DNA of 64,000 nucleotides from Solirubrobacteraceae bacterium (lineage in GTDB: Bacteria > Actinomycetota > Thermoleophilia > Solirubrobacterales > Solirubrobacteraceae), in the NCBI GenBank assembly GCA_039744075.1, contig JBCJUC010000004.1:16629-80628 (forward strand), in the 5' to 3' direction. Shown here piece by piece: positions 1-64,000 of the stretch. Both the position numbers and the translations under genes were made by a program. The notes beneath the pieces are model-generated. The model was not told where the DNA came from and searched no databases. It saw nothing but the letters and a program-made list of their open reading frames with translations. Each line of letters begins with the position of its first letter. Position 1 is the stretch's first letter.

Positions 1-288
1 GACAAAGCGCATCGCCATCCTGTCGGCTGGGCCGTCGGTCGCCATCTGCGCCGTAAAGCTCGCCGAGCGGTCAGCGGTCAGGCTTCGCTGGCAGCCATCG
101 ATCTTTACCGAAGCGGTCCGCCGCGCTGCGACGGTGGCCAACGGTGAGCCTGTCGACAGCGGCGTTAGCGTCTGAGCGCCGCCGGCCGGAACGCTTGCGG
201 CGCCAGCTGAAAGCGGCGCCGCAAGGGCGAGAGCAGCGACAGCTGCGGCGGCGCGACAAGTTGCCTTCAGTAGATCCATACGACTCAT
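1..288 (-). CDS. secreted protein, partial (3' end runs off the window)
   Basis: Absent from the supplied ORF track. ATG at 288-286 opens a frame with no stop down to base 1. It starts MSRMDLLKATCRAAAAVAALALAAPLSAGAAS, which looks like a signal peptide. GC3 is good. I prefer it to the Arg-rich 71..307 ORF. Confidence 0.4.
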   Translation of the reverse strand, partial: MSRMDLLKATCRAAAAVAALALAAPLSAGAASVPAGGAQTLTPLSTGSPLATVAARRTASVKIDGCQRSLTADRSASFTAQMATDGPADRMAMRFV

Positions 289-345
289 TAACACCCCGTA
301 GGCGCAATCGTTGCGGTGTTCGGCTGATTGCGGTGCTCGGCGCAA

Positions 346-2079
346 TCAGGTCAGCTGATAGAGCGGCCCGTCGCCGCCCTCAGGCACTGTAAGCCGCCCT
401 CCCTTGGCGGTGATCGCGCCGCATTGCACGCAGTTTGTGTAGTTGACGATCACGTCGACCGGCCCTTCCTCGGGCGCATCGTCAGGGATCTCATAGACCC
501 CGGCCGGGCACATCCACTTCCAGGTCTCGGCCAGCTCCCGCGGCACGTGGGTCTGCACGCGAATGTGGTTTGGCGCATCATCGCGCGTCTGGTTGCCGGT
601 AATGAAGACGCTGGAGAGCTTGTCAAAGGTGTACTTGCCGTCCGGCTTGACGTAGCTCTCGGAGCTCTTGCCGATGAACATCGGCTGCGCGTCGCTGCGA
701 TGCAGCGACCAGCGCCCGGCCGGGAAGCGACCCTTCGTCGCAATCATCAGATTGACGAGCAGACCGCCCTTGATCAGACCCATGGCAAAAGGCTGGCGTA
801 CGTTGCGTACCTGATAAAGCTCCTTGCCGACGACCGACTCTTCAATCGCAGCTTCGTAGTTTGCAAGCGCTTCGCCGCGCGCGAGGTTGGCGTAGATCGC
901 CTCGGCGGCGATGATCCCGGCCTCGATCGAATAGTTGAGGCCCTTCAGCGCCGCCGCGTTGACCATTCCGCCGGCGTCGCCAACGATGACTGCGCCGGGC
1001 ATTGAGAGCTTCGGCATTGCCCAGTAGCCGCCGGCCGGAATCGCCTTCGCTCCCCAGGCAACGCGCTCGCCGCCCTCGAGAATCTTCTTCACCATCGGGT
1101 GAGTCTTGAAGGTCTGCAGCAGGTCGTGGGCCGAGGTCGTCGCATCGGCATAGTCGAGGTCGATCACGAAGCCGATCGAGACGAGGTCGTCGCCGGTCTT
1201 CTCGTCCTTCATCGGGTAGATCCACGAACCACCAATCTGGTGGTACTTGGCGGAGATCTTCAGCGGCCAGCCGGCGACCGTGTGGATTACGCGGTCGAGC
1301 GGCTTGTTGACCTTCCAGACCTCCTTGACGCCGAGCTCCCAGACCATCGGCTCGCGGCCCTCGCCAAGCTCAAATTCGCGGATTGCGGCGCCGGTCAAGC
1401 TGCCCCAGCAACCTTCAGAGAGGACCGTCACCTGAGCGGTCACGTCGGCGCCTGGCTCAAAGTTGCCTAGCGGTTCGCCCTGCTTGCCGCGACCTTTGTC
1501 GCCGGAGCGAATGCCGCGCACAACGCCGTCCTCAACCAGTAGCTGGCTAGCGGCGGTCTCGGTTAGCAGGTAGGCGCCCTTCTGCTCAGCTTGGGCGGCC
1601 ATAAAGCGGCACATGCCGGCGACTGAGATTGATTCGTTGCCGTGGTTCTTCAGCGGCGGCGGCGGCGGGATCCGCAGCTTCGTCTTGCCGTTTGGCAGCA
1701 GGTAGACGGCTTCCTTCTTGATCTCGCCGAAGGCAAAGCCTTGCTCACGCCACTGCTCGCGGCTGACGTCCGGGAACAGCTTCTCCAGCGCCTCGGGCCG
1801 CATCACTGCGCCCGACAGGTTGTGAGCGCCGCAGCTCTTTGCCTTTTCGACGACGGCGACGGGCACCTCGCCGAGCCGCTCCAGCGTCTCGGGGTCGTCG
1901 GCTAGCAGATCCAGCAGGCGATTGGCACAGGCCAGCCCGGCCGTGCCACCGCCGATGATCGCAACACCAACGTCGATCCGCTGATCCTCGGCGTCGAGCT
2001 GACGCTTGATGAACTCCTCGGGCGAGTTGACCGGCGGCGGGTAGGACCCAGGAACGACCTTTCCGTTAGCGCCGGCCAC
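346..2079 (-). CDS. electron-transfer flavoprotein:quinone oxidoreductase (ETF-QO, FixC-like with C-terminal 4Fe-4S domain)
   Basis: FAD fold VAIIGGGTAGLACA. C-terminal ETF-QO ferredoxin-like region CPAGVYEI...NCVQCGAITAKG. Sits directly downstream of etfBA. Confidence 0.9.
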   Translation of the reverse strand: MAGANGKVVPGSYPPPVNSPEEFIKRQLDAEDQRIDVGVAIIGGGTAGLACANRLLDLLADDPETLERLGEVPVAVVEKAKSCGAHNLSGAVMRPEALEKLFPDVSREQWREQGFAFGEIKKEAVYLLPNGKTKLRIPPPPPLKNHGNESISVAGMCRFMAAQAEQKGAYLLTETAASQLLVEDGVVRGIRSGDKGRGKQGEPLGNFEPGADVTAQVTVLSEGCWGSLTGAAIREFELGEGREPMVWELGVKEVWKVNKPLDRVIHTVAGWPLKISAKYHQIGGSWIYPMKDEKTGDDLVSIGFVIDLDYADATTSAHDLLQTFKTHPMVKKILEGGERVAWGAKAIPAGGYWAMPKLSMPGAVIVGDAGGMVNAAALKGLNYSIEAGIIAAEAIYANLARGEALANYEAAIEESVVGKELYQVRNVRQPFAMGLIKGGLLVNLMIATKGRFPAGRWSLHRSDAQPMFIGKSSESYVKPDGKYTFDKLSSVFITGNQTRDDAPNHIRVQTHVPRELAETWKWMCPAGVYEIPDDAPEEGPVDVIVNYTNCVQCGAITAKGGRLTVPEGGDGPLYQLT

Positions 2080-2084
2080 CGTGA

Positions 2085-3062
2085 TCAGCTGGCTTTCTTG
2101 GCCTTCACGGCTGCGGTCAACTTCGGCATGATCTTGTTCAGATCGCCGACGATTCCGAGGTCGCTGAACTCGAAGATCGGGGCGTTCGCATCCTTGTTAA
2201 TCGCAACGATGTTCTCGGCGCCCTGCATGCCGACCTTGTGCTGGATCGCGCCGGAGATGCCGGCCGCCAGGTAGAGCTTCGGCGCTACCGTCTTACCGGT
2301 CTGGCCAATCTGCCCGGCGTAAGGGAACCAGCCAGCGTCGACGACGGCGCGCGTCGCGGCGACGGCTGAATTGCCCCCGAACGCCGCCGCAAGATCCTCG
2401 CACAGCTGGAAGCCTTCCTCAGCGCCAAGACCACGGCCACCGGCGATCAGAATGTCGGCACTCTCAATGTCGACATCGGCGCCGCGCTGCTCACCGCGGC
2501 TGACCATCGTTGCCTGGCCCGAGAAGGGCGAGAACTCAACGCTGAGATCTTCAACGGCGGCGCTGCCACCGGTCTCCTTCAGTTCGAAGGCGTTCAGCCG
2601 GCCGATGATGATGCCGACGTCGCTGCGGAACGAGATCTGTGAGATTGCCGAATCGCCAAGGATCGGACGCTCAGCGACCAGCTTGCCGCCTTCAGCGCGG
2701 ATCGCCGTGATCTCCATTGCCACACCGGCGCCGAGGCGTGCGGCAAGGCCGGCACCGACCTCAAAGCCGAGCAGGCCACCGCCAAACAGCGCGTAGCTGT
2801 AATCGCCGCCGCTGATCGCTGTCGCCATCGCGTCGACAACCGGCTGTGCGAGCCCTTCGGGGCCGCTGACGCGCAGCACCTTCGCGGCGCCGTAATTGCC
2901 AAGCGTTGCCGCCAGCTCGTCGCTGACCGATTCGCCCAGCACGATTGCGTGTGCCTCGCCACCGAGCTCGGTCGCCAGCTTTGTGGCCTCCGATACGGCG
3001 CCGAGTGAGTTCTTGTTAAAGGCGCCCTCGTAGTGCAGCGCGTAAACCAGAATGTTGGCCAT
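2085..3062 (-). CDS. etfA: electron transfer flavoprotein alpha subunit
   Basis: C-terminal FAD-binding region ILIAGGRGLG...PKLYLAAGISGAIQHKVGMQ. Abuts etfB. Confidence 0.93.
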   Translation of the reverse strand: MANILVYALHYEGAFNKNSLGAVSEATKLATELGGEAHAIVLGESVSDELAATLGNYGAAKVLRVSGPEGLAQPVVDAMATAISGGDYSYALFGGGLLGFEVGAGLAARLGAGVAMEITAIRAEGGKLVAERPILGDSAISQISFRSDVGIIIGRLNAFELKETGGSAAVEDLSVEFSPFSGQATMVSRGEQRGADVDIESADILIAGGRGLGAEEGFQLCEDLAAAFGGNSAVAATRAVVDAGWFPYAGQIGQTGKTVAPKLYLAAGISGAIQHKVGMQGAENIVAINKDANAPIFEFSDLGIVGDLNKIMPKLTAAVKAKKAS

Positions 3063-3857
3063 TTAGATCAGCTTTCTCTCGTCGAGCCAGGCGACGATCT
3101 GCGCGACCGTCTCGGCTGTGTCTTCATCCTCGATAATCCTGCCTGCTTCCTTCTTTGGCGGCTCGCTTGAGCCGGTCCACTGGGCTGCAGAGTGCTCGCC
3201 GCCGACCATCGTGACGTCAATTCCGGCGTCGCTGGCGGTGAGCTTCTCGTGCGGCTTCTTCTTGGCACCCATGATCGCCTTCAGCGATGGATAGCGCGGC
3301 TCGTTGATCGCGTCGCCGACCGAGATAACGGCCGGCAGGTTGATCTCCACCGTGTCGTAGCCGTACTCGGCCTGTCGCTCGGCCCGCAGCTTTGTGCCAC
3401 CGTCAACGTCAATCTTGATCACCTGTGTCAACGACGGAAACTTCAGGTGGTCGGCGACAACGGCGCCGATCGTGTAGCACTCACCGTCATCGGACTGCTG
3501 ACCGAGCAGCACGAGGTCGGGGGCTTCCTTTTCGAGCACCTTCGCGAGCGCGTAGCCGGTCGCCGCAACGTCGGAGCCGGCCAGCGCGTCGTCAGCTAGA
3601 TGGATTGAGCGGTCGGCGCCGAGCGAGACGGCCTTGTGCAGCGCCCGCTCAGCTGAGTCGGGGCCCATTGTGACGGCAACGACCTCATCAACCGCCAACG
3701 CGCCGCTCTCTTTCAGCTGCATCGCAGCTTCGATCGCGTGCGTGTCATATGGGTTGAGGTTCTTCTCGCCGCTGCGATCCATTCGACCTGTTGACGGGTC
3801 GATCTTTTTCTGGACGGCAGCGTCCGGAACTTCCTTAACTAGTACGCAGATTTTCAC
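3063..3857 (-). CDS. etfB: electron transfer flavoprotein beta subunit
   Basis: MKICVLVKEVPD...NPYDTHAIEAA is typical EtfB. GTG start at 3857 with AGGAG 8 nt upstream. Confidence 0.93.
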   Translation of the reverse strand: MKICVLVKEVPDAAVQKKIDPSTGRMDRSGEKNLNPYDTHAIEAAMQLKESGALAVDEVVAVTMGPDSAERALHKAVSLGADRSIHLADDALAGSDVAATGYALAKVLEKEAPDLVLLGQQSDDGECYTIGAVVADHLKFPSLTQVIKIDVDGGTKLRAERQAEYGYDTVEINLPAVISVGDAINEPRYPSLKAIMGAKKKPHEKLTASDAGIDVTMVGGEHSAAQWTGSSEPPKKEAGRIIEDEDTAETVAQIVAWLDERKLI

Positions 3858-3903
3858 TTCGTATCTCCTGTTTAGCTCTGTTTGAAATTGTACCGAGAGG
3901 GTT

Positions 3904-3919
3904 GACTGACTAGTCAGTC
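3904..3919. promoter_or_regulatory. perfect 16-bp palindrome GACTGACTAGTCAGTC, candidate operator of the etfBA/ETF-QO operon
   Basis: Arms 3904-3911 and 3912-3919 are exact reverse complements. It lies 47-62 nt upstream of the etfB start and overlaps a -35-like position relative to a TACAAT box on the minus strand. Confidence 0.45.
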
Positions 3920-3938
3920 GGCTACCGGCGCAGGCGAC

Positions 3939-4361
3939 TTAACGAGGCTCTCTGTCCCCTACGGCGCCAACCAGAAAGTCGATGATCTCCTGCGTCGGAG
4001 CGCCCGGCGTGAAGACGGCGGCGACGCCAAGTTTCTTCAGCTCCGGGATATCATCGGCCGGGATTGTGCCGCCGACCGTAACGACGACATCGTTGATCCC
4101 CTGCGCCTCAAGCAACTTAACGATCTTCGGCACCAGCGTCATGTGTGCGCCGGAGAGGATTGACAGGCCAACGGCATCGGCGTCCTCTTGGACGACGGTC
4201 TCGACGATCTGCTCGGGTGTCTGATGCAGGCCGGTGTAGATCACTTCCATGCCGGCGTCGCGCAGCGCGCGGGCGATGATCTTGGCGCCGCGGTCGTGGC
4301 CGTCAAGCCCAGGCTTGGCGACGACGACGCGAATCTTCTGTGTGGTTGTGGCGGCAGACAT
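3939..4361 (-). CDS. icmB: acyl-CoA mutase small subunit, B12-binding domain (isobutyryl-CoA mutase IcmB-like)
   Basis: Cobalamin-binding motif KPGLDGHDRGAKIIARAL...GLSILSGAH...VTVGGTIP. Start trimmed to MSAATTTQKIRVVV (ATG 4361). Confidence 0.85.
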   Translation of the reverse strand: MSAATTTQKIRVVVAKPGLDGHDRGAKIIARALRDAGMEVIYTGLHQTPEQIVETVVQEDADAVGLSILSGAHMTLVPKIVKLLEAQGINDVVVTVGGTIPADDIPELKKLGVAAVFTPGAPTQEIIDFLVGAVGDREPR

Positions 4362-4444
4362 TGAAAGCTCGGCGCGCCATGGCGCGCGCACCTCGCGATG
4401 GTAGTAGACCGGCGCCGTTCGGCGCAGGTCGGCTGGGCGAAGAC

Positions 4445-4780
4445 TCAGCGAACGGTGACGTGTAAAGCCATGCCGCGGTGGATCGTGCAGAGGTAGCTGC
4501 CGGAGCGTGAGGCACGGACCGAAACCGAGCCAGAGCGACGCGCACCGAAGTTTGCACCCCGGCCGATGAGGTTATGCGGAAGCCTGCCGCGCCAGACAAA
4601 GCGCAGCGTCGTGCCGCGCGAAACGGTGATCCGTTTCGGGCTGAAGACGGAGTCACGCACCGTGATCGTCTTCGTCGCAGCGGCGTGCGAGCCGCCTGCG
4701 GCGCCAGCAACTGCGCTGCCAGTAGCGGCTGCCAGCAGCAGCGAGGCGGTTACGGCGGTCATCAGAATTTTGCGACTCAT
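4445..4780 (-). CDS. secreted cupredoxin-fold (blue-copper-like) protein
   Basis: Signal peptide MSRKILMTAVTASLLLAAATGSAVA. About 80-aa beta-rich domain with putative type-1 Cu ligands His (LPHNL) and C-x2-H-x2-M (YLCTIHRGM). Confidence 0.6.
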   Translation of the reverse strand: MSRKILMTAVTASLLLAAATGSAVAGAAGGSHAAATKTITVRDSVFSPKRITVSRGTTLRFVWRGRLPHNLIGRGANFGARRSGSVSVRASRSGSYLCTIHRGMALHVTVR

Positions 4781-4797
4781 TGATAAATCTTCCTGTT

Positions 4798-6489
4798 TCA
4801 GAACACTGGTGATTCGGTGTAGCTACCAAACACGTCTTGTAAGGCTTGCACAATCTCCCCTTCGCTTGCGTAGGTTCGGGTGCAGTCGATCAGCAGCGGC
4901 ATCAAGTTTGCCCGCGGCTGCGCCGCAGCCGCGCGCAGCGCGGTCAGCGACGCCTCGACCGCTGCGCTGTCGCGGCGCGCACGAACTGCGCTGAGCCGGT
5001 CGATCTGCTCACGCTCGGTCGCCGGGTCGACGCGATGCAGCGGCGTTGGCTCGCCATCGCCCTCGGTGAAAGCATTAACGCCGACGACAACCCTGCGGCC
5101 GGAGTCAATCTCCTGCTGCAACTGGTAGCTGGCGTCAGCGATCTCACGCTGCGGATAGTTGGCCTTGACGGCGGCAACCATCCCGCCCAACTGATCGATC
5201 TTCTCAAAATAGGCGTAAGCCTCAGCCTCAATTCGGTCGGTCAGCGCCTCAACGAAGTAGGAACCGCCGAGCGGGTCAATTGTGCTGGCAACACCGGTCT
5301 CATGAGCAATAATCTGCTGCGTGCGCAAGGCCAGCCGTACGGCATCCTCGGTCGGCAGTGCCAGCGCCTCGTCGTAGCTATTGGTGTGCAGCGACTGAGT
5401 GCCACCAAGAACGCCGGCGAGCGCCTCAATCGCCGTTCGTACAACGTTATTCAGCGGCTGCTGCGCGGTTAGCGAAACACCAGCCGTCTGCGTGTGGAAG
5501 CGCATCAACCAACTCTTTGGATCCTTCGCGCCAAAGGTCTCCTTCAGCTCACGTGCCCAAATCCGCCGCGCCGCACGGTACTTCGCTATCTCCTCAAAGA
5601 AGTCAATCTGGGCATTGAAAAAGAACGACAGTCGCGGCGCAAAGTCATCAACGTCAAGACCGCGCTCAACCGCCTGCTCAACGTAAGTGAGGCCATCTTT
5701 CAGCGTGAAGGCCAGTTCCTGCGCAGCGGTCGAGCCAGCCTCACGAATGTGGTAGCCGCTGATCGACACTGGATGCCAACGCGGCATCTGCTGCGAGCAC
5801 CACTCAATCATGTCACCCATCACGCGCATCGCCGGATCAATTGGGAAACACCACTCCTTCTGCGCGATGTACTCCTTCAAAATGTCGGCCTGAATCGTCC
5901 CCGCCAACTGCTCCGGCGGCACACCCTGACGCTCAGCTGCAACAACGTAATAGGCCATCATCACGGCGGCCGGCGCGTTGATCGTCATCGAAACCGAAAC
6001 CTCACCAAGATCAATCCCGGCGTACAACACCTCCATATCCTCCAGCGTGTCAACAGCAACCCCCTCGCGGCCAACCTCGCCGACCGACAACGCACTGTCG
6101 GAATCGTGCCCCATCAGCGACGGCATATCGAACGCCGTCGAAAGGCCAGTCTGACCATGATCAAGCAGGTAGTGGAAGCGCTCATTAGTCTGCTGCGCAC
6201 TACCAAAGCCAGCAAACTGGCGCATCGTCCAAAGACGACCACGATACATCGATGGATAAACACCACGCGTGAACGGAAACTGACCAGGCAAACCAATCGC
6301 CTGCGCCGCGTCATCCGGCAGATCGGCCTCAGTGTAAAGCGGCTCAACCGGGCTGCCAGAGAGCGTCGTAAACGGCACATCGCGCTCAGGTGTCGCCTCA
6401 AACAACTCACGCCACTGCGCGCCCAAACTACGGGAATCCTGTACTGCTGAAGCTGAATTGTCGGTCATCAGATTGTCGGATCGTTTCAT
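4798..6489 (-). CDS. icmA: acyl-CoA mutase large (catalytic) subunit with isobutyryl-CoA mutase signature
   Basis: Methylmalonyl-CoA-mutase-family TIM-barrel sequence along the full length. WTMRQFAGF has Phe where MCM has Tyr, and KEYIAQKEW has Gln where MCM has Arg. Size of about 560 aa matches IcmA. Confidence 0.85.
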   Translation of the reverse strand: MKRSDNLMTDNSASAVQDSRSLGAQWRELFEATPERDVPFTTLSGSPVEPLYTEADLPDDAAQAIGLPGQFPFTRGVYPSMYRGRLWTMRQFAGFGSAQQTNERFHYLLDHGQTGLSTAFDMPSLMGHDSDSALSVGEVGREGVAVDTLEDMEVLYAGIDLGEVSVSMTINAPAAVMMAYYVVAAERQGVPPEQLAGTIQADILKEYIAQKEWCFPIDPAMRVMGDMIEWCSQQMPRWHPVSISGYHIREAGSTAAQELAFTLKDGLTYVEQAVERGLDVDDFAPRLSFFFNAQIDFFEEIAKYRAARRIWARELKETFGAKDPKSWLMRFHTQTAGVSLTAQQPLNNVVRTAIEALAGVLGGTQSLHTNSYDEALALPTEDAVRLALRTQQIIAHETGVASTIDPLGGSYFVEALTDRIEAEAYAYFEKIDQLGGMVAAVKANYPQREIADASYQLQQEIDSGRRVVVGVNAFTEGDGEPTPLHRVDPATEREQIDRLSAVRARRDSAAVEASLTALRAAAAQPRANLMPLLIDCTRTYASEGEIVQALQDVFGSYTESPVF

Positions 6490-6534
6490 ATTCGCTAGGG
6501 TTAGTCAAACAGCACGACGTTAAGGAGCTCCAAG

Positions 6535-7440
6535 ATGTCAGATCCCTACCTTCCCCGCTTGGTCGGCATCGTCGGTGGTGGCTTCATGGGTTCGGGAATC
6601 GCCGAATGCACGGCTCGGGCAGGTGTCCCGACGATCATATTTGAACCATCGGAACGGGCGTTGGAGGCGTCTCGCTCACGGATCGAGGCCTCGACCGCGC
6701 ACGCCACCCGGACAGCCAAGCTGACCGCCGAGGCCGCCGCCGAACTTCTCGACCTGATCGTTTACACAACGGAGCTTGACGAGCTGCGCGAGGTCGAGAT
6801 CGCAGTCGAAGCGGTAACGGAAGACGCCGCGCTGAAAACCCGCCTGTTCGCCGAGCTCGACCAGATCCTGCCGGAAGGATCACTGCTCGCATCAAACACG
6901 TCGTCGATTCCGATCGCCGAGCTGGCCGCCGCGACAGCCCGGCCCGACCGCGTCGTGGGAATGCACTTCTTCTCTCCGGTACCGGTGATGAAGCTGGTCG
7001 AGATTGTCGTCGGGCTCGATACCTCCGAGGCGACCGCTGACCGCGCCTGTGCTATCGCCCAGGCAATCGGCAAGCAACCGATCAAGACCAAGGACCGCTC
7101 CGGTTTCATCGTCAACACGCTGCTCGTGCCGTACCTGATGGCTGCCGTCCGGATGTACGAGGAAGGCTTCGCCGGCCGCGAAGAGATCGATCAGGGAATG
7201 CGGATCGGTTGCGGTCACCCAATGGGACCACTTGCGTTGAGCGACCTGATCGGGCTCGACGTGCTCTACGCGATATGCGACTCGCTCTACGAGGAATTCA
7301 AGCGGCCAGAGTACGCGCCGCCACCGTTGCTCAAGCGAATGGTTGCGTCCGGGCGCCTCGGCCGAAAAACAGGGCGTGGCTTCTTCGACTACGCAAACGC
7401 TGCTGATGCTGAGGTGGTCGCGGCACGACGATCGGGCTGA
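6535..7440 (+). CDS. hbd: 3-hydroxybutyryl-CoA / 3-hydroxyacyl-CoA dehydrogenase
   Basis: NAD fold VGIVGGGFMGSGIA. NTSSIPI...HFFSPVPVMKLVEIV and C-terminal GPLALSDLIGLD are all typical of Hbd/FadB. Confidence 0.9.
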   Translation: MSDPYLPRLVGIVGGGFMGSGIAECTARAGVPTIIFEPSERALEASRSRIEASTAHATRTAKLTAEAAAELLDLIVYTTELDELREVEIAVEAVTEDAALKTRLFAELDQILPEGSLLASNTSSIPIAELAAATARPDRVVGMHFFSPVPVMKLVEIVVGLDTSEATADRACAIAQAIGKQPIKTKDRSGFIVNTLLVPYLMAAVRMYEEGFAGREEIDQGMRIGCGHPMGPLALSDLIGLDVLYAICDSLYEEFKRPEYAPPPLLKRMVASGRLGRKTGRGFFDYANAADAEVVAARRSG

Positions 7441-7476
7441 TCGCGGCGGCCCCGATACTCAGGCCGTTGTCATCGC

Positions 7477-7983
7477 TCAGGCCAAGAAGTCGCCGGCATC
7501 GAGGCGTAGCGAGCGGAGCGTCGAAACCAGCTGCTCAAGCTGGCTGCTAGTGAGGCCACCGACGCCAAACAAAGCCGCGTTTAGAACCTCCGTCGCCTGC
7601 TTCGCAACCTTCACTCCGGCCGGCGTGATCTCGGCAAGAATCGTGCGCCGATCCTGCTCGTGCGGCAGCCTTAGGACAAGCCCGGCCTGCTCGAGCCGGT
7701 CAATTACATTGGTGACGCTGGCGCGGTGAACCTGAAGTCGCTCGCCGATCTTTCCAAGCGGCAGCGATCCTCGGCGAGCGAAGAACAGCAGCATCAGCGC
7801 CTCATAGCGGGGGAACGTTAAGTCAAAGCCGGTCAGCGCCTCGTTCAGTCGCGCCATCAGAATCTGCTCTGCTCGCATGATCGACGTGACCGCCGCCATC
7901 GCCAAAGTTGCGTCGGAACTGAAGTTCAGGTCCCACTGGCGGGCGGCTTCGGCGATCGGATCGAACGGCAGTGGCTCGGGCAC
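7477..7983 (-). CDS. MarR family transcriptional regulator
   Basis: Winged-helix core LTFPRYEALMLLFF...GKIGERLQVHRASVTNVIDRLEQAGLV.R. GTG start. Confidence 0.85.
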   Translation of the reverse strand: MPEPLPFDPIAEAARQWDLNFSSDATLAMAAVTSIMRAEQILMARLNEALTGFDLTFPRYEALMLLFFARRGSLPLGKIGERLQVHRASVTNVIDRLEQAGLVLRLPHEQDRRTILAEITPAGVKVAKQATEVLNAALFGVGGLTSSQLEQLVSTLRSLRLDAGDFLA

Positions 7984-7997
7984 TTCTCTTAGCCTCG

Positions 7998-8014
7998 CTT
8001 ATCCGGCGGATAAG
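7998..8014. promoter_or_regulatory. 17-bp palindrome CTTATCCG-G-CGGATAAG, candidate MarR operator
   Basis: Exact 8-bp arms around one central base, 15-31 nt upstream of the marR start. The loop is too small for an RNA hairpin, so a protein-binding site is more likely. Confidence 0.45.
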
Positions 8015-8086
8015 ATCGCCGCCAGCCTCCCGCCGCTGTCGGTTCTGCCTGTCTGCGACACCAGACCGCCGGTATAGGGTTCGCGT

Positions 8087-8245
8087 ATGACTGAGGAGCG
8101 GTTCCGGCTTCAGGCAAAGTTGCCTGGAGTGCCACTTGTCGTGAGCGCTTCGGCGTTCTCGCTGGCGATCCTGACAAAGACAACAGTCAACGTCGCTCTG
8201 CCCCAGATCGGGCGCGACCTTGGCAGCGGCGGCGAGCTGGCGTTT
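8087..8245 (+). pseudogene. N-terminal remnant of an MFS (EmrB/QacA, DHA2-type) efflux transporter
   Basis: Divergent from marR. Encodes LVVSASAFSLAILTKTTVNVALPQIGRDLGSGG, matching the DHA2 TM1 motif (LD.TIVNVALP.I..DLG). After about 50 codons the frame runs antisense into the ACAD gene and loses all transporter character. Confidence 0.4.
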
Positions 8246-9385
8246 TCAGCCATTTTGGGCGACCTCCCCGAGCAGGCCACGAGCGATCACGAGCCGCTGA
8301 ATCTCGCTTGTTCCTTCATAAATCTCAGTGATCTTGGCATCGCGGAAGTAGCGTTCGGCCGGAAAGTCCTTCGTGTAGCCGTAACCGCCGAGGATCTGGA
8401 TCGCCTCGCCCGTCCAGTGGCGCGCAACACGGCTGGCAAACAGCTTCGCCTGCGCGCCCTCGACCGTGTGCGCCGCGCCGGCGTCCTTCAGCCGCGCCGC
8501 GCGCAGCGTCAGCGCGCGAGCCGCCTCGATCTCGGTCTGCATGTCGGCGAGCTTCTGCTGAATCGCGCCAAAGCCGCCGATCGGCCGGCCGAAGGCCTCG
8601 CGCTCGCCCGCGTAGCCGACCGCCAGATCAAGCGCCGCCTGAGCGATTCCGGTTGCCTGAGCGGCGATCCCAATCCGGCCGCCGTCGAGTGTCGACAGCG
8701 CGATGCCCATTCCAGCGCCGGGCTCCCCCAGCCGCTCGACTTCGGCGTCATCGAAACGAATATCGGTGGTTGAGGATGAGTTCTGGCCGAGCTTTGCCGC
8801 CTCGCCCAGCAGCGCAATGCCCGGCGTACCGCGGCGGGCGATGAAGGCGCTAGGCCGCATCGCAGCGGCCGGATCTTTCGCAAAGACGATCACGGTGTGA
8901 GCGTGCGAGCCGTTCGTAACCCACTGCTTAGTGCCGCTCAGCAGCAGCCGCCCGCCGTCCTCACGCACGCTGCACAGCATCGCCGAGGCATCGCTGCCGG
9001 AGCCTGCCTCGGTCAGCGCGAAGGCCGCAAGCTCATGCCCCTGCGCGAGCGGCGGCACGAGCCGTTGGCGCTGCTCATCGCTGCCGTGGGCAAGGATCGC
9101 AACCGTGCCGGCGCCGGTGTGGACGGCGAGCGTCGTGCCAAGCCCGGCGTCGCCGCGTGAGATCTGCTCGATCACCAGTACGTAGGAGAGAAAGTCGGCG
9201 CCGCTGCCACCAAGCTCGGTCGGAACGCAGACGCCCAGCAGCCCCAGCTCACCCATCTCGGTCAGCGTTTGGCGGGGAAATTCGTGCTCGGCGTCCCAGC
9301 GCGCCGCCTGCGGCGCGACGCGCTCGTCGGCAAAGCGCCTTGCCAGCTCAGCTATCTGGCGCTGCTCATCGGTCAAAGCCTGCAA
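8246..9385 (-). CDS. acyl-CoA dehydrogenase
   Basis: ACAD motifs throughout: LTEAGSGSDA, WVTNG, GGYGYTKDFPAERYFRDAKITEIYEGTSEIQ. Start trimmed to TTG 9385, just after the HAD stop. The longest ORF reaches 9445. Confidence 0.85.
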   Translation of the reverse strand: MQALTDEQRQIAELARRFADERVAPQAARWDAEHEFPRQTLTEMGELGLLGVCVPTELGGSGADFLSYVLVIEQISRGDAGLGTTLAVHTGAGTVAILAHGSDEQRQRLVPPLAQGHELAAFALTEAGSGSDASAMLCSVREDGGRLLLSGTKQWVTNGSHAHTVIVFAKDPAAAMRPSAFIARRGTPGIALLGEAAKLGQNSSSTTDIRFDDAEVERLGEPGAGMGIALSTLDGGRIGIAAQATGIAQAALDLAVGYAGEREAFGRPIGGFGAIQQKLADMQTEIEAARALTLRAARLKDAGAAHTVEGAQAKLFASRVARHWTGEAIQILGGYGYTKDFPAERYFRDAKITEIYEGTSEIQRLVIARGLLGEVAQNG

Positions 9386-9392
9386 CGCCTGA

Positions 9393-10202
9393 TCAGCCCT
9401 TCCAAGGGTTACGAAGCCGCGGATTGGCAGGCGGCGCAGCGGCACTGCGACGAACGACGACGGTGCGACCTGCCGTGCCGACCAAGCCCATCAGTACCAG
9501 CGCACCGAGCGCCAGCAGCTTGCGGGTAAGTTGCTCAAAACGCAGAACCTCCCAACCCTCCTGATCGGCGACAGCCTCGAGCTCGCCGTCAGGATTGACG
9601 GCAACCGGGTGGCCAACAAGCCTCAGCATTGGCAGGTCCGATTCCGAATCGGAGTAGCCGTAGGAAGCGCCGAGGTCGATCCCCTCCAGCTCGGCCAGCC
9701 GCCGGATCCGCTCAGCCTTACCTTCGCGGTAGCTGAAGACGTCGGCGTCGGCGCCTGTCAGCTTGCCGTCAACGACCTCTGAGACAGAGCCGATGCCACC
9801 GTCAAAGCCGAGCACGTCGCTGAGCATCTCGGCGACGATCTGCGACGAGGCCGTAGCGATGTAGACGCGCCGCCCGGCATCCTGATGGTCGTAAGCAATT
9901 CGCAGCATCTGCGGGTAGAGCCGCGGCAGTACGCCAGCCAGCACCTCCGGCATCATCCGTCGCAGCTGTAGCGCGTCGCGGCCCGCGAGCAGCTGCGCGA
10001 GGCTGGCGCGCATCGCCTCGGTCGACTCGTCGGTTGATCCGCTCAGGCGAAACTTCAGGTTGGCGCCAAGCATCCGAACCATCTGGCGACGCGAGATGAT
10101 CCCCGCATCGACCGCCGCGCGCGCCCAATAGATCCCGGACGAGCCAGCGACCAGCGTTCGATCAAGATCAAAGAACGCTGCTGCCGTGTTGGCCGACTCC
10201 AT
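9393..10202 (-). CDS. HAD-IB family hydrolase (SerB-like phosphatase) with C-terminal membrane anchor
   Basis: Motif I FFDLDRTLV, motif IV YSDSESDLPML, and a C-terminal hydrophobic helix LLALGALVLMGLVG. Confidence 0.8.
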   Translation of the reverse strand: MESANTAAAFFDLDRTLVAGSSGIYWARAAVDAGIISRRQMVRMLGANLKFRLSGSTDESTEAMRASLAQLLAGRDALQLRRMMPEVLAGVLPRLYPQMLRIAYDHQDAGRRVYIATASSQIVAEMLSDVLGFDGGIGSVSEVVDGKLTGADADVFSYREGKAERIRRLAELEGIDLGASYGYSDSESDLPMLRLVGHPVAVNPDGELEAVADQEGWEVLRFEQLTRKLLALGALVLMGLVGTAGRTVVVRRSAAAPPANPRLRNPWKG

Positions 10203-10213
10203 ACAGCCTTACT

Positions 10214-11398
<1,185 letters not shown>

Positions 11399-11495
11399 TG
11401 GGGCTCCAAATCGGCTGACGGTCTTAGACGGTCAATAATAGTCGCGGCGCGCCTGCAACGACAGGCGACCCCGTCAAAGTCATAGTCTTGCTCAA

Positions 11496-12641
11496 ATGGA
11501 TTTCGCGCTTTCCGACGCCCACCAGCTGCTGCGCCAGACGGTCCGCAGCTTCGCCGAGCAGGAAGTCGCGCCGGTCGCCGGCGAACTTGACTTGGCGAAG
11601 GCCTTCCCCTACGAGATCGTCGCCAAGATGGCGAAGCTCGGCTGGATGGGGATCGCCTACCCCGAGCAGTACGGCGGCGCTGGCTCCGACACGCTGGCCT
11701 ACGCGATCTGCGTTGAGGAGCTGGCGCGGGCTGACTCTTCGGTCGCAATCACGCTCTGCGCACACTCATCTTTGGGGATCGCGCCGATCGCGCTATTCGG
11801 CAGCGACGAGCAGAAAGAACGCCTTCTGCCGGAGCTGTGCGCCGGAACAAAGCTCGGCGCCTTCGGGTTGACCGAGCCGGAGGCCGGCTCTGATGCCGGC
11901 GCGCTGCGCACGCGCGCCGTGCTCGAGGACGGCGAGTGGGTGATCAACGGATCGAAGCAGTTCATCACCAATGCGGGAACCGAGATCTCCGGCCACGTTG
12001 CGATCACAGCGATCACCGGCGAGGACAACGGCCGCCCTGAGATCTCCAACCTAATCATCGAACGCGGCACGCCCGGCTATCAGCAGGGCGAGCCGTACCG
12101 CAAGATGGGCTGGAATGCTTCTGACACGCGGCCGCTGAGCTTCGATGACTGCCGCGTGCCGCAAGCCAACCTGCTGGGGCCGCGCGGCGCCGGACTGCGG
12201 CAGTTCCTGCAGGTGCTTGACGCGGGCCGGATCGGCGTTGCCGCGATCGGCGTCGGCCTCGCCCAAGGGGCGCTCGACGAGGCGCTGAAGTACTCGGCTG
12301 AGCGCCAGGCATTCGGAAAGCCGATCGGCCAGTTCCAGATGATTCAGGCGAAGCTCGCCGACATGTCAACCGAGATCGAGGCGGCGCGGCTGCTGACCTG
12401 GAAGGCGGCCTGGGAGAAAGACCAAGGGCTGAACTACAGCCTGACGGCGGCGCAAGCGAAGCTGAAGACCGGCCGGTTGGCTGTCCGCTGCGCCGAGGAG
12501 GCCGTCCAGATTCATGGCGGCTACGGCTACATCGAGGAGTACCCGGTCTGTCGCTTCTACCGCGACGCCAAGGTGCTGACGATCGGTGAAGGCACCGACG
12601 AGATCCAGCAGATCGTGATTGCGCGCGCGCTGAGCGCTTGA
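11496..12641 (+). CDS. acyl-CoA dehydrogenase (short-chain/butyryl-CoA type)
   Basis: GLTEPEAGSDAG, ITNAG, GGYGYIEEYPVCRFYRDAKVLTIGEGTDEIQ. Confidence 0.9.
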   Translation: MDFALSDAHQLLRQTVRSFAEQEVAPVAGELDLAKAFPYEIVAKMAKLGWMGIAYPEQYGGAGSDTLAYAICVEELARADSSVAITLCAHSSLGIAPIALFGSDEQKERLLPELCAGTKLGAFGLTEPEAGSDAGALRTRAVLEDGEWVINGSKQFITNAGTEISGHVAITAITGEDNGRPEISNLIIERGTPGYQQGEPYRKMGWNASDTRPLSFDDCRVPQANLLGPRGAGLRQFLQVLDAGRIGVAAIGVGLAQGALDEALKYSAERQAFGKPIGQFQMIQAKLADMSTEIEAARLLTWKAAWEKDQGLNYSLTAAQAKLKTGRLAVRCAEEAVQIHGGYGYIEEYPVCRFYRDAKVLTIGEGTDEIQQIVIARALSA

Positions 12642-13975
12642 TGGACGGCGGTGGCCAGCGCAGCGCAGCGCCGGCCGCGCAGTTTGAGCCCGGCAGAATC
12701 GCTCGCGCTGCCCGGCGCGGCAGCGGCCGCGCATCGCTGCTGGTCTTCTTCCTCTGCTTTGCCGTTTACGCCGCGACGATCGGACTGCCGGCGACGCCCG
12801 ATTCGCAGCTCAGCCCGCGCGAGACGCGGATTCTGCTTACGACAAGCTCGCTCGTCAATGACGGCGACTTTGAGCTGAACAATCAGTACCGCGAGCACGG
12901 CTGGCAGGCCTTCGGCGCCGGCCCGGTGAAGCCGAGCGGGCTGCTGATCAACGGCCGCCTGATTGAGCCGCACGGCTTCCTCTTCCCGGCGCTACTGGCG
13001 CCGGCCTACGCAGTCGGTGGCACGACCGCAGTCCAGCTGCTGCTGGCCCTGATTGCGGCGCTTGGGATGGTTGCCGCCGCCGCGCTGGCAAGGCTGATTG
13101 TGCCTGACCCGTGGGCCAGCGGCGCAGCAATCGCCGTTGGCCTCAGCCCACCGGCGGTGATCGCGGCAACGACGATTCGGCCAGCGGCTGCCTGCGGCGC
13201 GGCAATCGCTTTTGCCGCGTTGCTGGCTTTGCGGGCGCGCGCCGCGCCGACGCCACGCCGCGCGATCAGCGCCGGCGCGCTGATCGCGCTGCTGCCGTGG
13301 CTGGGCGCGGTCACGCTGCTGCCGGCCGCCGTCATCACGTTCGCCCTGTATCGCTGGCTGCGGCACCGCTCACGCGGCTGGGTCGGGCTCGTTGCAACCG
13401 AGTTGGTGCTGCTGTCAGTTGTCGTTTACGTGTCGATCAACGCGCGGATCTTTGGCGGCCTCACGCCACTCTCAGGCCTAGCGATTGCGGACCCGCCGAC
13501 CGGCGCCGCCAGCGTCGGCGCCTACATCGATCGCCTGCCTCGGCTGGCCGAGCTGCTGCTCGACCCGCAGATTGGCCTGCTGTTGACGGCGCCGGTACTG
13601 GCTATGGCCTTCGTATCGGTTGCTCTGGCTTGGCGATCACGCCGTGCGCGACTGGCGCGGGCCCTTCCGGAGGCGGGCGAGGTCGAGAGGGCCAGCGGTC
13701 TGCTAGCAGCGATCTGCGGCGCCTCGCTACTGACAGCCGTATTCGCACTACCGTCGCTTGCGAGCATGTCGCCGGGCGAGCCGCTGGTCGTCGCCTTGCC
13801 GACCGCTGCGGCGCTCAGCGCCTGGGGAATCCGCCGCTACCCAAGAAGCGCGGTCGCACTGGCTGCTGTCGGCCTGGCGCTGACGCTGTGGCTGCTGGTT
13901 GCAGCGCGGCTTTCAGCGCAGGCTGGCCTATCACCGCTCAGCGGCCCGCTGCCATGGAGCATCTTCGCCAGCTGA
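12641..13975 (+). CDS. polytopic membrane protein, possibly a GT-C-type glycosyltransferase
   Basis: About 10 hydrophobic helices. The first loop carries an acidic motif (SPRETRILLTTSSLVNDGDFEL) reminiscent of GT-C/ArnT-PMT enzymes. Its start overlaps the ACAD stop. The function call is weak. Confidence 0.55.
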   Translation: MDGGGQRSAAPAAQFEPGRIARAARRGSGRASLLVFFLCFAVYAATIGLPATPDSQLSPRETRILLTTSSLVNDGDFELNNQYREHGWQAFGAGPVKPSGLLINGRLIEPHGFLFPALLAPAYAVGGTTAVQLLLALIAALGMVAAAALARLIVPDPWASGAAIAVGLSPPAVIAATTIRPAAACGAAIAFAALLALRARAAPTPRRAISAGALIALLPWLGAVTLLPAAVITFALYRWLRHRSRGWVGLVATELVLLSVVVYVSINARIFGGLTPLSGLAIADPPTGAASVGAYIDRLPRLAELLLDPQIGLLLTAPVLAMAFVSVALAWRSRRARLARALPEAGEVERASGLLAAICGASLLTAVFALPSLASMSPGEPLVVALPTAAALSAWGIRRYPRSAVALAAVGLALTLWLLVAARLSAQAGLSPLSGPLPWSIFAS

Positions 13976-13983
13976 GCAGCCGC

Positions 13984-14937
13984 TCAGTCGTCGAGCTGCT
14001 CGAGGATCTGCGTCGCAGCGCTGGCAGGATCGATCTTCCGTTCGACGACGCCGTCAAACAGCTCGGCAAAGCGCGGGTCGTTGTCAACGCGCCGCTCCAG
14101 CTCGCGTCGCATCCGGTGCGTGCAGATCGAGATCACTTCGCTGCGCAGGTTGCGGCGGCGACGCTCGGCCAGCGTCCCCTCGCTCTGGATGAAAGCGCGG
14201 TGTTCGTCGAGCGCGTCGGCCAGCTCGCCAACACCCTCGCCGCGCAGCGCGTCGGTCTTGATGATTGGCGTTGGCGGCCCGTCGGACGGGGCGAGGCTGA
14301 GGACGCCGCGGATCTCCCGCACCATCGTCTCGGTCATCGGGTGGTCGCACTTGTTGACAACAATGATGTCGGGAATCTCCATCACGCCGGCTTTCAGTGC
14401 CTGGATCGAATCGCCGGAGCCTGGCATCAGAATCAAGACGATCGTGTCGGCGTGATCGATGATGTCGACCTCAGCTTGGCCGACGCCAACGGTCTCAAGG
14501 AAGATGTCCTGGCGGCCTGAGGCGTCCATCAGCAGCGCCGTTTGCAGCGCCGCTTCGCTCAGTCCACCGAGTGCGCCGCGGTTGGCCATCGAGCGAATGA
14601 AGACGCCGCCATCGAGGAAGTGGTCGACCAGTCTGATTCGGTCGCCAAGCAGCGCGCCTTGCGTGAACGGCGAGGAAGGGTCGATCGAAAGGACGCCGAC
14701 GCTGCGACCCTGCTCGCGCCGTCGCGCCGTCAGCGCACTAATCAGCGTCGACTTGCCAACTCCCGGAGCGCCCGTGAAGCCGACGATCGAAGCCCTGCCG
14801 GTATGTGGATATACCTCGCGAACCAGCTCCCAGCCGCGTGGATCATCGGACTCCACCAGTGTGATCGCCCGCGCCAAGGCCCGCTGATCACCGGCCAGCA
14901 GGCGCTCGGCGAGGCTGTCTGAGGGGGCGGAAGTCAC
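13984..14937 (-). CDS. meaB: methylmalonyl/isobutyryl-CoA mutase-associated G-protein chaperone MeaB (ArgK)
   Basis: P-loop GFTGAPGVGKSTLISAL, ETVGVGQAE, NKCD. Start uncertain: the longest ORF reaches 15084 but would overlap the divergent acetyltransferase, so I trimmed it to GTG 14937. Confidence 0.85.
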   Translation of the reverse strand: MTSAPSDSLAERLLAGDQRALARAITLVESDDPRGWELVREVYPHTGRASIVGFTGAPGVGKSTLISALTARRREQGRSVGVLSIDPSSPFTQGALLGDRIRLVDHFLDGGVFIRSMANRGALGGLSEAALQTALLMDASGRQDIFLETVGVGQAEVDIIDHADTIVLILMPGSGDSIQALKAGVMEIPDIIVVNKCDHPMTETMVREIRGVLSLAPSDGPPTPIIKTDALRGEGVGELADALDEHRAFIQSEGTLAERRRRNLRSEVISICTHRMRRELERRVDNDPRFAELFDGVVERKIDPASAATQILEQLDD

Positions 14938-15008
14938 TGGCGCCGAGGTTAGCGGGCGGGCCGGTGGTCGCTCGCCCGGCAGCAGTGCGCGGCTAGGCTT
15001 GGCCGGAA

Positions 15009-15695
15009 ATGGAAACCGCCGCCCAGAGCAGCGCTGCTGCCGCACCGCAGGATCAGCCGCCAGTGCAGCCCGGACCGGCGCCACTGCGCGGCGGCACGCT
15101 CGAGCTGCTGCGCTTTGCCAGCGCCAACGGGATGCTGAACCTAAAGTACGCGCGGCTTGTCGCCCGCTGGGCGTGGCTGAAGCTGCGCTGGCGCGGCCGG
15201 CTAAAGAGCGACGGCCTGTTCTTCGTCTGCCCGGGAGTTAGCTTTGAGATCGGCCGCAACGCGAGCCTTGAGCTGGGCCGCTGGTCGTGGGTCGGCAACG
15301 GCTGCAAGATCCGCGTGCACGAAGGCGCCGTGCAGATCGGCGACCGCAGTGTGCTCGGGCAGGAGTGCACGATCTCGGCCTTCCAGCATGTCTCGATCGG
15401 GCGCCAGTGCATACTCGCCGACCGCGTGATGCTGATCGACTTCGACCACGCCACCAATGACGTTGAGCGGCCGATCCGCGATCAGGGGATTTACAAGCGC
15501 GACGTGCGGGTCGGCGACAACGTTTGGATTGGCTACGGCGCATCGCTGCTGCGCGGCGTCACAGTTGGCGATAACGCGATCGTCGGTGCGGCGGCGGTCG
15601 TCACGCGCGACGTTGAAGCGAACGCCGTCGTCGGCGGCTCACCGGCCCGCGTGCTGCGCATGCGCGAACAGCCGCAGACACTGCGCTGGCGCTAG
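15009..15695 (+). CDS. hexapeptide-repeat (left-handed beta-helix) acyl/acetyltransferase
   Basis: LbH repeats VRVGDNVWIGYGASLLRGVTVGDNAIVGAAAVVTRDVEANAVVGGSPARV. Start uncertain (15009 or Met at 15132). Confidence 0.8.
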   Translation: METAAQSSAAAAPQDQPPVQPGPAPLRGGTLELLRFASANGMLNLKYARLVARWAWLKLRWRGRLKSDGLFFVCPGVSFEIGRNASLELGRWSWVGNGCKIRVHEGAVQIGDRSVLGQECTISAFQHVSIGRQCILADRVMLIDFDHATNDVERPIRDQGIYKRDVRVGDNVWIGYGASLLRGVTVGDNAIVGAAAVVTRDVEANAVVGGSPARVLRMREQPQTLRWR

Positions 15696-15763
15696 ACACT
15701 GCGCTGGCGCTAGGCGCTGCGCTGGCGCTAAGCACGGCGCTGGCGCTAGGCGCTGGTGCGCGC
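15675..15763. repeat. about 5 tandem copies of an 18-bp unit (TAGACACTGCGCTGGCGC and variants)
   Basis: Units at 15675, 15693, 15711 and 15729, plus a partial unit at 15747. Units 2-5 begin with TAG or TAA in the acetyltransferase frame. The array fills the gap between two convergent genes and includes both stop codons. Confidence 0.9.
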
Positions 15764-16939
15764 CGCGGCGAGCGCTTCGTCGTAAACCTCGCGCGTTTGC
15801 GCCGCAACGTCGACCCAATCAAAGCCAAGGACGTGCTCTGAGGCTTCATTGACCAGCCGCTCGCGCAGCTCGCTGTTAGTCAGCATCCGCTCAATCATCA
15901 CACCGAGGTGATCGGCGTCGCCGCCGTTGAAGCGAAGACCGACCCGCTCGCCGGCGGGAACGACCTCGCGCAGCCCACCGGTGTCGGCGACGATGCAGGG
16001 GCAGCCGCTGGCCATCGCCTCAAGCGCAACCAGCCCGAACGGCTCATAGAGGCTCGGAACCACGCAAAGGTCGGCGATCCGGTAGAGCGAGTGCAGAAGA
16101 TCGTCGCCGATCCAACCAAGGAAGCTGCCGTGTTCCAGCAGCCCAAGCTGCTCGGCCTGAGCCTTCAGCTCCGCTTCATGCGTTCCCGACCCAGCGACAA
16201 GGAAGCGGACGTTGCCAACCCGTTCGATAATCGGCGGCAGCGCCTCAAGTGCCAGCTGGAAGCCCTTCTCGTAAACCAGCCTGCCGACCAGAATCACGAG
16301 CAGCTCGTCGGCGGCTGCGAAGTTGGCGCGCAGCGTCTCGAGGTCATCAACCGGTTGAAGGTCAAGCGGGTCGATCCCATTCGGGATCACACTGACGCAC
16401 TGCTCATCAAGCTCGTAGATGTCGGCAACGTGGCCGCGCATGTAGTACGAGCAGGTGATCAGCCGATCGGCGCGGCCCGACATCCAGCGCTCAACGCCAT
16501 GGATCCAGCTCTGCGGGTGCTTCTCAACCCAGCCCTGATGGCGCCCGTATTCGGTCGCGTGGATCGTGATCACGAGTGGACAGCGGAAGCGGTTTGCGAG
16601 GTGGTCGCCGGCGACCGCAACCAGCCAGTCGTGGCCGTGGACAATGTCGAAGTCGTAACGGTCGCCAAGCTCGACCCCGGCCGCCAGCATGTCGGCGTTC
16701 ATATGCTCGATCCAAGTAACAAACTCGCCAAGTTCGCGCGGCCGGCCCGGTTCCGGCACGCGATGGACGACAACGCCGGCGACCAGCTGTTCAGCGGCCA
16801 GCGACCCATCGCCGCGCGTCAGTACGTGAACGTCAACCCCTTGGACGACAAGTTGCTCGGCCAGTTTGCGGACGTGGCGAGCGAGGCCGCCCTCGATCAC
16901 CGGCGGGTATTCCCAAGAAAGAATTAGAACTCTGGTCAT
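15746..16939 (-). CDS. GT4 family (GT-B) alpha-glucosyltransferase, glycogen-synthase-like
   Basis: N-terminal MTRVLILSWEYPPVIEGGLARHV and C-terminal EPFGLVALEAMASGCPCIVADTGGLREV. Its ATG overlaps the GH57 stop (ATGA at 16936-16939). Confidence 0.9.
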   Translation of the reverse strand: MTRVLILSWEYPPVIEGGLARHVRKLAEQLVVQGVDVHVLTRGDGSLAAEQLVAGVVVHRVPEPGRPRELGEFVTWIEHMNADMLAAGVELGDRYDFDIVHGHDWLVAVAGDHLANRFRCPLVITIHATEYGRHQGWVEKHPQSWIHGVERWMSGRADRLITCSYYMRGHVADIYELDEQCVSVIPNGIDPLDLQPVDDLETLRANFAAADELLVILVGRLVYEKGFQLALEALPPIIERVGNVRFLVAGSGTHEAELKAQAEQLGLLEHGSFLGWIGDDLLHSLYRIADLCVVPSLYEPFGLVALEAMASGCPCIVADTGGLREVVPAGERVGLRFNGGDADHLGVMIERMLTNSELRERLVNEASEHVLGFDWVDVAAQTREVYDEALAAARTSA

Positions 16940-18330
16940 GGCTCAAGCAGCGGCGCCAGCTGCAGTTCGGGTGCGAGGCTGCGCAGCGCCGGGCTCTGCG
17001 AGGGTACCCGGCTGAGCTCCGAACCGAACCGTTCAAGGTGGCCGTTGAAACGCTCCAGCGCGTAGGGCCCGGCCAGATCACCGTCTTCGAGGAACGCCCA
17101 ATCGCTTGACTGCAAGGCAAGTAGCTCGCGCGCGGCGCGCAGCGAAATCGTCGATCCTGCGGCAACGGCGCGCAGTTCGGCGCAGCGCGCCCGGTCGGTG
17201 ATCGGCGCGACCTTCGCCGACGACCAAGTGCGCAGCGAGTTGCCTGCCCCCCAGCTTGATGGCCAACGATCGCCGGCCGGCCAGGGGTCGGCGTCGATCC
17301 CCTCCAGCGCATCGTCAAGTAGCGCCAGCTCTAGTCCGATTTCGGCGCAGCAGCCAACGAAGGCGGCAAGGAAGGCCGGCCCTTCGTGCCACCAGAGGCC
17401 AAACAGTTCAGTGTCAAAGGCCAGCGTGCAGAGACCGCCGGCGGCGACGCGCTCGGCGCAGCGCGCGGCAAAGGCGGCTGCGTCCTGCTCTGCCTGAAGC
17501 TGCGCGCGGGCCGCGTCGTAGAGCTGACCGTCGTTTGCCCACGGCTTGTGGTCGAAGGTCGTCCGCCGGTGCGTGTCGCGGTAGGCAGCGCCCGCGGGAT
17601 AGCCGCCGGAACCCCAGACAAGGTCGATCAGCTGACGGTCGATCGGCACCAGCAGCGGCCCGTCGGCGCTGCGCAGCGGGCGCAGGTTGCGCCGGTTCCC
17701 GGCGCCAAAGTAGGCCGTCATCTCAACGCAGGCGGCGTGCACTCCAGCCTCCTCAAGCAAACGGTCGTTTCCTGGATCGTGTGCGCACTCCGGCAGCCAG
17801 AAGCCGCCGCGCCAGCTTTGCCCAAAGCGGCGGCGGTGGCTCTCGACGCCAGCCTCAACCTGCAGACGGATGCCGGCGTCGGTCGCCAGCAGCGGCAGGA
17901 TTGCGTGCGTCGCGCTGCTCGTCCAGGCTGCGTACGGAGCGAGCCGTCCCAGCAGATCACCGTTACAGGCGTCCAGCGCGGCAACCGCGTCGACGTATTG
18001 GCCGGCGGCTCGCTCCAACTCAGCCGCCAGAGCCTCGTGGCCGCCTGCGCGGCAGCCCTCGGCGTCAAGCCGGTGCGTCTGCGGCCGCAGCTCGCGCAGG
18101 AACTCGGTGCAACGCTGCATCGCCCCGTCAGCCTCCAGCTGATCGCAGAGCACCGGCGTCAGTGACAGCGTCAGCGGAGCGCCGTCCTCAAGCAGCGCGG
18201 CGATCGGCAGATACGAGGTGGCGATCGCCTCCCACAGCCACTCCTCACCAAAAGGCCAGGTGCCAAAGCCCTCGACGTAGGGCATGTGGGTGTGCAGAAC
18301 AATTGCGACGCGGCCGCGTTGCGCGCTCAT
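16936..18330 (-). CDS. GH57 family glycoside hydrolase (1,4-alpha-glucan branching-enzyme-like)
   Basis: N-terminal VAIVLHTHMPYVEGFGTWPFGEEWLWEAIATSYLPI is characteristic of GH57/DUF1957 branching enzymes. Confidence 0.88.
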   Translation of the reverse strand: MSAQRGRVAIVLHTHMPYVEGFGTWPFGEEWLWEAIATSYLPIAALLEDGAPLTLSLTPVLCDQLEADGAMQRCTEFLRELRPQTHRLDAEGCRAGGHEALAAELERAAGQYVDAVAALDACNGDLLGRLAPYAAWTSSATHAILPLLATDAGIRLQVEAGVESHRRRFGQSWRGGFWLPECAHDPGNDRLLEEAGVHAACVEMTAYFGAGNRRNLRPLRSADGPLLVPIDRQLIDLVWGSGGYPAGAAYRDTHRRTTFDHKPWANDGQLYDAARAQLQAEQDAAAFAARCAERVAAGGLCTLAFDTELFGLWWHEGPAFLAAFVGCCAEIGLELALLDDALEGIDADPWPAGDRWPSSWGAGNSLRTWSSAKVAPITDRARCAELRAVAAGSTISLRAARELLALQSSDWAFLEDGDLAGPYALERFNGHLERFGSELSRVPSQSPALRSLAPELQLAPLLEP

Positions 18331-19151
18331 CAGGGCCTGATCACGGCGAGCAGGTCGAGCGCCCGGTCGAGCCGGCGCGAAGCGTCGTGTTCGCTGACCA
18401 GCGTGAAGTCGTTGACGGAGATTGCCGGCACAAAGCGGTCGTAGAAGCGCTGCGTGATGCCAAGCCGCTTGTGGACGGTGTCCCAGCCGAACCGTTCGAT
18501 CGCGACCTGATGAGCGCGCAGCCGCCCAGCGTGATGCAGGCCAAAGATCTCGACCCGTCCGAAATGCTCAGCGCAGAGCGCGCGAAACTCATCCGGACGG
18601 TACTCATGGACGTGCCACGGGTTGCCGGAACGCTCGGCCCCTTCCGGCGCCAGTGTCAGAACATTCGGCGTTGAGACGTAGACCGCTGGCCTGTCGCTGG
18701 CGGCGACAAGGCCGGCGCAGTGGTCGAGAATCTGGCCGGGATTGTCGACATGTTCGATTGTCTGCAGGAAGACGACAACGTCACGCGGCTCGTTGTAACT
18801 GTCGATCAGCGTCCGCTCGAAGCGTAGCTTCCCGCCGCCGTAACGGGCAGCAGCGTGGGCGTGCGCATCAGGGTTGGCGTCAACGCCGACGACATCGGAT
18901 GCGCTGCCAGCCAGGACCTTGCTGCCGTAGCCCTCGCCGCAGGCCAGGTCGGCGACGCGCAGCCCGCCGCTGCGGGCGGCAATCCACTCGTAGACGATCA
19001 GATGGCGGCGGTACCAGTAGTTCTCCTGGGGCACGTCCGGCAGCGTCCGCTCGCCCGTTAACTCAAGTGGCGGCACGCCCTCTGGCTGACCGCTCTGAAA
19101 GATCCGCGGCGCAGTTGCGTCGGTGCGCTCAGGTGGTTCGCCGCCGGCCAT
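18330..19151 (-). CDS. class I SAM-dependent methyltransferase
   Basis: Motif I VADLACGEGYGSKVLA and motif post-II VVVFLQTIEHV. Start and stop overlap their neighbours by 1 nt each. Confidence 0.88.
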   Translation of the reverse strand: MAGGEPPERTDATAPRIFQSGQPEGVPPLELTGERTLPDVPQENYWYRRHLIVYEWIAARSGGLRVADLACGEGYGSKVLAGSASDVVGVDANPDAHAHAAARYGGGKLRFERTLIDSYNEPRDVVVFLQTIEHVDNPGQILDHCAGLVAASDRPAVYVSTPNVLTLAPEGAERSGNPWHVHEYRPDEFRALCAEHFGRVEIFGLHHAGRLRAHQVAIERFGWDTVHKRLGITQRFYDRFVPAISVNDFTLVSEHDASRRLDRALDLLAVIRP

Positions 19152-20524
19152 CAGATTGCCGCAGCGCGGCGGGCCTGCGCTACCGGGCGCTGCGGGTTGA
19201 GCCTTCGTTTGATGCGCACGCGGCCGCCGTCGGCTGGCACGAGCGTCAGCGAGCGGCGGGCGATCCGCTCCGGCCGGCCGGCCGCCTCGAGCTCAAAGTT
19301 GGTCAGCACGGCGCGCAGCACAGCCTTCATCTCAAACTGAGCAAACGAGGCGCCGACGCAGCGGCGCATGCCGCCGCCAAAGGGAATCCAGCTGTAGGTG
19401 CCAGGCGGATTGTCGAGGAACCGCTCGGGCCGGAAGCTAAACGGCTCCGGGTAGATGTCCTCGCGCAGATGGACGAGGATGATTGCCGGCGCAACGCGCG
19501 TGCCCGCGGGCAGGCGGAAGCGTCCTTGGCCGACCGTGATCGGCTCGGTGATCACGCGCAGAACAATCGGCAGCACCGGCCGCAGCCGCATCGTTTCGAA
19601 GATCACGGCGTCGCTGTAGGACTGATCGTCGCCGCCGCGCAGCTCGCTTGCGAGCCGCTGCAGCGCTTTCGGCTGATGGGTCAACTGCTCAAAGGCCCAG
19701 GCCAGTGAGCTGGCGGTAGTTTCGTGCCCGGCCAGCAGCAGCGTCATCAGCTCGTCGCGCAGTTCGATCTCGGTCATCGCCTCGCCGTCCTCGTCGCGGG
19801 CGGCCAGCAGCATCGAGAGAATGTCATCACGCTGATCGAGCAGCGGATCTGCGCGGCGCTCGGCGATCACGCGGTAGAGCTCCTCGTCAACCGGGTCCAG
19901 CACTTCGCGCAGGCGCCGCTCGAGCCGCTCCGAGTCGGGACCGACGATCAGGCTTAGCGCCAGTTGCCGGACGCTCGTGGTTGAGCTCAGCATCCGCCGT
20001 AGCAGCCGCCCGAGGCGCTCTAGCTCGAGCCCATCCTGAATCCCGAAAACGGCGCGCATGATCACCTCCAGCGTGATCCCCTGCATCCGCCCCAGCAGCT
20101 CAATCGTTTCGCCTTCCTGCCAGCCGGCCAGCTCGCGCTCAGCCGCCTCGGCCATGATCTGCTCGTAGCGCAGCATCCGCTCGCCATGAAATGGCGGCAG
20201 CAGCAGCCGGCGCTGACGCAGGTGCGCCGCTTCGTCGAGCAGCAGAATCGAGCGTTTGCCGACAACCGGCGCCAGCAGCTGATTCGCTGCGCCGGCGTGC
20301 ATTGCCTCAGCCGAGCCGGTGAAGACGGTGCGAATGTCATCGGGGTCGCTGAGCAGCACGAGTGGCTGCCCGTCAATCAGTTGCAGCGTGAAGACGTCAC
20401 CAAAACGCTCGCGCTGGCGGCAGGCAAACTGCTGCGGGCGCATCACCCACTGCAGCGCCTGGGCGTAGCGCGGCTGGCGCGGCCCCGGCGGCAGATCGAG
20501 CAGCGATGGCGCCGACAGTTCCAT
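19151..20524 (-). CDS. cytochrome P450
   Basis: Heme loop FGGGMRRCVGASFA, I-helix LLLAGHETTAS, ExxR ETMRLRP, N-terminal PPGP. Start trimmed to MELSAPSLLDLPPGP (ATG 20524). Confidence 0.9.
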   Translation of the reverse strand: MELSAPSLLDLPPGPRQPRYAQALQWVMRPQQFACRQRERFGDVFTLQLIDGQPLVLLSDPDDIRTVFTGSAEAMHAGAANQLLAPVVGKRSILLLDEAAHLRQRRLLLPPFHGERMLRYEQIMAEAAERELAGWQEGETIELLGRMQGITLEVIMRAVFGIQDGLELERLGRLLRRMLSSTTSVRQLALSLIVGPDSERLERRLREVLDPVDEELYRVIAERRADPLLDQRDDILSMLLAARDEDGEAMTEIELRDELMTLLLAGHETTASSLAWAFEQLTHQPKALQRLASELRGGDDQSYSDAVIFETMRLRPVLPIVLRVITEPITVGQGRFRLPAGTRVAPAIILVHLREDIYPEPFSFRPERFLDNPPGTYSWIPFGGGMRRCVGASFAQFEMKAVLRAVLTNFELEAAGRPERIARRSLTLVPADGGRVRIKRRLNPQRPVAQARRAAAI

Positions 20525-20601
20525 TGCGCCAGTTTCGCAGCTTCTGACCGGGCGGTCAGCAAGGCGCCGGGCGGCGCCAATCGCTAGCCTCCCCGATCCT
20601 G

Positions 20602-21513
20602 ATGCCAGCGCCGCAAACACCGGACGAAATCCGGGAAGTAAACGCCCGCTACCACGACGGGGCGTCTGTCCACTACGACGCTAAGTGGGGAATCGACTGG
20701 GGCGCGGTCGGGCGCGACCAGGTGCTGGGGAAGCTAGAGAAGGCGCTTGGCGGCGACGTTCCCCCGTTCGCGCGCTCATTGGAGATCGGCGCCGGAACCG
20801 GATACTTCTCGCTCCACATGAAGATGGCCGGAATCGTCGCCGACGCCACCTGCACCGACATCTCGCCTGGAATGATCGAGGTGCTCAAGGCCAATGCGAA
20901 GATGCTTGAGCTCGACGTTGAGACCGAGCTCTGCGACGCCGAGCAGCTGCCGTTTGAGGACGGCAGCTTCGACCTCGTATTCGGCCACGCAGTCCTCCAC
21001 CACATCCCCGACCTCGACCGGGCCTTCTCCGAATTCCACCGCGTCCTGAGCCCGGGCGGGATGATCCTCTTCGCCGGCGAGCCCTCCCGCCACGGCGACC
21101 GGCTGGCGCAGCTGCCCAAGCGCGCCGCGACCGCGATGGCACCCGCTTGGCGAGCGGCGATCCGCGCCGACGTCGCAGCGGAGGGCCACGCCGACGGCGG
21201 CGAAGCCAACCACAAGCTCGAGCAGCGCGTCGACGTGCACGCCTTCCTGCCTTCCGACCTAGAGGGCGCGGCCGAGCGGGCCGGGTTCGACGAGGTGAAG
21301 GTGAACGGCGAGGAGCTGCTGGCCAACTGGTTCGGCTGGACCAACCGGGCACTCGAGAGCACGGCGGTCAGTGAGCAGGTGCCGCAGCTCTGGCGTCAAT
21401 ACGCCTTCCGCGGTTACATCGCTCTACAGAAGCTTGACCGCAGACTGCTGGAAGGCCGGCTGCCAGCCACGATCTTCTACAACCTGCTGCTCAGCGCCCG
21501 CCGCCCGCTCTGA
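20602..21513 (+). CDS. class I SAM-dependent methyltransferase
   Basis: Motif I LEIGAGTGYFS, then DLVFGHAVLHHIPD and GGMILFAGEP. Divergent from the P450 operon. Confidence 0.85.
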   Translation: MPAPQTPDEIREVNARYHDGASVHYDAKWGIDWGAVGRDQVLGKLEKALGGDVPPFARSLEIGAGTGYFSLHMKMAGIVADATCTDISPGMIEVLKANAKMLELDVETELCDAEQLPFEDGSFDLVFGHAVLHHIPDLDRAFSEFHRVLSPGGMILFAGEPSRHGDRLAQLPKRAATAMAPAWRAAIRADVAAEGHADGGEANHKLEQRVDVHAFLPSDLEGAAERAGFDEVKVNGEELLANWFGWTNRALESTAVSEQVPQLWRQYAFRGYIALQKLDRRLLEGRLPATIFYNLLLSARRPL

Positions 21514-21538
21514 ACGGCCGCGGTCGTTTCGGCTGAGT

Positions 21539-21970
21539 TCAGCGCGGCAGGCCGCAAACGTTCTTTGCCAACTCGCGCGTCAGCCGCGCCGCGGCGTAAA
21601 AGACCGGCGGCTGAGGCCGCGAGCTGTCACTGAAGCTGACCTGACCAAACTCAGTCTCAATCCGGTAGCGCAGGATCGTGTACTTGGCGGGTTTCAGATT
21701 GACCGCTTTGCGCGCTGGCCCGGGCTCCATGTCGTCGCCGTTAAGATCACCAGCGACGGCGCGCGCTTCGATCAGCTGGGCGTTACTGATCTCCCTTACC
21801 GGCCCACCGTTGCAGCGGACTGTGCCGCCATCACCAACGACCATCGTCAGTTTTGCGCCGGGCACCGAACCGCTGCGGTTGACGACAAACAGATCGGCCG
21901 ATGGGCCGCCGCAGCCAACCGCAAGCGCAGCGCCAGCAAGCAGCGCCGCGGTTCCAGCGCTGCGCGTCAT
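21539..21970 (-). CDS. lipoprotein of unknown function
   Basis: Signal peptide with lipobox LLAGAALAVGC. Its ATG overlaps the ggt stop (ATGA). Confidence 0.6.
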   Translation of the reverse strand: MTRSAGTAALLAGAALAVGCGGPSADLFVVNRSGSVPGAKLTMVVGDGGTVRCNGGPVREISNAQLIEARAVAGDLNGDDMEPGPARKAVNLKPAKYTILRYRIETEFGQVSFSDSSRPQPPVFYAAARLTRELAKNVCGLPR

Positions 21971-23454
21971 GCGGCGACCGCCGCGCCGCCGCGCCGCGGA
22001 TCACCGGCGCCGGCAAGTTCGCCGCTGGCAGGGTCACGGCTAACGGCTTGCGTTCCACCAAAGAAAAGGTTCTCAGAGCGGAACTGAACGAGCTCGCGGT
22101 CACCACGATCGAGCCGTTCCAGCCGCACACCAGGTTCAGCGAACAACGTGCCGCCCTCGCTGTGAAAGCGCGGCGCGTTGACGGCCGCTTGAAGGTCGGC
22201 GCCGTGATCGATCAGATTGACAATCACCTGCAGGATCGCCGACCGGATCCGGTTGGAGCCGGCGCTGCCGATCGCCAACTCAACCTCACCATCATTGCCC
22301 AGCACGACGGTCGGCGCCATCATCGACGGCATCCGCTGCCCGGGGGCGGCGCGGAAGAAGCCAAGCGGATTGAGGTCCTCCTCACCCATCATGTTGTTGA
22401 CCTGAATCCCGGTTCCCGGCACGACGATGCCGGAGCCTTCGCCGTTTGAGCAGGTAACCGAGCAGGCCCGCCCGGCGCTGTCGATCACGCTGATGTGAGT
22501 CGTCGAGCCAAGGTTGGCGGCAAGAAAGCGGCGCAGGAAGTCCGGGTCGATCAGCCCGGCCGTGAACTGCGGCGTGCGCAGCGCCTGAACCTGATCGATG
22601 ACAGCGAGCAGCTGCGCATCGCTCGGCGCGCCCTGCGGGCAGCTCTGCTCCAGCAGCGAAAAGGCCAGCACCAGCAGCGCGCCGCCGGCCGACGGCGGTG
22701 GATTGGTCAGCACGCTGCGACCGCGGTAACTGGCCTGCGCCGGTTCGCGCGCAATCACCTCGTAGGCCTCAAGGTCAGCCTGATCAAGCAGCCCTCCGAG
22801 CCGCTGTACCTCGTCAACCATCGCGGCGCCGATGTCGCCTTCGTAGAAGGGTGCTGCGCCGTCGACGCCGAGCCGCTCGATCGTCTCGGCAAGCTCGTCG
22901 CTGGCAAAGCTCTCGCCCAGCGCCAGCGAGCGGCCGTCGCGAGTGAACTCGGCCGCGGCGCCGGGCGTTGAAACGAGGATCCCGTTGAGGATTTTAAAGA
23001 CGTATGCCTGTGCTTCGTTGAGCGGCACACCGTCGCGCGCCAGCTGCGCTGCCGGCGCCGCCAGGTCGGCCAGCGGGATCGTCGACCAGCGCTCTGCCGC
23101 CGCGGCGATACCGGCAGGACTGCCGGGAACACCGCACGACGCGGCGCCGCAGTTGAAGGTCTGCTCGGCGTCGCCGAAGGAGACTTCAACGGGGAGCAGC
23201 GGCGCGTGCTGCTGATTGGCGCCGTGGCCAGGCGCGGCAACAAAGAAGTCGAGCAGCGTCGGCTGCTCGCCGGCTCCGGCGACGAGCATGTAGCCACCAG
23301 CGCCGGGCCCGGTCAGCAGTGGTTCACAGACCCATGAGGCGAGCACGGCGGCGATCGCCGCGTCAACCGCGTTGCCACCGGCGCGCAGCACGCCGGCGCC
23401 GACCTCGGCGGTTCGAGGGTGTCCTGCAGCAACGATGCCCGCGGCGCCGGTCAT
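21967..23454 (-). CDS. ggt: gamma-glutamyltransferase
   Basis: Autoprocessing and nucleophile region NLGSTTHISVIDSAG, and C-terminal GGTQAV...GAGDPRRGG. Confidence 0.88.
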   Translation of the reverse strand: MTGAAGIVAAGHPRTAEVGAGVLRAGGNAVDAAIAAVLASWVCEPLLTGPGAGGYMLVAGAGEQPTLLDFFVAAPGHGANQQHAPLLPVEVSFGDAEQTFNCGAASCGVPGSPAGIAAAAERWSTIPLADLAAPAAQLARDGVPLNEAQAYVFKILNGILVSTPGAAAEFTRDGRSLALGESFASDELAETIERLGVDGAAPFYEGDIGAAMVDEVQRLGGLLDQADLEAYEVIAREPAQASYRGRSVLTNPPPSAGGALLVLAFSLLEQSCPQGAPSDAQLLAVIDQVQALRTPQFTAGLIDPDFLRRFLAANLGSTTHISVIDSAGRACSVTCSNGEGSGIVVPGTGIQVNNMMGEEDLNPLGFFRAAPGQRMPSMMAPTVVLGNDGEVELAIGSAGSNRIRSAILQVIVNLIDHGADLQAAVNAPRFHSEGGTLFAEPGVRLERLDRGDRELVQFRSENLFFGGTQAVSRDPASGELAGAGDPRRGGAAVAA

Positions 23455-23508
23455 CGACCGTAAAGTAGTGGCGGCAGCGCCGAACTGCGCTGTGCCAAGC
23501 GAAGCGGG

Positions 23509-24921
23509 CTAGCCGCGCGGCAGGAACTCAGGCACATCGAGCGTGTCGATCCCGGTGCCGGTGCGGACCGTGTTCTTACCTAAGCGCGAACCACGTCCAC
23601 GCTCAACTTTTGGCTCACCGGCTGGCTCATCAACGCGCTGGCGGCGGCCACGGCGGCCTACTTCGTCATAGCGGGTTGCGACAACCGTCACCCAAACCTG
23701 ATCGTCGAGGGCGTCGTCAATCATCGCACCGAAGATGATCGTCGCCTCCGGATGAGCTGCCTCGGAGACTGCCTTGGCAGCCTCGTTGATCTCCCACAGC
23801 GACAGATCGCTGCCGCCGGTGATCGACAGCAAGATTGAACGGGCGCCGTTGATGTCGGTCTCCAGCAGCGGTGACGAAACAGCCTGCGCTGCGGCGTCAA
23901 GCGCGCGTGACTCGCCGGTCCCCATACCGATTCCAAGCAACGCCGAACCGGCGTCGGACATGATCGTCCGCACGTCGGCAAAGTCGAGGTTGATGATCCC
24001 CGGCAGCGTGACGAGGTCGGAGATTCCCTGGACACCTTGACGCAGCACGTCATCGGCGATCCGGAAGGCTTCGACCATCGAGGTGCGCTGGTCAAGCACC
24101 TCGAGCAGACGATTGTTGGGTACCACGATCAGCGTGTCGACCTCTTCGCGCAGGGCGTCGATGCCGAGCGATGCGGTTGACGCGCGGCGCGTCCCCTCAA
24201 AACCAAATGGGCGCGTGATAATGCCAACTGTAAGAGCGCCAACCTCACGCGCGATGCGGGCGACGATCGGCGCCGCACCGGTACCGGTGCCGCCGCCTGC
24301 GCCGGCCGCGACGAAGACCATGTCGGAGCCCTTCAGCAGATGCTTGATGCGGTCGTAGTCCTCCATCGCTGCAGCGCGACCAAGCTCCGGATCGGATCCT
24401 GCGCCGAGGCCGCGCGTCAGCGCCTCGCCGATGTGAACTGTCACGTCAGCCTGTGTCTGCTGGATCGATTGCACGTCAGTGTTGACGGCGATGAACTCGA
24501 CCCCAGCAATACCTGCTTCGATCATCCGGTCGACGGCATTCACTCCGGCTCCGCCGACGCCAACGACGCGCAGCACGGGGCCGCCCTTCTTGGCCTTCGA
24601 CGAGCGGTTGTCGACCGGGTCAGGAGCTGGCGGCATCAGCGGCGGCGCGAGCGGCGGCTCGTCGATCTGATTTTCCGGAATCTCTGAACTGAAGGCGCTG
24701 CGCAGCCGTTCCTGCGGCGACGGCGTGCTGCGTACCCCGGTCGCCGGCGTCTCCTGGCGGCCAGCCTGCGTCTGGGCTTCGCCGGGGCCGGCAGCTGGCG
24801 TTGCCGGCTCGACCGGCGGCTGCTTCTCGGCCTCCTCGGAGCCGGTCTTCGCGGTCCGGCGGAAAAGTTCTGAGAGCGGGCCCTCACGCATGCTGGCGCG
24901 GCTCTTCTTGTTCTTAGCCAT
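23509..24921 (-). CDS. ftsZ: cell division GTPase FtsZ with an N-terminal extension of about 115 aa
   Basis: Tubulin signature AGAGGGTGTGAAP, T7 loop NLDFADV, C-terminal peptide DTLDVPEFLPR. The ATG at 24921 has GGAGG 9 nt upstream. GC3 bias continues through the extension. The globular core starts at VLRVVGVGGAGVNAV. Confidence 0.9.
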   Translation of the reverse strand: MAKNKKSRASMREGPLSELFRRTAKTGSEEAEKQPPVEPATPAAGPGEAQTQAGRQETPATGVRSTPSPQERLRSAFSSEIPENQIDEPPLAPPLMPPAPDPVDNRSSKAKKGGPVLRVVGVGGAGVNAVDRMIEAGIAGVEFIAVNTDVQSIQQTQADVTVHIGEALTRGLGAGSDPELGRAAAMEDYDRIKHLLKGSDMVFVAAGAGGGTGTGAAPIVARIAREVGALTVGIITRPFGFEGTRRASTASLGIDALREEVDTLIVVPNNRLLEVLDQRTSMVEAFRIADDVLRQGVQGISDLVTLPGIINLDFADVRTIMSDAGSALLGIGMGTGESRALDAAAQAVSSPLLETDINGARSILLSITGGSDLSLWEINEAAKAVSEAAHPEATIIFGAMIDDALDDQVWVTVVATRYDEVGRRGRRQRVDEPAGEPKVERGRGSRLGKNTVRTGTGIDTLDVPEFLPRG

Positions 24922-25678
24922 GTGACAGCACCTCCTTCGCGAGGGCGCGGTAGGAGTCTGCAGCGCTGCCGTTGGGCTCGTACTTAAGCACCGACATCCC
25001 CTGAACGGGAGCTTCAGCGAAACGGATCGTCTTGCGGATCCGCGAGGCAAAGACGCGGTCGCCGAAGTTCTCTTCGAGGATCTCAATCGCCTCCTTGGCG
25101 TGAACCGTGCGCGTGTCCATCAGCGTCGGCAGGATCCCTTCGATCTCAATCTCGGGGTTGAGGTTTTCGCGAATCATCTGCAGCGTGTTCTGCAACTGGA
25201 TTAGGCCGCGCATTGATAGATATTCGCACTGCACGGGGACGATCACCTTGGTGGCTGCGGTCAGCGCGTTGATCGTCAGCAGGCCGAGGCTCGGCGGCGT
25301 GTCAATGCAGATAAAGTCGTAATCGTCGACGACCGCGGTCAGCGCCTTCTGCAACGAGCGTTCGCGGCCGATCTTCGTCGACATTGCGATCTCAGCGCCG
25401 GCCAGGTCGATTGAGGCCGGAGCGAGATCAATCTCACGCGTGACGATCACGTCGCGGATCGGCTTGTCGTGCACGAGCACGTCGTAGATCGAGTTTTCAA
25501 GCGTGTCGGGGTCGATCCCCTGAGACATCGTCAGGTTTCCCTGCGGATCCATGTCGATGCACAGCACGCGATGGCCGGACTCGGCTAGGGCGACGGCAAG
25601 GTTGAGCGTCGTCGTCGTTTTGGCGACGCCGCCCTTCTGGTTGGCGAATGCGATGATTCTGGGCTTTTTCTTATCCAC
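24914..25678 (-). CDS. parA: ParA/Soj-family partitioning ATPase
   Basis: Deviant Walker A IIAFANQKGGVAKTTTTLNLA, DYDFICIDTPPSLG, and C-terminal FAEAPVQGMSVLKYEP. Start set at GTG 25678 (VDKKKPRII); GTG 25717 is an alternative. The 409-aa longest ORF is rejected. Confidence 0.88.
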   Translation of the reverse strand: MDKKKPRIIAFANQKGGVAKTTTTLNLAVALAESGHRVLCIDMDPQGNLTMSQGIDPDTLENSIYDVLVHDKPIRDVIVTREIDLAPASIDLAGAEIAMSTKIGRERSLQKALTAVVDDYDFICIDTPPSLGLLTINALTAATKVIVPVQCEYLSMRGLIQLQNTLQMIRENLNPEIEIEGILPTLMDTRTVHAKEAIEILEENFGDRVFASRIRKTIRFAEAPVQGMSVLKYEPNGSAADSYRALAKEVLSHG

Positions 25679-25790
25679 GGGAGGGGCTCCGGTCGTCTGT
25701 TGGACCCGTACTCGCACTTTATTCGCAGTAGCGGCGCTGATTCCTTCCCGCCCGGCGCAGCAACTGCGCCGACCGTAGGCTGTTGAGTGC

Positions 25791-26915
25791 ATGGCAAGTT
25801 CGATTGAAACCCGCCTTGAAGGCCTCGCCGTAATCATCTGTGCCGGCTCCGGCGGCGTCGGCAAGACGACCGCCGCCGCCGCGATCGCAGCAGGACTGGC
25901 GGCCAGCGGCAGCCGTGTCGCCGTTGTCACGATCGACCCGGCTAAGCGGCTCGCCGACGCGCTGGGGCTGGAGCAACTCGAAAACCAGCCTGTGCTGGTT
26001 GACGGCGCACGCTTTGCGCCGGCCGGGCTTGAGATCAGCGGCGAGCTGTGGGCAATGACACTGAACTCAAAGCAAACCTTCGATGAACTGATTGACAGCC
26101 TTGCGCCGGACGCTGGCAGGCGCGACGAAATCCTCTCAAACAAGATCTACCAGCAGCTGTCAGGCGCAATCGCCGGATCGCAGGAGTTCACGGCCGTCGC
26201 CAAGCTTTACGAACTAAACCGCTCCGGCCGCTTTGACGTGATCGTGCTGGACACGCCGCCGTCGCGCAACGCGCTGGACTTCCTTGACGCGCCGGACCGG
26301 CTGACCGGCTTTTTCGATGGCCGCGCACTGAAGTTTCTGCTGGCGCCAACCGGCTTTGCGGCGCGCGCGCTGGGCGTTGGCACCGGCGCGATCCTAAGCG
26401 TGATGAAGCGGATCACCGGCGTTGAGCTGCTGGAAGACCTTTCGGACTTCTTCCAGGCGCTGGGCGGCCTGATCGACGGCTTTCGCGAGCGCGCCGACGG
26501 CGTGCGCGAACTGCTCGCCGACGCGGCGACCGGATTCGTTGTGATCAGCTCACCGGCGCGGGAGTCCGGCGACGAAGCTGTCTTCTTCAGCGACAAGCTG
26601 CGCAGCTCCAACATGAAGCTGGCGGCGCTGGTTATCAACCGTGTCCACCTTGTAGCCAGCGGCGCGCTGCCGGCACCGACGCCGGCCGAGGCGGCAGCGC
26701 TGCTCGACGCGAAGTTGGGCGAACCGCTGGCGGCCCCGGTACTGGCCAGCTACCTCAGTGCACTGGCCGTCGCCCAGCGTAACGGGGCGGCGATCGCTCG
26801 CCTGGCCGAAGAGGTCGGAACAAGCGATCCGATCATCGTGCCGGAGCTGCCCGGCGATGTCAGCGACGTCGCCGGGCTGGTCGCGGTTCAGCGGGCGCTG
26901 TGGGGCCGCGGCTAA
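25791..26915 (+). CDS. ArsA/GET3-family (anion-transporting-ATPase-like) P-loop ATPase
   Basis: VIICAGSGGVGKTTAAAAIA, VTIDPAKRLADALGL, VIVLDTPPSRNALDFL. Confidence 0.85.
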   Translation: MASSIETRLEGLAVIICAGSGGVGKTTAAAAIAAGLAASGSRVAVVTIDPAKRLADALGLEQLENQPVLVDGARFAPAGLEISGELWAMTLNSKQTFDELIDSLAPDAGRRDEILSNKIYQQLSGAIAGSQEFTAVAKLYELNRSGRFDVIVLDTPPSRNALDFLDAPDRLTGFFDGRALKFLLAPTGFAARALGVGTGAILSVMKRITGVELLEDLSDFFQALGGLIDGFRERADGVRELLADAATGFVVISSPARESGDEAVFFSDKLRSSNMKLAALVINRVHLVASGALPAPTPAEAAALLDAKLGEPLAAPVLASYLSALAVAQRNGAAIARLAEEVGTSDPIIVPELPGDVSDVAGLVAVQRALWGRG

Positions 26916-28216
26916 AGCGGCGGCCGCAGCGACTCGTAGCGGTCGGTCGGATCGACCGGCGGCGCTTCGTCGGCCGGCGCTGCCTGAGGAGCTGCCTCGG
27001 CCAGGATCGAGTCGGCAAGTGCGACCAGGTCGCTGCTGAGATGGCCGCAGCAGGCGTCGCGCAGCAGCGCCCGCAGATAGCCCTCGAACTCGTAGACAGC
27101 GGGCGCCGTGCTGTCGCCGCCGGCCTCGCCAGCGATCAGCGCCTGCTCCAGCGCGGCGGTCCGGGCAAAACTCTCGGTCAGCGCTGCGCGGCGCTGCGGT
27201 TCGGCGCAGAGCGCCGCAAGGCGGCCCGCCAGCCGGCCCGATGTCGGCCCTTCTGGCTCCAGCAGCGCTCGCGCTGCCAGCAGCAGGTCGCTCAGCGCCT
27301 CGGAGGGCAGCGTGCGCTGGTGTGCGAGGTCAAAACGGCGCAGCGCCCAGGCCAGCTCGCCCGAACGCGGCTCGCGGCGACCGACGAGGCTGAGGAATGC
27401 GCGCAGCTCATCCTCCTGCGCAGGCTCAATCAGCACCAACGGCTGCGGCTCGGAAGACTCGGCGCTGATCGCAACCGCCTGCCACGGCCCGGCGCCAATC
27501 CACGACCAGCCGAGCGGCGCCAGCGAGACCGGTTCAGCGTGGTAGAGCCGCAGTCCGGCAACAAGCTTGCGTAGTGACGTGCGCGACGCTTGCAGCGGGC
27601 CCGTATCGCCCGGTACCGGCGCGCGGCGGACAATCACCAGCGTCTGCGGGCTGCCATCGAGCCGCGACCAGCGCGCCTCATCGGGCGCTTCATCGCTCTG
27701 TTCGCCGCGTACCAGCGTCATGCCGTCGCCAAGCTTGACCTCGTCGGAGGCCAGCTCAACGCCCAGCAACACAGCGACCACGCTGTGCTCAGCGCGCTCC
27801 TCGGCGACGCACTTCTCAAGCTCCTGGTAGGCGTTATCGAAGCAGCGCTCATCGAAGACAAAGTCGCTGGAGTCAACGAAGACTCGCGCCAGGAAGCAGT
27901 GCAGCGCCAGGTCGGCGCTCTGGCGGCCCGGGCCGGGCGGTCGGACCGACTGTGAGTCGAGGTAGTCGGCGAGGCTGCCGATCGCAACCAGCGCGTGGGC
28001 GGCCGGCAGATAGGTCGGTAGCTGCGACAGCACGCCGCTGCGTTCCGAGATGAAATCGGCCGTTAGCGGCCGGTAGCAGTAGAGCGGCGAGTCGCGGCGG
28101 CCGGACTCGACCACCTCGAACGGCAGTTCATGGCCTTCATGCGTGTCGCTCGCCAGCTGCCAGGCAGCCTCCTGCGTGAAGGCATGCAGCGCGGCGCGAA
28201 GTTGGCGCAATCCCAT
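26912..28216 (-). CDS. hypothetical protein, no domain recognised
   Basis: Long ORF with consistent GC3, no TM helix and no motif I recognise. Start trimmed to MGLRQLRAAL (ATG 28216) to leave a promoter gap before the divergent His-rich gene. The longest ORF reaches 28351. Confidence 0.6.
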   Translation of the reverse strand: MGLRQLRAALHAFTQEAAWQLASDTHEGHELPFEVVESGRRDSPLYCYRPLTADFISERSGVLSQLPTYLPAAHALVAIGSLADYLDSQSVRPPGPGRQSADLALHCFLARVFVDSSDFVFDERCFDNAYQELEKCVAEERAEHSVVAVLLGVELASDEVKLGDGMTLVRGEQSDEAPDEARWSRLDGSPQTLVIVRRAPVPGDTGPLQASRTSLRKLVAGLRLYHAEPVSLAPLGWSWIGAGPWQAVAISAESSEPQPLVLIEPAQEDELRAFLSLVGRREPRSGELAWALRRFDLAHQRTLPSEALSDLLLAARALLEPEGPTSGRLAGRLAALCAEPQRRAALTESFARTAALEQALIAGEAGGDSTAPAVYEFEGYLRALLRDACCGHLSSDLVALADSILAEAAPQAAPADEAPPVDPTDRYESLRPPL

Positions 28217-28281
28217 GACTCCCCGATTCGCCGCGAGCGCCGTCGATCCTGCCATCGAGGCCGCGCGGTAGCCTATTACCG

Positions 28282-28620
28282 ATGGCTGAGAAGCAGAAGA
28301 CGCACGAGCAGCATGACCACGTTCACGGGCCGGGCTGCGGCCATACGGCAATCGTCCACGACGGCCACATCGACTTCATCCACGGCGGTCACCTGCATCA
28401 GCCTCATGGCGATCACTGCGACGAGCACACGATCGCGGTCGATGATCAGCGCCCCGAGCGCTGCGACCATGGCCACGGCTGCTCGGAGCACGTCCACGGC
28501 CCCGGCTGCGGCCACGAGGCGCTGCCACACGGCGAGCACACCGATTATCTGGTTGAGGGTCGCCTGCACCACCCCCACGGGGAACACTGCGACGATCACG
28601 GCGCAGTCGAATTGGCCTGA
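28282..28620 (+). CDS. His/Cys-rich metal-binding protein with an internal duplication
   Basis: 25 His and 6 Cys in 112 aa. Two copies of HVHGPGCGH-x-H-x-LH.PHG.HCD.H. Ends 24 nt upstream of the Zur-like gene. Confidence 0.7.
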   Translation: MAEKQKTHEQHDHVHGPGCGHTAIVHDGHIDFIHGGHLHQPHGDHCDEHTIAVDDQRPERCDHGHGCSEHVHGPGCGHEALPHGEHTDYLVEGRLHHPHGEHCDDHGAVELA

Positions 28621-28644
28621 GAACCAGTCTCATCGCTAGCCTGT

Positions 28645-29100
28645 TTGGCGATGGCCAAGCAGATCAACAGCGACTCCGACTGGGCAGCAGCGACCGGCGA
28701 ACGGCTGGCGGCGGCTGGCTACCGTCGCGGCGGCGCGCGAGCGGCGGTGATTGAGCTGCTCGCTGAGCAGAGCTGCGCACTGAGCGCTTACGAGATCGAA
28801 GCGCAGTTGGTGGCGCGCAAGCGAGCCGTCGGCCGCGCCAGCATCTACCGCGTGCTTGACGAGCTGGAAGCACTCGGCGTCGTCAGCAAGGTTGAGCTTG
28901 GCCAAGGCCAGGCCCGTTACGAACCGGTGCGCCCCGAACACCACCATCACCACCTCGTCTGTGACAGTTGCGGCGCCGTAATTCCGTTCGACGACCGCCC
29001 GCTTGAACTGGCCGTAACAGCGATCTCTAAGCGCGTCGACTTTGCAGTGGAAGGCCACGAGATTGTGCTGCACGGCCTCTGCGCCAGCTGCCGCCCCTGA
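28645..29100 (+). CDS. zur: Fur-family metalloregulator, Zur-like
   Basis: Winged helix ASIYRVLDELEALGVV. Metal sites EHHHHHLVCDSCG and LHGLCASC. Adjacent to a Zn/Mn-type ABC importer. Confidence 0.85.
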   Translation: MAMAKQINSDSDWAAATGERLAAAGYRRGGARAAVIELLAEQSCALSAYEIEAQLVARKRAVGRASIYRVLDELEALGVVSKVELGQGQARYEPVRPEHHHHHLVCDSCGAVIPFDDRPLELAVTAISKRVDFAVEGHEIVLHGLCASCRP

Positions 29101-29932
29101 AGCCGTCGCGCAGTGCGCGAACCAGCAGTGCGGCGATGAAGGCCGCGACCAGCGCGCAGGTGACCGCCGCTCCGGCCGCCAGATCGGCGTGGTAGGAGGC
29201 ATATAGCCCGAACAGCGAGGCCGCCCATGCGATTCCGACTGCCAGCGCCATCATCGCTGCGATCCGCGCAGTAAGTAGCCGCGCAGCGGCTGCCGGTCCG
29301 ATCAGCATGACGACGACCAGCAGGTTGCCGAGCGCCTGCACGGCGACCAGCGTCGCACCGGCCAGCAGCAGCGCTAGGACCAGGTCAAACGGCCCAGGCG
29401 AGCGGCCCATAGCCAGCGCTTGGCGACGATCGAAGCCCGTCACCAGCAGCGAATTGTGTAATACCACCAACACGATCAGGACGACGACGGCGAAGCCGCC
29501 GGCCAGGATGATCTCAGTCGTGCCGACCGCCAGCAGGTCGCCAAACAGAATTCCGTTCAGCCCGGCCGGCGTTGATGGCGCCAGTCCCAGCAGCACACCG
29601 GCGCCGAACAGCGTCGTGATCACGACCGACACGGCGACCTCAGTGCCAAGCAGCCTGATCCGACCGACGAGTGAGATCAGAGCCGCGCCGACAATCAGCC
29701 CGGCGGCGCCGCCAACGATCAGCGGCAGCCCAAGCAGCGCCGCGCCGACCAACCCTGGCAGCATCGAATGCGCCAACGACTCGGCGCTGTAAGCGCGGCC
29801 AGCAAGCACGATCCAACAGCCAAGCGTGCCGCCGACAACGCTAAGCAGCGCCAGTTCGATCAGGCTGCGGACGACGATCGGCTCGCGCAGCGGCTCTGTC
29901 AGCCAGTCGATCATCGCCTCAGCGCTGCTCAC
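29027..29932 (-). CDS. metal (Zn/Mn) ABC transporter permease, ABC-3 family
   Basis: About 8 TM helices and a ZnuB/MntB-like sequence (LIELALLSVVGGTLGCWIVL). The last 74 nt overlap the convergent zur 3' end. Confidence 0.85.
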   Translation of the reverse strand: MSSAEAMIDWLTEPLREPIVVRSLIELALLSVVGGTLGCWIVLAGRAYSAESLAHSMLPGLVGAALLGLPLIVGGAAGLIVGAALISLVGRIRLLGTEVAVSVVITTLFGAGVLLGLAPSTPAGLNGILFGDLLAVGTTEIILAGGFAVVVLIVLVVLHNSLLVTGFDRRQALAMGRSPGPFDLVLALLLAGATLVAVQALGNLLVVVMLIGPAAAARLLTARIAAMMALAVGIAWAASLFGLYASYHADLAAGAAVTCALVAAFIAALLVRALRDGFRGGSWRRGRAAQSRGLPLQSRRA

Positions 29933-30704
29933 CGTGGTCGTGGTGATGTGGCGGCAGGATCGACAACGATTCGTCGCCCGGCAGTGCCACCAGAGCCGCC
30001 CCGTAGGTGCGTTCGATCACCTCACGCGTCAATACCTCGGACGGTCGTCCGAAGGCAATCTGCACGCGGTTGCAGCAGAGCACCAGGTCCCAGCTGCGGG
30101 CCTGTTCGATGTCGTGCGTCGCGATCAGCAGCCCGCGCCCTTCAGCGGCGAGCTCGTCGAACAGCACGGTCAGCAGCTCGGCGCTTGGCGCGTCGATCCC
30201 TGCGAAGGGTTCATCGAGCAGCAGTAGCGGCGAGTCCTGCACCAGCGCTCGCGCAACCAGCACCCGCTGGCGCTGACCGCCTGACAGCTCGCCGAAGGTC
30301 ATCCCGGCCATCTCTGCCATGCCGACGCGGCGCAGCGACTCCAGCGCCAGTCGGCGGTCAGCGCGTGATGGGCGACGCCACCAAGCGAGCCGCGAGACCG
30401 ACCCCATCAGCGCTACATCGAGCGCGCTGACCGGATAATCGAGGCGCGAGCGCTCACCCTGGGGCACCAGCGCCGGGCGGCCGGCGAAGAGCTCAATCTC
30501 GCCTGATGACGGGGCAAGCTCGCCGGTCATCACGCGCATCAGCGTCGACTTACCGCCGCCGTTTGGACCGAGCAGCGCGACGCGGTCGCCGCGCTTGATC
30601 TCGCAGGTGATACTGCTGATCGATGGTGCCGCTGCGCCCGGGTAGCGCGCCGCCAACCGGTCGCAGACGACCAGCGGCTGATCGCTTAGCGGCTGATCAG
30701 GCAT
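29919..30704 (-). CDS. metal ABC transporter ATP-binding protein
   Basis: Walker A LLGPNGGGKSTL, signature LSGGQRQRVLVARAL, Walker B LLLLDEP. Confidence 0.9.
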   Translation of the reverse strand: MPDQPLSDQPLVVCDRLAARYPGAAAPSISSITCEIKRGDRVALLGPNGGGKSTLMRVMTGELAPSSGEIELFAGRPALVPQGERSRLDYPVSALDVALMGSVSRLAWWRRPSRADRRLALESLRRVGMAEMAGMTFGELSGGQRQRVLVARALVQDSPLLLLDEPFAGIDAPSAELLTVLFDELAAEGRGLLIATHDIEQARSWDLVLCCNRVQIAFGRPSEVLTREVIERTYGAALVALPGDESLSILPPHHHDHGEQR

Positions 30705-32401
30705 CGCACTCTCCCGCCCGAGATACCGCCGACGATTGCCTGCGTGTTGGCCAGCGCAGCGCCGATCAGCGTGCCGGCGGCGGCGGTGCGCGGGCCGAGC
30801 GTGTCGCCGTATAGCTGATAGTTCGATGATGCGCCGGTGTCGCTGGCGATCCGGTCGGCAAGCGCCCGGTTAAGCGAACTCTCGGGGAAGATCGCCACAA
30901 CCTTCAGCGCCTTGATTTTCGCCTCCAGCGCCGCAACCTCACCGGCCGATGCCTGGGACTGGGTCGAGGTCGAAGGGAAGATGGCGCCGACCGACCGCAA
31001 GCCGTAGCGGCTCGTGTAGTAGACGAAGGCGTCGTGGTCGGTGACGATCAGCCGTCGGCTCGGCGCAATGCGGTTGATGCAGGCACTGATTGCCCTGTCG
31101 GCACTGCGCAGCTTCGCCCGGTAGGCGCGAGCGTTGGCGATGATCAGCTCGCGCGCCTTTGGGTCAGCGGCGATCAACGCGCGCTCAATCTGCGTTGTTG
31201 CCGCCGCAACGTTTGCCAGGTCCTGCCACCAGTGCGGGTCGGTGGCGCCGCCAGCTAAATGCCGTTTGACAGGGACGCCGCCGCCAACGTCGATCACGCG
31301 TGCGCCGGAACCGGACTGCTCAACCAGTTTGGCGGACCACCGGTCGAGCCCCAGCCCGCTGGTGAACAGCAGCTTTGCGTCGGCGACCGAGGCGACGTCG
31401 GCCGGCCGCGGCTCATAGTCGTGGGCCTCCGAGTTGGGCGTCAGAATCTGCTCCACGCTGACGGCGCTACCGCCGACCTGACGGACGATGTCGCCAAGCT
31501 GCGTCGTCGTTGCAGCAACCGTCAGTTTCTGCGTATCGTTCGGCCCGCCACCGGCGCAACCGGTCAACATCAGCCCGCTCGCGACGGCAGCGCAGAGCGC
31601 CGCCGGGGCGAGCCACGGCCGCCGCGCGCGCAGCGCAGTTGCCACGGCGACAAGGGCGAAAACAAGTCCGGAGAGGACAGCAATCGCAGCTCCCGGCGGC
31701 AGATTGAGCTGGAAGGCAAGGACCATGCCGGCGACGCCCTCTGCCGCCGCCAGCGCTGCCGTCGCGAGCTGCCACCTGATCAGGCGGCCGGTTAGCAGTC
31801 GCATCGTCGCCGCCGGTACAACAAGGATCGCCGTCGCCAGTAGCGCGCCGACTGCGGCGAGCGCGGCAACGGCGGCCAGCGCGATCAGGCCAATCAGCAG
31901 CGCGTCGCCGCGACCACCGCGGTTCCTGAAGCCGCTGGCCAACCAGCGCGGGCCGGCAAGCAGCGTCGCCGCCAGTGCCAGCGCCGCGGTCAGCGCCGCC
32001 AGTGCCAGTTCGGGCGGTCCGATCGCCAGCAGACTTCCAAACAGCAAGCGGTCAACGCTGCCTTGCGAGCCGAAGACGTCGCTAGCGAGGATCACGCCAA
32101 GCGCCAGTGCACCAGCCAACACGATTGCCGTCGCGCTGTCGCCGCCGACCGAGCGTCGGCGCACCAGCAGCGTTATCAGCGCAGCCATCAGCAGTGCCGC
32201 GCTGAATGCGCCGAGCAGGGGCGCGAAGCCAAGCCCGTCCGCCAGTACAAGCCCCGGCACGGCGGCGCTGCCTACGGCGTGGGTATAGAAGGCCATGCCG
32301 CGTAACACAATCCATACGCCGAGCGTCCCGGCAACCGAAGCGAGCAGCAGAACCTCAACGATCCCCCGCTGGAAGAACGGCAATGTGAAGCTGTCAAACA
32401 C
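30686..32401 (-). CDS. in-frame fusion of an ABC-3 permease (aa 1 to about 255) with a ZnuA/cluster A-I metal-binding lipoprotein (aa about 253 to 571)
   Basis: N-terminal half is permease-like (FFQRGIVEVLLLASVAGTLGVWIVL). C-terminal half is SBP-like (LTVAATTTQLGDIVRQVGG...NSEAHDYEPRP...DPHWW). No stop lies between them. A complete signal peptide plus lipobox (RARRPWLAPAALCAAVASGLMLTGC, Cys codon 31558-31556) sits at the junction. Confidence 0.75.
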   Translation of the reverse strand: MFDSFTLPFFQRGIVEVLLLASVAGTLGVWIVLRGMAFYTHAVGSAAVPGLVLADGLGFAPLLGAFSAALLMAALITLLVRRRSVGGDSATAIVLAGALALGVILASDVFGSQGSVDRLLFGSLLAIGPPELALAALTAALALAATLLAGPRWLASGFRNRGGRGDALLIGLIALAAVAALAAVGALLATAILVVPAATMRLLTGRLIRWQLATAALAAAEGVAGMVLAFQLNLPPGAAIAVLSGLVFALVAVATALRARRPWLAPAALCAAVASGLMLTGCAGGGPNDTQKLTVAATTTQLGDIVRQVGGSAVSVEQILTPNSEAHDYEPRPADVASVADAKLLFTSGLGLDRWSAKLVEQSGSGARVIDVGGGVPVKRHLAGGATDPHWWQDLANVAAATTQIERALIAADPKARELIIANARAYRAKLRSADRAISACINRIAPSRRLIVTDHDAFVYYTSRYGLRSVGAIFPSTSTQSQASAGEVAALEAKIKALKVVAIFPESSLNRALADRIASDTGASSNYQLYGDTLGPRTAAAGTLIGAALANTQAIVGGISGGRVRCLISR

Positions 32402-32416
32402 AGCCCCAGCTTATCA

Positions 32417-32427
32417 GGAATGATTCC
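32417..32427. promoter_or_regulatory. Fur/Zur-box-like palindrome GGAATGATTCC
   Basis: Exact 5-1-5 palindrome around an ATGAT core, 16-26 nt upstream of the ABC operon start, inside a 35-nt intergenic gap. It resembles a GC-shifted actinobacterial Zur box (TGAAAATGATTTTCA). Confidence 0.35.
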
Positions 32428-32436
32428 CAATACTGC

Positions 32437-32784
32437 TTATCTGGCCTGTGCCGCGAGCGGCGCGGCGACGGGCTGCTGGTCGAGCCAACGCTCACCGAAG
32501 CAGCGCATGTCGTCGATCAGCGGCAGCAGCGCACGACCCTTATCGGTCAGCGCGTACTCGACCCGTGGCGACATCTCAGGCAGCTCGCGGCGCTCGATGA
32601 TTGCTTCTTCCTCAAGCTCGCGCAGACGCAGTGACAACGTGCGCGGGCTGATCCCGCTCAGCGAGCGCTCCAGCTCGCAGAAGCGCGACAGCCCCTGATC
32701 AAGCTCGCGCACGACGAGCAGCGTCCACTTGGCGCAGACGATATCGGCGGTGCGACAGACAGGGCAGTCAGGATCGATAGCCAC
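32437..32784 (-). CDS. HxlR family transcriptional regulator
   Basis: CPVCRTADIVCAKWTLLVVREL...RFCELERSLSGISPRTLSLRLRELEEEAII.R...PRVEYALTDKG. Confidence 0.85.
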   Translation of the reverse strand: MAIDPDCPVCRTADIVCAKWTLLVVRELDQGLSRFCELERSLSGISPRTLSLRLRELEEEAIIERRELPEMSPRVEYALTDKGRALLPLIDDMRCFGERWLDQQPVAAPLAAQAR

Positions 32785-32896
32785 TCAATCACTTTACCAA
32801 CGATAGTGCCCATGACGATCCGTTATAACCAGTACCGCAGGGTCTTCGCAGGGCGGGAGAACTCCAGCGAGGACGGCTAACTGCGTCAGCTGCGGA

Positions 32897-33814
32897 TCAG
32901 CTTCCGCTGCTGTTGGTCTGCTTCGGACGCGAGCGCACAGTCCAGTCGCGTCCACCGTTGTTCGAGATCAACACCGTGCCGCCATCATGAAGCGCGACAT
33001 AGAGCGCGTCGCGCTCAGCCTGGAAAGCCGCCGGAGCTCCGTCGACCCGACCGATCGTCTGCCAGCTTCGCCCTTGGTCTGTGCTGCGGGACAGCTGCCC
33101 GTCAAGCGTCATGCGATAGACGCCGTCAGCTCGCCAGCCAAGCAGCCCGGGCGCGCCGTCCAGCCGTTTCCAACTACGTGCCGCGTCGTCGGAGCGGTAG
33201 AGGGCACGCTCGTCGGCGGCCAAGATCCGATCCGCGTCGTCAGGGGAGATTGCAAGGTCGATCAGCATTAGCGCGCTGGGCAGCTTGCGCTTGCGCCAAG
33301 TCTCGCCGCCGTTGTCGCTGACCAGCAGCTGACCGGCTCTGGTATCGAAGTCTGAACCGAACCCCACCACCCGTCGGCCGGAGGCTTCCAGAATGTGGAA
33401 GTCTGCCTTTCCGAGTAGCGAGACTGGTTGCCATGTCTGCCCAGCGTCCTGTGAACGGATCAGGCCCAGATAAGGCGGAAGCTTCTCTCGCAGGTCGGGA
33501 TGCCCGGAGCCGAGGAAGCGGTTGGGCCCCACCACGGTAAAGCCCATCGTGTCCTGATATCTCCCGGCTACCCGGACGGCTGTCTGGTCGCCTTTCGGCG
33601 CTCGGAACAACCCAGTGTGGGTGGCGATAAACAGCGCTCCGTCGCTTGGGTTGATGCCGAGCCCGTGAACATGGACAGGGCCCGGATCGATAACAGAAGC
33701 GCTGGGCTGCCCTGAGTCTTGGTCATCGCTGCGATCGCCGCCGCAACCAGCAAAAACCCCGACGCCGAGCACGACGAGCAACACGGACCTAGAACGCCTA
33801 AACACTGCAGTCAT
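32897..33814 (-). CDS. BNR/Asp-box repeat beta-propeller lipoprotein (Ycf48-like)
   Basis: Lipobox VFAGCGG. Five Asp-box repeats: SQDAGQTW, SDNGGETW, SDDAARSW, STDQGRSW, SNNGGRDW. Confidence 0.75.
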   Translation of the reverse strand: MTAVFRRSRSVLLVVLGVGVFAGCGGDRSDDQDSGQPSASVIDPGPVHVHGLGINPSDGALFIATHTGLFRAPKGDQTAVRVAGRYQDTMGFTVVGPNRFLGSGHPDLREKLPPYLGLIRSQDAGQTWQPVSLLGKADFHILEASGRRVVGFGSDFDTRAGQLLVSDNGGETWRKRKLPSALMLIDLAISPDDADRILAADERALYRSDDAARSWKRLDGAPGLLGWRADGVYRMTLDGQLSRSTDQGRSWQTIGRVDGAPAAFQAERDALYVALHDGGTVLISNNGGRDWTVRSRPKQTNSSGS

Positions 33815-33847
33815 CCTAGCCGCTGGCTGCCGCGTCCGGCGCCTAGG

Positions 33848-34945
33848 TCAGGCGACGTCGCGCAGCTTCTGCGCTTCGGCCAGCGACTGCAGCTTCTTCA
33901 GTGACTGATTCTCAATCTGGCGGATCCGCTCCCGCGTCACGTTGAAGGTTCGGCCCACCTCGTCAAGCGTTCGGGGATGCTCGCCGCCCAGTCCGTAGCG
34001 CAGCTCCAGCACGCGGCGCTCACGGTAGGAGAGGTTTTCCAGCGCCTCGCGCAGCGCCTCCTTAGTCAGCACTTCGGCGGCGCGCTCGTAGGGCGACTCG
34101 GCCCGCTCGTCGGCGATGAACTGACCGAACTCCGATTCCTCTTCATCGCCAACCGGCTTCTCAAGCGAGACCGGCGCCTGCGCTGAGCGCTTGATCTGAT
34201 CGACCTCTTCGGGGTCGATGCCGGTCACTTCGGCGATCTCCTGCGGTGTCGGTTCACGACCCAGCTCAGTCACCAGCTTGCGCTCGGCGCGGCCGATCTT
34301 GTTGAGCTTCTCGACAACGTGAACCGGGATCCGGATCGTCCGCGCCTTGTCGGCCAGGGCGCGGGCAATTGCTTGGCGGATCCACCATGTTGCGTAGGTC
34401 GAAAACTTGAATCCCTTGCGATAGTCGAACTTCTCAGCGGCGCGGACAAGGCCCAGTGTCCCTTCCTGAATCAGATCAAGAAACGGCAGGCCCTGGTTGC
34501 GGTAGTTCTTCGCAATCGAGACAACGAGGCGCAGGTTCGACTCGACCATCTTGTGCTTGGCAGCAAGGTCGCCGCGCTCGATCTTCTTCGCCAGATCGAC
34601 CTCTTCCTGAGCAGTCAGCAGCCGGACCTTGCCGATATCCTTGAGGAACAGCTGCAACGAGTCGGTCGTCATGTCGGGGCGCAGATCGATCGCTGCCTTG
34701 GCACGCCGGCGCGTCCGCTTGTCGGGCGCACGCTCAACCTGATCGGTCGGCGCCGACGGATCGTCGTCGATCAGCTCAATCTCCTGGCTTTCGATCCAGG
34801 TCTTCAGTTCCTCGCGGTCCGAATCATCAAGATCGAGCTCCGCCGTGGCGCTGGCGATGTCGGCGTGCGACAGCACTCCGGTCTGCGCGCCGCGGGCGAC
34901 AAGCGTCTTGATCTCTTCCAGTTCCTGAAACTCGCTGACGGTCAT
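33848..34945 (-). CDS. rpoD: primary-type RNA polymerase sigma-70 factor
   Basis: Region 2 [16 protein letters not shown], region 3 [13 protein letters not shown], region 4.2 [20 protein letters not shown]. Confidence 0.92.
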
Positions 34946-35147
34946 AGCATCCGTTTCGTACTCGGGTCAGATTCATCCGGCTGCGCCGGGGCACCTTTGA
35001 CAGTAGAAGCTCAGCGACGCTATCCCCCCTCAGCGCCAACCGATTTCCACCGATCAGAGTCTCCAGAGTACTGCCGTTGCGAATCGGGCGGTAAAGAATT
35101 ACACGCTAAATCCCTCTTCTTCGACCCAGCCGTGGCAGAATAGAGCG

Positions 35148-35486
35148 ATGCCTACTTCCGAGCCACGCGATCAGCAGAATGAAAACGACGTGCTGACGAA
35201 CCTGCCTCGCAGCCGCCGTCAGCGACCAAGCGTGCGCCGCGACGCCGCCAGAGCGGCGCAGGCCAGTGCCAAAACGCGCGCCACACTGACCGGCACTGCA
35301 GAGCCGGTGATCGTCGAAGCAGCGGGAAACAAGCAGGCCAAGCAGCCAACGCCTCCGGCCGCGGCAAGTGTCGTGCCACGCGCCGGTTACGCGACTCCGA
35401 ACGCCGGCCACAGCTTTGGCGACGCCGATCCGGCCGGGCTGCTGACCGAGCTGACGCGCGCCGCGCTGCGGCTGCTGCCCGGCTGA
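35148..35486 (+). CDS. hypothetical basic, low-complexity protein
   Basis: Only an ORF with acceptable GC3. No motif. Divergent from rpoD. Confidence 0.35.
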   Translation: MPTSEPRDQQNENDVLTNLPRSRRQRPSVRRDAARAAQASAKTRATLTGTAEPVIVEAAGNKQAKQPTPPAAASVVPRAGYATPNAGHSFGDADPAGLLTELTRAALRLLPG

Positions 35487-35535
35487 CAGCGCCGCCAGCT
35501 CAGTTAGTCACACCCACAACGGCCGCTTGCTGTAC

Positions 35536-35690
35536 CCTTCGAGGGGTAATTGCCGAACCGCTTCGCGCCCTGCGTGAGGCGGACGGGGGAACCACTGCGA
35601 GTCGCAAGGCTCGCTGGGGCGAATCAGACGCTTTGCGTCGGTAGGGCCGCTCGTTTGGCCCGAGCCCGTCAGCTCACCTCGTAGGCCATC
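35536..35690 (+). promoter_or_regulatory. cyclic-di-AMP (ydaO/yuaA-type) riboswitch
   Basis: Conserved blocks GGACGGGGGAACCAC, CTGGGGCGAATCAG and GCCCGAGCCCGTCAGCTCACCTCGTAGGC. An enclosing helix pairs CGAGG (35540-35544) with CCTCG (35677-35681). It is upstream of an RlpA-like cell-wall gene, the usual actinobacterial context. Confidence 0.85.
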
Positions 35691-35751
35691 AACGAGAGCG
35701 ATACAGATCCACCTGATTCACCGACAGCTATTTGCCCTACCCGCCGCCTTA

Positions 35752-36420
35752 ATGCTGCTGGCCTGCGCAGCCGTGCCCGCCGGCGCTCAGGTAACCGGCG
35801 GCATCACGCCCACTGACGCGCTGCTCAGCGCCAAGCCGGCGACGCTCGGCGCGGCCGTCCGATTTGAAGGAATGCTGGCCGGTAGCGGCCCCGGGCGCCG
35901 CGTTGACATTCAGCTGCGGTCAAGCGACGGCAGCTGGCGGACAATCGTCCGCGGCCCGGTCGCAGCAAATGGCGCATTCAAACTGAGCTGGAAGGCGACA
36001 AAGCGCGGCCGTTTCCTCGCCCGGGCGCTCGCCAGCGGCGGGCGCAAGGCCGAGCAAAGTAACCACCCGACGACGATAATCAGCGTCCACAGTAAGACTC
36101 AGGCAACTTGGTACGACCAGAGCGGCACGACGACGGCCTGCGGCGTTCGACTGAAGAAGAAGACGCTCGGTGTCGCCCACAAGACGCTGCGCTGCGGCAC
36201 GCTGCTCGAGTTCAGCTTCCGTGGTCGTTCAATCACAGTGCCGGTTATCGACCGTGGCCCTTACGGCGCCGGCATCAGCTACGACTTCACGATTGAGGTC
36301 GCGCGCCGCCTTGGCTTCGTCAACACCGGCCGCGGCAGCGTCGGCGTTCTGGCGCACAGCAACGCTCTGACAGCGTTCGGTGGACCGGTGCTGCCTGGCA
36401 CGCGGGCCAGCGACAACTGA
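35752..36420 (+). CDS. secreted RlpA-like double-psi beta-barrel (lytic transglycosylase-like) protein
   Basis: DPBB region ATWYDQSGTTTACG...CGTLLEFSFRGRSITVPVIDRGPY. The true start is probably upstream of the first ATG (see findings). Confidence 0.8.
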   Translation: MLLACAAVPAGAQVTGGITPTDALLSAKPATLGAAVRFEGMLAGSGPGRRVDIQLRSSDGSWRTIVRGPVAANGAFKLSWKATKRGRFLARALASGGRKAEQSNHPTTIISVHSKTQATWYDQSGTTTACGVRLKKKTLGVAHKTLRCGTLLEFSFRGRSITVPVIDRGPYGAGISYDFTIEVARRLGFVNTGRGSVGVLAHSNALTAFGGPVLPGTRASDN

Positions 36421-36426
36421 GCGACC

Positions 36427-37611
36427 GTGAGCGACGCGGCGCTTGACATCGTCGGCGCCCAGCAGCTGGTCGCCGAGCACTGCAGCCCACTTGCGCCGGT
36501 CAGGCTGGCAGTCGACAGCGCACTCGGGCTAACGCTGGCTGAACCGGTGACGGCGGCGGCCGACGTTCCCGGCGCCGCAAACAGCGCGATGGACGGCTTT
36601 GCCGCGAAGGCCGGCGAGGCCGGCCGCCGGCTGCGCGTGGTCGGGGAGTCACGGGCAGGAAGGCCGTTCGAGGCGACGCTCGCTCAGGGCGAAGCGGTGC
36701 GAATCTCAACCGGCGCGGTGATGCCGGCCGGCGCCGAGGCGGTCGCGCCGATTGAGGTCGTCGACGATCAAGGCAGCGAAGTGGTGCTGCGCGACGAGCT
36801 GACAGCCGGACGCAACGTCCGCTTGGCGGGCGAGGACCTGCGAGCCGGCGACACGGTGCTGGCGCCCGGGCGCCGGCTCGGGCCAGCCGAGCTGGGGATC
36901 GCCGTCGCGGCAGGCCGCGCTGAGCTGATCTGCCTGCCGCGGCCAAAAGTCGCTGTGATCGCGACCGGCGACGAACTGCGCGAACCGGGCGCCGAACTCG
37001 AGACCGGCGAACTGCACGACTCCAACCTGACGACGCTGCGGGCATTGGCGACCGAGGCCGGAGCCGAGGTCGTCCTCGCCCGCCACGTCGGCGATGACGG
37101 CGAGGCAACCGCCGCCGCCTTCGCCGAGGCGCTGGAGCTCGCCGACGTCGTCGTCTGCTCAGGCGGCGTTTCGGTCGGGCCGCACGACCATGTCAAAGGG
37201 GCGCTACTGGGGCTCGGCGTTGAGCAGCACTTCTGGCGAGTCGCACTGCGGCCCGGGCGGCCAACCTGGTTTGGTAGCCGCGACGGGCGGCTGGTCTTCG
37301 GCCTGCCCGGCAACCCGGTATCGGCGATCGTCACCTTCCTGCTGTTCGCGGCGCCGGCGCTACGCGCGCTGCAGGGCCGTCCGCCGCAGCCAAGCGCAAC
37401 TGCAGAGCTCGGTGAGCCGATTGCCCGCCACCCCGACCGCGACGAGTGCGTGCGTGTGCGGCTCGAAGATGGCGCCGCCTTCGCAACCGGCCCGCAGGGC
37501 TCGCACATCCTTAGTTCGATCGCCCTGGCCGACGCGCTGGCAGTGATCCCACGCGGCGAGGGAATCCTTCCCGCAGGGACGGCGATCGAGCTGATCTCGC
37601 TGGAGCCCTAA
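36427..37611 (+). CDS. moeA: molybdopterin molybdenumtransferase
   Basis: ISTGAVMPAGA, ATGDEL, SGGVSVGPHDHVKGAL, GLPGNPVSA. Confidence 0.9.
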   Translation: MSDAALDIVGAQQLVAEHCSPLAPVRLAVDSALGLTLAEPVTAAADVPGAANSAMDGFAAKAGEAGRRLRVVGESRAGRPFEATLAQGEAVRISTGAVMPAGAEAVAPIEVVDDQGSEVVLRDELTAGRNVRLAGEDLRAGDTVLAPGRRLGPAELGIAVAAGRAELICLPRPKVAVIATGDELREPGAELETGELHDSNLTTLRALATEAGAEVVLARHVGDDGEATAAAFAEALELADVVVCSGGVSVGPHDHVKGALLGLGVEQHFWRVALRPGRPTWFGSRDGRLVFGLPGNPVSAIVTFLLFAAPALRALQGRPPQPSATAELGEPIARHPDRDECVRVRLEDGAAFATGPQGSHILSSIALADALAVIPRGEGILPAGTAIELISLEP

Positions 37612-38450
37612 GCGGCTTCGACGTAAGCGAGCGCTCGGTTTGCCAGCGCCGTCAGCGCTGGCGCCGGCTCGGCCAGCGCCAGCGGCCGTTCGGCCAGCAG
37701 CTGCCCAAGCTCGCCGCCAAGCTGCTGATCGCTCAGCGCAACGATCCTCGCCGCCGCCTGAGCAGCCTTGCGGGTGGCGATCGGATCGAGCGTCCAGATC
37801 GCCTCGAAGCGGCGCTCGGAGCCCTGCGAGGAATCATCGTCCGCGCCGTCGAGTTGCTCCCAGGCCATTAGCGCCGCGCTATAACCCGGCGCGTCGATCA
37901 CGACCGCCCACTCATTGCCGAGCACAGCGTCGGCCCGGATCGGGATCTCAATCGGGCCGCGGGGCGGCTTGCGCTCGGAGGCAAAGTCGGCGAAGACGAC
38001 GGCAACCTCGGCCTGCGCGGCCAGCTCGCGGTAGCGCGGCTCGACCGCGCGGTAGAAAGCCTCTTGTTGAAAGGCGCCAAACAGCACCGGCGCCGCGGCC
38101 AGCGCCAGCGCCTCATGCTCAATCGCGCGACTCAGCGCGATCAGCGTCGACTTGCGCAGCAGCTGCGACTGAATGCCACGCCCCGAGGCCGCGACCGCAG
38201 CGTAGATCGATGAACGATCGGATTGGCTGCGATCCTCAACGGCGTGCTCAATCGCCGCGGCAATCGACAGCCCGCGGCGGCGGTAGGCCTGGACCCGGCC
38301 CAGCGTTTCGACATCATCGGCCGAGTAGCTGCGATAGCCGTTGGAGCTACGCGGTGGGCGCGGAAAGCCGTAACGCTGTTCCCACATCCGCAGCGTGCCA
38401 GCGGCGATGCCGCATTGCTCAGAGACCTCTTTGATTGAAAGTTCGTTCAT
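37608..38450 (-). CDS. MerR family regulator with a C-terminal sensory (DICT-like) domain
   Basis: N-terminal HTH LSIKEVSEQCGIAAGTLRMWEQRYGFP.P.RS.NGYR.YS..DV. The assignment of the roughly 190-aa C-terminal domain is tentative. Confidence 0.75.
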   Translation of the reverse strand: MNELSIKEVSEQCGIAAGTLRMWEQRYGFPRPPRSSNGYRSYSADDVETLGRVQAYRRRGLSIAAAIEHAVEDRSQSDRSSIYAAVAASGRGIQSQLLRKSTLIALSRAIEHEALALAAAPVLFGAFQQEAFYRAVEPRYRELAAQAEVAVVFADFASERKPPRGPIEIPIRADAVLGNEWAVVIDAPGYSAALMAWEQLDGADDDSSQGSERRFEAIWTLDPIATRKAAQAAARIVALSDQQLGGELGQLLAERPLALAEPAPALTALANRALAYVEAA

Positions 38451-38597
38451 TGGCAGGCTGGACCCGTACGCTCGCTCCCGCTAGTAGTACGCGAAAGCGC
38501 CGCTGATCGTTCATCGTTGGTTGTCACCGTGCACGTAGCCATCAAATGAATACCGATAGAGAACAGTCAATCCTGCTGACCGGAGCGACCGGCGCCG

Positions 38598-39362
38598 TTG
38601 GGGGAACGTTTGGTGCCTGACCTGCTGGCGGTCGCTGCCGTAATCATCATCCTGATCGGTGCAGCGCTCGGACTGATCGCGCTGGTTACCTATCTGCTCA
38701 GCCGCCCGAGCCAAGTAGGCGACGTAAAGATCAGCGGCTTGCACGACTCCACCACCGCCGACCGGGCCGGCGCCGTACGGACCGTCCAGTCGGCCGAACT
38801 GGAGCTCGCCACACCGGCGCTCGATCAGATCTGGACGCCGATGCAGCTCGAAAGGCTGGCCCGCACCTACTGGCACTTCCTGAGCCGCTGCACGCTCGGC
38901 CTGATTCGCGTCAAGTACACCCAGGAGCAGCGGCTCGTCGTGCTGATCGGACGGCCGCTGGTCTTGCTGGCGTTCGACCGTCCACAGTACGAGATGGATG
39001 ACGGACGCGGCATTGTCCGCTGGCGGATTGAACGCGGCCTGCTGGTTGCCGCGCCCGGGATCGACGCCGACGGATACCTCGAGATTGACGTTGTACGAAA
39101 ACCGATCGGCGATGGCACACGCAGCACACTGGAAGTCGACGTCGAGGTTGCCAACTACTACCCGCGGATCGCCGTCTCAGTCGCCTACTGGGCCTACGCC
39201 GCGACGCAGTCGCGGATCCACGTGCTGATCAGCTACGGCTTCCTGCGCTCGATTGCCCGCGGCGACCTGGCGCCATCGAAGGCGGGGCGCTTTGCTGCGA
39301 TCGACGAGCTGCCAGCGCCAAGCGGCCCGCGCCCAAGCGAGCGCGGCACGCCGGCCGCCTAA
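38598..39362 (+). CDS. hypothetical membrane-anchored protein
   Basis: TTG start, one N-terminal TM helix (LLAVAAVIIILIGAALGLIALVTYLL), then a soluble domain of about 200 aa. The 5' end may be frameshifted (see findings). Confidence 0.55.
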   Translation: MGERLVPDLLAVAAVIIILIGAALGLIALVTYLLSRPSQVGDVKISGLHDSTTADRAGAVRTVQSAELELATPALDQIWTPMQLERLARTYWHFLSRCTLGLIRVKYTQEQRLVVLIGRPLVLLAFDRPQYEMDDGRGIVRWRIERGLLVAAPGIDADGYLEIDVVRKPIGDGTRSTLEVDVEVANYYPRIAVSVAYWAYAATQSRIHVLISYGFLRSIARGDLAPSKAGRFAAIDELPAPSGPRPSERGTPAA

Positions 39363-40345
39363 CCGATTAGCGCGCGCAGCTTCTCGCGGTTATGACGCGC
39401 CTTGACGCGGCGCACCGTGCCGGAGCTGGAGCGCATCACGATCGACTCGGTTGAAGCAACGCCGCGGCCTTCATAACGGACGCCTTGCAGCACATCGCCA
39501 TCGGTCACGCCGGTCGCCGAGAAGAAGCAGTCATCGCCGCGCACAAGATCGTCCTGCGTCAGCTGGCGGTCGAGGTCATAGCCAGCGTCGAGCGCTGCCT
39601 TGCGCTCGCCTTCGTCGCGTGGCCAGAGGCGCCCGACCAGCCCGCCGCCGATTGCCTTGATCGCAGCGGCCGAGATCACACCTTCCGGTGTGCCACCAAC
39701 TCCCCACAGAAGATCGACCGGCGAGCGCTCGCTGACAGCCAGTAGTGCCGCGCTGACATCGCCGTCGCTGATCAGCCGGACGCGGGCGCCGGCGCCGCGG
39801 ATCTTGTCGATCTGCTCGTGATGGCGCTCACGGTCGAGGACGATCACGGTTACGTCACCAATGTCGATGTTGCGACGCTCGGCGACCAGCGCGCAGGTTT
39901 CGGTCACCGGACGGTCAAGATCAAGCAGGTCGGCGACGTCGCTGGCGCCGGCGAGCTTCTCCATGTAAACGCAGGGCCCGGGGTCGAACATCGTGCCGCG
40001 CGGCGAGACTGCGATCACTGCCAGCGCACTCGGCATTCCCTTAGCCGTCAGCGTTGTCCCTTCAAGCGGATCAACAGCGATGTCAACCCGCGGCTCGGAG
40101 CCGTTGCCGACCTGCTCGCCGTTGTAAAGCATCGGTGCCTCGTCCTTCTCGCCTTCACCGATCACGACGATCCCGTCCATCGTGACGGTTCCCAGGACAG
40201 CCCGCATCGCGTCGACTGCCGCCTGATCGGCGGCCTCCTTATCACCCATGCCGATCAGCCTGGCGGCGCCGAGCGCGGCGGCTTCGGTGACGCGCACCAG
40301 TTCAAGGGCGAGGTTACGGTCTGGAGCGCTGTGAGAGTCGGCCAT
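39359..40345 (-). CDS. glpX: class II fructose-1,6-bisphosphatase
   Basis: DRNLALELVRVTEAAALGAARLIGMGDK..AD..AVDAMR and GEGEKDEAPML are typical of GlpX. Confidence 0.92.
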   Translation of the reverse strand: MADSHSAPDRNLALELVRVTEAAALGAARLIGMGDKEAADQAAVDAMRAVLGTVTMDGIVVIGEGEKDEAPMLYNGEQVGNGSEPRVDIAVDPLEGTTLTAKGMPSALAVIAVSPRGTMFDPGPCVYMEKLAGASDVADLLDLDRPVTETCALVAERRNIDIGDVTVIVLDRERHHEQIDKIRGAGARVRLISDGDVSAALLAVSERSPVDLLWGVGGTPEGVISAAAIKAIGGGLVGRLWPRDEGERKAALDAGYDLDRQLTQDDLVRGDDCFFSATGVTDGDVLQGVRYEGRGVASTESIVMRSSSGTVRRVKARHNREKLRALIG

Positions 40346-40483
40346 AATTCGCTTCCTTTGCGACGTCTGTGACCTTATCGTGCGGCAGCTTGCCGCCGCC
40401 GCGACGTTGGCGTCGCAGCGACCGGTCGCCGCGCCGGTCGGAGTTGACCGCCGATAAGGCAGCGAAACGCTAACTTTCCGCTA

Positions 40484-42442
40484 ATGGAACCTCTCGTTCG
40501 TGACGGCACGCTCGCCGGCAGCGCCTTCCCGCCGATCGCCGACTACGCCTTCCTCTCCGATTGCGAGTCGATTGCGCTGATCGCGCCAAGCGGCCGGGTC
40601 GAGTGGATGTGCCTGCCGCGGATGGACGGACCGTCGGTCTTCGGCGCGATGCTCGACCGCGACGCTGGCGGTTTTCGCATCTCGCCCGCCGACCAGCGCG
40701 TGCCGGCCGGCCGCCGCTATCTGCCTGGCACGATGATCCTTGAAACAACTTGGGCAACGCGAACCGGCTGGGTCGTCGTTCAGGACGTGCTGCTGGTCGG
40801 CCCTTGGCACCACGACAGCGAGCGCTCAACGACGCACCGCCGCTCACCTACAGACACCGATGCCGACCATGTGCTGCTGCGCACGATGCGCTGCATCAAC
40901 GGCCATGTCGAGATGCAGATGGAATGCGAGCCAAAGCTCGACTACGGGCGGGTACCGGTTGAATGGGATTACGACAGCGACGGCTACGGCATCGGCATCG
41001 CCCGAGCCGAAGGCCAAGCGCTGGAGCTGCGGCTGACAACCGACCTGCGGCTCGGCTTTGAGAGCGGCCGTGCGCGCGCGCGCACAACCCTGCATGAGGG
41101 CGATACCGCCTACGTCGCGCTCAGCTGGACCGAGCACGACGCACCGGCAAGCTTCGACGAGGCCTACCGCCGCCTGACCTTCACCGCCGACTTCTGGCAC
41201 GACTGGCTGGCCCACGGCTCGTTCCCCGACCATCCGTGGCGCACCTACTTGCAGCGCAGCGCGCTAACGCTGAAGGGTCTGATTTACGCGCCGACCGGGG
41301 CAATGATCGCGGCGGCAACGACCTCGCTGCCGGAGACGCCGGGCGGCGAGCGCAACTGGGATTACCGCTACTCCTGGATCCGCGACTCAACCTTCATGCT
41401 GTGGGGCCTCTACTCACTCGGTTTCGCGCAGGAAGCCGGCGACTACTACTACTTCATCGAGGATCTGGTCGCCGGTGACCGCGATCTGCAGGTTCTCTAC
41501 GGGATCGGCGGCGAGCGTGAGCTCGAGGAAAGGACGCTCGACTATCTCGACGGCTACGAGGACTCCAAGCCGGTTCGGATCGGTAACGGCGCCTATAACC
41601 AGAAGCAGCACGATATCTGGGGGGCGCTGCTCGACTCGATCTACATCCACACGAAGAACCGTGACCAGCTGAGCGACTCGGCTTGGCCAATCATCGTCAA
41701 CCAGGTCGAGCGGGCAATCGAGAACTGGAGGGAGCCGGACCGCGGCATCTGGGAGGTTCGCGGCGAGCCGCAGCACTTCGTCTCGTCGAAGGTCTTCTGC
41801 TGGGTCGCCTGCGATCGCGGCGTGCGCTTGGCTGGCCTGCGCAACGACCATCAGCGGGCCGAGCGCTGGGAGGCTGCAGCGGAGGAGATCCGTGCCGACA
41901 TTCTGGCCAACGGCATCGATCCGAAGACCAACCGCTTTGTTCAGGCCTACGGCACCGAGCAGCTCGACGCGGCGCTGCTGCTGGTCGCGCTGTTCCGCTT
42001 CTTGCCACCGAACGACGAGCGGATTCGCAACACCGTTCTCGGCATCGCCGATGAACTGAGCGAGGACGGGTTTGTGCTGCGCTACCGAACCGGCGAGACC
42101 GATGACGGCCTCAGCGGCGAGGAGGGCACCTTCACAATCTGCTCGTTCTGGATGGTCTCGGCGCTAGTTGAGATCGGTGAGCTGGACCGCGCCCGTGAGC
42201 TCTGCGAGAAGCTGCTGTCGTTCTCAAGTTCGCTGTCGCTCTACGCTGAGGAGATCGATGCCAAAACCGGCCGCCATCTTGGCAACTTCCCGCAGGCCTT
42301 CACACACCTCGCGCTGATCAACGCCGTAATGAAGCTGATCAGCGCCGAGGAGGAGTACAACGCCGAGCACGAAGAGCTCGACGCCACTCGCCCGGCCGAC
42401 GCTGAGGTCGAGCAGGCGCCAGCCGCTGAGGCGCGCCGATGA
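40484..42442 (+). CDS. GH15 family glycoside hydrolase (glucoamylase/trehalase-like)
   Basis: IADYAFLSDCESIALI at the N-terminus, then NWDYRYSWIRDSTF and FPQAFTHLALINA in the (alpha/alpha)6 catalytic domain. Confidence 0.88.
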   Translation: MEPLVRDGTLAGSAFPPIADYAFLSDCESIALIAPSGRVEWMCLPRMDGPSVFGAMLDRDAGGFRISPADQRVPAGRRYLPGTMILETTWATRTGWVVVQDVLLVGPWHHDSERSTTHRRSPTDTDADHVLLRTMRCINGHVEMQMECEPKLDYGRVPVEWDYDSDGYGIGIARAEGQALELRLTTDLRLGFESGRARARTTLHEGDTAYVALSWTEHDAPASFDEAYRRLTFTADFWHDWLAHGSFPDHPWRTYLQRSALTLKGLIYAPTGAMIAAATTSLPETPGGERNWDYRYSWIRDSTFMLWGLYSLGFAQEAGDYYYFIEDLVAGDRDLQVLYGIGGERELEERTLDYLDGYEDSKPVRIGNGAYNQKQHDIWGALLDSIYIHTKNRDQLSDSAWPIIVNQVERAIENWREPDRGIWEVRGEPQHFVSSKVFCWVACDRGVRLAGLRNDHQRAERWEAAAEEIRADILANGIDPKTNRFVQAYGTEQLDAALLLVALFRFLPPNDERIRNTVLGIADELSEDGFVLRYRTGETDDGLSGEEGTFTICSFWMVSALVEIGELDRARELCEKLLSFSSSLSLYAEEIDAKTGRHLGNFPQAFTHLALINAVMKLISAEEEYNAEHEELDATRPADAEVEQAPAAEARR

Positions 42443-43122
42443 GCAACTTCAAGGTTCAGCCGTGCGAGGACGCTGAAGCGGCTTCGCAGCTTGCCGCAAC
42501 AACGATCGCCGACCTGATCAGCGTCGCGCTGCTAGCTCGCGGCGAAGCCCACCTCGCCTGCTCCGGCGGCAACACGCCGGTCAGGACCTACGAGCTGCTG
42601 AGCGAGCTGCTGGGCGACGGTGCCGGCGTGCACCTCTGGCTGGCCGACGAGCGCTGCGTCGGGCCGGACGACGCCGAGGCCAACTCGCTGCTGCTTGAGC
42701 AGACGTTGAAGCTGCCGATGGCGACGTTGCACCGTGCCAAGGGCGAGCTGGGCGCGGAGGCCGCCGCCGCCGACTACTGCGAGCAGCTCGGCCAGACGGT
42801 GATCGACGTTTCGCTGCTGGGCCTCGGCCCCGACGGTCACACCGCCTCGCTTTTTCCAAACCACCCCCAGCTGGCGTTGGACGGGCCACGCGTGCTGCCG
42901 GTGCACAACTCACCAAAGCCGCCGCCGGAGCGCGTCACGATGTCGCTGCCAGCGCTCAGTGAAGTAACGAACAGCGTGCTGCTCGTCACCGGCGCCGGCA
43001 AGGCCGACGCGCTGGCGCTAACGCTCGGCGACCCTGGCCCGCAGGCGCCGGCGTCGCTGCTACCGGCCGAGCGGATGACGCTGATCGCCGACGCTGCCGC
43101 AATCGGCGCCAGCGCCGCCTGA
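42439..43122 (+). CDS. pgl: 6-phosphogluconolactonase
   Basis: SGGNTP and LLGLGPDGHTASLFP. ATGA overlap with the GH15 stop. Confidence 0.85.
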   Translation: MSNFKVQPCEDAEAASQLAATTIADLISVALLARGEAHLACSGGNTPVRTYELLSELLGDGAGVHLWLADERCVGPDDAEANSLLLEQTLKLPMATLHRAKGELGAEAAAADYCEQLGQTVIDVSLLGLGPDGHTASLFPNHPQLALDGPRVLPVHNSPKPPPERVTMSLPALSEVTNSVLLVTGAGKADALALTLGDPGPQAPASLLPAERMTLIADAAAIGASAA

Positions 43123-43138
43123 GCGGACGCTTCGGCAG

Positions 43139-44392
43139 ATGGAAGCTGCCTGTCAACAACAAGCGGCCGACCTTCAGCTTGCCCGTGAACGGACGCTACG
43201 CCTGACCGCGGCACTCAGCGACGAACAGCTCGAACGGCAGATCGACCCGATCATGAGCCCGCTGGTCTGGGATATGGCTCACATCGCCGCCTACGAGGAC
43301 CTATGGCTGATTCACCGCCAGGCTGGCCAGCCGCTGCTGCGACCCGACTTGGCCGCCGTTTATGACGCCTTCGAAACGCCGCGCGAGCTGCGCGGCGAGG
43401 TTCAGCAGCTGAACGCGCCACAGGCTCGCGAATACCTCGCCGAGGTGCGTGAGCGAGCGCTGGCACTAATCGCTGACGACACGATCGAGCCGGCGATTCA
43501 CGAGATGGTCCTCCGCCACGAGCAGCAGCACAGCGAGACGATCTGCCAAACGCTGGCGCTGGCGCAGCTGCCCGGCTTTGACCCTCACTACCGCGAGCCG
43601 ACGCCGCCCGCCCCCGGGGGCCACAGCGGCCTCGAGTTCGTCAGCGTTGACGGCGGCGAACTGCAGCTCGGCGCCGCGGCTGAGCGCTTTGCCTTCGACA
43701 ACGAGCTACCCCGCCACAGCATCACGCTCGAGCGATTTCAGATCGGCCGCAGCCAGGTCACCAACGCCGCCTGGCTGGAGTTCGTCGCCGATGGAGGCTA
43801 CAACAATCGCGCGCTGTGGAGCGACGCCGGCTGGGCCTGGGCTGGCGACGACCAAGTCAGCGCCCCGCTCTACTGGGACCTGAGCGATGCTGACAGCCCA
43901 GCCGAGCTGACGAGCTGCGGCCGCCGCGAGCTGGACCTTGACCGGCCGGTCGCGCACATCAGCTGGTTTGAGGCCGAAGCGTTTGCCCGCTCGCGCAGTG
44001 CGCGACTTCCATCGGAAGCCGAATGGCAGGCAGCGGCGCAGTGGAGTGGCGGCGAACCGACAGCCGCCGACCGCGCCAACCTCGACCAGCTGAGCTTTGA
44101 CACGGCGCCGGTCGGCGCTTTCGCGGACGGGGCCAGCGACTGCGGCGCACTCGACCTGATCGGCAACCTTTGGGAGTGGACGGCAACCGAGTTCGACGGC
44201 TACCCGGGCTTCCGCGCCGACCCTTACCCGGAGTACTCGGAGCTCTTCTTTCGCCGTGGTTACCGCGTACTGCGCGGCGGCTCCTGGGCGACCTACGGCC
44301 GTGTCGCAACCCCGAGCTTCCGCAACTGGGACCTGCCCCAGCGCCGTCAGATCTTCGCCGGTCTGCGGCTGGCCCGGAGCGTTGGGCGATGA
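43139..44392 (+). CDS. egtB: ergothioneine biosynthesis sulfoxide synthase EgtB (DinB_2 + FGE-sulfatase domains)
   Basis: DinB-type His ligands (WDMAHIAAYED, HEMVLRHEQQHSET). C-terminal GNLWEWTATEF...LRGGSW. Confidence 0.88.
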   Translation: MEAACQQQAADLQLARERTLRLTAALSDEQLERQIDPIMSPLVWDMAHIAAYEDLWLIHRQAGQPLLRPDLAAVYDAFETPRELRGEVQQLNAPQAREYLAEVRERALALIADDTIEPAIHEMVLRHEQQHSETICQTLALAQLPGFDPHYREPTPPAPGGHSGLEFVSVDGGELQLGAAAERFAFDNELPRHSITLERFQIGRSQVTNAAWLEFVADGGYNNRALWSDAGWAWAGDDQVSAPLYWDLSDADSPAELTSCGRRELDLDRPVAHISWFEAEAFARSRSARLPSEAEWQAAAQWSGGEPTAADRANLDQLSFDTAPVGAFADGASDCGALDLIGNLWEWTATEFDGYPGFRADPYPEYSELFFRRGYRVLRGGSWATYGRVATPSFRNWDLPQRRQIFAGLRLARSVGR

Positions 44393-45390
44393 GCAGCGCG
44401 GCGGCAGGTCAGCGCATCAGCGTGATCTGCCCGCTCAACAACAGCGATGAGCGGACGCTCGGCGACGATGTTCTCGATGGACTGACGCGGCCCTTCAAGG
44501 AGCTCGCGCCAAAGCACTTCTATGACAACCTTGGTGGCCAGCTGTTTGACCAGATCTGCGAGCTCCCTGAGTACTACCCGACCCGGGCTGAGCGCTCAAT
44601 CATCAAGCAGGACGGTGCCGCAATCGTCGAGCTGACGCAGATGGCCGAACTGGTCGAGCTCGGCTCCGGCACCGCTGCCAAGACGATGCTGCTGCTCGAC
44701 CATGCAGCTGCCGCCGGCACGCTGCGCAGCTACGTCCCGTTTGACGTCACCGAGGCGCTGGTCCGCAGCTGCGCTGAGCGCTGCGGTGAGCGCTTCGAAG
44801 AAGCCCGTATCACCGGTGTCGTCGGCGACTTTGAGCGCCACCTTGACTACATCCCACCACCAATCGCTGGCGCGCCGCGCGTCGTCGCGCTGCTCGGTGG
44901 CACGATCGGCAACTTCGTCCCCGGCTCACGGCGTCAGCTGCTGCGGGCGATCGCTGCTCTGCTGCGGCCGGGGATTGACCACCTGCTGCTGGGAACAGAC
45001 CTCGTAAAGGATCCTGCTGTGCTGGAAGCCGCCTACAACGACAGCGCCGGTGTCACGGCGCAGTTCAATCGCAATGTTCTAAACGTCATTAATCGCGACC
45101 TCGGCGCCGACTTCGAGGTCGAGTCGTTCGAGCATGTGGCCTTCTACGACCAGGGCCGTGAGTGGATTGAGATGAGGCTGCGCGCGAGCCGCGCGATGCA
45201 CGTCAAGATCCCGGCAATCTCGCTGCAGGTCGACTTCGCTTCAGGCGAGGAGCTGCGGACCGAGATCAGCGCAAAGTTCACAGAGCGGCGACTGACCGAC
45301 GACCTCGCAGCGGCCGGCCTTGGCCTCGAGCAGTTGTGGACCGACAGCGACGGGCGCTTTGCCCTCTCGCTGTCGAGCCCAACCGGCTGA
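44389..45390 (+). CDS. egtD: L-histidine N-alpha-methyltransferase EgtD
   Basis: FYDNLGGQLFDQICELPEYYPTRAERSI and ELGSGTAAKT. The ATG at 44389 overlaps the egtB TGA (ATGA). Confidence 0.88.
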   Translation: MSSAAAGQRISVICPLNNSDERTLGDDVLDGLTRPFKELAPKHFYDNLGGQLFDQICELPEYYPTRAERSIIKQDGAAIVELTQMAELVELGSGTAAKTMLLLDHAAAAGTLRSYVPFDVTEALVRSCAERCGERFEEARITGVVGDFERHLDYIPPPIAGAPRVVALLGGTIGNFVPGSRRQLLRAIAALLRPGIDHLLLGTDLVKDPAVLEAAYNDSAGVTAQFNRNVLNVINRDLGADFEVESFEHVAFYDQGREWIEMRLRASRAMHVKIPAISLQVDFASGEELRTEISAKFTERRLTDDLAAAGLGLEQLWTDSDGRFALSLSSPTG

Positions 45391-45402
45391 TCTGCGCGGC
45401 GC

Positions 45403-46569
45403 CTACCCCAAGCGCTCGATGATCATCGCCTCGCCTTGGCCCTGGGCGACGCACATCGTCTCAAGTCCGTAGCGACCGTCGAGCGTCTCAAGGTCGTTGA
45501 GCAGTGTCGTCATGATCCGCACGCCGGTCATCCCAAACGGATGGCCGAGCGCAATCGCGCCGCCGTGCGGGTTCAGCTTGTCGACGGCGAAGCCAACCTC
45601 ACGCGCGATCGGCAGCACCTGCGCCGCGAACGCTTCGTTCAGTTCGACGACATCAATGTCGTCGATTGTCAGGCCAGCACGATCGAGCGCCTTCTTGATC
45701 GCACCGATCGGCGCGACACCCATGTACTCCGGCTCGTTGCCCCAGGTCGCGGCAGTGATGATCCGGGCGCGCGGCTTTAGGCCCAGTTCGGCTGCCTTGT
45801 CGGCGCTCATCAACAGCGCCGCGGCGGCGCCGTCATTCAGCGGACAGGCGTTGCCTGCCGTCACCGTGCCGTCCTCGCGGAAGACTGGCTTAAGGCTCGA
45901 CAGACGCTCCAGTGTTGAGTCGGCGCGCGGACCGTCGTCGGTATCGACAACCGTTCCATCCGGCAGCGTCACGGCAACGATCTCGCGTGCGAACACGCCG
46001 GCCTGCTGTGCAGCGACGGCGCGCTCCTGCGAGAGCTGGGCGTACTCGTCCTGCTGCTGCCGCGTAATGCCGTACTTAGCGGCCACGTTCTCGGCCGTCA
46101 GGCCCATCGCAATGTAGGCGTTCGGTTGCCCTGGCTCTTTACCTTGGAGGTTCTCATTCTGATCCTCCGGGTGACCGGCCTCCTGCGCTGCGTTGTAGCG
46201 CGAGACAAACTCGACGCCGGCAGCGATGTAGGTGTCGCCCTGTCCGGCAACGATGTTGTTGGCAGCAATCCGGATCGCGTCAAGCCCTGATGCGCAGTAG
46301 CGCGAGACGGTCGACCCGTTCGTCGCGTCAGTCAGCTTTTCGCTGAGCAGCACGGCGATCCGGCCGATGTTGTTGGCCTGCAGCCCCTGTGGCTGCCCGC
46401 AGCCGCAGATCACCTCTTCGACCGTTGCCGGATCGACGCCGCTGTTGCGTTCCAGCAGCTGGTCGATTACGAAAGCGGTTGTCTCGTCGGGCCGCAACGC
46501 TGCGAGCGACCCCTTAAATGCACGGCCGACCGGTGTACGGACGGCATCAACAATTACGGCTTCTGGCAT
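45403..46569 (-). CDS. acetyl-CoA C-acyltransferase (thiolase I-like)
   Basis: [37 protein letters not shown]. Start trimmed to [15 protein letters not shown] (ATG 46569, GGGGGAAAG upstream). Confidence 0.9.
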
Positions 46570-46688
46570 TGACTTTCCCCCTGATTTTAAGCCCGACGGT
46601 CGCACTCCACGATAGAGCAGACGGCCGCCGACGCGGATTGCCCCCGTCTCGTACCATTCGCCACCCACCCCGACAGGAGCTTCGAGCA

Positions 46689-47453
46689 ATGAATATTGAA
46701 GGCAAGGGAGCAATCGTTTCCGGTGGCGCATCAGGACTCGGCGCGGCAACAGTCCGTCGCCTGCACGAGGCCGGCGCGCTCGTCGTCATCGCCGATGTCA
46801 ACCCCGAAAAGGGCGAGCCGCTGGCCGAAGAGCTCGGCATCCCGTTCGTCCAGACCGACGTCCGCCAGGAGGATCAGGTCCAGACAGCGGTCGACAAGGC
46901 CGCCGAGGCCGAGGGCGGCCTGCGGATCGCAATCTCCTGCGCCGGCACCGGCCTCCCGATCAAGGTCGCGTCGAGCAAGGGGCCCCACCCGCTTGATGCC
47001 TTCAAGGTGATCATCGACATCAACCTGATCGGCACCTTCAACCTGATGCGGCTCGCCGCCTTCAGCATGCTCAGCAACAACGCCCCGGACGAAGGGGGCG
47101 AGCGCGGCGTCTGCATCAACACGGCATCGGTTGCTGCCTTTGAGGGCCAGGTCGGGCAGATCGCTTATTCCGCCTCAAAGGGCGCCATCGTCGCCATGAC
47201 AATCCCAGCCGCGCGCGACCTCGCCGACAAGGGCATCCGTGTCAACACGATCGCCCCTGGCCTTTTCGACACGCCGCTGCTTGGCGCCCTGCCGGAGGAG
47301 CAACGCGCCGCGCTCGGCGCCCAGGTGCCGTTCCCGAACCGTCTGGGCCGACCTGACGAGTACGCCCAGCTGGCCCAGCAGATCGTTGAGAACCAGATGC
47401 TCAACGGTGAGACGATCCGGCTCGACGGCGCGATCCGGATGGCGCCGCGCTGA
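46689..47453 (+). CDS. SDR family 3-hydroxyacyl-CoA dehydrogenase (type-2 HADH-like)
   Basis: [14 protein letters not shown] and [12 protein letters not shown]. Start at ATG 46689 with AGGAG upstream. Confidence 0.85.
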
Positions 47454-47460
47454 AGCGGCT

Positions 47461-48087
47461 TCAGAGTCCGAGGCCCTGAACGCCCAGCTCATCGAAGCCG
47501 ATGTGATGGGCCAGCTCATGGCGTACCGTCACGACGACCTGCTGGCGCAGCAGCTCGGCGTCGTGACCGAAGTCGCGGCGCAGCGTGTCACGGAAGATGA
47601 TGATCCGGTCGGGGTGGTTGTCGCGATGGGCCCCGTCGCCCTGATAAAGGCCGTATGCGCGATGTCGGCGCCCGCCGTTTGAGATCACGACGGCGACGTT
47701 GCGCTCCAGTGCGCTGCGCAGCAGATCCGGCAGCTCATCGAGCGCGTCGCGCACCAGCTCCTCGAAGTCCTCATCGTCAAACGGATCGAGATCGATGAAC
47801 TCGTTCTCATCAGGCTCAACCGCAAGCCCTTGCGCGGCAAGTCGTTCGCTTTCGATTACCAGCGCCTCAAACTCTTCCTCCGACTCCGGGCTGGTGTAGT
47901 TGGAGAGGCGAAAGCCGATCGCGATCGCGCCACCGAAGATGATCGCGACGATGAAAACGCCGAGCGCGACAATTTGGATCATGTGGAAGGTCGGGTTAAT
48001 GCTAAAGCCGCCAAGCAACACCGCAACGGTAATGCCGGCCGACAGCGCGACAACTGACGCGACTGCGATCCGCGATGGCGTTGGCAT
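47461..48087 (-). CDS. membrane-anchored zincin-like metallopeptidase family protein
   Basis: Two N-terminal TM helices, an acidic linker, and a C-terminal HExxH (VRHELAHHIGFDE) in a minimal zincin (DUF1025-like) context. Confidence 0.65.
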   Translation of the reverse strand: MPTPSRIAVASVVALSAGITVAVLLGGFSINPTFHMIQIVALGVFIVAIIFGGAIAIGFRLSNYTSPESEEEFEALVIESERLAAQGLAVEPDENEFIDLDPFDDEDFEELVRDALDELPDLLRSALERNVAVVISNGGRRHRAYGLYQGDGAHRDNHPDRIIIFRDTLRRDFGHDAELLRQQVVVTVRHELAHHIGFDELGVQGLGL

Positions 48088-48104
48088 CGTCAGCCTGCCA
48101 GCCC

Positions 48105-49253
48105 CTACCGCATCGCCCGCGAGATGACGATCCGCTGGATCTCGTTCGTGCCTTCGTAGATCTGGGTGATCTTGGCGTCGCGCATCATCCGCTCAACCGG
48201 GTATTCGCTGACGTAGCCGTAGCCGCCAAGTACCTGAACAGCCTCGGTCGTCACCCACATCGCCGTGTCGGAGGCGATCAGCTTGGCCATCGAGGTGAGC
48301 TTCGCCAACCCGGGCTCGCTGCGATCGGCGGCCGCCGATGCCCGGTAAGTCAGCTCGCGCGCGGCGGCGGTGCGCGCCTCCATCTCGGCCAGCTTGAAGG
48401 CAATCCCCTGATGTTCATGGATCGGCTTTCCGAAGGTGATCCGCTCCTTCGCGTACTGGTTGGCGAAGTCGGTCGCGCCCTGGGCGATGCCAACCGCCTG
48501 AGCGGCAGCGCCGAGCCGCGTGCGCTCCAGCACGCCGAGCGCCACGCCAAGCCCCTTCTCGGGGTCGCCGATCACGTTCTCCTGCGGCACACGGACCTCA
48601 TCGAAGATCGGCGAGCCGGTCGGCGAGCCTTTGATTCCCATCTTCTGCTCGAGCTTGCCGACCGAGAAGCCTTCGCGGTCGGCCTCGACAATGAAGGCAC
48701 CGATCCGGCGGTTCTCGCGGTCGGTTGAGGCCATCACGACGTAAAAGTCGGCGACGCCGGCGTTGGTGATCCAGTTCTTCGAACCGTTGAGCACCCACTC
48801 GTCACCGTCGCGCTTCGCCGTTGTCCGCATTGCTCCTGGGTCGGAGCCGGCCTCGGGCTCGGACAGCGCAAAGGCTGGCGACTGCTCGCCGGTCGCGCAG
48901 CGCGGTAGGAAGCGCTGCCTCTGCTCCTCGCTGCCGTAGAGCTGGATCGGCAGCGTGCCGAGATCCTGAACTATCAGAATCAGCGATGATGAGGCGCAGG
49001 CCTTAGCGATCTCCTCGATTGCAATGCTCAGCATCAGCGAGCCGGTTCCGGTACCGCCGTACTCCGGGCCGAACGGCAGGCTGAGAATGTCATTCTCGGC
49101 CAGCAGCTTGCGGATATCCCATGGATACTCGGCGCTGGCGTCGATGTCATGCGCGCGCGGAGCGATCTGCTGCTCAGCGATCTGGCGGATCGTTTCACGC
49201 AGGTCGAGGAACTCTTGCGGGATTGAGTAGGCGTCGGTCACGGTATCGGTCAT
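48105..49253 (-). CDS. acyl-CoA dehydrogenase
   Basis: LSEPEAGSDPG, WITNAG, GGYGYVSEYPVERMMRDAKITQIYEGTNEIQ. Start trimmed to ATG 49253. Confidence 0.88.
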   Translation of the reverse strand: MTDTVTDAYSIPQEFLDLRETIRQIAEQQIAPRAHDIDASAEYPWDIRKLLAENDILSLPFGPEYGGTGTGSLMLSIAIEEIAKACASSSLILIVQDLGTLPIQLYGSEEQRQRFLPRCATGEQSPAFALSEPEAGSDPGAMRTTAKRDGDEWVLNGSKNWITNAGVADFYVVMASTDRENRRIGAFIVEADREGFSVGKLEQKMGIKGSPTGSPIFDEVRVPQENVIGDPEKGLGVALGVLERTRLGAAAQAVGIAQGATDFANQYAKERITFGKPIHEHQGIAFKLAEMEARTAAARELTYRASAAADRSEPGLAKLTSMAKLIASDTAMWVTTEAVQVLGGYGYVSEYPVERMMRDAKITQIYEGTNEIQRIVISRAMR

Positions 49254-49308
49254 CGAGAGAGAGTAGTCAGCGGCGCTGCGTAGCATCAACGTCGTGGATG
49301 ACCCGATC

Positions 49309-49710
49309 ATGATCAATTCAGCGCTATCGATCCCGCTGCGCGAGATTCAGCTGCGCACCAGCCGCTCATCAGGACCCGGTGGCCAGCACGCCAACGTCAC
49401 CGACTCGCGCGTCGAGGCGATCTTCGACGTGCGCGAGGCGGCCTCACTGACAGCCCGCCAACGCGAGCTGATCATCGAGCGCTGCGGCGGCCCGGTGGTT
49501 CGCGCTATCGCCCAGGATGCCCGCAGCCAAGCACGCAACCGCGAGCTGGCGGTCGAGCGGCTGAGCGAGCGACTGCGCGAGGCGCTGAAGCTGCGCCGCG
49601 CGCGCCGTCCAACTCGCCCCAGCAAGGGCGAGAAGGAACGACGGCTGAAAGCCAAACGGGTCCGCTCAGCGAACAAGCAGAGCCGCAAGCCGCCGCGCCA
49701 CGACGACTAG
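49309..49710 (+). CDS. arfB: alternative ribosome rescue factor ArfB (peptidyl-tRNA hydrolase, RF-1 domain)
   Basis: GGQ motif SSGPGGQHANVT and a basic C-terminal tail KRVRSANKQSRKPPR. Start at ATG 49309; GTG 49294 is possible. Confidence 0.85.
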   Translation: MINSALSIPLREIQLRTSRSSGPGGQHANVTDSRVEAIFDVREAASLTARQRELIIERCGGPVVRAIAQDARSQARNRELAVERLSERLREALKLRRARRPTRPSKGEKERRLKAKRVRSANKQSRKPPRHDD

Positions 49711-49715
49711 GCGGC

Positions 49716-50819
49716 TTACAGGCCGGACGGGTGGCGAATCTTGAAGCCGTTCGACGAGCGCATGTCCGACTGCCAGCGCGAGCCGTTGTTGCCACGCCCG
49801 CTGGAGTCAAGGCGAATACCGGCGACCGTCATGTACATGTGGCCAGCGTTGGTGTAGATCGTGACCCATTTGCCCTTGCCAGCTTTGCCGAAGTCGAAGA
49901 AACCGTAGGAGGCCTCAGGACTCTTCATCAGGCCGGCGCCGCGTAGCGCGTAGCTGGCCAAGCCGGAGCAGTCGTAGCCGCTGTCTTCCCACTTACCGTG
50001 GCCGCCACCCCAGAGGTACGGCTTAAAAGCGATCTTGTTACCGGCAGCGATTATCTGCTGAACCTTGCGCGGCGCGTTCTCGGGCGCAATTGCGATGCCC
50101 TTCGCCGTAATCTTTGCTCGGTTGCCCGGTACCAGCGGCGCCGTCGGGTCGCCAGCGGCCGGGTCGTCGCTGTCGCCTGCTGAGGCGTCCTCGCCGACCA
50201 GTGTGCGCAGCACGTAAACATCGCCGGCGTCAACGACGCCGTCAACTGCCCGCTTCTGTTTTATTTCAAAGCGCTTCACGGCAGCAACGGTGCGGGCCTC
50301 AAACTCGCCATTGGGCACCGGCGAGCGGCGGTCGCCGGCGCGGCGCAGATAGGTCTGAAGCTCCTGTACGTCACGGCCGCTCATTCCGGCGACGATCGGC
50401 AGGCGCTTGCCGATCTTCTTCGTCACGCTGGGGTCGCTGCCGACGTTGGCGCCGCCGCTTGATTCAACCTTGCGCGGACCGCGCGCCGACTTCAGCAGCT
50501 CGTTGATTGTGTCCGGCGTTGCGACGCCGTTGACTGTCAACCGGGCAGCAAACTGGAAGCGGCGGACGGCCTCTGAAGTCTGTGCTGCGTAGCTGCCGGT
50601 TACCGGCACGCTGATGCCGACGCGGTTGAGTAGATCCTGCAGCGATGAGACGTTAGCGCCGGAAGCACCGGGGCGCAGCGTCTTGGCCTGGATCTTCGGT
50701 AGCGGCGACGGCGTCGCGGCGACCGGCGCGGTTGTGGCGGCAGATGCACCAGCTGCTGGTACCAGCAGGGCGACCAAGACAGTGGCGATAACTGGTTTTC
50801 GTTTGAGCGTGATTGTCAT
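49716..50819 (-). CDS. secreted peptidoglycan-binding protein with a C-terminal NlpC/P60-like endopeptidase domain
   Basis: Signal peptide, two PG_binding_1-like repeats (GASGANVSSLQDLLNRVG; MSGRDVQELQTYLRRAG), and a C-terminal YLWGGGHG...GYDCSGLASYALR...GHMYM. Confidence 0.8.
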   Translation of the reverse strand: MTITLKRKPVIATVLVALLVPAAGASAATTAPVAATPSPLPKIQAKTLRPGASGANVSSLQDLLNRVGISVPVTGSYAAQTSEAVRRFQFAARLTVNGVATPDTINELLKSARGPRKVESSGGANVGSDPSVTKKIGKRLPIVAGMSGRDVQELQTYLRRAGDRRSPVPNGEFEARTVAAVKRFEIKQKRAVDGVVDAGDVYVLRTLVGEDASAGDSDDPAAGDPTAPLVPGNRAKITAKGIAIAPENAPRKVQQIIAAGNKIAFKPYLWGGGHGKWEDSGYDCSGLASYALRGAGLMKSPEASYGFFDFGKAGKGKWVTIYTNAGHMYMTVAGIRLDSSGRGNNGSRWQSDMRSSNGFKIRHPSGL

Positions 50820-50836
50820 TCGGGGAACCCCCTCTT

Positions 50837-50985
50837 GTAGGCGCCTGCGGGGTTAGCTGTCGGGCTCGCGCGAAAAAGGGCCGCGCTACATCACACTTTG
50901 GTGACGATTCGCCCCGGGCCGGTGAAGGCCTTTGGTTCCCCCGCTCCTCGCAGTCCGTGGACTACAAGGATTCGGCTTGGTCACT
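50837..50985 (-). promoter_or_regulatory. cyclic-di-AMP (ydaO/yuaA-type) riboswitch
   Basis: The minus strand reads AGCCGAATCC...GAGGAGCGGGGGAACCAAAGG...CCGGGGCGAATCG...GCGAGCCCGACAGCTAACCCCGCAGGCG. It is directly upstream of the NlpC/P60 gene. Confidence 0.88.
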
Positions 50986-51024
50986 TCTTCGCAGCAGCAT
51001 AGCGAAATCCTACGATGGATTACG

Positions 51025-52170
51025 TCAACCTACGGTTACCGGATCACTCAGAAGTGCATCAAGGAGCGCCAAAACCACCTGTGAGCGGGGGAAAAGCGAG
51101 TCCAGATCGATGTATTCATCAGGATGATGGGAGTGCTCGCCGCACGGCCCGAGGCCATCGATTGTGCAGGCAATTGAAGCCGCGAAATGGCTCGCATCGC
51201 TGGCGCCGCCGCGCTCACCGGCGATCAGCGGGCGGCCCAGCAGCTCGGCCGCTGCTGCCAGCAGCGGCGCCGTCGCGGCGCGCGTATCCATTCCCGGCCA
51301 AGCCCGCTCGCGCGTGATCGTCAAGTCGGCGCCGTGCAGCTGCTCCGGCAGCGACGCTGCGACCACGTCGAGCGCCGTCAGGCTGTCGGCGCGAACGTCG
51401 CAGATCAGCTCGCCGCTGCCTGGCACAACGTTGATCGCGTCGCCGCTGCGCAGGATCGTCGGCACAGCGGTCAGCCGCTCCGGCCCGTCAGCGTCGCTTA
51501 GCGCTGCAACCAGCTGCGCCGCCTCGGCCAGCGCCAACAGCGCGTTGATCCCCTGCTCCGGCGCGCTGCCGCTGTGCGCGGCGCGGCCGTGGGCGACAAT
51601 CTTCAACGTGCCAGCGGCCTTGCGCCGGACAACGACGCAATCATCGCCGTTGGCTGTCCGCTGGCCTGCCTCAAAGCAGAGGCAGGCATCAAACCCTGCG
51701 AAGCGCTGCGCGTGGACGAAGCTGCCGCTGCGCCACTCCTCGTCATTAACCAGCAGCAGCGCCGCCTCGCCCAGCTGTTCGCGGCCTTCCAGCGCTCGTA
51801 GCGCGCCGAGCGCGAGGGCAACGCCGCCCTTCATATCGTCGGTCCCCGATCCCCTCAACCGGTGGCCACTGCGCTGCGGCGCGATAAAGGCCTCGTGCGC
51901 GACGACCGTGTCGAGGTGGCCGACCAGCAGGATCCGCCGCCGCCCCGGCCCGTCGACGCTGATCAGCAGGTCGGGGGCGTGCTCAAGCGTTGAACAGGCC
52001 AGCCGTTCGATCCGCGCCGAGGCCGGCGCAAGAGCAGCGGCCAGCGCAACGACCTGCTCGGCCGCGGCGGCGTCGCCCGACGGCGACGAGATCGCGACCA
52101 GCGCCTCGGTTTCGCGCTCTGCGGCGGCTGCCATCGCTGTCGCCTGACTGTCGATCGATTCGCGGCTCAC
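51025..52170 (-). CDS. M20 family metallopeptidase (carboxypeptidase G2 / deacylase-like)
   Basis: LLVGHLDTVV, GSGTDDMKGG, VNDEEW, and C-terminal GASDASHF. Confidence 0.82.
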   Translation of the reverse strand: MSRESIDSQATAMAAAAERETEALVAISSPSGDAAAAEQVVALAAALAPASARIERLACSTLEHAPDLLISVDGPGRRRILLVGHLDTVVAHEAFIAPQRSGHRLRGSGTDDMKGGVALALGALRALEGREQLGEAALLLVNDEEWRSGSFVHAQRFAGFDACLCFEAGQRTANGDDCVVVRRKAAGTLKIVAHGRAAHSGSAPEQGINALLALAEAAQLVAALSDADGPERLTAVPTILRSGDAINVVPGSGELICDVRADSLTALDVVAASLPEQLHGADLTITRERAWPGMDTRAATAPLLAAAAELLGRPLIAGERGGASDASHFAASIACTIDGLGPCGEHSHHPDEYIDLDSLFPRSQVVLALLDALLSDPVTVG

Positions 52171-52188
52171 TCGGATACTCTCTCACCA

Positions 52189-52656
52189 ATGGCAAGCAAA
52201 GCGCAGGTCGGTGATGCGGCCCCCGATTTTCAGCTGGATGGCACCGACGGGCCGTTCCGACTCTCCGAGCAGCACGGTAAGCCGGTAGTTCTGCTGTTCT
52301 ATCCCAGCGACAACACCCCCGTCTGCACAAAGCAGTTCTGCTCCTACCGCGATGACAGCGCCGAGATCGAGGCGCTCGACGCGACCGTCGTTGGGATCTC
52401 CTCACAGGACCTTGAATCGCACCGGCAGTTCACGCAGAAGAACTCGCTGACAATCCCGCTGCTGGCCGACACCGACAGAGCGGTCGCGAAGCTCTACGGC
52501 CTGACGGCGCCGCTGCTCGGAACGCGCCGCGCTGCGCTGATCGTCGACCAGGACGGAATTATCCGTTACCGCCACGTGCACGCGCTGGGCCTCAGCTTCC
52601 AGAGCGCCGAGCAGCTGGGAGCGGCGCTCGCAGCTTCTGCCGGCGCGCTAGCCTGA
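52189..52656 (+). CDS. bcp: thioredoxin-dependent peroxiredoxin Bcp
   Basis: APDFQL...VVLLFYPSDNTPVCTKQFCSYRD. Confidence 0.9.
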   Translation: MASKAQVGDAAPDFQLDGTDGPFRLSEQHGKPVVLLFYPSDNTPVCTKQFCSYRDDSAEIEALDATVVGISSQDLESHRQFTQKNSLTIPLLADTDRAVAKLYGLTAPLLGTRRAALIVDQDGIIRYRHVHALGLSFQSAEQLGAALAASAGALA

Positions 52657-52665
52657 GCTTTCCCG

Positions 52666-53520
52666 ATGAGTAGCGACGAACAAACCCCCGAGCAGCCTGC
52701 GCCGGCCGCCGACCCGCCGCTGGCTGAGCCTGAGCCGGCCGCCGACCCGCCGCTGACTGAGCAGGAGCCGGCCGCCGACCCGCCGCTGACTGAGCAGGAG
52801 CCGGCCGCCGACCCGCCGCTGGCTGAGCCTGCGCCGGCAGAAGCTGAGCCGGCAGAAGCTGCGCCAGCTGAGCCTGCACCGGCAGAAGCGGCGACTGAAG
52901 CCACGCCCGAAGCGAAGCCGAAGGGCAAGCCCAAACGGAAGCCGAAGCCCAAAGGCAAGCGGCCGCGCCCGCCGCAGTTTCCGAAGACGCGCGGCCAGCT
53001 GCCGATAGAGGAGCTGCGCGCAGCCTCGAAGGCGACGATCGACCTGTTTGGCGCGCAGCAAGCGATCCGCGCCTCGTTCGCCGTGCTGGCGCCGAAAGAG
53101 CGTCAGGACATCTCCGCCCTGATCGCCGCCGACGATGACCACCGTACGCGCGCCCGCAATGTCGCCAACGGCTCGCTCGGCGCTGGACGGATCGACAAGG
53201 CGATGGCGGCAACGATTGTCGCGATGGCGCCGGCCGAAGATCTTTGGATCGTCACGCTCGACAAGGAACAGGCTTCGCAACGGCTCGGCCGGATCCGCGC
53301 CGCCAAGCAGCGCGACCGCGAACGGACGGAGCGCAAAGAGGAACGTAAGAACAGCTCTGAGCGCGTCAGCCGCGATCAGCTGAAGGCGGCGCAGGACGGC
53401 CGCGTCGGCGCAACGATCCGCTTCGTCACCGACGACGATCGGCGCGAGCGCCGCGAGAAGAGCGACGAGCAGAAGGCTGCGAAGAAGAGCGGCTCAGTGC
53501 TCGACGAGCTCGGTTACTGA
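52666..53520 (+). CDS. hypothetical protein with an acidic Pro-rich tandem-repeat N-terminus, a K/P-rich basic segment and a charged C-terminal domain
   Basis: 4 x PAADPPL(A/T)E(P/Q)E, then KPKGKPKRKPKPKGKRPRPP, then about 170 aa that are not low complexity. GC3 supports the plus frame. Confidence 0.6.
   Translation: MSSDEQTPEQPAPAADPPLAEPEPAADPPLTEQEPAADPPLTEQEPAADPPLAEPAPAEAEPAEAAPAEPAPAEAATEATPEAKPKGKPKRKPKPKGKRPRPPQFPKTRGQLPIEELRAASKATIDLFGAQQAIRASFAVLAPKERQDISALIAADDDHRTRARNVANGSLGAGRIDKAMAATIVAMAPAEDLWIVTLDKEQASQRLGRIRAAKQRDRERTERKEERKNSSERVSRDQLKAAQDGRVGATIRFVTDDDRRERREKSDEQKAAKKSGSVLDELGY
52702..52833 (+). repeat. 4 tandem copies of a 33-bp coding repeat
   Basis: CCGGCCGCCGACCCGCCGCTG(G/A)CTGAGC(C/A)(T/G)G(A/C)G starting at 52702, 52735, 52768 and 52801. 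Copies 2 and 3 are identical. Confidence 0.9.
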
Positions 53521-53957
53521 CCGCCAGCACTAGCGAAGCGTGCCTCGTGAGCTGCGATCGCCTGGTCGGCCTTGGCCCGTGCGCCGCCGCTGACGAAGCG
53601 GCCGACCTGCTGGCGCTGGCTGGCAATCAGACGATAGAGAGCGTTAACCGGGCGCTCCAGTGCCCGCAGCAGCGGCGCAGCAGCGGCCAGCGGTGGCAAC
53701 GCCGCAAAAAGCGGCGGCGCCGCCGCTCCGCCCGATAGCAGTCGTCCCTCGCCGTCGATCAGATGGGCGCTGTCAAGCCGCTGCGCAGCCGGTATCGCCG
53801 CCAGCAGCCGCTCTCCTTCGTCCGACTGAATCGCGATCAGACGCAGCCGCTGGTCACGATCGGCGCGCAGCAGCTGCGCGACCGACCAGCGGCAGTAGCC
53901 GCACTGGCGGTCGTAGAAGACCAGCAACGCCGGCGCAGATCGGCCGTCAGTCGCCAA
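53514..53957 (-). CDS. DCC-family thiol-disulfide oxidoreductase (DUF393)
   Basis: LLVFYDRQCGYCRW motif. Overlaps the sufD stop by 11 nt. Confidence 0.75.
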   Translation of the reverse strand: MATDGRSAPALLVFYDRQCGYCRWSVAQLLRADRDQRLRLIAIQSDEGERLLAAIPAAQRLDSAHLIDGEGRLLSGGAAAPPLFAALPPLAAAAPLLRALERPVNALYRLIASQRQQVGRFVSGGARAKADQAIAAHEARFASAGGQ

Positions 53958-55179
53958 GGATCAGCTGCAGGCGCTGATCGATCGCTGCTGCAAGAGCGTC
54001 TCGCACTGGCCCTTGCTCAAAGCGGTCGACCAGTGCGTGCAGGAAGCCCTCGACAACCAGGCGGTGGGCGTCGGCCTCGCTTAGCCCATGCGAGCGCAGG
54101 TAGAAAAGCTGCTCGGGGTCAACTTGGGCGACCGCCGCGGCGTGCGTGCAGCGGACATCGTTAGCGAGAATCTCAAGCCCCGGAATCGAGTCGGCGTGAG
54201 CCTTGCGGCTGACCAGCAGGTTACGCGACTCTTGGAAGCCGTTGGTCCGCTGCGCGTCCTCGTCAACTTGGATCATGCCGCGCCAGACTGTGTGCGAGCG
54301 GTCGGCGAGAATGCCGCGGAAGGCCAGATCGGAGGTCGTGTCCGGCGCGGCGTGCTCCTGCAGCGTGTCGTAGTCAAGGTGCTGGCGAGCGCGAGTCGCG
54401 TAGGCGCCGGTGACGCGGGCGTCGGCGCCAGGGCCGGCCAGCTTTGTCTCAAGGAAGACCTTTCCATTGGCGGAGCCGAAGCCGAGCGTGATCCAATCGA
54501 GCGACGCGTCGCGCTCAATCACGGCGCGCTGCGAAGCGAAGACCCAGCTCTTTTCGCTCAGCGCCTGAGCGTCGATAAAGCGAAGCTGGGCGCCGGCGCC
54601 GACAACAAGCTCAACAACGCCGTTGACAAGCCCTTCAGCCTCCGGGTCGGTTGACAGCGACTGATGCCAAAGCTCAGCCTTGGCGCCTTCCTCGAGCACT
54701 ACCAGCAGGCGCCAGTGCAGCGCACTGCCAGCCTCCTGATGGACGGTGTTGATGATGATCGGAGCCGAGGCCTGAACGCCCTTCGGCACGTAAACCAGCA
54801 ATCCGTCACTCCAGAGCGCGTCGTTGCGCGTGATGAACGGGCTGGCCGGGTCGGCTACGACACTGCCGAGGTGCTGCTCAACAACTTCTGAATAGTGATC
54901 GGCTGCCAGCGCCAGCGGCATCACAACGATCGAGCCAGCGCCGGGATCCTGATCATCGGGAAGCAGCGCACCGTCTGAAGCGATCTCCAGCAGTGGCTGC
55001 GCGCTGTCCTGGGCGCCGGCAGCGGCGGGCGAAAAGCTGTCAAGCTCAAGCCCGTCGATCGGCGTAAACTCCCAGCCAGCGACGCCGCGGAACTCGGGCA
55101 GCTCAAGCGCCTCCAGCCGTGCCGCGGCTGCGGCACGGCGTTCGGCAAGAAACTGCGGTTCCACGGCGGCCTGCGTCAT
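53947..55179 (-). CDS. sufD: Fe-S cluster assembly protein SufD
   Basis: SufBD beta-helix region and C-terminal [28 protein letters not shown]. Follows sufB with a 4-nt overlap. Confidence 0.88.
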
Positions 55180-56627
55180 CCGATTGAGCCTTCCATCTGC
55201 AGCTCGATCAGGCGGTTCATCTCAACCGCGTACTCCATCGGCAGCTCTTTGACGATCGGCTCGATGAAGCCGTTGACAATCAGCTTGCCGGCCTCTTCCT
55301 CACTGATTCCGTGGCTCATCAGATAGAAGAGCTGCTCGTCGCCGACCTTCGAGACCGTTGCCTCGTGGCCGACGTCAACATCGGGCTCGTCGATCCGAAT
55401 CGTCGGATAGGTATCGGAGCGGCTCAGATCGTCGAGCAGCAGCGCGTCACAGACAACCTTGCTCTTCGAGCCGCTAGCGCCCTTCCCGATCTCCAGCAGG
55501 CCGCGGTAGCTGGAGCGGCCGCCATGCTTGCTGATCGACTTCGCGAAAATATTTGAAGTCGTATTCGGCGCACAGTGAACGATCTTGCCGCCAGCGTCCT
55601 GATGCTGACCTTTGCCGGCGAAAGCGATCGAAAGGATCTCGCCGTGCGCCCGCTCGCCCATCAGGTAGACGCTCGGATACTTCATCGTCAGCTTCGAGCC
55701 GAGGTTGCAGTCAACCCATTCGACCGTCGCATCCTTCTCGGCAATGGCGCGCTTCGTGACAAGGTTGAAGACATTCGTCGACCAGTTCTGAATCGTTGTG
55801 TAACGAAGCCGTGCTCCTGGCTTGGCGATCAGTTCGACCACCGCCGAGTGCAGCGAGTCGCTCGAATGGGTCGGCGCCGTGCAGCCTTCGACGTAGTGAA
55901 CTTCAGAGCCTTCGTCGGCAATGATGATCGTCCGCTCAAACTGCCCCATATTTTCTGTGTTGATGCGGAAGTAAGCCTGCAGCGGCAGCGCGACCTTAAC
56001 GCCGGGCGGCACGTAAACGAATGATCCACCCGACCAGACGGCACTGTTCAGCGCCGCCAGCTTGTTGTCGTTGAGCGGAATGATCGTTGCGAAGTACTCG
56101 CGCACCATTTCCTCGTGCTCGCGCAGAGCGGTATCCATGTCGACGAAGATCACGCCTTGGTCCTCAAGCTCCTTATTGACCTGGTGATAGACGACCTCAG
56201 ATTCATACTGAGCGCCCACGCCGGAGATCATGAACTTCTGCTCAGCCTCAGCAATCCCGAGCCGCTCAAAGGTCGTCTTCACATCCTCGGAGACGTCATC
56301 CCAGGAGGTTTCCGGCTTCTCCGAGGCACGGACGAAGTAGTGGATGTTGTCGAAGTCAACCTCGGCCAGCACTGGCGAACCCCAGGTAGGCATCTCACGG
56401 GCGAGGAAGTAGTCGAGCGACTTAAGGCGCAGGTCGCGCATCCACTGCGGCTCGTCCTTGAACTCCGAGATCATCTCGACTATTTCACGCGACAGCCCCT
56501 TCGGTGCCTTGTACAGATAGTCCTCGGCGTTGTGGAAGCCGTAGCGCTCGGTGTAGTCGGCGTTCAGGTCCTTCAGCCCCTCCTCTTCACTGGTCATCGG
56601 GGTCTGCATCTGGTCGGAAATAGCCAT
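55176..56627 (-). CDS. sufB: Fe-S cluster assembly scaffold SufB
   Basis: [47 protein letters not shown]. Confidence 0.93.
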
Positions 56628-56628
56628 T

Positions 56629-56946
56629 TCAGTCCACCTCGATCTTGATTAGTCCATCATTAGTTAGAACAGCAAAAGTCTCTACAGGGGTATATGCGGG
56701 AAGCGTTTTCGGGATGCCAGTGCGTAGGTCGAAGATCGCACCGTGGCGCGGACATTCGATCGTGCGAGCCTCCTCGTCCAGCTCGCCTTCAGCCAGCGAT
56801 CCGCCGTCGTGTGAGCAGATGTCTTCCATCGCCAGTAGTTCGCCGTCGCAGTTGACGACGACGATCTCGAGATCCTCCCACTCGACCACGCGCCGATCGC
56901 CGGGCGCCATCTCGTCAACGGCGCAGATGTCAAGCAGCGGGCTCAC
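56629..56946 (-). CDS. Rieske-type [2Fe-2S] ferredoxin-like protein
   Basis: CSHDGGSL...CPRHGAIF. The GTG start at 56946 overlaps the sufU TGA (GTGA), with GGGAGG upstream. The longest ORF to 57054 is rejected. Confidence 0.8.
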
Positions 56947-57374
56947 AGTTGCCTCCCGGCGGGCGGGTGGACGGCCTCTGCGGTATCGGGCTCCCAGTCG
57001 GCGGGCAAGCCGATCGCGGCGCTCTTCAGCACCTTCAGCGAGAGCAGCGCGCACTTCATCCGCGTTGCCGAAATGTCGATCCCCAGCAGATCGAGCACGG
57101 CGCTGCGGTCGAGCCGGGCAACGTCGTCGATCTGCATTCCCTTGATCTCATCCGAGATCATCGAGGCCGATGCTTGACTGATCGCGCAGCCGCGACCTTC
57201 GAAGCGAAGATCCTCGACCACGCCATCATCGTCAAGCTTCAACATCACGCGCAGCTCGTCGCCGCAGAGCGGGTTTGTGTCCAAGAATTCGCGGTCTGGG
57301 GCTTCGATCGAGCCGAAGTTGTGCGGCCTCTTGTAGTGCTCAAGGATCTCTTCGCGGTAGAGGTGGTCGTCCAT
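56943..57374 (-). CDS. sufU: SufU/IscU-like Fe-S assembly sulfur-transfer protein
   Basis: [29 protein letters not shown]. Confidence 0.88.
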
Positions 57375-57379
57375 TGCGA

Positions 57380-58600
57380 TCAGTCCCCAAAGATCTCGAT
57401 CACGCGGCCGAGTCCGTCGACCAGCTGGTCAACGTCATCGGTCGAGTTATGGACGGCAAACGAGGCGCGGGTTGTCGCGGCGACGCCAAGCAGCGCCATC
57501 AGCGGCTGCGTGCAGTGATGGCCGGCGCGAACACAGATCTGGTCACGGCCGAGAATCTCGGCAACATCGTGCGGGTGGGCGCAGTCGAGCGTGAAGCTGA
57601 CGAGGCCGCCGCGCTCGACCGTCGGCGGCGGGCCTTGAATCGTCAGGCCAGGGATCTGCGCGAGCGCAGCCATTGCGTAGCTGGTAAGCGACTGCTCGTG
57701 CGCGCGGACGCGGTCGATCCCGATCGCCTCGATGAACTGAACCGCCGCCCCCAGAGCAACAGCCTCGGCGATCGGAGGCGTGCCAGCCTCGAACTTGAAC
57801 GGCAGATCATTAAAGGTTGAGCGCTCGAAGCTGACGCTGCGGATCATGTCGCCGCCGGTCATGAACGGCTCCATCTCCTCCAGCAGCTCGCGGCGACCGT
57901 GCAGCAGACCGATGCCGGTCGGGCCATAGGCCTTGTGGCCGGTCCAGACGTAGAAGTCGGCGCCAATCTCAGCGACGTTAACCGGCAGATGCGGAACCGC
58001 CTGGCTGCCGTCGATCAGGCTGACGGCGCCGGCGGCGGCGGCGCGGCGGACAATCTCGCCGACCGGATTGATCGTGCCAAGAACGTTCGAGACGTGGAAG
58101 ACGCTGACGAGCTTTACGGCGCCGTCGGCGAGCAGCTGGTCGAGCTGGTCGAGGCTGATCAGCCCCGCCTCATCAACCTCCAGCCAGCGCAGCTCGGCGC
58201 CGGTCTGCTCGCAGAGCTGCTGCCAGGGGACGATGTTGGAGTGGTGTTCGGCCTGAGTGAGGACGATCGCGTCGCCGGCCTTAACGTTCTGCGACCCCCA
58301 TGAGTAGCGCACCAGGTTGATTGCCTCGGTCGCGTTCTTCGTGATGATCGTCTCGGTTGGTGAGCCGCCGACGAAGCTGGCAATCTGCGCGCGGCCAGCC
58401 TCGAACAGCGCATCGGCTTCGATCGCCAGCGGATAAACGCCGCGGTGAACGTTGGCGTTGTGGCCTGCGAGAAAGTCCTGCAGAGAATCCAGCACGACAC
58501 GCGGCTTCTGCGAGGTCGCGGCGCTGTCGAGATAGACGAGGCCTTCGCGCTCAAGGATTGGAAAATCCTCAGCCAACGCGATCTGCGGCGTTGTTGCCAT
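57380..58600 (-). CDS. sufS: cysteine desulfurase SufS
   Basis: PLP lysine region [12 protein letters not shown] and the active-site Cys loop RAGHHCTQP. Confidence 0.92.
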
Positions 58601-59379
58601 TAGGCCGGTGCCGGCTCCACGGCCGCGTCGTCGCCGGTGATCCAGCCGTAGCCTTCGCTCTCAAGCTGATCAACTAGTTCTGGGCCACCCTCTTTGACGA
58701 TCTTGCCTTCGGCGATGATCGTTATCCGGCCCGGCTTGACGAGGTGCAGAATCCGCTGGTAGTGGGTGATGATCAGCACAGCGGTGCCGTGCTGCTCGCT
58801 AACCACGTTGACGCCTTCGGCGACGATGTTCAGAGCGTCGATGTCGAGCCCCGAGTCGGTCTCGTCGAGAATCGCAACGGTTGGCTTCAGCAGCGCCATC
58901 TGCAGAATCTCAAGCCGCTTCTTCTCGCCGCCCGAGAAGCCGTCGTTGAGGTAACGCTTTGAAAACTCGCGCTTTACCTCGGTCAGCTCCATCGCCTGCT
59001 CAACCACCTGACGAAACTCCTTCATCGAGAGCTCATCCTCGCCGCGCGCTTGGCTATGGGCATTGAGCATAGTTCGCAGATACTTCGTGACGGTCACGCC
59101 CGGGATCGCGATCGGGTATTGGAAGGCCATGAACAGGCCGGCGCGTGAGCGCTCGTTAGGCGAAGCCTCGGTGATCTCCTCGCCGCGGAAGACGATTGTG
59201 CCCTCGGTTACCTCGAATGCCGGATTGCCCATGACGACGTTGGCAAGCGTGCTCTTGCCGGAGCCGTTCGGACCCATCAGGGCGTGCACCTCGCCGCTCT
59301 CGACCGTCAAGTCGACCCCTTTCAGGATCTGCTTGTCGCCGACGCTTACGTGAAGGTTGCTGATCTCAAGTTCGGGCAT
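58600..59379 (-). CDS. sufC: Fe-S assembly ATPase SufC
   Basis: LMGPNGSGKSTL, FSGGEKKRLEILQM, ILDETDSGLD. Confidence 0.93.
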   Translation of the reverse strand: MPELEISNLHVSVGDKQILKGVDLTVESGEVHALMGPNGSGKSTLANVVMGNPAFEVTEGTIVFRGEEITEASPNERSRAGLFMAFQYPIAIPGVTVTKYLRTMLNAHSQARGEDELSMKEFRQVVEQAMELTEVKREFSKRYLNDGFSGGEKKRLEILQMALLKPTVAILDETDSGLDIDALNIVAEGVNVVSEQHGTAVLIITHYQRILHLVKPGRITIIAEGKIVKEGGPELVDQLESEGYGWITGDDAAVEPAPA

Positions 59380-59410
59380 TGTCTCCGGTCGTGCGTAGTG
59401 GTTGGTTGAT

Positions 59411-59905
59411 TTAGGCGACGCTGTGTAGTGACAGTTCGTTGTCGGTAGGAGCCGGCACTGGGGCTACCGATGACCGCCCCGAAAAGGCGATCAGTTCAGC
59501 CAGCGTCGTGCGGCGCAGCGACTCGATTACGCCGCCTTGAACGCGCACCCAGAGCAGCCGCGTGGCGCAGTTCTGGTGGTCGTCGACGTGCGAGCAGAGG
59601 ACGCGGCCGTCGTCGGCGTCCTCAACAAAACAGGTCATCGGCGCAATCGACCCTTCGAGCGCCAGCACAACCTCATCCATCGTCACGCTCTCGGCCGGGC
59701 GCGACAGGCGGTAGCCGCCGTGGGCGCCGCGCGTGCTCTCAACCAACTCGGCTCGCTTCAGTAGCGCGACGATCTGTTCGAGGTAGGCCAATGGCAGCCC
59801 TTCACTCTCGGCAATCGCCTTCAGCGAAACCGGCAACTCGGCCGGCTGACGGCCAAGTTCAACCATTAGCCGCACGCCGTATTCGGCTTTCGTTGTGAAG
59901 ATCAT
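59411..59905 (-). CDS. Rrf2 family (IscR-like) transcriptional regulator
   Basis: N-terminal wHTH TKAEYGVRLMVEL...SLKAIAESEGLPLAYLEQIV..L. Three Cys (MTCF, VLCSH, QNCATR) that could ligate a cluster. Confidence 0.85.
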   Translation of the reverse strand: MIFTTKAEYGVRLMVELGRQPAELPVSLKAIAESEGLPLAYLEQIVALLKRAELVESTRGAHGGYRLSRPAESVTMDEVVLALEGSIAPMTCFVEDADDGRVLCSHVDDHQNCATRLLWVRVQGGVIESLRRTTLAELIAFSGRSSVAPVPAPTDNELSLHSVA

Positions 59906-59913
59906 TGCTTAAT

Positions 59914-59930
59914 CCTACCAATACGGTAGG
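59914..59930. promoter_or_regulatory. inverted repeat CCTACC-N5-GGTAGG over the Rrf2 gene ribosome-binding region
   Basis: Exact 6-bp arms, 9-25 nt upstream of the Rrf2 ATG. Could be an operator or an SD-sequestering hairpin. Confidence 0.35.
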
Positions 59931-59956
59931 AGAAGGCCGAGCGGCGCGGCGCCAGC

Positions 59957-60583
59957 TCAGCTGGATGGGCGCGAGGCGCTGCCGCTGAGCAGCGGTTTGA
60001 CGATCCGCGGCGCCTTCGGAAAGCGACCAATCTCAGCCCGGTCAAGCCGCAGGCCGGAGCCTTTGATTGTCGCCAACGTGTCACGATTGCAGTTACAGCC
60101 ACCCGACGCGAAGCGCCAAAGCGGTGCCCAGCGATTCTGCATCCGGGCATCGCCGGCGTCGGAGCTGAGCACATGCTCAAGGAACATGTAGCGGCCGCCG
60201 GGCCGCAGCACGCGAGCGATCTCGGCCAGCGCCGCCGGCGGGTCGGCCGCTTCGCAGAGCACCAGCGTGCCAACGACACAGTCGAAGCTGGCATCGGCGA
60301 ACGGCAGCGCTTCGGCTGATGCGTTGACCAGCTCAACCGCGACCGGCGCCTGATCACGGCGGGCCAGCAGCTGGCTGCTCATCGCCTCGTTCGGCTCAGT
60401 GCAGACCAGCCGCGTAATCGAATCGCGCGGATAGGCGGCGAGGTTGAGGCCGGTACCGGCACCGATCTCCAGCACCTCGCCGGTCGCTTGCGCAAGCGCG
60501 GCGCGCCGCAGATCGGCCAGGCCAGCCTGCTGACTGGCGGCCATCAGGACACGGTCGTAGATCAGCGCGCCGATACGGTTCAC
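59957..60583 (-). CDS. class I SAM-dependent methyltransferase
   Basis: VLEIGAGTGLN, FDCVVGTLVLCE, LRPGGRYMFLEHV. Confidence 0.82.
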   Translation of the reverse strand: MNRIGALIYDRVLMAASQQAGLADLRRAALAQATGEVLEIGAGTGLNLAAYPRDSITRLVCTEPNEAMSSQLLARRDQAPVAVELVNASAEALPFADASFDCVVGTLVLCEAADPPAALAEIARVLRPGGRYMFLEHVLSSDAGDARMQNRWAPLWRFASGGCNCNRDTLATIKGSGLRLDRAEIGRFPKAPRIVKPLLSGSASRPSS

Positions 60584-60638
60584 AGGGCCACCCTAGCGAC
60601 CGACCGCGGCGGCTGGATCGTGCGCTATTGTCGTTTTC

Positions 60639-60818
60639 ATGCTGCTGGCAATGAGTAACGCTGTTGCGATCGACATCGGCCTGATTGGCGTCTTCGGCGT
60701 CCTTTTCCCGGCGCTTGTCACCGGCCTGATCATCTTTGCCTCGGTTGGCAGCTACGTCGAGAAGCGCGACAACGACGTCTACCTCGAAGAGCACAGAATC
60801 CCCGGCAGCGAGCTCTAA
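60639..60818 (+). CDS. small (59 aa) single-pass membrane protein
   Basis: Below the ORF-track size cut-off. MLLAMSNAVAIDIGLIGVFGVLFPALVTGLIIFASVGSYVEKRDNDVYLEEHRIPGSEL. High GC3, one clear TM helix, charged tail. Confidence 0.4.
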   Translation: MLLAMSNAVAIDIGLIGVFGVLFPALVTGLIIFASVGSYVEKRDNDVYLEEHRIPGSEL

Positions 60819-60892
60819 GCAGCCGTGGCGAGACCGCTCGCGCTAATCAGCGGCGGAGCAAACGGGATCGGGCTGGCGACGGCGGGCCGTCG

Positions 60893-62533
60893 CTACGGAC
60901 GGTTCTGCGAAGCGCGGTAGCGCCGCACCAAAGCGTTGGTCGAGCCGTCGTGCTCCAGCTGCGGCGCAGCCTCGCTCGTCAGCTGGTCGGCCAGCGTCCC
61001 TGCCAGCACCTTGCCCAGCTCAACGCCCCACTGATCAAACGAGTCGATCCCCCACAGCACGCCCTCAGTGAAGGCGCGGTGCTCGTAGAGCGCAACCAGC
61101 GTCCCCAGCGCGCGCGGCGTCAACTGCCCGTCGATTAGCAACGTCGTTGACGGCCGCTCGCCAAGGCAGATCCGCGCCGCGATCTGCGCCTCCGGGCTGC
61201 CGGCTGCGCGCAGCGTCTCGGCGTCGCGGCCAAAAGCCAGCGCCTCGGCCTGGGCAAACATGTTCGCCATCAGCAGATCGTGATGAACGCCGAGCGGGTA
61301 GATCGGGTCGCAGAAACCGATGAACTCGGTCGGCACGATCTCAGTTCCCTGATGGATCATCTGGTAGAAGGCGTGCTGCCCGTTCGTGCCCGGCTCGCCC
61401 CAGAAGACGGCGGCGGTCTCCCAGTCAACGGTCGAGCCGTCGAGCATCACATGCTTGCCGTTGGACTCCATCTCAAGCTGCTGCAGATAGGCAGGAAAAC
61501 GCGCCATCTCAGCGACGTAGGGAAGGATTGCGACGGTCGGTCGGTTGTGCAGGTTGCGGTTGAGGACGCCGACCAGCCCCATCAGGACCGGCATGTTCTG
61601 CTCCAGCGGCGCTGTTCGCAGGTGCTCGTCGACGGCGTGGAAACCGGCCAGCATCTCGGCAAAGTTGTCGCGGCCGATCGCACACATGATCGACAGACCG
61701 ACCGCGCTGTCGACCGAGTAGCGGCCACCAACCCAATCCCAGAAGCCGAACATGTTGGCGGTGTCGATGCCGAACTTGGCAACACCGTCAGCGTTGGTCG
61801 AGACAGCGACGAAATGATGCTCAACCGAATCCTCACCGAGCGCGTCGACGATCCAGTCGCGCGCCGTACCGGCGTTGGTCAGCGTCTCGAGTGTCGTAAA
61901 GGTCTTTGAAACGATGATGAATAGCGTCTCTTCCGGGTCGAGGTCAAGCGTCTTCTCAGCGAAGTCGCTGCCATCAACGTTGGAGACAAAGCGGAAGCGC
62001 ATCTGACGGTCGCTGTAGTGAGCGAGCGCCGTGACCGCCATGTCGGGACCGAGGTGCGAGCCGCCGATGCCGATGTTGACGACGTTTCGGATCGGTTTGC
62101 CGGTAGCCCCCTTCCAGTCGCCGCAGCGAACACGGTCGCTGAAGTCGCCCATTCGGTCGAGCACCTCGTGCACCTGATCGACGACGTTTTCGCCGTCGTG
62201 CATGATGCTCTCGGAGCGCGGTGCGCGCAGCGCCAAATGCAGCACGGCGCGATCCTCTGAAACATTGATCGCCTCGCCGGCGAACATTGCCTTGATCCGC
62301 TCTTCGATCCCGGCTTCGCGGGCGCAGGCGATCAGCAGCTTGATCGTCTCCGGTGTCGCGCTCTGCTTCGAGTAGTCGTAGTGGTAGCCGTCAAAGTCGG
62401 CCGACATCGCCCCGGCCCGGTCACCGTCGGCGGCAAAAAGTGACGCCAGCGTCTGCCCTTCGAGCTCGGCAACATTGGCTTGCAGCGCGCCCCACGAAGG
62501 CAGCTGATCGAGCCGTGTCTGCTTGATCTCCAT
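60893..62533 (-). CDS. pgi: glucose-6-phosphate isomerase
   Basis: [15 protein letters not shown] signature region, [18 protein letters not shown]. Start at MEIKQTRL (ATG 62533), 4 nt after the tal stop. Confidence 0.92.
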
Positions 62534-62537
62534 CGGC

Positions 62538-63623
62538 TCAGGCGTCCGCGAGCGTCGACCGCTTGCTGGCAATCGCCGCGATCAGCGTCGTCCATGATGC
62601 GACAAACGATTTGGCGCCGTCGCTCTGCAGCTTCGCTGCCAGCTCGTCAAGGTCCACGCCAGCCGCCTCAAACTCGCTCAGCACTGCCTCACAGTCGCCG
62701 CCGTCTGGGTCCATCACAACGACCGGGGTCGGGCCGTGTTCGGCGTAGTGGTGCAGCGTCGCTTCGGGCATCGTGTTGACGGTGTACGGAGCGGCGAGGC
62801 CGGCGATGTAGAGCACGTCGGAGGCGTCTGGGTCCTTCGTTCCAGTGCTCGCCCAGAGCAGCCGCTGCGGCCGTGCGCCGGCGTTCATTAGACGCTGCAC
62901 GCGCTCCGACGAAAGCAGGTCGCGGTAGTCGCGGTAGGCGCGGCCGCCAATCGCCAGCGCCAGCTTGTCCTTCAGGTTGCCAGGCACCTGATCGGCGACA
63001 GCGACATCCCAGCGGCTCATGAAGAGCGAGGTGACCGACTGGATGTTCGGCGACAGGCCGTCGGCGACACGCAGCTCAAGCCCCTTGTAATAAGCGTCGC
63101 CAGCGGCCAGCGCCTGCTCGCTGCTGAAAAGCAGCGTCACGTTGACCGGAATGCCGGCGTGAATCGCGGCGGTGATTGCGGGCAGCCCTTCCAGCGTGCC
63201 GGGAATCTTGATGAAGACGTTCGGCCGATCAACGCTGGCGTGCAGCTCCTTTGCCTGGGCGATCGTCGCGTCGGTGTCGTAGGCCAGCTCTGGTGAAACT
63301 TCGAGCGAGACAAAGCCGTCAAGATTGTCGGTCAGTTGGTGAATCTCGGCAAAGAGGTCGGCGGCGCGCTGCAGATCGGCGATCGCAGCGGCGAAGAAGA
63401 CCTGCTCATCGCTGGTATCGCTGCCTTGGAAGCTGTGCACCTGCTCGTCGTAGCTATCGCCGCCGGTAATCGCCTTCTCAAAGATCGTCGGGTTTGAGGT
63501 CAGGCCGGTAACGCTGAGCTCGGCGATGTAGCCGGCCAGCGTGCCGTCGTCGAGGATTGTCCGTGTGATGTTGTCGAGCCAGAGGCTCTGGCCAGCATCG
63601 TGGAGGGCCTTTGTAGCTTTCAT
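62538..63623 (-). CDS. tal: transaldolase (long actinobacterial type)
   Basis: [33 protein letters not shown]. Confidence 0.92.
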
Positions 63624-63655
63624 CGCTTGTCGCTCCTTGGTTGCTGCTGGTTGGA

Positions 63656-64000
63656 TTACTTGACGTTAACGCCGCGTACGCGCGGTGGGATCCAGCCGCC
63701 GGCCAGCGTCAGGCGGTCGGCCTCGTCCGGCCCCCACGAGCCCGGCTTGTACTGGTGCACCGGTGTTGCATCGTCGAGGATTGGATCGACGATCCGCCAA
63801 GCCTCTTCGATCGTGCCGAGCGTCGCGAAGAGGTCGTGCTCACCCTGAAGGGCGGCTGACAGAAGCCGTTCGTAGGGCGGGATCGTATGGACTTCCTGAC
63901 GGATTGCCGACAGCTCGATGTCCTCGACCTCAAAGCTGTCAACGGTCGGCTTGCGTGACTGCATCTCAAGCGAGATGACAACCTGCGGGTTGAGCTGGAA
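63656..64000 (-). CDS. zwf: glucose-6-phosphate dehydrogenase, C-terminal part (5' end outside the window)
   Basis: The frame stays open to base 64000. FQLNPQVVISLEMQSRKP...YERLLSAALQGEHDLFATLGTIEEAWRIVDPIL...YKPGSWGP matches the G6PD C-terminus. Confidence 0.88.
   Translation of the reverse strand, partial: FQLNPQVVISLEMQSRKPTVDSFEVEDIELSAIRQEVHTIPPYERLLSAALQGEHDLFATLGTIEEAWRIVDPILDDATPVHQYKPGSWGPDEADRLTLAGGWIPPRVRGVNVK

Follow-up and report, generated by a model that had tools for sequence, protein, structure and literature searches.

Which protein is the partner of a ParA-type ATPase when the gene that follows parA is ftsZ and not parB? The question is raised by a locus in a 64,000 nt stretch of DNA from a Solirubrobacteraceae bacterium (the window). 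In actinobacteria, which as far as we know are without Min and Noc, the choice of the division site has been a long-standing open question. ParA/MinD ATPases have partners that act by way of a short N-terminal peptide with a positive charge, and the gene of the partner usually lies beside that of the ATPase (PMC7993993, PMC10241942). The original prediction was that the FtsZ encoded here, which has a long N-terminal extension, may itself be the ParA partner or cargo.

The ftsZ gene is at positions 23509–24921 of the reverse strand and encodes 470 aa. Upstream of it on the same strand is a parA/soj-type gene for a deviant Walker-A ATPase of 254 aa (positions 24914–25678). The two genes overlap by 8 nt (ATGGCTAA). 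The end of parA reads ...CAT GGC TAA, and its stop codon (24916–24914) is inside the first codons of ftsZ, whose ATG is at 24921–24919. A Shine-Dalgarno sequence, AAGGAGG (24937–24931), is 9 nt 5' of this ATG and lies within the parA coding sequence; positions 24914–24937 of the reverse strand thus form a translational-coupling junction. Direct reading of the sequence agrees with the overlap and the internal GGAGG as originally described, but not with the start of parA, which had been placed at 25717. There are in-frame GTG codons at both 25717 and 25678, of which GTG 25678 is the more likely start and is preferred on the basis of a GGAG 8 nt upstream.

The intergenic region at positions 25679–25790, assigned to neither strand, separates parA from a divergent upstream gene that encodes an ArsA/Get3-like (BagB-like) ATPase (positions 25791–26915). 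On the basis of its position it is likely to be the promoter region of the parA-ftsZ operon. No consensus sigma-70 match is present in this region and there is no promoter-like site at the parA-ftsZ junction; the sole consensus match in positions 23300–26000 falls inside ftsZ. The downstream neighbor is ggt, a gamma-glutamyltranspeptidase gene (positions 21967–23454, reverse strand; Pfam G_glu_transpept, 327 bits), which is possibly in the same transcript. A Pfam scan of 57 ORFs, which represent all large ORFs of the 64 kb, reveals no fts, mur, min or parB domain among the neighbors. ParB queries analyzed by tblastn match neither the window nor any of 80 related loci, no parS-like site was found in the window, and a second ftsZ copy is absent from the window and from each single locus. 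The neighbors are therefore those first reported, ggt and an ArsA-like ATPase gene, with no fts or mur genes and no parB after parA.

The ParA protein has no unusual domain and looks like a standard Soj. The Pfam matches are to AAA_31 (211 bits), to CbiA and, in part, to MipZ. The match to the MipZ model (PF09140, 50 bits) covers only profile positions 2–137 of 262, aligned with ParA residues 8–157, and is not a full-length family match. The score to the NCBIfam ParA_partition model is 121 bits, below the equivalog cut-off of 180. The best solved relatives are 4pfs from M. smegmatis (213 bits), the chromosomal ParA of M. xanthus (211 bits, 8ray) and Soj of T. thermophilus (179 bits, 1wcv). The deviant Walker A motif NQKGGVAKTT and the catalytic D44, which aligns with D60 of M. 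xanthus ParA, are invariant in 76 orthologues. The residues of M. xanthus ParA that form the ParB-peptide pocket, and R238, which functions in non-specific DNA binding, are taken from PMC12462528. Residues I97, L131, L133, I136, M168 and L173 of the window ParA are the equivalents of pocket residues V116, L150, L152, L155, L187 and L192. When D44 is included, five of the seven positions are invariant in the 76 orthologues, and positions 97 and 136 show conservative changes (I/M and I/V). Arg219, the equivalent of R238, is invariant in the 76 orthologues; two divergent lineages have Lys at this position and Gln at pocket position 168. Clade-specific ParA residues are weakly enriched near the pocket. 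The median identity of ParA is 85.6% over 74 genomes, and exceeds that of the FtsZ core in 59 of the 74.

The FtsZ is canonical apart from its N-terminal extension of approximately 115 residues, in agreement with the original description. The whole protein scores 407.5 bits, compared with a TIGR00065 NCBIfam equivalog cut-off of 295.2. Pfam places Tubulin (PF00091) at residues 118–276 and FtsZ_C (PF12327) at residues 325–416, and GGGTGTG, NLDFADV and the C-terminal DVPEFLPR are all present; residues 1–117 have no Pfam family match. The globular GTPase core (residues 115–420, positions 23662–24579, reverse strand) was delimited by the Pfam matches; it has AF2 pLDDT values of 85–97 and a median identity of 80.7%. 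It is followed on the same strand by a segment at positions 23515–23661, which consists of a C-terminal linker (residues 421–461), with a median identity of 41.6%, and the peptide DVPEFLPR (residues 462–469, positions 23515–23538). This peptide is conserved as D-V-P-E-F-x-P-R, i.e., DVPEF(L/M)PR, over 78 orthologues.

The extension itself displays three segments, all on the reverse strand. The first is an N-terminal peptide (residues 1–23, MAKNKKSRASMREGPLSELFRRT, positions 24853–24921) with a conserved core at residues 8–23 (positions 24853–24900). The second is a disordered acidic, Pro/Ala-rich tether (residues 24–65, positions 24727–24852), with a median identity of 19% and pLDDT below 50. 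The third, motif 2 (residues 66–84, TPSPQERLRSAFSSEIPEN, positions 24670–24726), is specific to Solirubrobacterales and has an AF2 helix at residues 69–77; a set of 16 diverse sequences shows no change at its residues P69, R72, L73, A76, F77 and S78, and it is missing from the Gaiellales-type and other divergent lineages. The extension varies in length between lineages from 58 to 174 residues. In the AF2 model it is disordered, with a short helix at residues 15–20, and is not docked on the FtsZ core.

The N-terminal peptide is the highly conserved part. Residues 8–23 (RASMREGPLxxLFRxT) have column identities of at least 95% over 78 orthologues, which matches the conservation of the GTPase core. 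The consensus is [KR]-R-A-[ST]-M-R-E-G-P-L-x-x-L-F-[RK]-x-T. Even with Gaiellales-type sequences added, M11, R12, G14, P15, L16, L19, F20 and T23 are invariant, and each invariant residue is encoded by three to six synonymous codons. The peptide is at the N-terminus in 80 of 81 sequences, the one exception being a contig-truncated copy, and all 118 matches to a Gaiellales-type profile carry M[RK]EGPLxxLF. Since synonymous codons vary at invariant residues, the peptide is both translated and under selection. The extension can thus be considered translated from the upstream start, and conserved in part: the peptide is fixed, and the linker is free in sequence and length as is a tether.

These data bear directly on whether the extension is an annotation artefact, with translation starting near the globular domain. 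Some database gene calls do begin internally (P0035, P0038, P0257 and P0262), but the contigs behind them are frameshifted or truncated. The extension sequences, on inspection, show no conserved internal start near the core, and a strong Shine-Dalgarno sequence precedes ATG 24921. Protein-level selection is the only source of an invariant residue 8–23 segment with free synonymous change, and an artefact is exceedingly improbable. Several database entries with unusual arrangements were rejected. Apparent stand-alone N-extension proteins (P0125, P0164, P0199, P0202 and P0130) are frameshifted ftsZ fragments. Long FtsZ entries (P0446, P0478 and P0472), considered as natural ParA-FtsZ fusions, are C-terminal read-through artefacts, and a search for such fusions found no Walker A motif in any collected FtsZ-homologue entry.

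The linkage of the two genes is also highly conserved. The same parA gene is directly upstream of ftsZ in all 77 related Solirubrobacterales loci that have upstream DNA, and the overlap is kept in 75 of them. It ranges from 4 to 28 nt, with 14 nt in 47 loci and 8 nt in 23. One of the loci is from Solirubrobacter soli DSM 22325, and cultured strains exist. A parA gene is also directly upstream in six of six more divergent peptide-bearing lineages, including a Gaiellaceae genome. Five of these loci are intact and all five have the parA/ftsZ overlap (4–29 nt); where measured, their proteins are 60–73% (ParA) and 51–54% (FtsZ) identical to those of the window. The sixth is a frameshifted contig that holds a ParA fragment only. 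Each of the 83 loci examined has ftsZ as the next gene after parA, without an adjacent parB. Of 80 loci, 73 have ggt downstream of ftsZ; the gene is directly downstream in three divergent lineages, and in the Gaiellaceae genome it is approximately 1.7 kb downstream, with two genes between. The peptide and an overlapping parA co-occur without exception across lineages whose remaining neighborhood has changed. An internal start, an unconserved extension or an adjacency unique to the source genome had been named as observations that would count against the original prediction, and the sequence comparison found none of them: the adjacency extends to the 77 Solirubrobacterales loci and the six divergent lineages. 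The observation is far beyond chance: 75 of the 77 loci retain the overlap, and the N-terminal peptide is essentially invariant. The pattern is best explained if parA and ftsZ form a two-gene module that is conserved in the class Thermoleophilia.

A comparison with FtsZs that do not have the peptide is of significance here. In a neighbor-joining tree of FtsZ cores, a single branch separates all the peptide-bearing sequences from the others. Among the FtsZs that have no extension, the closest one whose context was readable belongs to a canonical murB-ddl-ftsQ-ftsA-ftsZ cluster. P0342, an FtsZ whose basic N-terminal extension is unrelated, is likewise in a dcw cluster, with no parA. Another FtsZ (P0349), which has a different basic N-terminal extension, has a ParA/CbiA-like gene just downstream. 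The Thermoleophilia ftsZ appears to have left its usual gene cluster.

The linkage could nevertheless be a matter of co-regulation alone. The peptide would then be unrelated to ParA and would represent a membrane anchor, or a docking site for another division protein, and parA would be an ordinary soj that shares an operon with ftsZ, such that segregation and division are co-expressed. The similarity of the ParA to standard Soj fits this explanation, as does the use of short N-terminal amphipathic helices as membrane anchors, e.g., in Mycoplasma FtsZ and in Noc, a ParB relative. The N-terminus is amphipathic, as had been suggested, but only weakly so: the hydrophobic moment of the peptide is 0.16–0.33, in a calculation by which ParB peptides and membrane anchors are not told apart. 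This low moment, together with the invariant Glu, Gly and Pro within the motif, argues against a membrane anchor. An anchor or docking site of any kind is also difficult to reconcile with the unbroken co-occurrence of peptide and overlapping parA despite changed neighborhoods, with the finding that no such coupling to parA is seen for FtsZs that lack the peptide or have other extensions, and with a ParA that is more tightly constrained than the FtsZ core. A peptide unrelated to ParA is considered improbable.

The relationship of the peptide to ParB was analyzed by pattern and by alignment. The peptide has the ParB-like L-x-x-L-[IF] spacing and a preceding basic residue (the ParB motif is L-G-[RK]-G-L-x-x-L-I), but the basic residue is one position off and a Pro is inserted. 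Smith-Waterman comparisons with verified ParB N-termini from T. thermophilus, H. pylori and C. crescentus gave scores not above controls, which consisted of shuffles and 1239 background N-termini (p = 0.05–0.9). A search of the 27-residue peptide against solved-structure sequences, with E up to 10, gave no match. The likeness is therefore at the level of pattern, and no homology is claimed; the lack of statistical significance is a point in favor of an anchor or docking site. A looser motif, G-x-L-[AS]-x-[LI]-[FLI]-[RKP]-[RKAP], was found in no other real ORF in approximately 1.05 Mb of related loci. One non-ftsZ match was rejected as a spurious low-complexity frame in the window.

The peptide does have sequence properties expected of an ATPase-activating partner. 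It is conserved, N-terminal and rich in Lys/Arg (positions 3–8, 12, 21 and 22), a disordered region lies behind it, and its linkage to the ATPase gene is conserved. The N-terminal peptide of FtsZ is probably a ParA handle, and we infer from the sequences that it would bind to ParA and increase ATP hydrolysis by the latter. The best reading of the comparative data is that FtsZ itself would be the partner or cargo of nucleoid-bound ParA. Co-translation with ParA and an invariant partner-type peptide on FtsZ suggest that direct contact between ParA and FtsZ may position the division ring. A nucleoid-binding ATPase of the Soj/ParA type would be co-transcribed and translationally coupled with the FtsZ of the cell, and FtsZ would carry, on a flexible tether, the ParA-binding and ATPase-activating handle that normally comes from ParB, MinE, PomX or McdB. 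ATP-bound ParA dimers would cover the nucleoid. The many N-terminal peptides on FtsZ filaments would bind these dimers with high avidity via the hydrophobic pocket at the dimer interface, and this binding would set off ATP hydrolysis and local release of ParA. The resulting ParA depletion zone and flux would determine where FtsZ assembles relative to the nucleoid, much as in PomXYZ or a partition complex, except that FtsZ would serve as its own adaptor.

The sequences say nothing on the sign of the effect. Positive positioning of FtsZ by ParA in particular, where the sign is inferred, is a possibility to which we give somewhat less than an even chance. The main variant within the ParA-handle reading differs in sign alone: the peptide would bind ParA but the effect would be negative, with nucleoid-bound ParA capturing or capping FtsZ and blocking the Z-ring over the chromosome. 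Such a ParA might represent an inhibitor of the nucleoid-occlusion or MipZ-like type, or else a device that times division through competition of FtsZ and ParB for one ParA. Direct inhibition of FtsZ is the mode of action of MipZ, a relative of ParA, and the partial MipZ match of the window ParA would be consistent with an inhibitor, but this match is much weaker than that to Soj/ParA. PldP, an actinobacterial second ParA, affects division-site choice and interacts with ParB (PMC4255298). This variant rests on the same comparative evidence as the handle and is rather unlikely, although less so than a peptide unrelated to ParA.

A broader proposal, made tentatively and with slightly less confidence than positive positioning, is that ring positioning in Thermoleophilia may be a minimal two-protein self-organizing system in which FtsZ is both cargo and activator and replaces Min, Noc and adaptors. 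FtsZ polymers, with one ParB-like peptide per subunit, would ride on or clear nucleoid-bound ParA. The known ParA-family systems for Z-ring placement (MinCDE, MipZ-ParB and PomXYZ) all use intermediary proteins, to our knowledge; if the proposal is true, no simpler system of this kind would be known than an FtsZ with its own ParA handle. Such an FtsZ would also represent a natural experiment in the movement of ParA partner peptides between proteins. If ParB is also present, FtsZ and ParB would compete for one ParA pocket, which would tie chromosome segregation to division timing. Thermoleophilia are abundant in soils, and the arrangement therefore concerns a large part of environmental actinobacterial diversity. 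The ParA-handle hypothesis is directly testable with a 16-residue peptide, predicted pocket residues and cultured strains.

No prior description of an FtsZ with a ParA-linked N-terminal peptide was found in a search of the literature. The initial statement that no FtsZ of this architecture has been described stands for the ParA-linked peptide, but not for N-terminal extensions in general. In heterocyst-forming cyanobacteria such as Anabaena, FtsZ has a conserved lineage-specific N-terminal extension that is needed for normal function; it is unrelated in sequence, no ParA linkage is reported, and the role proposed there is in polymerization (PMC6175996). Among ParA-type proteins, the PldP/ParA2 group (SCO1772, Rv1708, Cg1610) is an actinobacterial ParA paralogue that is present at septa and tied to division-site selection (PMC4255298), and may be orthologous to the window ParA. 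However, PldP genes have not been described as coupled to ftsZ, nor their FtsZs as peptide-bearing.

The chromosomal ParABS (Soj/Spo0J) system has the same ATPase type, and its ParB-peptide pocket and DNA-binding Arg are kept here. Similar to ParB (L-G-[RK]-G-L-x-A-L-[IL]), FtsZ has its peptide at the extreme N-terminus, and this peptide includes a basic residue and the L-x-x-L-[IF] spacing. Differences from ParABS are the presence of ftsZ instead of parB after parA, the absence of parS in the window and a peptide similarity that is not significant. In MipZ-ParB of Caulobacter crescentus, the division site is set by a ParA-family ATPase through direct action on FtsZ, as is proposed here. MipZ, however, makes contact with the core of FtsZ and owes its pattern to ParB, and Caulobacter FtsZ has no N-terminal handle. 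PomXYZ of M. xanthus, which consists of ParA-like PomZ and its activators PomX and PomY, is similar to the proposed system in that a nucleoid-bound ParA-family ATPase positions the Z-ring. The ATPase of the window resembles a plain Soj rather than a PomZ, the lineage is Actinomycetota, and PomX or PomY is not encoded beside parA-ftsZ in any locus examined. Unlike in PomXYZ, there is no evident separate adaptor, as it is FtsZ itself that carries the peptide.

The parA/soj-type gene is 254 codons in length and is on the minus strand, from GTG 25678 (or the in-frame GTG 25717) to TAA 24916–24914. It is followed on the same strand by ftsZ, which has 470 codons (ATG 24921 to TAG 23509–23511). The sequence shared by the start of ftsZ and the end of parA is 8 nt (ATGGCTAA, by reading of the sequence), and a Shine-Dalgarno-type AAGGAGG is positioned inside parA, 9 nt 5' of the ftsZ ATG. 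Both the overlap and the internal GGAGG had been described in the original prediction, as had neighbours that are not fts or mur genes and the absence of parB after parA. These descriptions are correct: the 64-kb window has no fts genes beyond ftsZ, no mur, min or parB genes, and no parS-like site. Its content is ordinary chromosomal housekeeping, i.e., ETF, methylmalonyl-CoA mutase, a Suf cluster, PGI, transaldolase, a primary-type sigma factor and a Zur/Znu system.

The gene ggt (gamma-glutamyltranspeptidase, 21967–23454, minus strand) is 3' of ftsZ in 73 of 80 loci, from Solirubrobacterales through Gaiellales. Loci L081, L083, L088 and L089 were examined; ggt is immediately 3' of ftsZ in three divergent lineages, and in one genome of the Gaiellaceae two genes intervene. 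It may thus be parA-ftsZ-ggt that forms the conserved unit. Divergent from parA is a gene for a BagB-like Get3/ArsA ATPase (25791–26915, plus strand; NCBIfam BagB 321 bits, under the 521 cut-off), which is near parA in 62 of 80 loci. It adjoins a 479-aa ORF (26912–28351, minus strand) that is present in 46 loci and has no match in Pfam or NCBIfam. Further along, a His-rich 112-aa ORF (28282–28620) adjoins a Fur/Zur regulator (28645–29100) and a Znu-type ABC system (region 28282–32401), where a single 571-aa ORF (30686–32401) represents an ABC-3 permease joined to a ZnuA binding protein.

Apart from its N-terminal extension the FtsZ is canonical, as had been proposed. It scores 407.5 bits against the NCBIfam FtsZ equivalog (cut-off 295.2), has the Pfam domains Tubulin (residues 118–276) and FtsZ_C (325–416), and carries the motifs GGGTGTG, NLDFADV and C-terminal DVPEFLPR. 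Residues 1–117 matched no family. Modeling with AlphaFold2 (58-sequence alignment) gives a core with pLDDT 85–97 and an extension that is disordered except for short helices at residues 15–20 and 69–77, both undocked from the core. Two representative proteins, P0241 (840 aa) and P0245 (826 aa), are tandem FtsZ-FtsZ fusions with two complete GTPase cores per polypeptide.

Residues 8–23 of the extension (RASMREGPL-x-x-LFR-x-T), here termed the peptide, show at least 95% identity in 78 full-length orthologues, a level equal to that of the best-conserved segments of the GTPase core. M11, R12, G14, P15, L16, L19, F20 and T23 are invariant also when divergent lineages are included. These invariant residues are encoded by three to six synonymous codons each (R12 by six, L16 by five, G14 by four), and therefore the peptide is translated and under strong purifying selection. 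The same codon variation excludes the reading of the extension as an untranslated annotation artefact, which has a negligible probability. Residues 24–65 have a median identity of only 19%, and the length of the extension is from 58 to 174 residues across lineages; by its sequence this segment behaves as a flexible tether. A second motif at residues 66–84, (V/T)PTPQERLR(S/H)AFSS(E/D)IPEN, is conserved only in Solirubrobacterales, and Gaiellaceae extensions have a different internal motif. Tethers of many Solirubrobacteraceae contain YPHPSLGA (L015–L075 were inspected), which is absent in the window FtsZ, and those of Gaiellaceae contain TVEHVPDFA (P0392, P0417, P0447). Such motifs suggest further docking sites that would differ by lineage.

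The original prediction had proposed a survey of how widely the adjacency and the extension are kept, and neither is confined to this genome. Scanning genomes at one per species gave 80 loci, nearly all titled Solirubrobacteraceae or Solirubrobacterales and including the cultured Solirubrobacter soli DSM 22325. The same parA is immediately 5' of ftsZ in 77/77 loci having upstream DNA, and its stop overlaps the ftsZ start by 4–28 nt in 75 of these. Three loci (L006, L007, L014) are titled "MAG: Bifidobacterium breve", evidently wrongly, as the gene pair is 88% identical to a Solirubrobacterales pair. More divergent FtsZs sharing the peptide were revealed when 1.84 billion representative proteins were searched. 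Here parA is immediately 5' in 6/6 contexts, one being a ParA fragment on a frameshifted contig, and the five intact loci have overlaps of 4–29 nt; identities to the window proteins, where measured, are 60–73% (ParA) and 51–54% (FtsZ). One of these loci is from the Gaiellaceae genome GCA_036554865.1, and the arrangement is thus present in at least two orders of class Thermoleophilia. With a Gaiellales-type profile the peptide was found in 118/118 matches. The closest extension-less FtsZ with readable context (59% identity) is in a canonical murB-ddl-ftsQ-ftsA-ftsZ cluster, and an FtsZ carrying an unrelated extension is in a dcw (division/cell-wall) cluster without parA. A neighbour-joining tree of FtsZ cores separates all peptide-bearing sequences by a single branch, consistent with one origin; two members of this group that lack the peptide are truncated gene calls. 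Given this co-occurrence with parA, a role of the peptide independent of ParA, as membrane anchor or in contact with another partner, appears unlikely. In L091 (6001–8672), from an unrelated lineage, the FtsZ has 188 additional N-terminal residues starting MGKGRRRKRR; a ParA/CbiA-like gene is ~190 nt 3' of ftsZ, and ftsA is 4 kb upstream. Here FtsZ and ParA may have become linked independently.

The ATPase (Pfam AAA_31/CbiA) is closest among solved structures to M. smegmatis ParA-like 4pfs (213 bits) and M. xanthus chromosomal ParA 8ray (211 bits), with T. thermophilus Soj at 179 bits. Over 74 genomes its median identity is 85.6% vs. 80.7% for the FtsZ core, and it is the higher of the two in 59. 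At the positions of the ParB-peptide pocket of M. xanthus ParA the window protein has I97, L131, L133, I136, M168 and L173, and R219 is at the position of DNA-binding R238. These positions are conserved over 76 orthologues; two of them vary, and only conservatively (I/M and I/V). Clade-specific residues, invariant in Thermoleophilia ParA but unlike those of the M. smegmatis, M. xanthus and T. thermophilus proteins, cluster at 98–100 and 164–172 (about 25162–25386), adjacent to residues 97, 168 and 173 of the predicted pocket; the enrichment near the pocket is weak (9/35 positions within 37/254 residues). The L081 and L089 lineage (P0252, P0503) has Lys at the R238 equivalent and Gln at pocket position 168; its FtsZ has an N-extension of only ~60 aa and ~130 extra residues beyond a C-terminal-peptide-like EIPSF.

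Genes for partners of ParA/MinD ATPases usually adjoin the ATPase gene (PMC7993993; PMC10241942). Sequence-level features of such a partner (a short basic peptide at the N-terminus, disorder behind it and linkage to the ATPase gene) are found in Thermoleophilia FtsZ, and because of this, and because ParA keeps the peptide pocket and DNA-binding arginine, we infer that FtsZ is a direct partner or cargo of nucleoid-bound ParA, to which the peptide probably binds. Filaments of FtsZ would display many peptides on tethers of about 40–150 residues, providing avidity and local activation of the ParA ATPase, and the Z-ring would be placed relative to the nucleoid. Positive positioning of FtsZ or the Z-ring by ParA is proposed tentatively as the outcome; a negative effect, of nucleoid-occlusion or MipZ type, is rather doubtful. 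ParA2/PldP, the ubiquitous second actinobacterial ParA, is found at septa and influences division-site choice (PMC4255298), and its Thermoleophilia orthologue may be the window ParA.

In both the peptide M11-R12-E-G-P-L16-x-x-L19-F20 and the ParB motif, a basic residue precedes an L-x-x-L-[I/F] spacing, and in FtsZ the helix is predicted over exactly this stretch. However, the basic residue is one position off and a Pro is inserted. Three ParB N-termini, verified by comparison with the sequences of solved structures, were used (T. thermophilus MSRKPSGLGRGLEALLPKTG; H. pylori, 20 residues; C. crescentus MSEGRRGLGRGLSALLGEVD). Alignment scores of the peptide to these three were not above those of shuffles or 1239 background N-termini (p about 0.05–0.9), and a search against solved structures gave no match. 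By sequence, the likeness to ParB is at the level of pattern, and homology cannot be demonstrated.

Chromosomal Soj/ParA proteins are the closest relatives of the ATPase, and the closest functional analogue is PomXYZ. FtsZ filaments bearing many peptides would be comparable to filaments of PomX or to ParB clamps in the closed state. Extended N-termini have been described for FtsZs of Anabaena and others, but none of these is reported to be ParA-linked. No description of a parA-coupled FtsZ with such a peptide was found in the literature, and to this extent the original prediction, by which no FtsZ of this architecture was known, is correct. The system would be of the ParA/MinD-partner positioning kind, and what is new would be a partner peptide on FtsZ itself.
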